Part shown: in pieces, positions 1-45,231 of the stretch
How the letters are laid out: each line of letters begins with the position of its first letter
How positions within the stretch are numbered: position 1 is the stretch's first letter
Source of the DNA: Folioceros fuciformis
Taxonomy: Eukaryota
DNA length: 45,231 nucleotides
NCBI GenBank assembly: GCA_049999805.1
Contig: JBNGIO010006273.1
Coordinates: forward strand, 115,637 to 160,867
Reading direction: 5' to 3'
Notes under the pieces: model-generated
Told to the model about the DNA's origin: nothing
Databases searched by the model: none
Seen by the model: only the letters and a program-made list of their open reading frames with translations
Program-made: the position numbers and the translations under genes

Positions 1-2387
<2,387 letters not shown>

Positions 2388-2440
2388 GATAGTTCTCTGA
2401 AGTGAAGTATAAGGGGTCCAACGTCTCAGCGGGGCACTTA

Positions 2441-3030
2441 AGTAATGGCATAAGTGAAATAAGGTGAAAATTAAAAGTAGAAAGGTGAAAGCTAAATCTA
2501 GAGTTGTCTTGATGAAGAAGCAAGTATGCTTCTTGCTGCCTTTGAAAACAAAATGTGTGTTCCAGGCAAAACCTCCTAAGAAGGATGGAGTTGTAATGAC
2601 CACTAGTATTCTAGGATGAGTGGTGTGTATCATTCCCAGTTTTAGCAGTGGCTTAGCTGTGGAGTATAAATAGGCCAGTGTTAGGGTCTTAAGGATACTG
2701 TGATACACTGATACACAAAGAGGCAGACAGTGAGAAGTCTAGCCTGGAGGCATAGCTGTGGAGGGCTTGAAGAGCAAGCTTGTCAGATAGAGTCGAGGGC
2801 AGTAGCCAGTGGGGCGTAGATCGCCAGACTCTTTTGTAAGTAACTGGAATAAAGAGCAGCACCTAGAGGAGGTGGTCTGCGAGTCGTCAGTGGACGGCGG
2901 GCTACTTGGAGCCTAGTGCTGAGTCGTGTGAGAGGGAGTGAGTGAATTGCAAGTGGAGCGCTGCGAAGTGTTTAGACGAGATTCGAGGCCGTTGCTTCCT
3001 TTTACGCTGCGTAAGGAAGGGGGCGTTACT
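2441..3030 (+). repeat. 5' LTR (590 bp), AGTAA...TTACT
   Basis: Direct repeat of 7745-8293. Contains TATAAATA (2665-2672) and AATAAA (2848-2853). Confidence 0.95.
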
Positions 3031-3034
3031 TAGT

Positions 3035-3046
3035 TGGTATCAGAGC
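3035..3046 (+). promoter_or_regulatory. Primer binding site complementary to the 3' end of initiator tRNA-Met
   Basis: TGGTATCAGAGC, 4 nt after the end of the 5' LTR. Confidence 0.93.
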
Positions 3047-3064
3047 ATAGTCTATTCCTCCAAG

Positions 3065-4249
3065 ATGGCTAAGCGCCAGAGGATGCAAATACGAGAGGTT
3101 TCTCCTAATCCCCCGCCTCAACAACTCGAGGAAAATCAAGGCAAGGAGATGCCGCCTACCGACTCAGCAGGACCATCCGGAGACAAATCTGAAGATTGGA
3201 AGACGCAGATGATGGTCGCTTTACGACAAATTCTCCCCGAAATATTGCCGGAAGTTCTCCAAGATTTGACAGCATCTGGGAAAAAGGCAAGGAAGGATCC
3301 ACAGCCTATAGCTCTACAAAATGAGGAAGCGGAAGACAATCAAGATCCTTTTCATATCTTCGAAGCAGTTCCGAGGGCAAATCTGAAGTTGACCGTGCCA
3401 GATAAGTATGAGGGAGTAAGGGATCTACAAGCTATTGATTCCTGGATTTACTCTATTGAAAGCTATCTTGCTTCATCTGGCCTGGAGCCTAAGCATTACT
3501 TAGGAACTGTGGGCAACTTTCTCAAAGGGTATGCTTTGGTGTGGTGGCGAAGTTATTGTGCTAATGTAGCCCAGGGAAATCGAGCACACACCATCACAGA
3601 CTAGGCATCTTTCAAAGAGGCCTTGAAGAAGCAGTTCCAACCTGCAAATGCTTTACGCTTGAGCCGGTAGCTGCTTGATAATATAAAGCAGACAGGTACT
3701 GTACGAGAATATGTAAGTACATTCAGTGAAGCTGTTATGCATTGTACTTCAATGAGTGAAGTTGACAAACTACATCGCTTCATGGTTGGTTTGAAGGACT
3801 GGGCTGCTAACAGAATTGAGTTGTATAGTCCAATGACCTTGGCAGAGGCCATAACAGCAGCAGATGCTATCCCAGATACCTTTCATTCCAACACATCCAA
3901 CTCCTTAAGAAGATTTCGAGGTAATACCCGTGGACGGTATATGCAAACTAGAGTTTCTTCCAATAATGTTGCAAGAGGGACGCCCAAGGATAATGAAAGG
4001 AGTACAGTTGCAAGAGGCAACTCCAGTGCGAGCTTCCGTGGGAGAAATCGAGGAGTGCGTAGGGGGCGCGGACCTCAGAGAACAGGGACAATGGGTTCTC
4101 GGAAAGGAGTTTGTTTTGCTTGTGGAGAGCCGGGACATTACGCGAATGAATGCCCCAATACTCAACAAACTTTGAATGTTGTTCAAGACAACCCACAGCC
4201 CCAAAGACTCAGGATTACAGAAGTATCCGGATCTGAAAATCCCAAATGA
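3065..4249 (+). pseudogene. gag: Retrotransposon gag (capsid plus CCHC nucleocapsid), two internal TAG stops
   Basis: ATG at 3065. Capsid-like PDKYEGVRD...ALVWW and zinc knuckle CFACGEPGHYANEC. Internal TAG at 3602-3604 and 3668-3670; ends TGA 4247-4249. Confidence 0.9.
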
Positions 4250-7200
4250 CGGGATTGGCCACATGTTGCACAGGCTACATGTGGTGACTCTCAAGATGCT
4301 GAGGACAGCATTATTCATAGGGCAGGTGGAGAGCTCATGTATATAGAAGGATGTGTGAATCGTGAAGAAGCGAAGATGTTGCTTGATCTAGCAGCAACAC
4401 ATAATTTCATTTCTCCTGGCAGAGCAAGTAAGCTTGGTTTGACATGGGCTAGTATTTCAGAGCCATGTACAGTGAAACAAGCAAAAGAAAAGCTGCAGTT
4501 CTTAGGACAGCTAGAAAAAGTTCCTTTGCAGATAGGCAATTGGACAGGACAAGCAAGCTTCACAGTTGTAGATATGGATGATCATGAAATCATCTTGGGC
4601 TTAGAATGGATGAAGGCCAATAAGGTATGTGTAGACGTGGACTCACGCACCATACAGATTGTAGGAGATGAAAAGCACAAAGTGAGTTGTGCAGTCCTTG
4701 AGCATCAGCTTGGGCACAAGATTGATGAAGTCATCTCTAAGAAAGAGCTCAAGCGTTGTGTCAAAAATGGAGAGGAACTCTATTTGTTGGTGTTGCAAGG
4801 ACTAGAAGATGGTCTTGAGATGGAATCTCAGAAACAACCAAAGATTCCAAAGGAGATACAGGATGTCTTAGATGAGTTTAAAGACTTGATGCCTACTGAG
4901 TTACCTCTTTTACCTCAACGGAGAGTTGTAGATCATGAAATTGATCTAAAACCAGGAAGTGTACCGCCATCAAGAGCGCCATATAGATTGTCGCTAGATG
5001 AGCTTCAAGAATTGAAGAGACAAATGTCTAACTTGTTAGCCAAGGGCTATGTTAGAGTCTCAAAATCCCCATTTGGTGCGCCAGTATTGTTTACGCGAAA
5101 GAAGAATGGAGGATTAAGGTTATGCTTGGATTACAGAGCACTCAACCAGATAACAGTCAAAAATTCCTATCCTTTGCCAAGGATGGATGATATGTTTGAC
5201 AGGTTGAAAGGTGCTAAGTATTTTACCAGACTGGATTTGATGGCTGGTTATTACCAGATTCGCATCGCAGAAGGACATGAATACAAAACTGCTTGTAGGA
5301 CAAGGTATGGATCTTTTGAATTTCTAGTCATGCCATTTGGACTCACTAATGCACCAGCCACATTTCAGACTCTCATGAATAGTATATTCAGAGATCTGTT
5401 GGATGAGTGTGTTGTGATCTATTTGGATGACATTTTGATATTCAGTTCTACCTTAGAGGAGCATGTCCAACACTTGAGGAAAGTGTTGGAAAGGTCAAGG
5501 GCAAATTCTTTGTTCTTAGCTATAACAAAGTGTGACTTTGTTAAGGAAGAAATAGACTTCCTTGGATTCATTGTCTCTGCTGATGGAATTAGGATGGATC
5601 CTGATAAGGTAAAAGCCATACAGAGTTGGCTGCCGCCAAGCAATGTGCATGAAGTGCGTATGTTTTTAGGATTGGCTAGCGTGTACAGAAGATTTGTACC
5701 AATGTTTGCCAAAATTGCTGCCCCATTAACTGATCTCTTGAAGAAGGTGAAGACATGGAAGTGGGATGAAGAATGTCAAAGGGCATTCGAGTTTCTCAAG
5801 TTGAAACTCAGCACTACCCCAGTACTAGCAATCTATGATCCAAAGAAATATATAGAAGTGTATACTGATGCGTCAGATACAGCTATTGGAGGAGTGCTTA
5901 TGCAAGAAGGTAGGCCAGTGGCTTACGAATCAAGAAAGTTGCATGAACATGAGAGGAAATACCCCACATATGAGAAGGAGATGACAGTCGTCATCAATTG
6001 TCTCAAGATTTGGAGACACTATCTTCTTGGAAGATCTTTTGTGCTGTACACAGATAATGTAAGTACAAGCTTCTTTTCTAATCAGCTGCGACTAAATGCT
6101 AGACAAGCAAGATGGCAAGATTTCCTAGCGATGTATGATGTGGAGATTAAGTACAAGCCAGGGAAGGAAAATCTCGTGGCAGATGCTCTTAGTCGCAAGC
6201 AGGAGTTGAGTTTAATGTCTATTTTTAAGCTGAAGAATCCTAATCTAGCTACAACGCGGGTGGTGATTGAGCCAAGGGACACTCACACGCAGATTAAAGA
6301 GGCTTATCTGCGCGATCCATTAGTGCAAGATTGGATCAACGAGATGGAGCAACCGGGGTCTAAGTTTAAGCTTAGAAATGGCTTGTTAATGTTCAAGCAA
6401 AACAGGATTGTGATTCCTGATTCTCAAGAGTTGAGAAAAAAGTTGCTTGCAGAATGTCACGATGTACTAAGTGCTGGTCATCGGGGAATTGACACAACTT
6501 ATGAGAAGTTGAAGAAGCTGTTTTACTAGCCTGGAATGTACAAACATACTGTAGAGTATGTGAAGTCTTGTGTAGACTGTCAGCAGGATAAAGTAGAGCA
6601 GACAAATCCACGAGGTTTGTTGCAACCCCTGCCTATTCCAAGTGGGCCTTGGAAGAGTATATCAATGGATTTTGTTATGCCATTGCCACCCAGTAATGGA
6701 TACACAGCTATCATGACAGTTGTTGATAGGTTCAGCAAGCAAGCACACTTTATCCCCACGAAGACGCAAGTGAAGGCTTTAGAAGTTGCTCAATTGTTTA
6801 AGAAGCATATCTATGTGTTACATGGATTGCCTATGCAAATTGTGAGTGATAGAGATCCTAGATTCACAGCGGAAATTTGGCAACAGCTTATGAAGAGCTT
6901 GGGAGTGCAACTATGTCTAAGTACAGCATATCACCCTGATACAGATGGATCTACAGAAAGAGTAAACAAAATCCAAGAGGAATACTTACGACACTATGTA
7001 CAAATGGACCAGAGGAACTGGAGTAATCATCTTGAGGATGCAGAGTTTTGTTATAACAATACTGTACATAGCTCCACAGGCTATACACCTTTTCAGATGA
7101 CAGGTAACGAAGCAATGGACGCAGTTTCCATGTTGAATGCTGACGTGTTTGAGACAGTAGCAAGAGAACCACGTGAATTTATTGAGCAGTTAAGCGCCAG

Positions 7201-7714
7201 GCATGAAATTGCTAAGAGGATTTTGGCCAAAGCTCAAGACAGGCAAAAGAAGTTTGCTGATAGGCACAGGAAAGAGGCAGAATTTCAAGTGGGTGACAAG
7301 GTTTGGGTAAAGTTGAAACACTTCCCAGTACCTCAAGGATTGTTCCCAAAGTTAAGGCCTAAGTATGGAGGTCCTTTCGTAGTTCTAAAGCGCATTGGGA
7401 ATGTGGCTTACAAACTACAACTGCCTAATTGGATCTTCTCTCATGATGTGTTTCATGTCTCTTTGCTGAAACCATTTGTGATTTCGAAAGAGAATGAAGA
7501 CATGAACAGGAAAGACTATGTTATCCTGGTTCAATATAACCATAGTCTGCAAGAGATTGTTGAATTTCTAGCAGAAAGAGAAGTGCCTTATGTCCGTGGT
7601 AATGTTCTAGAGTATCTAGTAAGACTTCGTGATTTTGCAGATCCTGTCTGGGTTTCACTTCAAGATGTGCAACAAGGATCATGGATGATCTCACGTTATA
7701 CTGCAGGTCATTGA
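4250..7714 (+). pseudogene. pol: Retrotransposon pol: protease, reverse transcriptase, RNase H, integrase and chromodomain-like tail; one internal TAG
   Basis: PR LLDLAATHNF (degenerate DSG); RT CLDYRALN...YLDDILI; RH TDASDTAIGG...NLVADALSR; INT HHCC zinc finger, SMDF, SDRDPRF and a GPF motif; tail LEYLVRL...PVWVS. TAG at 6527-6529 falls in the conserved YWP. Same frame as gag. Confidence 0.93.
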
Positions 7715-7732
7715 GGACAATGACATCTTCCT

Positions 7733-7744
7733 AGTGGGGGAGAG
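7733..7744 (+). promoter_or_regulatory. Polypurine tract
   Basis: AGTGGGGGAGAG immediately before the 3' LTR. Confidence 0.85.
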
Positions 7745-8293
7745 AGTAATGGCATAAGTGAAACAAGGTGAAAGTTAAAAGTAGGAAGGTGAAAGCTAAA
7801 TCTAGAGCTGTCTTGATGAAGAAGCAAGTATGCTTTTTGCTGCCTTTGGAAACAAAATGTGTGTTCCAAGCAAAACCTCCTAAGAAGGATGGAGTTGTAA
7901 TGACCACTAGTATTCTAGGATGAGTGGTGTGTATCATTCCTAGTTTTAACAGTGGCTTAGCTGTGGAGTATAAATAGGCCAGTATTAGGGTCTTAAGGAT
8001 ACTGTGATACACTGATACACAAAGAGGGCTTGAAGAGCAATCTTGTCTAATAGAGTCGAGGGCAGTAGCCAGTGGGGCGTAGATCGCCAGACTCTTTTGT
8101 AAGTAACTGGAATAAAGAGCAGCACCTAGAGGAGGTGGTCTGCGAGTCGTCAGAGGACGGCAGGCTACTTGGAACCTAGTGCTGAGTCGTGTGAGAGGGA
8201 GTGAGTGAATTGCAAGTGGAGCGCTGCGGAGTGTTTAGACGAGATTCAAGGCCGGTGCTTCCTTTTACGCTGCGTAAGGAAGGGGGCGTTACT
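7745..8293 (+). repeat. 3' LTR (549 bp)
   Basis: Copy of 2441-3030 with a 41-bp indel and about 19 substitutions by manual count. Confidence 0.95.
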
Positions 8294-8822
8294 ACTTAAG
8301 TACTTTCTAGGCGTTCCGCCTAGCCACTATGCAATTGGTGGGCAACTTTTTTTTTCACTTCAACCGTCTTATCATGGAGCAGGGACTTTTAAAACTATGT
8401 CAAAGGGAATTGCTTAAACGCCGGCAACTGCAAAAAGGGGCACAATTGCCGTGGATGGCTTCAATTTTGCGGGATTACCCTTTATAGTCTGAGCAAATAC
8501 AACTTGTCCCTGAACCTGAGGTGGGTAGATATGTACGTCTATGGAAAAGAATTGTAGGACAACGTCTGCCGTAATGAAATCGAAGGGCATAATCATAGTA
8601 GTGTATGCCTCAAACCCATTTCCAAGATACTCTGGCAAAACAGTGTCCAACTTACAAAATTTGAAGAAAATGATTGCTAAGACGGTGAAGGTGAAGCTGC
8701 GAACCTATGGACTTATGTACTATTTCACCCGTACCTAGCACTCCTGAAAGTGCTGCGATGCCTTCCTCCAATGCCTGCGCCAGCATAGGGTGACAAGCAT
8801 GACATACAACAGCGCTTTCAGA

Positions 8823-9269
8823 TCATACATTGCGGATGAAAAAAATGACAGCACGAGAAAAGTTCTTCCAGATAATGAAGAATGACAGACCAAAAAGCTT
8901 CACGACATTGAATACGAAGTGCGTGATGAGATCAGCGAAGTCATGAAGAGCAAAGAAGAGGAGCTGGAAGAAGTCCAATATTGCAAACAGCAAGGAACAT
9001 AGAATACTTCTCAACAGAGCCAGAAGAATGTTCAGCAAGCCGAGCGATATTGACAGGCAAAGCCTCGAGAGGCGCGCGAGCAGATAGTCGGCAAGACTTG
9101 GGACTCCCCATAAGGCAGTTTTCAAAATTTTAGCGACCAGTAAACCGGGCAGTCGTAAGGTATGGATGATAGTCAGGAGCAAAATGCTAATCAGTTCAAA
9201 GACTGTGCGGGTTATGATATCCAAGACAAAACTGAAAAGTTTAATGAAGAGGTCGGCCAGAATGGTCAT
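8823..9269 (-). CDS. Uncharacterised hydrophobic/amphipathic helical protein, 148 aa, single exon
   Basis: ATG-to-TGA ORF, extremely rich in L/I/F. The motifs LRLPG and WKNF.RAV.F resemble a small uncharacterised land-plant family I recall (FKVPG...WNNY.DA..Y); not verified. Confidence 0.65.
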   Translation of the reverse strand: MTILADLFIKLFSFVLDIITRTVFELISILLLTIIHTLRLPGLLVAKILKTALWGVPSLADYLLARLSRLCLSISLGLLNILLALLRSILCSLLFAILDFFQLLFFALHDFADLITHFVFNVVKLFGLSFFIIWKNFSRAVIFFIRNV

Positions 9270-11092
9270 CTTTGGAGAAGGGGTTCAAAGACAAGATAGG
9301 GAAGCAACAAGAAGGACGAGACTTTACAAATCCATTTTTTCGTCGACTGCAGAATCTCAGACACTTCATTGAGGTAAGTAACATGGGAGACTGGGAGGGA
9401 CCACTTTCAATGTCCATAAAACTCTCAACAAGACATCAAAATCCCTGTAAGCAGAGAAAATCAAGCTCCTTGACTGCTCACATTGTGGAGCATGAAAGCA
9501 TCGCCACAAGTTCCGGTCTACGTCCTGTTGCAGGTTTGCACTAGCAACATGCAGAGCTCCGGTCGAGTTAGATCCCCCATGCCCGCGCCGTCTGTTCACC
9601 TCCGACCACCTTCCACAGAGCATATCGATAAATGGAAGACCCGTTCGAACAAGCTCTGGCATGTCTCCGTTCCGAGACTTTAGCAGCCTGTATTACCCTG
9701 TGCCTCTCATCACTTCTGGAGAGAGTTGAATATCCACGGTGTCGCGAAAATCAGTGCTTCAAGTTGTTCTGCACAAAAAAGATTGATCTCCAGCACAAGA
9801 TTGGCCCTGATCCGCGTAACTGATTCAAGAACAAGGACCGCCTCTGTAACACCTCACCTGCACTGCAACAAATGTAGCGGCAGGCGCTGGTTAAGTCACC
9901 AATTACCAGACAACAAAATCCTCGAACACCAGCGCGCGAGTTCAGACGTCGCGAGAACCGCGCTTTCCATTCTGCTAAACAAAGTCCGCAATCTGATGCC
10001 TGACAAGGCAAAGAAAGATACTACCCAGGCCGATCGGGCCAAACTACCTCTACACCAAAATCCGCTTCTCCACTAACAGCCAAGAATTCAAAAATGCCAG
10101 CCTTGCGGCTGGAACATGCGCAGCCAATGCGAGACGTTTCAGAACGCTCCAACCAGCCCCGTAGAGCAGCACGGCTGCGCAAATCCAGCAGTACGAAGCT
10201 GCTCACGCCAGAAAATGCGTCCGATTCCTCCAAAGCCAGAGACCGAAAGCCAGCAGCAAAGCGCCAAGCACTCCCGCGCTCTTGGGCCAAGAGACGCGAA
10301 TCGAAACGCGGCAAAGCGACGTTGAGTAGGCAACATTTTCCTCATCTCCGCAGCGTGGCAGGCAGTCCCTGAACCGGGAACGGTACAGCGGGAGTGGCGT
10401 GGGAAATTGGAAGACAGGAAGGAGGAAGGAAGGGACGCTTTTGCAGCAGGACAGAACAAGGCTCAACGGAGGAGGGAAATTGGAACAATAATATTTTAAT
10501 GGGTTCGAGATCGCTTTTGGACGCCGTCTTCGAGGGCAATCATCACAAAACGGCTCGGCAGTCTGCGGCTAACCTCAGGTCAAGCGCGGCCTAACCGGAG
10601 GGTAGGTAAGAAAAAAGCAAACAAAACAAGAATCAGTCAGAGTGAGTACAGTCGGCGGGCATGAGGCAGACAGTCCCAGGCCTGTCAAAGAAGTGAACTT
10701 GCAGGTTGCCATACGGAAACAACCATGCTGCATGCATGCCGCTGGTCGTCGTCGTTCGTAGCATCTTTGTGCGGAAGTGAAAGAAAACAATGGCTTCTGC
10801 TCATCACACGTTTCAGATGATTTGCTCGCCTCAAGTACAGAAACTCTCCAGCCAGGCGTGGGAGGGATGTGAACATGTCCGACCTTGCACAGGAGATGCC
10901 ATGCCCGGCCCTGCCCTGCCCAGTCCAGCCCAGCCCACTTCGGATGCGTGCCCGAGGAGCTTATCCATGAAAAACCATGGCGTGCTCTGGCCGCAGCCCA
11001 GACCAACACCGACCCGTAACTCGCAATAGCTAGTGGGTGCAAAGTGCGGCAGAAGGCCCACCTTGGGTCACGTGGCTTGGCGTGGTTGCGAT

Positions 11093-14000
11093 TCAGTCTG
11101 TAGAGCCGTTGTTCAGATTTTCCATCAGACTGTCCACCTTGTCGTAGATGGCTTTTCTCTGTGGGTGGCCCAAGTCGTCCACCACAAACCGATGAACTTC
11201 ATTCTCTGTCTCAATCCAGGTGGCCCCGGGCCGCTTCGATACTCCTGCCACCTTCATCTGCTTTCTTACCTCAGCAGCCTCCGGGGTTCTGCCGGCTGCG
11301 GCGTAGATGTTGGACATCAGAACATACGGAGCTGCTGCGCCTGGATCGATTTGAATGAGTTGGTCGAAGGCCCGAGCTGCCACTTCCACATTGTTGTGTG
11401 TTTGACATGCCCCGAGGACAGACATCCACAGGCTGGCCTCGGCTGGTACCGGCATTCTTTTGATGAAGTCCTCAGCCTCCTGGAAATGGCCAGCGCGACT
11501 TAGAAGGTCCACCATGCAGGCATAGTGTGTCATGGTGAAGGTGATTCCCAGCTTCTCAGCAGCTGTTGAGAAAATTTGGCAGCCTTCATCTACCAGACCA
11601 CAGTGACTGCAGGCAAAGAGGACAGATATTAAAGTGACCTCGTTGGGCTTGATGCCCTCCTGCTGCATCTGCTGGAACAGTTCCAGGGCTGTTTTAGCCT
11701 GTCCATGCTGGGCGTATGCCCCTATGATCGCATTCCATGACACTACCGTCCGTTTAGGTAAGCTGTCAAACACTCCTCGCGCCTCATCCAAGCTCCCGCC
11801 CTTGGCATACATATCGAGAAGAGTGTTACCAATCACTTCATCTGACTGAAAGCCACTCTTGGTAATCTGGGAATGAAGTTCCTTAACTTCAACTAGGCTG
11901 CTAGAGTCTTTGAGGATGCTTAGGAAAGTTGTTTTGTTCGGTTGGGTGCCTTCGTTTTGCATGTCAAGGAAGAGTGTGAAAGCCTCGTGGCTGATCCCAT
12001 GCTGAGCATAACCACCTATCAGGACATTCCAACAAGCTACGGATTTTTCAGGCAGTTTGTCAAAGAGTTCACGCGCCTCATCCAACCTCCCACATTTTAC
12101 ATACATGTCCACGAGGTTCATCGTCACTGCTGCATCAGACTCCATTCCGCTATTGACCAAATGAGTATGGATCTCCTTGCCTTGGGCCAGAGCAGATGTG
12201 GTGCTACATGCTCTTAGGATGCTCAAGTATGTAGCCTTGTCCGGCTGAATACCTTCTCCAAGCATGTGCCGAAATAACTGCAGGGCCTTCTCTGCATCCC
12301 CTTGTTGAGCATATCCACCAATCAGAACCGTCCACGAGATGACATCGCTCTTTGACAACTTGTGGAAGACTTCGTGTGCCTCGTCCATACTCCCACACTT
12401 GACGTACATGGCCATGAGCGCATTGCCTACTACGTCATCAATCTTTACTCCTCCCTCCAGAAGCTGGGTATGTATTTTCTTGCCTTCGTCAAGGGCTGTG
12501 ATGATTGCACATCCTTTGAGGATGCTCAGAATAGTCACCTTGTCTGGCTCCAAGCCCTCGTCTTGCATTTGCTTGGACAGTAGCAAACCCTCTTGAGCTT
12601 GTCCATGTTGCACATATCCAGCAATCATGGTATTCCACGAAACAACAGTTTTCTCTGGTAGTCCATCAAACAGCTTACGTGCTTCATCAAGGCACCCACA
12701 CTTGGCATAAGTGTCCACAAAAGCATTCCTCAGAACAACGTCCGACTGAACTCCACTCTTAGTCACCTGGAATTCAATTTGTTTCAATTTTTCTAGGGCC
12801 GATATGCTGCCAGCTGCTTGCACAACTGCCAGGAATGTTACTTTATCAGGTTCAATGCCAGCCTGCAGCATTTGCTCATACAGGATAAGCGCCCTCTCAC
12901 CATCTCCATCCTGTGCATAACCTCCGATAATAACCGTCCATGAAACAACATCTGGAGCTGACAAGGAATCGAAGCATTTCTGTGCATCCCGCATGCTCCC
13001 ACATCTGGCATACATGTCGACAAGGGTGCTTCCAACAAGATCATCCTTCTCTAAGCCATATTTCAGCACTTTGGCATGAATAGTTTTAGCCAGACTGAGG
13101 TGCTCCCTGCTCTGACAGGCCTTCAGCAAGCTCAAAAAGGTCATTCTGTCTGGAACCATGCCTTCCTTCAACATCTCAGAGAACAGGTGGACAGCTTCTT
13201 GACTTTGCCCATGCTGGGTGTACGCGCCAATGATTGCATTCCATGAGACTATATCTTGCTGTGGCAATTTACGAAAAATGTTCCTAGCGTCATCAAGGTT
13301 CCCAGCTCTGCCATACATGTCGACAAGGGTGTTGCCAATAGCCGAATCCAACCCCAATCCAACTTCAACCACCTGTGCATGGATCTGTTTGCCCTGTTCC
13401 ACACTCGGAGAACTGCTACATGCCTTAAGAACAGCCAAGAATGTAACCCTGTTGGGCTCCACGCCCTCCTCCTGCATCCGTTTGTAAAGTTGAAGAGCTT
13501 CCTCAAAACGCTTGTGCTGAACATATCCTCCAATTAGGGAATTCCAAGACACCGCGCTTCGTTCAGGCAATGTGTCGAACAGTGCGCGTGCCTCATCCAA
13601 ACTTCCACATTTTGCATACATGTCGACGAGACTGCTACCGATGGCAACATCAATCTTGATGTCGCTGTCTGTAAGCAGCTCATGAATTTGCTTGCCTTCA
13701 AGAAGAGCACCGATGCTGGCACAGCCCTTAAGTGCACCCATGACTGTGATGCGATCTGGCTTCACCCTCTCCTTCTGCATTCTTGTGAAAAGCTGCAGTG
13801 CCTCACCACCTAGCCCATGCTGTGAATACCCACCAATCATAGCATTCCATGAGGCTACGGTCCTCTCAGGCAACCTTTCGAATATATCCCGAGCCTCGTC
13901 GACAGCTCCAAATTTGGCATACATCGCGATCATAGTGTTTGCCACAGTTGTATCTAATTCCAGTCCACATTTAATGAGCTGGGAGTGCAACTGCTTTCCC

Positions 14001-15635
14001 TCAGCTGGGGCAGGAATGTGGGTACATGCCTTCAACAGGTGTGTGAAAGTGAATCTGTCGGGTGTCAACCCCTGCTGTTTCATGGCCTCAAAAAGTTGCA
14101 CTGCCTCTTCACCTTGACCATGGTCAGCGTACGCAGCAATCATGGTACCCCAGGATTCCACATTCTTCTCCAGCATACCGTCAAACACATTCCGTGCCTC
14201 ACTAAGATTACTAATCCTGCCATACATCTTGACTAGAGCATTTCCAATATCAACATCCAGATGATACCCAGCTGCGACAACCTGCCCGTGGATATCCACA
14301 CTTCGATCTGCAAGTATTGCACCATCGATCTGACTAGCTCTAAGGATGGTCAGAAAGGTGAGCCTGTCGGGCTTCACTCCCTCATCTTGCATTCTCTGGA
14401 GCAGCTGGAAGGTTTCCTGACCACGTCCCTCCTGGACATATCCAGCAATCAGCGCATTCCAGGATGCCACTGCCCTTTCTGGCAGCTTACTGAACACCTT
14501 AACCGCGGCATCTAGCCTCCCACATTTCACATACATGGACACAAGAGTTGTCCCCACAACGGCATCCAACTCCAACCCAGTTTCTTTAAGCTGCGCATGC
14601 ACTCGCATGCCCTCATCCAAAGCAAAAATGTTGCCACAAGCCTTAACTATACTGACAGCAGTGCCTTGACTCAGCCTCACCCCAACAAGCTCCATCTCCT
14701 GAGACAGCTCCAGCGCCTGCCACATCTGCCCATGCTGAAGACATGCACCAATAATAGTATTCCAGGACACCACATCCTTCACCATTAACCCGTCAAACAC
14801 GTTCCTGGCCTCCACCAAGCTCCCACATTTCGCATACATGTCCATCAACGTGTTCCCCACAAATAAATTCCGGTCCAAGCCTGCCTCGCAGATGTGCGCA
14901 TGAACCTCCCTCCCCTCCCCCAAAGCTGATGCACTGGCACACGCTTTCAGCACAGCCACAGTAATGTGGTTATTGGACCTCACATCCGACTGCAACATTT
15001 CCCTGTATAACTTGATAGCCTCCTCCCCCTGCCCAGAATGCGCATGTGCCGAGATTATGGCCTGCCATGTATAAGCGTCTGGTTTAAAACCTGACCGAAA
15101 CACTTGGTCTGCTTCCCACAAACTACGGCACGCAGCAAACAGGCGGATAAGATGGTTGTGAAGAAAAGCATTCGACTCGTACCCTGTGCTCGAAATTAGG
15201 GCCCGTACTCGCCTCCCACAGGCCAGGTCCTTTTCCCTGCTGCACCCCAGCAGAAGAAGGTGCAGGGCCCCACTGCTCACCCGCACTCCCTTCTTGTGCA
15301 GACTATCCAGGCACTCAACAGCCTCATCCAGCCGCCCCTCATCACATAGCCTCCCAATAGCTTCCTCTGCATCGCCACCCACAATCAGCACCTCAACAAA
15401 CACATAACAGGATCACTTCTACACACACATAACAAAGCCATCCAGATCCACATACGCCTGCCGGTTGACATATACACATGAGATAACATCGGCGAGCAGG
15501 AAAATTAACATGGAACATTATCTTACTCACGTCATCATCCTGAGCAGGATGTGAGAAATGCAGGAATGCAGCCCGGCAGTAGCGACAAGGAACGCCGGGA
15601 ATCAAAAGCGGCCGGAGCCGACGCCTGAGAGCCAT
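11093..15635 (-). CDS. PLS-class pentatricopeptide repeat protein, E+ type (organellar RNA-editing specificity factor), about 1460 aa, probably mitochondrial
   Basis: Proposed join 15635-15527 and 15366-11093 (GTAAGA...TGCAG intron, 4383 nt = 1461 codons). Exon 1 encodes the Arg-rich presequence MALRRRLRPLL. Twelve ~101-aa L-S-P triplets (LVDMYAKCG...VSWN.II.GY), then L2/S2, E1/E2, PG box KRPGATWIE and E+ (HPQ). Stops before any HxE/CxxC deaminase motif. Confidence 0.95.
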
Positions 15636-15879
15636 GTCACCTCACGGGCTTCCACAAACACAACAAACCCGGGTCAGCGAAGTCAGGTAACAGGTGTACG
15701 CGGGGATCTACATAGGCACTGTATCTCTAAATCCTATATATAGAAAGACATATGTATATGTATCGATACGCAGACTTACAGAATCCGTGCGTGTTTTAGA
15801 GAGCATGAATATGTAAAACCCGGACACGGACGCTCTGGTTCGAACTCGAGGTCTCAAGCTTCTCATTTGCAGGAAGGAA
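15636..15879. promoter_or_regulatory. Compact divergent (bidirectional) promoter region between the PPR and TFIIIC genes
   Basis: Only 244 bp between the two ATGs. TA-rich CTATATATAG tract near 15734-15743 and a TTGCAG acceptor-like site just before ATG 15880. Confidence 0.55.
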
Positions 15880-18800
15880 ATGGAGGAGGAGGAGGAGGAC
15901 TGCGCGACGCTCTCGCTCCAGCAGGAGGCGGAGCAGCGGAATTCGCCGCACAGGAAGCGAAGTTTTGCTGAGACGCTGGCTGCGGATTCTGGTGGTTGGG
16001 ACGGAGAGGGAGATGGCGGAGGCGAGGAGCGGGCCGGGGCAGGGCAGCTGGACGATGATGACGAGTACGGGGACGACGACGAGGAGGAGGAGGAGATGGA
16101 GGATGCAGAGCTGGACGAGGATGGTTTGGAGTCTGCGGGGGACACCGATGGGGAGCAGGAAATGCGGCAGGGGGAGGAGCAAGGGGAGCTGGATCCGCTT
16201 GCGCTAGTGGAGGAGGACGCACAGGGCAAGCTTCCCTATGAGCAATTCGAGCGTCTGGAATACGAGGCTTTGGCTGCGCGCAAGCGGAGGGACAGACAAT
16301 TGGCTAAGAAAGCGTGAGTGCTTCCAAGGATCATCCAGGTTGCGACCATTTGTTTTTGGATTGTTCGCGGGTGGATGCGACAAGGCGTTGGTAATGGCTA
16401 TGTGCAGAGCAGGGGCCCCGGCGCCGAAGAAAGCGAAGTACCAGGATGTGTTCGGAGCTGATGTTGATGAGATCTTGGAGGGATCGTGGTTTCGGTCTCG
16501 ACACCGCGGGAGGGGCGAGGTACCAGGTCGCCTATGTTGCAGCAGCTGGTTGTGTCGATATGCATAGTTGCGCTCATTCGTGGTTTGTGTGACTGTCCAG
16601 CCCAAAAAACGAGGCAGAAAGAAGCTGCCACCGGGGGAGGTGAGGCTGACGCCTGAAGTTAACAAGAAGCTTGGAAATGCAAACTTATTGTATGCTACTG
16701 GGAAGTTCGATGAGGTACTGATAGGAATGTGTTACGATGTTGCGATCCGAGTTTGTGCATCGTGTAGTAAAGAGAGAACTGTATGCTCTTGGGACTTACT
16801 GTGATCTTGTGGTTCGTCATGAAACTCGTGTCCAGGCAATAAAAGTTCTGTCGGAGGTCGTGAAACTGGCGCCATATGTCCCAGATGCATATCATACCCT
16901 CGGCCTGATCCATGAGGCGATGGGGAACAGGAAGAAATCATTGAGCTTTTACATGCTGGCTGCAACTGTGACTCAGAAGGACTCAGCTCTGTGGAAACGT
17001 CTTGCGTCATGGTCAATGTAATGGTGCTGCTCTCTGTCGTGTTAGAGCTTGACAGCTGAGAAAGAATCAAACTATGTTCTTAGGCAGTTTGGAAGGACCG
17101 GGTCTTCCTGGTCTTCCCTTCATGTTCTGATCACTGCTGGCATGTTCTGGACACCATGGAACGTTAATGACGTTGCTTCAATATCTGTAGGGAGCAGGGA
17201 AACATTGTCCAAGTTATTTGGTTGCTTACAAAGGCAATAAAAGCAGACCCTCATGATGAAGACGCAAAGTGGGATCGGGCATCACTCTATGTTGAGTTGG
17301 GAGATTTCAAGAAAGCAGCTGATGCGTATGAGCAAATTTTGGCTTCCCGCCCAAGTGATGTCGAAGCATGCAAGATGGTGTCAAAGGTAATGGGAGTCTT
17401 CATTCAGTTTTCAATGTATAAGACCTTTGCTACCACAGGTGCTGAAGGGATGCCAGCCCTCTGATACTGCGCCTTCGTGCATGTGCAGATGCAACACAAG
17501 ATTGGTAATGTCGAGCGGGCCACCCAGGTGTTAGAAAACTTGTTGGAGGAGCATCCTGCTGAAGCTGATTTGACTGCTGTGAACCTCCTGGCTGAATTGC
17601 ACATGCGGTCTGGGACCTTCTCTCGAGCCATTCTTCAGATTGACCGAGCAAGACACTTATACTGTCCAGAGGGATTGCCTCTAGATCTTGCTGTAAAAGC
17701 TGGAATATGCCATGCGTATTCAGGGAACTTGGAGGATGCCGAGGTGAATGAATGTTGCCAATTTGCTTGTAGCCTGTCGATTGATTTTGGAATGTTACAT
17801 GGATGGATTTCTTTGCTCTTTGAAAAACCAAGTGCTCACTTGTAGTGTTCGCTGAAGCAGATGCATTTTGAAGACCTTCGGAGAGAGAAGGCTGAAGACT
17901 TTGCAGACCTAATATTGGATGTAGGTGATGCCTATCTTGCGTTAGAAGAACATGAGCGAGCTCTCAAGTATCTGAAGATGTTGGATGGAGTCAAGGGTTA
18001 TGACAAAGTATGTCCAGCCCCTGAGGGAATTGTCTTGTCTTGCCCGGATGACGTCATCAAAGTCACATCTTTATGTAGCCGTTTTTTCTTTATGAGACTT
18101 AAGATTTTGTAGATTCTTCGCTCACAACATCTGACCTGCTAAGAATAAGTGAAATGGTGCTTTGCTTTTCAGCCTGAGGTCTGGTTGAAGATTGCTGAGT
18201 GCCATGTTGGGCTCAGATCTTTTAATGATGCTATTCCGGTCTACTACCAAGGTTTGTGCTTGTCGTTCATTCAATTATCTGCCATTCATGCAGCCTGGAA
18301 AACTGAAGGCTAAGTTGCTGGTCTGGAACCGTGAACGCCTCTATTGTGGATCCAGTGGTAAAAGAGCTACCACATCATGTTGAAGCGCGACTGATATTGG
18401 CGACTTTTCTTTACAATCTCAACAGAGACGAGGAAGCATTGGCTTTACTTGTACCACCAGGTTCTTTAACATACTCAAGTTGGTTGGAAAACATTTTGGT
18501 AATGTGCAAGGAGTTGCCTGATGCAGTTGAGCACCACACCTGTTCTGTCCAGGTGTTGAACCACATGGAACTGCGGAAACTCCTGGAGAGGAGCAGGCAT
18601 GGTGGAGGGATCCCAAAGTGAGGCTGTACCTTGCAGAAGTTTACTACAACCAGAAAAGGAATTTGGACTACGTGGAGGTCATGCTGCCTCTCATTCAAGA
18701 GTCTCTGCAACTGGATGCTTTAAATCAGAAGGTGCAGGACTGCACTCTTTCTCTGCTGTTTTAAGCCTTGCTTTGCGACTCACATTTTTCTGAAACTTCC

Positions 18801-20679
18801 CAGGAAAGACAAGCCAAAGCTCGAAAGGGGCTTCACAGTAGTGTGCTTGAAGCTAGAGTGCGCCTGCTTAACGAACCACAGCTAGAGGAAGTATTCCAAG
18901 GCTTTTCAAAGCCTATAGCGTCACGTCTGGACCTGTGAGTTTCCGTTGTCATCTGGATTCTCGGGGCCTGAGTTCTTCATGTTCTTTTGAGAGTATGTGC
19001 TAAAATTCCTGTGGCTGCTATCGGTTGCCTTCACTCAGGGCAAAGGCTGTCAGGGCAAAGAAACAGCTAGCTAAAAGGGCTGCTCAGAAGGAGGAGAAAA
19101 AGGTAGCTGCGTTAGAGGCTGGGCTTGAATGGGAGAGTGATGAGGACTCAGATGAACCACCGGTAAAACAAATGAGAATCCCCCACCTGGTGCATTTTTT
19201 CGCTGGCTCCTCACCATGTCTTAAGCTAGTTTATACGCGGTGTATCAGGAAATGAATTTGAAGGTTCCACCCTTACCAAATCTGGTCAAGGATGATGAAC
19301 ACTATTCCCAATTGATTCGGGTTGGCATTCTTACGGGTTTCAGTTGCTTGTGCAACTTGAATTTGGTTTTGGTCACTTGTTGGGGTTGCCTAATTAGCTA
19401 GGTGATGGTGTTTGATTCCAGGTATTACAAACATGTAAGGCGCTTGGATCAATGGGAAAGTATTTCCAAGCTCTCGACGTGATTCATAACGTGTTGGCAA
19501 CTGCTCATAATGTGCCCAAGGAGAAAAGGGATGAGCTCCGAGCTCTTGGAGCTCGTATGGCACTCTGCAACTTATGTTTCAACCCCAGTAATGCGTGCAC
19601 TGGCCGAAGATTTCTTTCCATAACTTCCGTATGTCGCTGCAGAGATTGCATACAAAACAAGAGATTCAAGGCATGGCTATGAATGTGTGCGGTACATGGT
19701 CCAACAACATCCCTACAGCAATGAGATGTGGAACTGCTATTATCAAGTTGTTTCGCCGTAAGTATCTCCAACGAGCCCCATGCTCTTTATTATACCTCAT
19801 TTGGTTCTCTACTGACAGTTTGCATGTTTCAGAGCTATTATGAACCGAGCAGAGGCTCGTGTTCCTAAACACAACAAGTTCATGCTGCAAATGAGGGGGA
19901 GATATCCTGATTGCTTACCTGCAATTATGATTTATGGTCACCAGTTTGCAATGATAAGTCAGCCTCAAGGAGCTTTACGGGAGTACCTTCAGGCTTACAA
20001 ATATAAACCCGACAACCCTTTTGTGTGCCTCTGCATAGGTAGGTGACGCTGAACTTGTAAAAGTTTTAGCTCGTCTGTTTGGTGTATCTAGTCACCTGAG
20101 ACTGTTTTTCCAACCCTGACTTTTGGCCTTGCGAAAGACAGGGGGTTACTGTCTGTCGCCTCATGTCATCCTTCGTCTCTGTGTAGGAGTTGCGTTGATC
20201 AACCTGTCTCTTGGTTTCCGCCTAAGCAATCGTAATCAAACTATATTGCAAGGTTTCGCCTTCTTGTACCAATATCAGCGTCTGTCCAAATACACACAGG
20301 TAATGCTGGTCTTGTGGAGCGTGCATTTGTGTGAAGCAATTGTGGGGACACGGAAACCTGAGTGCGGTCGGGGTTATTACAGGAATCTAACTACAACATC
20401 GCTCGAGCGTTTCATCATGTGGGCATAACACATTTAGCGGTTCTGTACTATGAGAAGGTTTTAGCCCATGTGGAGAAGGACCACCCGATTGTCAGACTCC
20501 CTCATCAAAAAGGTGATTTTGAGCCTCAAGTTCCAGAGGTCCTTCGAGGAAGTTCCGTAAAACATCTCGGTCATTGCGACTTGAGGCGAGAAGCTGCGCA
20601 CAACCTTCATTTAATATACCTTAAAAGTGGTGCGGTGGATCTCGCCAGACAAGTATTAAAAGATCATTGTTCTTTCTAG
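15880..20679 (+). CDS. GTF3C3: General transcription factor IIIC polypeptide 3 (Tfc4/TFIIIC102-like TPR protein), about 18 exons
   Basis: Acidic N-terminus, EYEALAARKR, TPR repeats (LGNANLLYATGKFDEA, PDAYHTLGLIHE, LWKRLASWS), and C-terminal ESNYNIARAFHHVG...CDLRREAAHNLHLIYLKSGAVDLARQVLKDHCSF. Consistent GT-AG introns, mostly 70-170 nt. Confidence 0.92.
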
Positions 20680-21676
20680 TGTTTTGTCTTTCGAGTCGGA
20701 GGGCGTACACTTGCAGGAGCTCTATCGGCACAGAACTTTGACCATCCGAGCCTAGGGTTTCTAGCTCTTCGCAAGCTCTGAGTGATACGGTATAGACCAA
20801 GTGAACTTGCAGCGAGACGCAAGGGATTGTGTAGAATTTTTTTCCTAGAGTTCCCGAGTTAAGCTGGCTTCCCTATCAAGTCGTTTCTTTCTCCGATAGG
20901 AGGAACGTGCACGAGGACGTTTTATAACAGGGACAGTACTTTTGAATATGCCCACGCCGCACGCGGAATGCGCATGTCATTGCAAAATTCACTTTGTGAT
21001 CAAATGGTTTGAAATGAAATGCGGGGTCGTGGGACTAACACCCTGTGCCCTTAGGTGCGGTGGCTTTTTACTTTCTTGGAGTTTTCTCATCTTTTATTCA
21101 AGAACCAAATTTAGGTAAAGAGCAAAGTCAGGTACACCATTGATTAGAAAGTTGGGTTTTTGATATATTTATATATAATTTATGATTAGGTCATAACATC
21201 AAAAAATTAAGTTGCATGTTTGGTATTGTTGAGGCTACTTATCTGAGGAGGGAAGAACCATGGAGCCTTCTTTTTAATACTTAAGTACGAAATCTATTTT
21301 TTTGCTCTAATAGATATTACCAAAGCATAGATAAGGGTAAGGGTCTTCAAGCATGGAATACCGATACGGTCAGGCTTTGACACAAAGTTTTGCACAGTGG
21401 TATGCCGTCCAAACTTTTGGATGTCACAAATGTGCCTCCTTCAATCGTAGGGCATTATCTAGGTATCCCGATGGAAACAAACCTTATGTGTCACATTTTC
21501 TCATACTGGGTCAGTCACTCATTCACTCATTTTTTTGTTAGGGTTTGTGGTTCAACATCCATCTAGGATATGCCAGGTTCCCAGCAGTTCTTGCAGCATG
21601 GAGCGCTCAATTCCTTTCCTGAGAAAGTGGTAGGCATTGGTAGAGATCCCCTAGCTTTGAGCACTAACATTTGTGT

Positions 21677-21849
21677 ATGTGAGCCTTGTGTGTTAGGAAC
21701 CATTGACCCTTGCAGTTGTGGCAAACCACGAGATCCTATGTGAGCCTTGTGTGTCAGGAACCATTGACCCTTGCAGTTGTGGCAAACCACGAGATCCTAT
21801 GTGAGCCTTGTGTGTCAGGAACCATTTGTGGCAAACCATGAGATCCTAT
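21677..21849. repeat. 61-bp tandem repeat, about 2.8 copies
   Basis: GAGCCTTGTGTG(T/C)AGGAACCATT starts at 21681, 21742 and 21803; the third copy is internally deleted. Confidence 0.92.
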
Positions 21850-22223
21850 AGGGAAATCCTATATGCGCATGCAATTTGTGGTATGAAGATGGTCCAGAGG
21901 CTGAAAATGCCTTTGAATACTAGGTTTTGTTGAAGCCCTACATGGAGTTAGAAGCTTTGCATCATTTGCAAAGATTTTGCTGAATTGGTGTGAAGGTGTC
22001 ATAGGCTGCTAATTCACGTGCCTCTAAAATTTGTGAGGTCAATTGTTGTGTGATGGTAGCAAATATGTGTTCCCTAATTGTGAGGAATGATCACCTGTCA
22101 ACGTTTTCATTCAGTTTTAAATAGTTGCAAACATCCCGAACACCAAGTGCCTAAAGTTCTAATGGTCATGGCACGTACTTCATAGCCCATTTCATGCAAG
22201 GCATGGAGACGAAGCGAGCTCCT

Positions 22224-22473
22224 AAGCTTGCACACGTTCAAACNNNNNNNNNNNNNNNNNNNNNNNNNNNNNNNNNNNNNNNNNNNNNNNNNNNNNNNNN
22301 NNNNNNNNNNNNNNNNNNNNNNNNNNNNNNNNNNNNNNNNNNNTTCAAACCTTGTGGGCTGGAGGGAAGAAGGCCTCATGAGCTTACACACCTTCAAACC
22401 TTGTGGGCTGGAGGGAAGAAGGCCTCATGAGCTTACACACCTTCAAACCTTACCGGGCTGGAGGGAAGAAGGC
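22224..22473. repeat. 49-bp tandem repeat spanning a 100-N assembly gap (22244-22343)
   Basis: TTCAAACCTT..GGGCTGGAGGGAAGAAGGC units start at 22344, 22393 and 22442. The left gap flank AAGCTTGCACACGTTCAAAC matches the unit junction. Confidence 0.88.
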
Positions 22474-23810
22474 GGAGGGCGGCAGGCTCTATCACACGCG
22501 CAGGGCTCCTCCTCCTTCCTCTGGAATGCTCATATACAATACGAGCATTGGTACTAGATTCTTAGGTATAATCCTGTATGAAGTATGTCTTTGAGGAAAA
22601 AAAAGAATGTGTCTCCAACCACTTGTCCCTATCAATATTCCATATTCAAGACCATAAGCACTTATTGCTAAGGAACGTTTGTACATTCAAACATTGTTAA
22701 GAGTACCCTATCCTAATCTTCTATGCTCTGCATATATAGTCCCACCTATCCCAAAATAAATCTATGTGGATTGTTTTTGAAATGCCCTAATAAAAGAGGG
22801 CGGACGTTACTTCCTTTCTAACTAATCTAGTGATGTAATCATGAGAAGGAGAAGGCGTTGAGTGGTACAGTTAACCGACGCTGTGCTATTGTCCGCCGAC
22901 TGCGGCGTTGTTCCTCCCGTTGCTGTCACCTCCCACACACAGTCAATGGTCTACTTCTCCAGGGTGATGGGGATCTCATTCAAGACATGATCGCAATTGC
23001 GTAGAAAAAATGTTGTGGAGTGCGAAACTCTGACCACGAAGTATTCTATCTGCAAACGGGATGGGCAATGTGTCGACTGTGCTTAGAAATGCTGCTGCTA
23101 TTTGCACGTTCCAACGCAGCACTACTGATTTGTAGGCCACTTTGACTTCAAACACACAAGGTTCCCAGATGAGACGGGATGCGCATCACGGGATTGTGCG
23201 TCTCCAACACCCTGCCCTTACGATGTGGTGTCTTTCTTGCATCCTGCCTGGTTTGATCATACATTTCTTGCTGTACGTACTTTCACGGATGTGCCGTGCT
23301 TTCCGCGGGGGCGAAGGAGGGGGAAGAAGGAAGGAGGCCGAGGCAGTCAAAAGCGCTACAAGTCAGGATGACGAAGAAACAAGCATGACAACACTCTCAC
23401 GCACTACGTGTTGAGGCAATGGTTTCCAAGAATTATTGCCGACCTTGGATGCACGGCCTGTCCACGAAACTGCAGTCCGACTGCGCTACATTTTGATGGC
23501 CACGGAACTTCTTGCTCGGACGCATCGCACTCCGTTCCTCCACGCACTGGAGACAGTAAGCTTTCCAGATGACAAATGACTCTACACTCTTAGGGTTCAG
23601 ATGCGGCACATTGAAACCGTTACTTGACCGGTTGTGTTGCAAGTGGCTGTCTGTATGTCGCTGCAGGAACAGCAGGATTCAGAAACATCTTGGCTAAATT
23701 TGACACTCGGATTTTGTTGCAGGACGTTGGAATCCAGGATCGGGGCACATATCTGAGCTCAATCTCTTCGTCAGGCTAGTTGGTATAGTGCTCTACGACT
23801 GCACGCGACC

Positions 23811-25027
23811 ATGGCGAAACCGATAGTGAAGATACCACCAGTGCAAGAGAGGCCTCCAATAGAGATTCCCGAGCCTGTAACTCCGAAACGCTTCAGCAGT
23901 GGTGGCGCCTCACAATCCCCTCGCAGTACCTTGTTCCTGTATGGATATCCTCTCTCACCGCAGAGCCCAGGGACGCTGAGTCACAGCGGCCAACAAGGAA
24001 CCCCCATGTCACCTCGCGGTTATCCACCTACTGGCCAAGGAATATCTCCTGAGAAGAGACAGTTCCATCAAGCGCAACCGGGAGGCCTTGTCGGTGACGG
24101 CCCTTCGTCGTCAAACATGGGTAAGCCTCAGCTGAGGAGATGTTCAGGTTCCCTTCCGACACTTGGAGAGCGCTTTCTCAACGGTTTCGTGGAGGTTAGT
24201 CACCTGACAAACTTAGGGGCCGGGCAACCCTCCTCAAGCAGCTCCACCAGCTCGTGCTTCTGCAAACTCTCTACACAATTGTCGCCGTCAGCAACCTACG
24301 ATCCATTCCATGAGCAAGCTGCAGCTACAGGTGGAATGCTGAGAAACGCAGTTACCAGTCATCGTGGAAGTTCTTGGTTTGGACCTTCCAGACACTCCAG
24401 TGCTCCCAGCACACCCCGGCCTGAGGGAGTGGACATAATGCTGGCAAAAAAAGAAATTGGAGTGCATTTGCCATGCCCAATCACTTTCCGGGAAGGGGAG
24501 AGTTTGCTCGTCAAATGCAACCAGAGCAAGTGGCTTGTCGGGCAGGTATCCCATCCTCGGAGCAGGACTGATTTTCACTCTGTAGCTGCTGTAGATGGGG
24601 CAGAAGGGCTCTGGCTCAAGAGCGTGGGTGAGTGTAGGTAGCGATGCACAGGTTGCCGCAACATTCTCTGTCTTCCAACTTATCTGGTGCGTCTTGGAAG
24701 GGCACTGAAACATCGTGATGGCAGGTGAAACGCTCATCGGACAGCGGCCTAAAACTGTGGGTAGGATCTGCTCAAACTCTGGTCAACGTACCTCTTCCAC
24801 TGCTCCCAACACATGTCGCAAAACTAGATGCATCAATGCAGCCCAAAGGAACCGTCTCGTCCGAGGCATCGAGCTACAGCTGCTGTTCTTGCTATTCTTC
24901 CTTTGCTTCCACCTCAGGAGAAATGCGGACACAAGTGCAGTGCGTGAGGCCGGCCCATCTTGCCCATCGTAACCTGTACCAGTCCACAACCTCCCAAGCA
25001 ATCTGCGGTGACTTTCCATCGAACTAG
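23811..25027 (+). CDS. Hypothetical Ser/Pro-rich protein, probably two coding exons (23811 to ~24623, 24725-25027)
   Basis: 276-codon ATG ORF with good start context (ACCATGG) and many SP motifs. Donor-like GTGGGTGAGT at ~24624 and acceptor GGCAG at 24720-24724 lead into a 100-codon frame. No family recognised. Confidence 0.45.
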
Positions 25028-25848
25028 TAAGGAATGCAGCAGATGACGAAGATGGACAAGCATGCGACCTGTAACTTGGCGCAAGCAACGTCATCCACTG
25101 GTCCACTGGATAGCATCTCAAGCAATCTACTCGCATCTAACGAGAATCGTCGACGCCGAGAACTGACACTGGCTGGCCGATCCGACGTCTTCCACGATCC
25201 GAAGATATGCGGGCCTATGACAACTGTGAGGGGAACAGCCTTCTGGTCCGGCTATGCTCAAGGTGAGACATCAGGGCAAATCGCCACCCGTCGGGACAGC
25301 CTTTCGAGCTATCCGACCTTAAGCAACTTCGGAAATCTTGCCACTCGGCGAAAGCTAAGTATTCCTTGGCAGAGTGACGACCAGAGTGCTGAGCATAGAC
25401 TTGTACTGGTCTCGGGAGACTGAGGGCTCCGTAGCCTCCACTGTCTTGGTCATCGCTCTGACATTGACGAATGGTTTTTGGTTAACAGACGCCACACTAA
25501 CGTCCAACGCGCTTTCAACCATTCCTTGCACGGGGGCCTTACCAAAGATGACAGGTGTCATTGGTCTTGCTAAATAAATTGTCGGGTCGGCATCCCAAGT
25601 ATGTAATACTCAGCATCCAGCAGGTACTGTATGTGATACTTGCATCCAGGTATACCACTGTCTGTCCTCCTCCACCTCTTCTGGCAAGAAAAGGCAGCAA
25701 CAGCATCAGTCAGGCCAAGGAGTTGGAACACAGACAGTAACAAGCAGCAGATGCGAGGAGCAAGCGGAGTCACCCTTTCTCGACAGTTGGCTTCGGGTAA
25801 GGTCACAGCCTCGATGTACAGATAGCTCGGCACGCAGGCTCAGACCTC

Positions 25849-28800
25849 TCAGGACAGAACGGCCATGGAGCGTTGAAGAACGCCACAATCCCTATGCTCC
25901 TTGCACACCCAGGCCACCTGGGGCTCTCCCTCAGAGTACCTGACCTTGTAAAGGTTGAAAAGTTGCCCGATGTTCTTCCCTCTGAGGAACTCCTCCAACC
26001 ACATCCCGGCATCTTGCAACTGGCACCCATCGCAATCCAGCCTCAAGTCCTCCATCACGGCCTCCAACGACAGGGCACCGGCAGTGAGCGGCAAGGCAGC
26101 CCCGAGCTCGGAGAAGTTAGGGATGGCATTCCCAATCCCGGCCGCCACATGAGCCCCGACCTTCACCAGAAGGTTCAGCAGCTTCAAGCCGTTGAGCAAC
26201 AGGGGACGCAGCCGCCGGGCCTTCGCGTCCTCCCACAGGAGCTCGAGGCCGTGCTGGTTAGGGATCCCGTGCGGAGCGCCTCCCCGGTGTTCGCACATGA
26301 GATGCAGGCGCACGGGCACCACCTCCCCCGGCCGCATCATTGCCAGCAGCTTCCGGGTGTTGCTCACGTCGTTGGTGGTGAAGTACACCAGCCGGGGCAC
26401 AGTCCTCTCCTGCAGCTGCGTGGAGAAGTTCATGAGCCGGTCCATCTTGCAGCTCAGCTCCCGCAGCGTCTCTTGCTGCAGCATCTGGATTTTGTCAATC
26501 TGCGGCCGCAGCGCAGCCAGGATACCATTCGTCAGCTCCTCCATGGTGTTCTCCATCCTGCTCAGAGCCTTCATCAGCCGTTCCTCCAGATCGTCGATGC
26601 GCGACAAGAGCATGTCATTGCCCCCGTTATTGCCCGACGGGCTGCGCGGCTTCGGATACTCCCTCGCATACTTCGGCTCGGAAAACTTGTGAGGCTTGCG
26701 AAGCTCCTCCCTGCTGGGCATCTTCAGCCTCTCGGCCACTTCCTCCAGATCGGTGTACTGCCGATCCAGGTAATTCTTCACATCCCTGGCCCCGAGCAGC
26801 GCCACTACGCTGTCGCAGCTAGACGGAAGATTCCCCTCCGCCGCCCTGGGCCACGTAAACATGTGGTCCAGCTTGGCAGCCGATCGCCATTCCTGCTTCA
26901 GCTCCTCCACTCTCACAGCCTGTTCCTTCCTGTGCACACACAGCGTCAGCTGCTGAACGCATTCAGGCCTCAGAATGCCCTCTACAAGGGCAACACCTTG
27001 GCAGCCCTTGTGGGAGGCACAGAAGGAGCGGATTTTCTCCACTACGTTCATGCGGATGAAGTCCATGGTCTCAATGTGACTCTTGGAGGATCTCACCAGC
27101 ACATCCACATAGTACCCGATGTCCCCGCTGCACTCAATCAGGATCTCCATCCCGCTGATGCATATGCATATCAGGTTCCTCTCCAGGGTGTAGTCCATGC
27201 TCATGCCCATCCTCAGAAACTCGTTGTACAGGATGACCTGCATGATTTTGCCCACGGCTGTCAGAAGAATGAGGAAACCAGACAAGGAACAAGATGGAGT
27301 GGGGCCGAATGAAGGACTGACCTGGAATCTAGGGAAGAAGCCTGGAGTGAGAAATGTTTTGACACGATCTCCGCATTCAAGCCTGCGGCCCAGGTAAGTA
27401 CAGTTGGTTTCGCGAGAGGAGTCCTTCATGGGCCATACCAACTGCCTTCTGCCGTTCAAGGCCCGCTTGCCCTGGTCATCCAGAGACGTTGGCACGAAGA
27501 AGCCGGCATCTGGATTGCCAGGTTCCTTTTCGTAGCATAGCTCCAGCTTGAGCATGAGCTGGACAAGATCGTCCGTGCTGATGCCAACGAGCTTCTTGCC
27601 CGAGTCCCTGCTTAAGGAACGCTGTAGAACCCTCTTCAAGGTTTTCAAGCTGGTGAAACCGTTGATATCAGAAGGCATTGCCTGGAAGGAGCCGAAGTTG
27701 ATGAGGTGCCCAAGCACCCGATGCCCGAACCAGTGTGGGTTCACAACGATGAAGTCCAGGTTCTCGAAGTAGATGATGTCACCCACATTGTGAAGATAGG
27801 ATGCAACGGCCCGCCGCCTGCCTTCTACAGTTTCTCGGACTGGTTTGGGTGTTCTGCGGCCCATGGACTTCAGGCTCAGCAGGGAGCGGCTGAGGTTGTT
27901 GAAGTCGCTGAACTTCATAGTGGGCTGAGATGGGTTGTCGGCAATCCACTTCGCCAAGATGACCCTCATTTTGTCACACTCTTCGGGCACCGTGGGCAGC
28001 TTCCGCGTCAGGAGATCACGGAAGCTGTCCAGGACCGTTTCCACAAGAGGGTGCACGCTTTCGAAGGAGCGGGCATTGACTGCTTGGATCTCACAGCAAA
28101 TGTGGACGATCTTGTCGAATCTGGAGCGGAGATGTTCTACAAGCTCTGCTGCCCAGGCTACCAGATCAGCTCGTCTACCACCCACTTTATCCAAGTTGCT
28201 CAGCACCACAAGGACGCAAGGCAGAACTGTTGCCGGTCGCCTTGTGTTGGAGGCTATGAAGCGGAGCCAGTACATGAACTCCTCCTCCAGCTGGAGAAGT
28301 GACTTCCTTCTCCCTGTCTCTGGATCCGCGCAGTTGAAGACGAAGAGGAAGACGCAGGCATTGGTGGTGTCAGGGAACATGTAGTCATGGAGAGCATGGA
28401 ACTCTTCCTGCCCAGCCAAATCCCACATCGAGATCCGCATGTCGACATCGTCTTTGAGAAGGTGGATCTCAAGACCTCTTGTCCTCTTGGTGGCATCTCT
28501 CCCGTTGATGCATGCGTGCAGCTTTGGTTGTCTTGACATAAATTCCTGGCTGGTGTACACCAGCCCTGTTATGCAGGACTTCTTCTCCAATGCTCGCAAG
28601 CTTCGGAGCATGGACTTCTTCAAGGTTGTCTTGCCAGCATAAGGAAATCCAATGAGGAAAAGGCGTGCAGATTTGGGGCTCACTTGCCGCATCTCCTTCA
28701 GGACATTCACATACTCTTCAGCGTTCCTTCTTAGCTGCTCTTCCACTGCCGGCACCTTCCCCTCTCGCTCCAAAGGGGTGTTCCCCAAGTCGATCTTCTT

Positions 28801-30279
28801 GAGGGAGGTGTTCACTTCCAGGAGCTCCATCAGGGATTTGTAGATGACTTCACCTGCAAAGGACTCACAGTCACATAGGTTGAGGCGCTCGAGAGTGGTA
28901 TTATCTTCTAGGCTCTTCAAAATTGTCTGCCACTCCTGTATGGTGAAGTAGCTGTAGTTGAGACCTAGCATGGACAGAGATGTGTTGCGTCGCAGCATTT
29001 CAGCTATGGTATGATCGTAACCTGGGTTGTCCTCCTCAACCAGACTGCTGTGTCGGCGTCCAGTAAAGTGCAACCACTTGAGAGTATGATTCCCTCTCAA
29101 GTGGCGGCTCTCGCCATGACTGCTCCCACCATGGCTGCTGTGGTCGTTGGAGCCATGGCTGGAGAGAGAGCCTTGCACCGACCCCGACGCGATGCTGTTG
29201 AGGGACAGAGAAAGAGCATGGTTGCTACTCTGGATGAGAATACTAGGCCGTATAGGTGTAATGACAGGACCCATTACATCAACGCTACTACTGCCATCCA
29301 TGCCCTCATGCACCAGAGGGGTAAGTAGCAGTTCAAGCCCACCCGTATCCAGGTAATCCTCCCAACCAATGTAGAGCTCCTCCAGCATTTTGTTCTCCTT
29401 CAAAGCTTCCGCAATGTACCCTGCACCTGCCGCCCCAATTCCGGTGCCTGTCATGCTCAGAAACCTCAGCGACCCAGTAGCAAGGACGTCAGCAATGTGT
29501 TTGGCCCCTTCATCACCAACCGTATCCTCCACAAGCAGCGAATCCAGCGCTGAACAACTGTTAGCCTTCAATGCACCCGCGATACAACCCACCCCTTCAG
29601 GACCCAACCCAATACCCCGAACATCCAGCTTCTTCAAACTGATATTGGTCTGCAACATGGTAGCCAAGTGTTGCGCCCCTTTATCCCCCAGCTTCCAATT
29701 CCCACACAAATGCAGCAGCTCCAAAGCGGAGTGCGCATTGGACTGCAGGCCCCTGGCAATGACCTTCATCCCAGGCGGCTTCAGGCCCGTGTTCTGCATG
29801 TACAGGGCCTTCAGGGTGCAGTTGGTCTGCAGCATAATCCCAATATGATGGCAGGAGGGCTTGGACCCGACCACCCAGTTGTAGCTTATGTCCAGAGATT
29901 TCAGCACATTGTTGAAGCGGAGGCCCTTGCAGAGCTGCTCCACTTCTGCGGGCTTCTTGAGCTTCATGTCCGATACATTGAGGTGGGTAAGGGAGCTGCT
30001 CTGCCCCAGCAGCCGCAGCATGCGGAGCTTGAGCCTGGGCCCTCCTCTCGCCCCCCCGGCCTCTCTCTTCTTGTCGTCGAAGCAGTCCTCGTACTCTTTC
30101 AGCACCACAGTCTGAAGGGAGGAAGGGGTGGCCAGGAGCTGCTTCACCAGCTGCTGCAGCCTGGGGGGCAGCCCAGCCATTTCCTCCTCCAAACCCGAGG
30201 ACGCCGTGGAAGCAGTGGAAGACATGGAATTCAGTGTGACATCCATGCTGGCGGTGCTGGAGGTGTCCGAGTCTTCCAT
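25849..30279 (-). CDS. TORNADO1-like LRR-Roc-COR (ROCO) protein, two coding exons (30279-27322, 27237-25849)
   Basis: RI-like LRRs, P-loop GFPYAGKTTL, G3 WDLAGQEEFHALHD, TRN1-family motifs YWLRFIASN, YLGRRLEC, PGFFPRFQ|V, LHLMCEHR, VAWVC. 84-nt GT-AG intron at 27321-27238. First ATG at 30279. Confidence 0.9.
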   Translation of the reverse strand: MEDSDTSSTASMDVTLNSMSSTASTASSGLEEEMAGLPPRLQQLVKQLLATPSSLQTVVLKEYEDCFDDKKREAGGARGGPRLKLRMLRLLGQSSSLTHLNVSDMKLKKPAEVEQLCKGLRFNNVLKSLDISYNWVVGSKPSCHHIGIMLQTNCTLKALYMQNTGLKPPGMKVIARGLQSNAHSALELLHLCGNWKLGDKGAQHLATMLQTNISLKKLDVRGIGLGPEGVGCIAGALKANSCSALDSLLVEDTVGDEGAKHIADVLATGSLRFLSMTGTGIGAAGAGYIAEALKENKMLEELYIGWEDYLDTGGLELLLTPLVHEGMDGSSSVDVMGPVITPIRPSILIQSSNHALSLSLNSIASGSVQGSLSSHGSNDHSSHGGSSHGESRHLRGNHTLKWLHFTGRRHSSLVEEDNPGYDHTIAEMLRRNTSLSMLGLNYSYFTIQEWQTILKSLEDNTTLERLNLCDCESFAGEVIYKSLMELLEVNTSLKKIDLGNTPLEREGKVPAVEEQLRRNAEEYVNVLKEMRQVSPKSARLFLIGFPYAGKTTLKKSMLRSLRALEKKSCITGLVYTSQEFMSRQPKLHACINGRDATKRTRGLEIHLLKDDVDMRISMWDLAGQEEFHALHDYMFPDTTNACVFLFVFNCADPETGRRKSLLQLEEEFMYWLRFIASNTRRPATVLPCVLVVLSNLDKVGGRRADLVAWAAELVEHLRSRFDKIVHICCEIQAVNARSFESVHPLVETVLDSFRDLLTRKLPTVPEECDKMRVILAKWIADNPSQPTMKFSDFNNLSRSLLSLKSMGRRTPKPVRETVEGRRRAVASYLHNVGDIIYFENLDFIVVNPHWFGHRVLGHLINFGSFQAMPSDINGFTSLKTLKRVLQRSLSRDSGKKLVGISTDDLVQLMLKLELCYEKEPGNPDAGFFVPTSLDDQGKRALNGRRQLVWPMKDSSRETNCTYLGRRLECGDRVKTFLTPGFFPRFQVSPSFGPTPSCSLSGFLILLTAVGKIMQVILYNEFLRMGMSMDYTLERNLICICISGMEILIECSGDIGYYVDVLVRSSKSHIETMDFIRMNVVEKIRSFCASHKGCQGVALVEGILRPECVQQLTLCVHRKEQAVRVEELKQEWRSAAKLDHMFTWPRAAEGNLPSSCDSVVALLGARDVKNYLDRQYTDLEEVAERLKMPSREELRKPHKFSEPKYAREYPKPRSPSGNNGGNDMLLSRIDDLEERLMKALSRMENTMEELTNGILAALRPQIDKIQMLQQETLRELSCKMDRLMNFSTQLQERTVPRLVYFTTNDVSNTRKLLAMMRPGEVVPVRLHLMCEHRGGAPHGIPNQHGLELLWEDAKARRLRPLLLNGLKLLNLLVKVGAHVAAGIGNAIPNFSELGAALPLTAGALSLEAVMEDLRLDCDGCQLQDAGMWLEEFLRGKNIGQLFNLYKVRYSEGEPQVAWVCKEHRDCGVLQRSMAVLS

Positions 30280-31497
30280 TCTGCCACCACCCACCTGGCC
30301 CCCTCCAACCAATTCCCTCACCACAAGCCCTTCCAACCACAGCAACGTTCCGGAGCAAGGAGACTAAAAGCCAGCGAAGGCCATGCCCCGAGCGCAGGAG
30401 AAACTGAGACCAAGGAAATGACCTGGAGCACAGAGACCAGAAACTCCAGGCGGCAGATCGAATCGACCTTTGCTGCTGTGTACCTCCGATAGGAAGTTCC
30501 CACCGTCATCAGGACGCCTCTTGCCTGATGGGACTGAGAAAGAGGCATCGAAAGAGACAGGAGGAAACGTCTCAGAAGCCTCCGTCGTACGGCCGAATCT
30601 GAATACGTACATGTATTTGTTTATGTCTAGGTTAGTGTCCACTAGACACGGCCCTCGCGTCGACCAGGTGTGTCTGGCAGTCATCGAATTTGGCTACGGT
30701 CAAAGCCCGCTCAGGTCATCAGTTCACCACCCAAAACACATGTGATGCAACATTTTCTGTACATTTTAGCGTCTCGATAATTCTGAGAACGCGCTTTCTG
30801 CCCAGTCGTATGCAGCAAAGTGTTAAACCCAGGTCAGTGGACGAATCTAGTGGTAGCCCACAGAGCAGGAGGGAGTCTTTTGTGTGCCGACAGAGAAGGC
30901 AAGGTAGTCAAGGGGAAAATATCCAATGCCATCTCTAACAAATCCAAAAGCTTGAGGCAAGGGGCACGTGGAGTAGTATGTACTTCTGCAGCACCGACCC
31001 CGAGAATGCACCTTCCCATGAAAATCCCAATCACTATTTAGACGAGGTGAATTACTTGATTTCTGCTTAGCTTACCAGTACAGGGCACGGACCTGGAGCG
31101 ATGTAACTTCCCCAGAGTCTGGTGACAAGGAATCGAATACATAGGACGTCCGGAGCGAATTGTACTCCACAAGCCTGAACTTGGAACGCTGCAAGGGCTT
31201 CTGTTGTATGCATGCCAACAAACCACGAAGATCATGGATAAAGTAGGTTGTCAATCCCGTCTTAAAGAGCGGGGGAGATGGGGCTTCTGAGCACGTGGCG
31301 CATCTTGATACACTGCCCAAGCCCCCCCCTCGGGCCCTCCCTTAACGAAACCAGCATTACCCCGGCTGACAGTTCCTGTTGCTTGCAACTGGTCTTTTAC
31401 ACTTTTCGAAGCTGGCGATGTGTGGGCAATGTCTTAAAGTGCAACCCGAGAGTGAGGTTGGCTGTCCGCAGACTGTAAGTAACGGGTCTTCGTGGGT

Positions 31498-32998
31498 CTA
31501 GGCGTGTGCTGTTGTCGGTTGAGAAGTCATCTCAAGAAGAGTTTCCTTCACTTGCTCTACCCGAATCAAATCCTTGTCCTTAATCTGCACAAGAGAACCA
31601 CCAGAACCAACTAATTTCATCATGCTTCTGCCTCCATAATGAAGCTGTGAAAAGAGAGAGAGCAAGGGAACGGGATGGAGGGAGAAACGACAACCTCTGC
31701 ATTAAAGACATTGAGAACAAGGCCACGAAATGTGGTGATATTGGCGTGCAGAATATCTAGTCCCAAAACCTCCAGAGCTTGCATCAGCTTCACAAAAACA
31801 CCTGGACGCTTTTCGCAAAACACTCTTAGAGTGAAGGTCTGCCCGTCGAGCTTGCTCACTTCGACCTGCACAGGATAGAAGTATCACTCAGCCGGGTGAT
31901 CCGGAAATCGACCGCAAGACCCCTAGTGGTACAGCCCTACACGGTTCTCCGTCCAAAGGAAGGGGTATGCCCACCTGCATTGGCTGGGTCAGGTCATCAG
32001 CGTGTCTCTCATGCTTGTCTCCAGCCGCTGCATCTGCCCCTCCCGCTACTGCAAGCCTTGAATCCTCCGGGCGTGCAGCATTAGCATTGCCCTCCTTGGG
32101 CCCCTGGCAGCCACCATCTTGCAGGGACAAGAGCACACTTCCCGGGTGAAACTCGTCATCCTTCACCTCAAGGAGCTCGTCCTGCAGAGACTTCACTTGC
32201 TGCTGCAGCTCCTTCACATACTCAATAGCATCACCCAGAATGGAAGCCCTGTCCATCTGCAAAATTCAGCATTCCCTTGTCAGCCCACCGGCCACCAACA
32301 CCCACATGACCCTGGACATTTCATTCCACCCCACCACCCACCTTGGTAATCTTGGGCACAAGCGCACGCAGAGAATACAGCCGCTCATTCAACTTCTTCC
32401 TCCGCTTCCTTTCCGCCACAAGATTCTTAGACAAGTGCCTGCGGCCGGACCGGGACACGCCCTTGTCATCATCGTCCTCCATGGGGTCACTGCAATCTGA
32501 GGAATCAGCACGCATCTCCTGCTTCACCTCCCGGTCCCTTTCCCTGTCCCGGTCCCTGTCCGAATTCTCCTTCGACAAGCCGCTCCCGTGCGGCGACTCC
32601 GCTAGGTAGGATGCTGCGTGGATGGGAGCGTGCGGGTTGATGAGGTCCTGCAGATTATGCTCCAGCGGCCCACCCTTATCGCCCACGTCGTAGTGATCCT
32701 GACCGCCCATCTTGCCTGAGTCCAGGAACCCAAGCTGGCCCTGGGCGAGCTGCATGTGTCCCTGGGAATCCGACAGCGCCCCGTCCTGCTCCCAGGGCGC
32801 CCAGTGCGAGGCCTCGGCGGCGTCCGCGGCGTGAAGATTCCTGGCACCTCCCAGCTCCCCGCCGCCACCGGCGCCGGCCCCCGAGCTCCCGGAGTAGTAG
32901 AGCTTCACGGACTGCTGGTCCAGCATCTTCTGCAGCATGTGGAGCTCCCTGCCCGACCCCGAGAGGGAGGGATCCATGCGCTGGCCCGCCCTGTACAT
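31498..32998 (-). CDS. bHLH transcription factor, group III, AMS-like, with C-terminal ACT-like domain; 4 exons
   Basis: Exons 32998-32342, 32256-31975, 31865-31695 and 31584-31498, all [61 protein letters not shown] motif, and [22 protein letters not shown]. The start codon is uncertain. Confidence 0.9.
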
Positions 32999-34303
32999 GC
33001 GCGACAATGGCAGGAGAGCGGGAGGGTCAGGGATGCTCGGGGAGCTGGAGATGGAGCAACAGGCCCCGCCTGCGGAGGAAAAAGGGTGCTCCGGGAGGTA
33101 CCTGCATCGAACCGCAGCAACAGCAGGCCATGCAGAGAAGTGGAGATGGAGAGGGAGGAGGAAGCGGCCGTACGAACAGGGCTGGCACATGGGCAGGAAA
33201 GGAGGAGACGGCACCCATGGCCTGGCAGTGCTGCGCCGTACCTACCAGGCCCCCGCCAGCGAGGGCTGTCGCAACCAGGAGGTCCGTGCTACGACTCATC
33301 ACCTCTCCGAGTCATACCCAAAGTGTGGCAAGTACGCGCTCCATTGCGAAGCAGACGCTCCGCCAAACCTACCCCTCCTCAAGCGTGTTAGGGCCTGTGA
33401 CTGCCCCCAGCACGCGATTTCCATAGCTTCAAGATGCCACCCTCCACCTGCCAACACATCGCTGTTGCCCTCATCTACACCGTCGTCGCGCCAAGACTGG
33501 TGACTCTACAACTGGACATCTTGCTCTTGACCGAAGCGTCGTCCACCTGTCCTTGTCTTCCTCGTTACACCTCTTCCACTGGGAGGGGTAGAAAAAAGAA
33601 AGAAAAAAACGAGAGGTGTGAAGAGCACGAAAGGTTAGCCTTAAATCCCAGGCTCGGTTGCCTCTTTGAAATGACAGTCGTAAGTCTTGTGTAGGCTTGC
33701 TCCTGTAGACCAGTGCCAGTACTGGATGCAAGCAAGGGACTGGGTGTCTACCATTCCAGAATTTTGAGGCCACAGGAAGCTCATGTGGAGGAATACAAAC
33801 AGGTGGCATTCGCCCTTCCTGATGCGGAAATCGTCGACCTATTCACGGCAATCCAAGCAAATCACGCGTGGGAGAGCACCGGCCTCAAGCGTGAAGAATT
33901 CACGCACAGCTGCTACCGAAACAGCGGGTGTCGCTTGGCAGCGCATGTGTGCCTGATTGCTGATGGAAGCTGCCGTGGCTGAGGAGCCGATCAAGGTCTC
34001 GAAGAAGGCTTCCTGGGAAGCCAGTCTGCATTGGAAGCGGATGCCACTACAGATCCAAGGTGGCCAAATCGCAACAGACGAGGATGCAGTCAGAGGGGAA
34101 TTGTTCAATTACCAAGCCCAAATTACAATTATTCATGATCTACACTAAACTACAATGAATCGACCAGGCTTTATCAAAACCTTAAAGAAGTGAGCTGGGT
34201 AGGTAGTTGTTGACTCTGCGTGCCGTGAATAACCCCCACCCTTTCGCGACATCTTCAGTGCAATTCAAGTTGGTTTTCCAGTGCTTGTGTGAACTAGATT
34301 TGC

Positions 34304-35513
<1,210 letters not shown>

Positions 35514-36275
35514 TCAACAATTTGCAAGCATGGAGTTGTGGAATCCCAGGTCACCTAGCGCCTTCGGGCCTCCCGTTAATAGACCTTCTCACCAAAGGCC
35601 GAGCTTCTTTAAGATCCCGTTTTCCTTCCCTTCACCACAAGCGAACAACCTTCCAGTGTGAAGTGGAAGCTCGTAAGATTTAAAAAAACTTCACATAAAT
35701 ATGAGAAATGCGGTAATAACCAGGGAATCATGGACTACAAGTATGCCCGTAAAGAATCTGGCCTCATACATACCGTACCCTATTTTATTTTATTGTATCA
35801 ATTTATAATTGTTTAATATTAAATCTGAAAGTATATAATATGGCTTAGGATTGTCGATGTTCATTGTAGCTATGACCTTTCTCATCATTCCTCTATTTAC
35901 TTGCCCTCATTTATATTTATATAGTTCATATTTCAGATTATTCCTTAATAATAACTATATAAGGTATAATATGACTTACATGGTTTCCATATATTACTAG
36001 TTTTCTTTTGCCCTACCATCTTTATGGATTTTTTTTTTCTTTTTTGAAGTAGATCCGTTTTTCCCATATCGTTTTTCAACAATAACGCATTTCTTTTGTC
36101 CTTAGTCATTTGCGGTAGTGGCATAGATGGCCGCCCTCTTAGCAACATGGGGAGGAAGAGTGAATGGCCGCTAGCCGTATTAATAGTAATAACTCGCCTC
36201 CGAGGGCTAGACGACAGCAGTGGTCTTATCGCGGATAGAGCTCGCCCTAACCAAGCTAAACAATGAGGCAAACTT

Positions 36276-36400
36276 GTTACACGATACCAATTCTAACACT
36301 TTAAAATCTGTTCAATGAAACCAATTCTAACACTTTAAAATTTCTTACATGAAACCAATTCTAACACGTTAAAATCTGTTACATGAAACCAATTCTAACA
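36276..36400. repeat. 34-bp AT-rich tandem repeat, about 3.6 copies
   Basis: CCAATTCTAACA starts at 36287, 36321, 36355 and 36389. Confidence 0.9.
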
Positions 36401-36650
36401 TCTAACACAAACGAGGGGCTCAGCTTTTGATCCATCCCCGCTACAAACACAGTAAGGAATGTTACATGGCAAGGGTTCTTTTATTACATGTAAATGTCAC
36501 ACACGTTTGAACTTAGTGGCTTGAACTTGTACGTACGCACAATTGTGCAATCATGGGCGCAAACTTTCAATGACATGTGTGCAATACTATTATAACATTG
36601 CAATCACGAAAAACGGTACGTTTGTCTAGCTACTAACTAGGCTACCAACT

Positions 36651-37274
36651 CTACTTTCTATATGCGCATTCGGCCTTGGCCGTATTTCTTAGCTTTTGCA
36701 GTAGTTTTTGGCCTTTTGTGATGCCTGTGATGCCTCTCTTCGTCTTTATCATCTTCTCCTTGACATCTTTGATTGCTTGCGCGATAGGGTGAATAGCATC
36801 GACTACACCCACCTGTACCGCAGTAGTGCTATTGGAGCGAACAACCCGGTCACGAGAGTGTTGTCCGGAGCTTCGTCCCACTTGTCGCACTTGCTTTTTT
36901 GATGCGGCACACGAAGACGACTTGTTGGTTGGGTCGACTTTTAGCACGATCAACTCTCGTCGTACTGCACGTGCTTGAAGCTCTTTGGTTTTGATCTTAG
37001 AACCGCTTGCCATCATCTTTTGGAACAACGCATCCCTTGCAGCACTCACTTCTTCTTTGCTATGCACATGCACGACAGTTGATTTGCCTGCTTCTCCAAA
37101 GCCAACATGTTGCGCACAGCTTTCATACTGTTGTGCAACCTTTTGTGGATGGTCAACATGAAGATTGGAACCCGATGCTACAGCATTAAGGCGTATGCGT
37201 TTTGCCTCAACTTGAGCTTGAGGACCCCTCTTTCTCTTAAGCTCCGAACCCCCCTTGGAGAGAGGAAGACTCAT
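36651..37274 (-). CDS. Hypothetical basic (K/R-rich) 207-aa protein, orphan or TE-derived
   Basis: Intact ATG-to-TAG ORF in AT-rich surroundings. NLS-like LKRKRG...KRIR. Minus-strand TATAAAT about 115 bp upstream. No domain recognised. Confidence 0.4.
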   Translation of the reverse strand: MSLPLSKGGSELKRKRGPQAQVEAKRIRLNAVASGSNLHVDHPQKVAQQYESCAQHVGFGEAGKSTVVHVHSKEEVSAARDALFQKMMASGSKIKTKELQARAVRRELIVLKVDPTNKSSSCAASKKQVRQVGRSSGQHSRDRVVRSNSTTAVQVGVVDAIHPIAQAIKDVKEKMIKTKRGITGITKGQKLLQKLRNTAKAECAYRK

Positions 37275-37789
37275 CCCACTTGCGACTGTGATTTGCTTTG
37301 AGGTTGCCTACTAGTAGTTTCGCAAAAGCTTTTTGCTTGTCAACCCACTCTGAAGACGTTGAGGTGTATAAAAGCTATGCCCTCCATGCATTTATAGCCT
37401 CGAATCTTTTAATTTTAGGAATTGCTATAATCAAAGCATTGAGCTAATTGTAAAATATATACATTCTAGTGAATGATTCATGAAATACAACAATAATAAA
37501 AGAAAAATATGTCTTAAATAGTAACTACCAAATTAGGGCTATAACTACCATGGGTGCACCTTTTCACAAGATGCACCTATATAATAATTAAAATTATGAA
37601 ACGTGCCCTAACCCTAGTTGATATAGGCAATTTCAACACTACTAATAAGGGCCATTTCAACACTCCCACTTGTTGCTATATCTATTAGGCTTCTGTTTGC
37701 CTCATGTCGGCGCTTCAACTTCAAGTAATGTCCACACACAAACGATAGGTAGTGCACGAGCTCAATAGTTATTCTCACACTCTTATGGG

Positions 37790-38020
37790 AGAAGAGGAGG
37801 CACAGGCCAAGCTAATTGAAGCCGAGGCCAGGCGGGAATAATTAAAGGAAGCCCAACAGGCCCTGAACGCGATGAAAGCACAGGCACAGGAGGAATTACG
37901 TCAGGCCTAGGAAGAAGTGCAGACGATCAAGGATCAGCATGAACTGCTCCTAACTCAAGTCAAGGAAGTACATGAAGTGAATCAAAAAATGCCTCAAGAG
38001 TTGCTACGGGCGTAGAAGTA
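37790..38020 (+). pseudogene. Decayed coiled-coil coding remnant, probably TE-derived
   Basis: Reads EEEAQAKLIEAEARRE*LKEAQQALNAMKAQAQEELRQA*EEVQTIKDQHELLL. The stops sit where Gln codons would fit. Confidence 0.45.
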
Positions 38021-38651
38021 AAGGAATAGATGTGTTGGAATCATGATTAGGGTTAGTATATTAAGTTATTTTGAAGGGTCATAGCTTTTCGCTACGCTTA
38101 CACCTTTTCATAAAGACATGACTGTTTCAAGAACGGCTCACAGGCCAGCAAGCTTCCAACTTTGCGATGGCGCCGTATACTAATGTTGGTGGTAACCAGA
38201 AATGGAGGCGCACCTACAACAGGGATACTCGCGACCGCTTTATCACTAAGAAGGTCAGGGAGAATCATGCCAAGATCACAAGATCTGCCTCAACCAGCAA
38301 TCTTGTGCAGCGGCTTCCACATCTAATATTAGCGAGGGTGTCTTCAGCTGTCAACGCGGCAAGTAAGGTTGTGAAGCGAGCACTCTAGCGGAAGAAAAAG
38401 AAGATGGGAGCGCAAGCCATGAAGACGCCTGCTAGGGCCGTTGCAACACATGCTGTCACTGAGAAGGTTGCTGCACGTCCCAAACTTACACTCCTCCGGT
38501 GCCAAAATTCTTTCCTATCGACGAGTTGTGGAAGAAGACCAAAATCTACTCGCTGGGAACAGTCTCTAAACCAGGCACGCCCGTATGGTATAAATGCTGG
38601 AAGACAGGCTTGTTGATTTTTATTTTATTTTTTTCGGTTGCACAAAACACC

Positions 38652-38962
38652 TGTTGAAAATCCCAACCACTTGATCCTTCATCTTTTGTTATCAGGTGTT
38701 GGTACTCTAATATGATGTACTGCTATCCAGAACTTTCGACATGTACTGAAAGCTCCCACTATTTGTGCAGGGTCTGAACAAAGAATTGATAAAGAGCAAG
38801 GTCTGGACCATGAAGACATAAATTCAATTGATCCCACGTCATCTGATTCTAAATCGAAAAGTGAAGATCACGAGGCCAATGACATGGTGAACGAGGATGA
38901 GGATAGTTGCGAAAATTCACCAGGATCTCCTCGAGACCATAGTCCCTGGTTAGTCTCTAACT
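38652..38962 (-). repeat. Candidate 3' LTR of the Copia remnant (about 310 bp)
   Basis: On the minus strand it follows the RNase H end and a short purine run (AGGAG), begins (A)GTTAGAG and ends TTTTCAACA. There is no second copy in the window to confirm it. Confidence 0.4.
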
Positions 38963-38989
38963 CTCCTAATGAGAGTTTGTAAGGGAGCT

Positions 38990-39952
38990 AGGATACTCTC
39001 CCAGGCCCAGTGCCTGAACATGTTTGTTATCCAATTCTCTGCTTAATGGTTTTGTGAAAACATCAGTTGGATTTTCTTGTGTAGGAACATATCTAGTTTT
39101 ACCTTTCCAGCTGCAACTAAATATCTTATAAAATGATATTCCACTTCAACATGTTTTGTTCGTAAGTGAAACAATGGATTTTGTGCTAAAGTAATTGCAC
39201 CTTGATTGTCTCTATGTATTGTTGTGCAAGCTGGAATTAATAACCCAAGTTCCTTAAATAATAGCTTGCACCATATCACCTCTTTGGCAGCTGCTGTAAG
39301 CACTCTATACTCAACTTCGGTGCTGGATAAACCCTAAACCCTTTTTGCTAGACCAACTAAGAGGTACTCCAGCAACACTAACCACATAACCAGAAACTGA
39401 TTTCCAGGTGTCTACATCTCCTGCATAATCGGAATCTGTAAAACCTTCCAAAGTAAGTTCTTCATCATGCTTGCCCTAAAATCGTATGCCTCTGTTAAAC
39501 GTGCCTTTCAAATATCTAAGGACACGTTTCAAACATGTCCAGTGTTCCTGTCCTGGATTCTCCAAATACTGAGACAAGACACTGGTTGCATAAGCTATTT
39601 CAGGCCTTATGGTATTAGTGGCATAAATCAACTTACCAACAGCCTTTCTGTAAGGTATCTTAGACATAGCTTCCTTTTCAGTTTGTGTACTATGACTCAT
39701 ACTTTTACTTAACTTAAGTCCTGTTGGTAAAGGAGTAGAAACAGGCTTGGCATCCTTTAAACCTAATTGTTCTACACTGTCTAAAATATATCTGGGCTGT
39801 GATAAATCTAAAAGTCCTTTACTTCCATCTCTTTGTATATGGACACCTAGACAGCTTTGTAAAGGTCCTAAATTTGTCATTTTGAATTTAGCTATTAAGA
39901 AATTATTTACTTTACTAATAAAAGCTATGTTATTGCAAGATAAAATCAGGTT
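38990..39952 (-). mobile_element. Ty1/copia remnant: C-terminal RT plus RNase H, frameshifted
   Basis: LILSCNN...FKMTNLGPL..CLG, PYRKAVGKLIY..RPEIAYA, KRVLRYLKGT, GFTDSDYAGD, SSTEVEY, DNQGAI.LAQNP..H.RTKHVEVEYHFIR. Confidence 0.93.
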
Positions 39953-42900
39953 GACCGAGAGAACAAGGCCTCTATGGAGGGGTTGGGGGAGCTCCGCAGT
40001 TGGCACATGGGCAGCTATGGTCGGTTTGTGTCCAAGTAATCAGAATGCGAGGGGATTTAACACGGTGGGGAAGGTTTCTAATTCATCTGATGTTAGCTGG
40101 ACAAAAGCCGTGGCAGAGAACGAAGCTCAGTACGGAGGCCTGAGGTGAATTATACTTGTAAACAAGCACAGGCAAGTGCTTCCCAAGAATATGCCTCGGT
40201 TTTAGCAAAGGAGGGTCCAGGTCTTCAGTTGGGCCCTTTGGCGAATGTTCTTACAGACGCGAGGTACTTTCAGCAGGAGGAAGACAAGCTCGTGGCCAGC
40301 TTTGTTGTGGGGCGGCTGCTGTCAAGAGGCCCCCCCACAGTGGAGGAGTTGGAGATTTGGGCAACTCAAGTATCCGGGTGCCCTCCAGCTTATGTTTTCC
40401 TCAAGGCTGACGGTTCTTTTCAGATCAAATGTGACGAGGCAGCCGGCGCGCAGGCTATCTTACACACAACCCTGCCATTTCGAGGCTCCATCCCGGTGCT
40501 GGTGGAAGCTTGGTCTCCAGGGAACACAATTATGCAGTCGAAAATCAAAAGGCAATTTCTTTGGGTGGGGCTTCCTACTCTGCCCGTGCAGCTCATCCTG
40601 ATGATACGAAAGATCTTAGGTACTATAGGCCGAGTGGTGGAGGTTCCCAAGGTGGATTCGCATTTCTTTGATAGCCACAAGCCCCCTTGCTTTGGCGTTA
40701 GGGTTGATAGCCTCCTCGCCCTGCCTGAAGGAGTCATCATTCGCGACCCGGAAGACCCATCTAGATGCTTTACCCAGCTGTTCGAGTACCCGGATTTGCC
40801 TGTCAGGTGCGGAGTCTGTGGGCTGAAAAGCCACCTTAAGCAGGCGTGTCCTCTTCGTGCTTGTGTTGGCAGTGGAGGAGACAAAGCTAAGAAGGCCCAT
40901 CCAGGTCCACTGCCGAGCTTTAAAGGAGTGCTTAGGAAAACGTGGAGGTCCAACCCAGAAACGCAGCAGTGGGCCAACCGAATTCAGAAACTCTTCTTCT
41001 CGGGTACTGAGGCTGCAACCAACGCGCACATCAAAATTTGCGTGCTCATGAGGAGGAAGGTGGGCAAAGATTTCTTTTATTGGCTACCAAAGGTGGGCGA
41101 TCTTAGAGCCCTGCCTACTCGCTCCCTCTAGTCTGGGACCGCAATGGGGCATCAGCTTCCTGCCTTCTGGGATAATGTTAAGCTTAGAATTCGGGATATG
41201 CTACAGGTGGGTTTGGGTTTAGACAAACCAACGGGGAATCAGTATCTTCAAGGGGCCAGGCATAGTATGGTCTATCATGGTTTGGAAGACTGCTCTTCCA
41301 TCCTGTTTGCGGTCACATTGATCGAGTTGGGTGAGGAGTGCCAAGTTCGGAACAATAGCGTGGCACAGTGGTTGGGGGAATCACAGACGTTGGCATTCAT
41401 GAAAGACGCGAAGTTTGGCAGAGGCAAGGTTACACTGGCGTCTAGGGTGGTCTTCAAAGCTCACCTGGGTTTCTTGGGCTTGCTCATGGCCCCAATATCT
41501 ATTAAATTGCCATGCAAGTGGGAGCTCAAATAGGAAGAAGACATGGTGGCAGAGGGCGTTGTGCCTATGGAGGTGGATCAGGACAAGGAAGAGATCACCC
41601 GGAGAGCAAGGTCGGCATCGGCAAGTAGGCTCAGCGGCCCTCTTAATGAGTGCCATGACACTAGTGGAAGCTCAGATGAGGTGCTATACAGGAATCATCT
41701 TGCATGCCCCACAAGTGTCTTGGCCAGGAGGGACTTGAAGGATATTTTCGACGCCAACAAGCAACACAGCCACTCAGAGACATGGCTGGGTGCTCACAGA
41801 GAGCCTCCCACTTCGTTGAGTGGCTCGGGTGTGTCCCTGGATGCTGTCCCTGAGGGGGGGGTAGATCGGTCCGTGCCTTCTGATAAGCTGGTGGGTGAGG
41901 GAAATCCTCTAGCAACTGGTAAAGGCGCAGATCAGCGAGTATGGAGAAAGGCTCGCAAACCAAAAGCCCTGAGCATGGGGGAAAGGTCTGGGACAAGCTT
42001 TCATGAGAGTCCTACAAGAGAAGACCCTTGCTCTGTGGATGGTGTGCTTGCTGGATCTGTGAGTAGGTGGGAATCGGGGACTTGACGTTACACCAAGGAG
42101 AAGTCGAGGACTGCCAACCCATTCCTTTTTGACAATAGGATCCAGGGCCAGGCAGTGGTCTTGATAATTTCATAGGGTCGGTGGTAAGCCCTTCCGTTTT
42201 GACCAAGCAAGGAACAGAGAAGCCTGAATCGATCGACAAGCTTGCAAGGGCAAGGGCGGTGCAGGAAGGCATCTCTGGAGAGACTCTGGGCGTAGGGGAG
42301 AAGCATGAGTCGGTGGAAAGGCCAGTTACGGTGAGGGTGGGGCAGGACGGTATCTTTGGGGAGTTGATGGGTGCAGAAAGCATAGTCGATATGGTGGCTC
42401 AGGAGGAACCCTTGGCTCTAGCGTTCGCGGGTCAGTCCCCTGACATGTCGGCAGCGGGATCTGGGATTCTCTCCCTGCCGGCAAAGGGTGACGAGGGAGG
42501 TGTTGGTCAGGTGCTTTCGGGGCGGGGTACTAATCGAAAGGCAGGGGAGGACGGTTTGGAGAACAATTCAAATAGGTGGCCTCAACAAGCCCCTCCCGGG
42601 GCTCTAGACGATGGTAGTTTCCAAACACGTCTTAGTGTGTCTTCTCCAGGATTTGTGGAAGGGAGAGGTATGGATTTGCTGCATGCATCCCCTACCGCTA
42701 TGGTGTGGGAAGGCAGAGGGTCGGAGGTGAGAAAGTCAGATGGGGCGGTGATCCAATTTGTCGAGGGGACCCTGGAATTAGACCAGGCTACATCGCAGCG
42801 GATCTCTCTTAACGGTCAGAAGGTCAACTCCACCTCGGCCTCAGATGCAGGCTGGGAGAGGGAGGAGAGCGATCCGCTGGCTGGTAACAAACGTTGTTTG

Positions 42901-45231
42901 GATGAACATGCGATTCTTGCGGTAGTGGTGAAGGCTATGACTTTCTATTGAGGCGGTCTTGTGGTGTGGCAGGAGGTCGTCAGTTAGTCCTGGGAGAGGT
43001 GGGTATGCGATCGGATCTCAGTGATGGAAGTGTCCAAGATACGTTGGTCCAAGAGGGTGAACCTAGCTTGGAAGCTGGGATACTCGCTACTCTCCAGGAA
43101 AAAAATTCTGTGTCAGCTCCTTGGGAAGCCAGCGGGGTCTGTCAGGAGGAGAACTCGATTGTTGTGCTCACGGCAGGTGCTAAGATGATGGACAGTCAGT
43201 CTACAGTCTGTCGGGTTGAGCCAGTAGCAACGAGGAGGGCCGCTCAGGCAAAGGGTGGATGGAAGCCGCTGGTTGAGGGGAACCAGGTGGGATCTTCGTC
43301 CCAGACGAACGGTTTGGCGCAGAACCAGAATTCTCAACACTCTAGGTCCCTGGAAATGGGGTTTTGGTTTCCAAGCCTTGCAACGTGACGGGGAGGAAGA
43401 AGAAGAGCCGACGGTGCTGCATGATAAGGATTCCAACACTGAGGCATTGATCGGGCAGCATGGGGAACGTCCAAGTGTGCGGTAGCAGGATTCTGCTCCA
43501 GGGACATCAAACAATTGCAGTCCCCGAGTTCGTGATTGTCGGGGTTCTCTGAGGGTGGGAGATTCGAGGAGTGGGGAGGCGTTGCATGTTCCTCCTACCA
43601 TGCTGATTAGGAAGGAGGAGATGCATGTGGAGAACGATGCCGCTGAGCTGGGGGTTTAGCGCGCCAACGAACCCTGAGGCCAGGAGGCGGCTCTGGATCA
43701 TCTTGAGGAGAATGAGCAGGCCGAGTCCTCCCACCCCTAGACGAGTTTTGAGCTCGGGAGGCGGTTTGCCTGATGCCCTACGGCTCGCATTGTGAGGGAA
43801 CTCTGGCTAGTTCTGAGACAGATGTTGAGGCTCGGGTGGTTGGCGAAAGATGGGCGGAGGGCTGAGGACAGTTGGGCTGGCCAGAGGGAGTTGGGCGAAA
43901 AGGTGGTGTCCAATAGAGGAGGCTGCCAAGTAGGGGACTCACAGGGTGGGAAGGTGAGTTCAGTGGCTTGCCTCCCTACCGCCGACAAGAAGACGGCCTT
44001 TGACACCGGGCTTGGGGTTGCCATAGCGGGTCGCCCAATGGAGGATTTCGCGTATGAGCAAATGGCGACTTCAGCGGCGATGTTCTATGATGGGATGGAT
44101 CCTGAGGGCTCGAGCCAAGGGACAGATTCTATCCCTCCCTCTCAACCAATCGGTGAAGAAGAGGGAAGGGAGTGTTCCACGGTGTGTCGTGGGCCTCGCT
44201 TTCTTTTTTCTCTTCCAGGGGTCCTAACTTCACACAACCTGTATGCTCCGGGCCATCAATATCTTGGGCTTGGAGGGGGTCTTGGTCCTGCTGGACAAGT
44301 TGAGTCAGGTGCAGTAGCAACTGGAAATTCCACTGCCTGGAGCACGGTGGACTCATCTGTCTTGATATCAGGCCCACATAGAAACTTGGAGGCGGCAATT
44401 GGGAAATGGGCTCGTGTTTCGGACGATCTGTCCTCAGGTTTTAAACTCCAGAATCAGATTGCGGTGGCCAAAGCAAGGAAGGCGTTGAGCAAGGTCGTTC
44501 AACGCATGGCCCTGGATATCACCTCCTCGGAAGGAAAAAAGATTAAGGTGTTGGAAGTGCAAAAGGGTGGCAAAAGGTTTTATGGGAAGACCTTGGCCCT
44601 GGATATCACCTCCTCGGAAGGAAAAAAGATTAAGGTGTTGGAAGTGCAAAAGGGTGGCAAAAGGTTTTATGGGAAGACCTCTTCTAGCGTGGGGAATGAC
44701 TCTGGCGTAGTGCGTGGTCACCATAGATATGGAGCGGAACTGGGGTTTGGAATGGAGGGAAATGATTCTGCGCATCTTGGTAAAACTTTAGTGGACTGTG
44801 CCAGCCCTCTAAAACCGGATAGCCTCACCATGAGAAACAACCCGGCATATGCTTATGAGGAGGTCTTATTCTCCTCTCCTTGTGTCGAGGACAATGAGGA
44901 TACTGAGATCGTCTGGCATGAAGTGCAAGAAGTGCAAGCCGTCTTCTCCCGAGATGAAGGCAGCACCTCCTCGTTAAAGTCCTTGGAAAAGCGCGTGATG
45001 CGGGCTAAGGAGGCACATGACAAATATTCTCCTCCACACCAAGAGGTCTCCTTGCTGAGGGGTCAAGAGATCAAGAAGGTGGAAGGTACAACGAGGGGGA
45101 AAGGCAGACACTTGGTGATCAACTTGAAGGTTATGAGAAAGGTGCAAGATTTTTATTCATTTCTGGTCATGATTGGAGGCGGAGGGGAGCAGCTACCCCT
45201 TACCATTGCACTGCACCAGTTGCATGCAGGG
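39953..45231 (+). mobile_element. Decayed LINE (L1-like) 5' region and very long ORF1, probably continuing beyond the window
   Basis: 40145-41131 encodes a DUF4283-like region (VGRLL...PVLVEAWSP...WVGLPTLP...IGRVV) and the zinc knuckle CGVCGLKSHLKQAC. The same frame resumes at 41144 and 41543 after single TAG stops, followed by G/E/S-rich broken ORFs. No endonuclease or RT is visible, so assignment beyond ~42100 is weaker. Confidence 0.75.
44507..44680 (+). repeat. Perfect 87-bp tandem duplication
   Basis: TGGCCCTGGATATCACC...GGGAAGACCT at 44507-44593 and 44594-44680. Confidence 0.95.

Follow-up and report, generated by a model that had tools for sequence, protein, structure and literature searches.

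A candidate UGA readthrough cassette between gag and pol in a decayed Ty3/gypsy retrotransposon of Folioceros fuciformis

The locus analysed here raises the question of whether an in-frame TGA between the gag and pol genes of a plant retrotransposon is a product of decay or the relic of a signal that rationed Pol by programmed readthrough. A first-pass annotation of the window, meaning the whole 45,231-nt stretch of F. fuciformis DNA under analysis, had favoured readthrough, citing the context of the stop codon and a hairpin shortly downstream. The anatomy of the element, the fold of the junction, the sister copies and the known readthrough systems were therefore compared.

Anatomy of the retrotransposon

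A decayed Ty3/gypsy LTR retrotransposon of 5.85 kb was located at positions 2441-8293 of the window; the element and all of its features lie on the + strand. Direct reading of the sequence revealed a flanking target-site duplication, ACTTA, with its 5' copy at 2436-2440 and its 3' copy at 8294-8298. The LTRs were recognised as a direct repeat, the 5' LTR (2441-3030) being 590 nt long with the termini AG...CT and the 3' LTR (7745-8293) 549 nt long. Their 549 aligned columns contained 19 substitutions, together with a 41-nt indel, and the K2P distance of 0.036 shows that the copy is old. The sequence reading also identified a primer-binding site, TGGTATCAGAGC, at 3035-3046, which we take to match plant initiator tRNA-Met at its 3' end, and a polypurine tract, GGGGGAGAG, at 7736-7744, adjoining the 3' LTR.

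The gag gene (3065-4249) consists of 394 codons plus the TGA and matched the Pfam families Retrotrans_gag, Ty3_capsid and zf-CCHC, the last of these (aa 349-365) marking the CCHC zinc knuckle of the nucleocapsid at 4112-4153. The pol gene (4250-7714) continues in the gag frame and encodes PR-RT-RNaseH-INT-SH3, with matches to RVP_2, RVT_1, RT_RNaseH, Integrase_H2C2, rve and SH3_Tf2-1. Together they form a single frame of 1549 codons from ATG 3065 to the terminator TGA 7712, without a frameshift. Gag-pol frameshifting was ruled out on this basis, since both genes share one frame. Four stops interrupt the frame ahead of its terminator: TAG 3602 and TAG 3668 in gag, TGA 4247 at the boundary and TAG 6527 in pol. 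As had been claimed, Pfam places the three TAGs inside conserved domains, two in Retrotrans_gag and one in the integrase zinc-binding domain. The catalytic motif of the protease (4385-4393), located by alignment with relatives, reads D-L-A in this copy. Of the aligned relatives, 12 extend over the site, 11 of them reading D-T-G and one D-S-G. Because of the three further stops and this degenerate motif, the window copy is dead and can carry at best the relic of a signal.

The domain order PR-RT-RNaseH-INT is that of the chromovirus branch of Ty3/gypsy. The best pol matches were 45-55% identical and came from angiosperms, Closterium and Chara, many of them carrying the chromodomain PF00385. By pol similarity, the nearest relatives are thus chromoviruses, which points to the chromovirus branch. 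In the element itself, PF00385 matched neither pol (E up to 0.001) nor its last 104 residues (E up to 10), and the chromodomain may have degenerated here.

The stop codon and the downstream hairpin

Type II readthrough signals are one of the classes defined by Beier and Grimm. The TGA at 4247-4249 divides gag from pol 31 codons past the CCHC knuckle and about 30 codons ahead of the protease domain, so that gag and pol, which share one frame, are parted at the NC/PR boundary by one stop, as in retroelements of the murine leukaemia virus (MLV) and Tj1 type. The gag frame remains open for about 29 codons from this TGA to ATG 4337, the first ATG downstream, from which an ORF begins just within the protease region. 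A reading of the TGA as a sense codon or as selenocysteine was ruled out: the terminator of pol is itself a TGA (7712) and, to our knowledge, land plants have no selenocysteine machinery.

Directly 3' of the TGA lies CGG (4250-4252), giving the leaky UGA-CGG combination of type II readthrough. The wider context, AAA-TGA-CGG-GAT-TGG (4244-4258), fits the pattern xxA-stop-CGx-xxx-xxG that is described for readthrough sites of tobra-, peclu-, furo- and pomoviruses in the available text of PMC3159437. After a spacer of 8 nt (4250-4257), defined from the sequence and the fold, a stem starts at 4258, matching the type II spacing of about 8 nt. The hairpin spans 4258-4285 and has a predicted stability of -15.1 kcal/mol. 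Its arms, GCCACAUGU (4258-4266) and ACAUGUGGU (4277-4285), form a 9-bp stem with one G-U pair, followed by a U-U mismatch, two G-C pairs and an ACAG loop. Each sequence statement made earlier about the junction was thereby reproduced, namely the shared frame, the position of the TGA, AAA-TGA-CGG, the 8-nt spacer and the pairing of the hairpin.

The stability of the hairpin is unusual for the element. It ranked first among the 4620 28-nt windows of the gag-pol frame, where its locus was also the most stable at window sizes of 36 and 46 nt. Across both strands of the 45-kb window, 24 of 90154 windows were equally stable, corresponding to 11 loci with the hairpin included. The 60-nt fold at the cassette reached -21.9 kcal/mol (z = -2.56), a stability equalled by 2 of 200 shuffles. 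Control folds of the 46 nt that follow the three remaining in-frame stops and the pol terminator reached only -6.6 to -8.9, against -21.9 at the cassette. By our own estimate, a hairpin of this kind would begin 6-10 nt past a given stop with a chance of about 6e-4. The hairpin is not an insertion, the aligned relatives being equally long through the same stretch. No Rfam family was found at the cassette; two weak matches had E values of 4-6, far below gathering scores.

In architecture, the 9+2 bp and 4-nt loop differ from the 10-12 or more base pairs and loop of about 100 nt that characterise type II signals. By analogy, the hairpin may nevertheless work in a manner comparable to the type II family.

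Sister copies and relatives

Evidence on sister copies was taken from DNA-run contigs of the same organism (X1-X3), of which 50 contigs in X1 and 61 in X2 were compared; a further run, X4, gave one matching contig only. The differences considered below are the best 40 of 216, and the remaining 176 were judged from these to have smaller shares. Nearly all differences in X3 were C>T and G>A, giving this run a bisulfite-converted look, and its C>T changes in the stem were left out. The X1 and X2 contigs represent a multi-copy family, with up to nine contigs sharing a single variant (site 3750) among the differences considered, and include diverged subfamilies that are 84-90% alike.

The first-pass annotation had named a sense codon at 4247-4249 in most sister copies as a result that would refute readthrough, and the differences considered did not show it. 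Among the best 40 of 216 differences, no alternative letter was found at the TGA, and no majority alternative in the stem. The sole stem difference among them was C>T at 4260, which turns a C-G pair into U-G and was carried by a single diverged contig in each of X1 and X2. The depth at 4241-4269 in X1 was 315.8, of which two diverged contigs accounted for 19.75. The cassette thus appears to be present in the majority sequence of the family. By contrast, the first letter of TAG 3668 was replaced at full depth in X1 (141.6 of 141.6), X2 (225 of 225) and X3 (337.5 of 337.5). The letters private to the window copy at 3646, 3668, 3952, 3982, 4060 and 4086 likewise had alternatives in X1 and X2, with shares of 75-100%.

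These data bear on decay by a mutation of the window copy alone, a caveat already raised in the first-pass annotation. The age of the copy and its private stop or stops, TAG 3668 being one, would fit such a history. However, the high-depth X1 and X2 contigs gave no majority alternative at 4247-4249 among the differences considered, whereas TAG 3668 was absent from every contig and the private letters of this copy did appear as differences. The TGA is therefore, as far as the contig sequences indicate, not a private decay mutation, and we regard that explanation as very improbable.

Sharing across the family nevertheless proves little. TAG 3602, which lies inside the capsid domain, also had no alternative among the best 40 of 216 differences, and the loose end of a diverged copy carries TAG there too, so this stop appears to be common to the majority lineage. 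Taken with the D-L-A protease motif, this suggests that the lineage may be non-autonomous and copied in trans.

More distant relatives have a continuous coding sequence at the junction. In those whose pol is 45-55% identical, gag and pol form a single ORF, 12 of 15 aligned being uninterrupted across the junction, and 14 of the best 20 matches in a gag-PR search were single stretches spanning it. Protein word searches with the junction (residues 300-520), at near and shorter lengths, returned nothing at E up to 0.001. The gag-PR relatives recovered by an exhaustive HMMER search were about 26-33% identical, too distant for the stop position to be aligned. No PR-RT-RH relatives were found in metagenome contigs or viral contigs. 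The cassette as a DNA pattern, in which any codon was allowed in place of the stop, matched two metagenome contigs; these matches were attributed to chance and had no blastn similarity to the window. In viral contigs, the pattern from AAA, any codon and CGG through the 5' stem arm gave no matches.

Known readthrough systems, rival explanations and meaning

Type II sites occur in the replicase genes of plant virgaviruses (tobra-, peclu-, furo- and pomoviruses), in alphaviruses and in coltiviruses (Firth et al. 2011, PMC3159437). From that text, the cassette shares with them UGA-CGG, the A at -1, the G ending the +3 codon and a stem 8 nt (7-9) past the stop. It differs in its compact 28-nt hairpin, with 11 bp and a 4-nt loop in place of a viral stem of 12 or more base pairs and a loop of roughly 100 nt or more, and in its setting, the gag-pol junction of an LTR retrotransposon known here from its sequence rather than the replicase or coat gene of an RNA virus. 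MLV, where type III gag-pol readthrough sets the Gag:Gag-Pol ratio, likewise has an in-frame stop ending gag and, beyond a spacer of 8 nt, an RNA structure downstream (PMC3159437, in the portion available). The MLV signal is UAG-G with a compact pseudoknot, whereas the element has UGA-C and a simple hairpin whose 4-nt loop leaves no room for one.

The closest parallels by element type are fungal Ty3/gypsy chromoviruses, which share the one-frame gag/pol, a single TGA followed by C and an A before the stop. In Tj1 of Schizosaccharomyces japonicus, the gag-terminal TGA is required for transposition (PMC4600332, excerpt), and GAA-TGA-CT is conserved in Tosmo1-3 and Tcry1 (bioRxiv 2022.12.06.519325, excerpt). 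The fungal motif is GAA-TGA-CT(A/G), with no downstream structure mentioned in those excerpts, whereas the element has AAA-TGA-CGG and a hairpin; its host is a land plant rather than a fungus, and the window copy is dead. Plant LTR retrotransposons include proposed or demonstrated cases of stop-codon suppression. One is SIRE1 (as cited in PMC2829016), a Ty1/copia element with its stop between pol and env, in contrast to the Ty3/gypsy element here with its stop between gag and pol. Rice RIRE2 is a readthrough candidate (as cited in PMC2754532). The description of gag-pol readthrough as rare was consequently overstated in the first-pass annotation, the mechanism being established for gag-TGA-pol in Tj1 and proposed for RIRE2.

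Tca2 of Candida albicans gives a cautionary comparison. This element, Ty1/copia and so unlike the one described here, also has gag and pol divided by a UGA, with a pseudoknot predicted on its 3' side, and its junction alone gave no readthrough in a yeast reporter according to the available text of PMC2194720. Anatomy of this kind need not mean function. The same source describes a promoter within the Tca2 gag-pol junction.

On balance, the cassette of AAA-UGA-CGG, 8-nt spacer and hairpin at 4258-4285 is probably the relic of an inherited, family-level programmed readthrough signal. It may once have promoted readthrough. In the full-length RNA, most ribosomes would terminate at UGA 4247 to give Gag, and a small share would decode the UGA with a near-cognate tRNA to give a Gag-Pol fusion. 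The leaky UGA-C context and the adenines 5' of the stop would favour readthrough, and the hairpin would meet the mRNA entry channel while the UGA occupies the A site. The predicted outcome is a low Pol:Gag ratio, as in MLV and the fission-yeast chromovirus Tj1. That a land-plant, chromovirus-like family evolved such a virus-like cassette inside a coding sequence that is continuous in its relatives, rationing Pol through plant UGA-decoding tRNAs, has in our judgement slightly better than an even chance of being correct. Points that weigh against readthrough are the continuous ORF of the relatives, the compactness of the hairpin, a shuffle z of only -2.56 and the Tca2 reporter result. The earlier proposal of readthrough thus stands in part: the type II context, the 8-nt spacer and the strongest hairpin of the ORF support it, and the seemingly shared TAG 3602 and the degenerate protease make sharing of the TGA weak proof.

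The most serious rival, which we consider possible but doubtful, is inherited nonsense: a sense codon of the gag-PR linker became TGA in an element that founded a non-autonomous lineage, which helpers then amplified in trans, the context and hairpin being coincidental or the latter an inverted repeat made by template switching. The apparent sharing of TAG 3602, the D-L-A motif and the uninterrupted frame of relatives are all compatible with this history, as is the dominance of C>T (31 of 127 places) and G>A (38 of 127) among the differences between copies in X1. Abundant non-autonomous or dead-on-arrival copies with common in-frame stops are documented in wheat in the available text of PMC9744471. 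Four coincidences would be needed, however: a stop that fell within a linker of about 60 codons in a 1549-codon frame, in the context xxA-TGA-CGx-xxx-xxG, with the strongest hairpin of the ORF right after it (the position estimated above at about 6e-4 per stop) and at a spacing of exactly 8 nt. It is improbable, if less so than a private mutation, that the TGA is the true terminator of gag and that Pol was made by another route, by internal initiation at ATG 4337, a promoter in the junction or a sub-genomic RNA, the hairpin serving, for example, RNA packaging or dimerisation. The position of ATG 4337 and the Tca2 precedent of a junction with a promoter and no readthrough would suit this account, but a start at 4337 forfeits the roughly 29 codons kept open in the gag frame, and both the spacer and the context of the stop are of the readthrough type.

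The general picture would be unchanged by programmed readthrough in this family, the mechanism being textbook knowledge in retroviruses and demonstrated in a fungal chromovirus. For annotation, a stop that lies in frame between gag and pol should not be taken by default as a sign of decay in counts of intact elements. If the readthrough interpretation is correct, the 45-nt cassette of context, spacer and 28-nt hairpin would offer a compact system for studying stem-stimulated UGA readthrough in plants. It would also represent convergence of an endogenous retroelement with virgavirus replicase signals, using a minimal 28-nt stimulator, and a land-plant Ty3/gypsy family would join the few LTR retrotransposons in which stop-codon readthrough rations Pol.

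Stop codon and hairpin at the gag-pol junction

The gag and pol regions of the Ty3/gypsy LTR retrotransposon at 2441-8293 were found to share a single frame, which runs without a frameshift from ATG 3065 to TGA 7712 and contains four internal stops (TAG 3602, TAG 3668, TGA 4247 and TAG 6527). TGA 4247 lies in a linker of 60 codons, 31 codons past the zinc knuckle (4112-4153) and approximately 30 codons upstream of the protease domain, in the context AAA-TGA-CGG-GAT-TGG. After an 8-nt spacer (4250-4257), 4258-4266 forms nine pairs with 4277-4285, the outermost being G-U; above this stem, two G-C pairs set off from it by a U-U mismatch close an ACAG loop. The first-pass annotation, made from the sequence alone, had proposed a type II UGA readthrough cassette here, and its statements on the shared frame, the stops, the position and context of the TGA, the spacer and the hairpin pairing were all correct.

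A 60-nt fold gave z = -2.56 relative to shuffled sequences, with 2/200 shuffles equally stable, which is modest support. The positional test is stronger evidence than this z-score: the 28-nt window at 4258 was the most stable of 4620 in the gag-pol frame (-15.1 kcal/mol), and the locus was also ranked first with 36-nt and 46-nt windows. Over both strands of the whole 45-kb window, 24 of 90154 28-nt windows were equally stable, at 11 loci including this one, and by our own arithmetic the chance of such a hairpin starting 6-10 nt past a given stop is about 6e-4. As a control, the 46 nt following the three TAGs and the pol terminator were folded, giving -6.6 to -8.9 kcal/mol, compared to -21.9 kcal/mol after TGA 4247. 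Next in stability among the 28-nt hairpins of the ORF is one at 5464-5491 (-14.3 kcal/mol), in the RT region just past the YLDD codons, with no stop nearby.

No Rfam family matched the cassette. According to excerpts of Firth et al. 2011 (PMC3159437), the stem begins 8 nt past the stop in the replicase readthrough signals of tobra-, peclu-, furo- and pomoviruses, and both the stop context and the spacer of the cassette fit these signals. The architecture differs, however, since the viral stems described there have at least 12 pairs and loops of ~100 nt, compared to the compact 28-nt hairpin found here.

The retrotransposon and its neighbours

The element is complete. Its 5' LTR (2441-3030, +) and 3' LTR (7745-8293, +) are flanked by a 5 bp target-site duplication, ACTTA (2436-2440 and 8294-8298), and enclose a primer-binding site, TGGTATCAGAGC (3035-3046, +), and a polypurine tract (7736-7744, +). 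The LTR termini are AG...CT (2441-2446, 8288-8293), the usual termini being TG...CA. Between the two LTRs there were 19 substitutions over 549 aligned columns and a 41-nt indel, seen as 41 extra bases near 2720-2760 in the 5' LTR; the K2P distance of 0.036 means that the insertion is not a young one. Pfam matches in the first part of the element were Retrotrans_gag, Ty3_capsid and a CCHC knuckle, followed in the second part by protease, RT, RNase H, integrase and a Tf2-type SH3 domain, in the order of Ty3/gypsy. The RT, RNase H and integrase motifs were in place, and no chromodomain was detectable in the window copy by domain search.

Several other features were observed in the window, and two of them, the PPR protein and the DUF4283 ORF below, mark the host as a land plant. 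An intron-free PLS-class pentatricopeptide protein of 1436 aa with a C-terminal E motif (11093-15403, -) showed a 303-nt periodicity in its DNA (repeat family D3); PPR proteins of this giant size are characteristic of plants that edit their organelle RNA extensively. The 1498-aa open frame at 25849-30345 (-) has the LRR, Roc and COR-A matches, all weak, of a ROCO-type GTPase and is apparently intron-free. An ORF at 34680-35480 (-) strongly matched a WDR5-type WD40 propeller (E 3.6e-103) and probably represents a single exon of a WDR5 homologue. The ORF at 40145-41131 (+) matched DUF4283, a plant-specific domain often tied to retroelement-derived genes, and may be another mobile-element remnant. 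An assembly gap of 100 N is located at 22244-22343.

Sister copies and relatives

The retrotransposon family is multi-copy, and contigs of four sequencing runs labelled with the same organism (X1-X4) were aligned to 3590-4330. X1 and X2 are DNA contig sets (50 and 61 contigs aligned), X4 provided one contig only, and X3, with differences almost exclusively of C>T and G>A, looks like bisulfite-treated DNA. Within the element the contigs were split into few-hundred-base pieces; one variant at site 3750 was carried by up to nine contigs (X1), and contigs of high depth (~150-300) were present beside diverged ones, 84-90% alike, at depth 5-17. The 40 differences listed out of 216 each reached a share of at least ~42% in some run.

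At the first letter of TAG 3668, the entire depth of X1 (141.6/141.6, 4 contigs), X2 (225/225, 6 contigs) and X3 (337.5/337.5, 7 contigs) carried another base, which turns the stop into a sense codon; this stop is therefore private to the window copy. At TGA 4247-4249, no difference was present among the 40 listed of 216, from which we infer that no alternative has a share above the listed ones, the ranking rule of the listing being unstated. That this TGA is likewise a private decay mutation of the window copy is highly improbable. In X1, the depth at 4241-4269 was 315.8, including 19.75 held by the two diverged contigs. The only difference listed for the stem in X1 and X2 (40 of 216) was 4260 C>T, seen in a single diverged contig per run, and it retains a U-G pair. 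The CpG cytosine directly after the TGA (4250) was absent among the X3 conversions in the same 40 of 216; an unconverted 4250 would be consistent with a CpG-methylated element, with some uncertainty.

Close relatives were not found in the protein or DNA collections searched. At E values up to 1e-30, 5404 of 8000 scored proteins were related to pol, and the closest, among the best 120 of the 5404, were 45-55% identical. The closest of those listed were chromoviruses of angiosperms, Closterium and Chara, typically single polyproteins of ~1530 aa with a chromodomain. In an alignment of 15 hand-picked from these 120, the region from zinc knuckle to protease was uninterrupted in 12, the other three being without the gag part, and the TGA position aligned to a variable linker. 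In the gag-PR search, a single stretch spanned the junction in 14 of the first 20 matches. Given this continuity across the junction, the wider clade does not share the stop.

Origin of the cassette

Gag-TGA-pol readthrough is an established strategy. In excerpts of the sources, the gag-pol TGA of Tj1 is required for transposition (PMC4600332), GAA-TGA-CT is conserved in Tosmo1-3 and Tcry1 (bioRxiv 2022.12.06.519325), and MLV gag-pol uses a UAG with an 8-nt spacer and a pseudoknot (PMC3159437). Plant precedents cited in part of the literature are the pol-env suppression of SIRE1 (in PMC2829016) and RIRE2, a readthrough candidate (in PMC2754532). In the literature searched, no UGA-CGG plus hairpin gag-pol signal was described for a land-plant chromovirus.

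A nonsense mutation that was inherited together with a fortuitous hairpin is possible, though we regard it as unlikely. TAG 3602 had no alternative among the 40 listed of 216 differences on 3590-4330 and was also found (3602-3604) in the loose end of one diverged copy; this stop, inside the gag capsid domain, seems common to the majority lineage, which may be gag-defective. The protease catalytic motif of the window copy is D-L-A (4385-4393), compared to D-T-G in 11 and D-S-G in one of the 12 aligned relatives covering it. As its codons carry three base differences that are not plain C>T changes, D-L-A is probably a family trait, and it suggests a dead protease. Because TAG 3602 seems shared and the protease reads D-L-A, the lineage may lack autonomy and depend on helpers for its copying, as reported in part of PMC9744471 for wheat families. 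In a non-autonomous lineage an inherited nonsense mutation would be shared as well, which weakens the argument from sharing. The probably defective lineage, together with Tca2, where according to an excerpt of PMC2194720 a UGA and a predicted structure need not yield readthrough, counts against a readthrough relic.

Against the inherited mutation stands a combination that a random nonsense mutation would be very unlikely to produce: a stop placed within the linker, a complete type II context, the ORF's strongest hairpin and the canonical 8-nt spacing. A different way past the stop, for instance initiation at ATG 4337, has a small probability. On balance, the cassette is more likely than not a relic of a family-level programmed readthrough signal.
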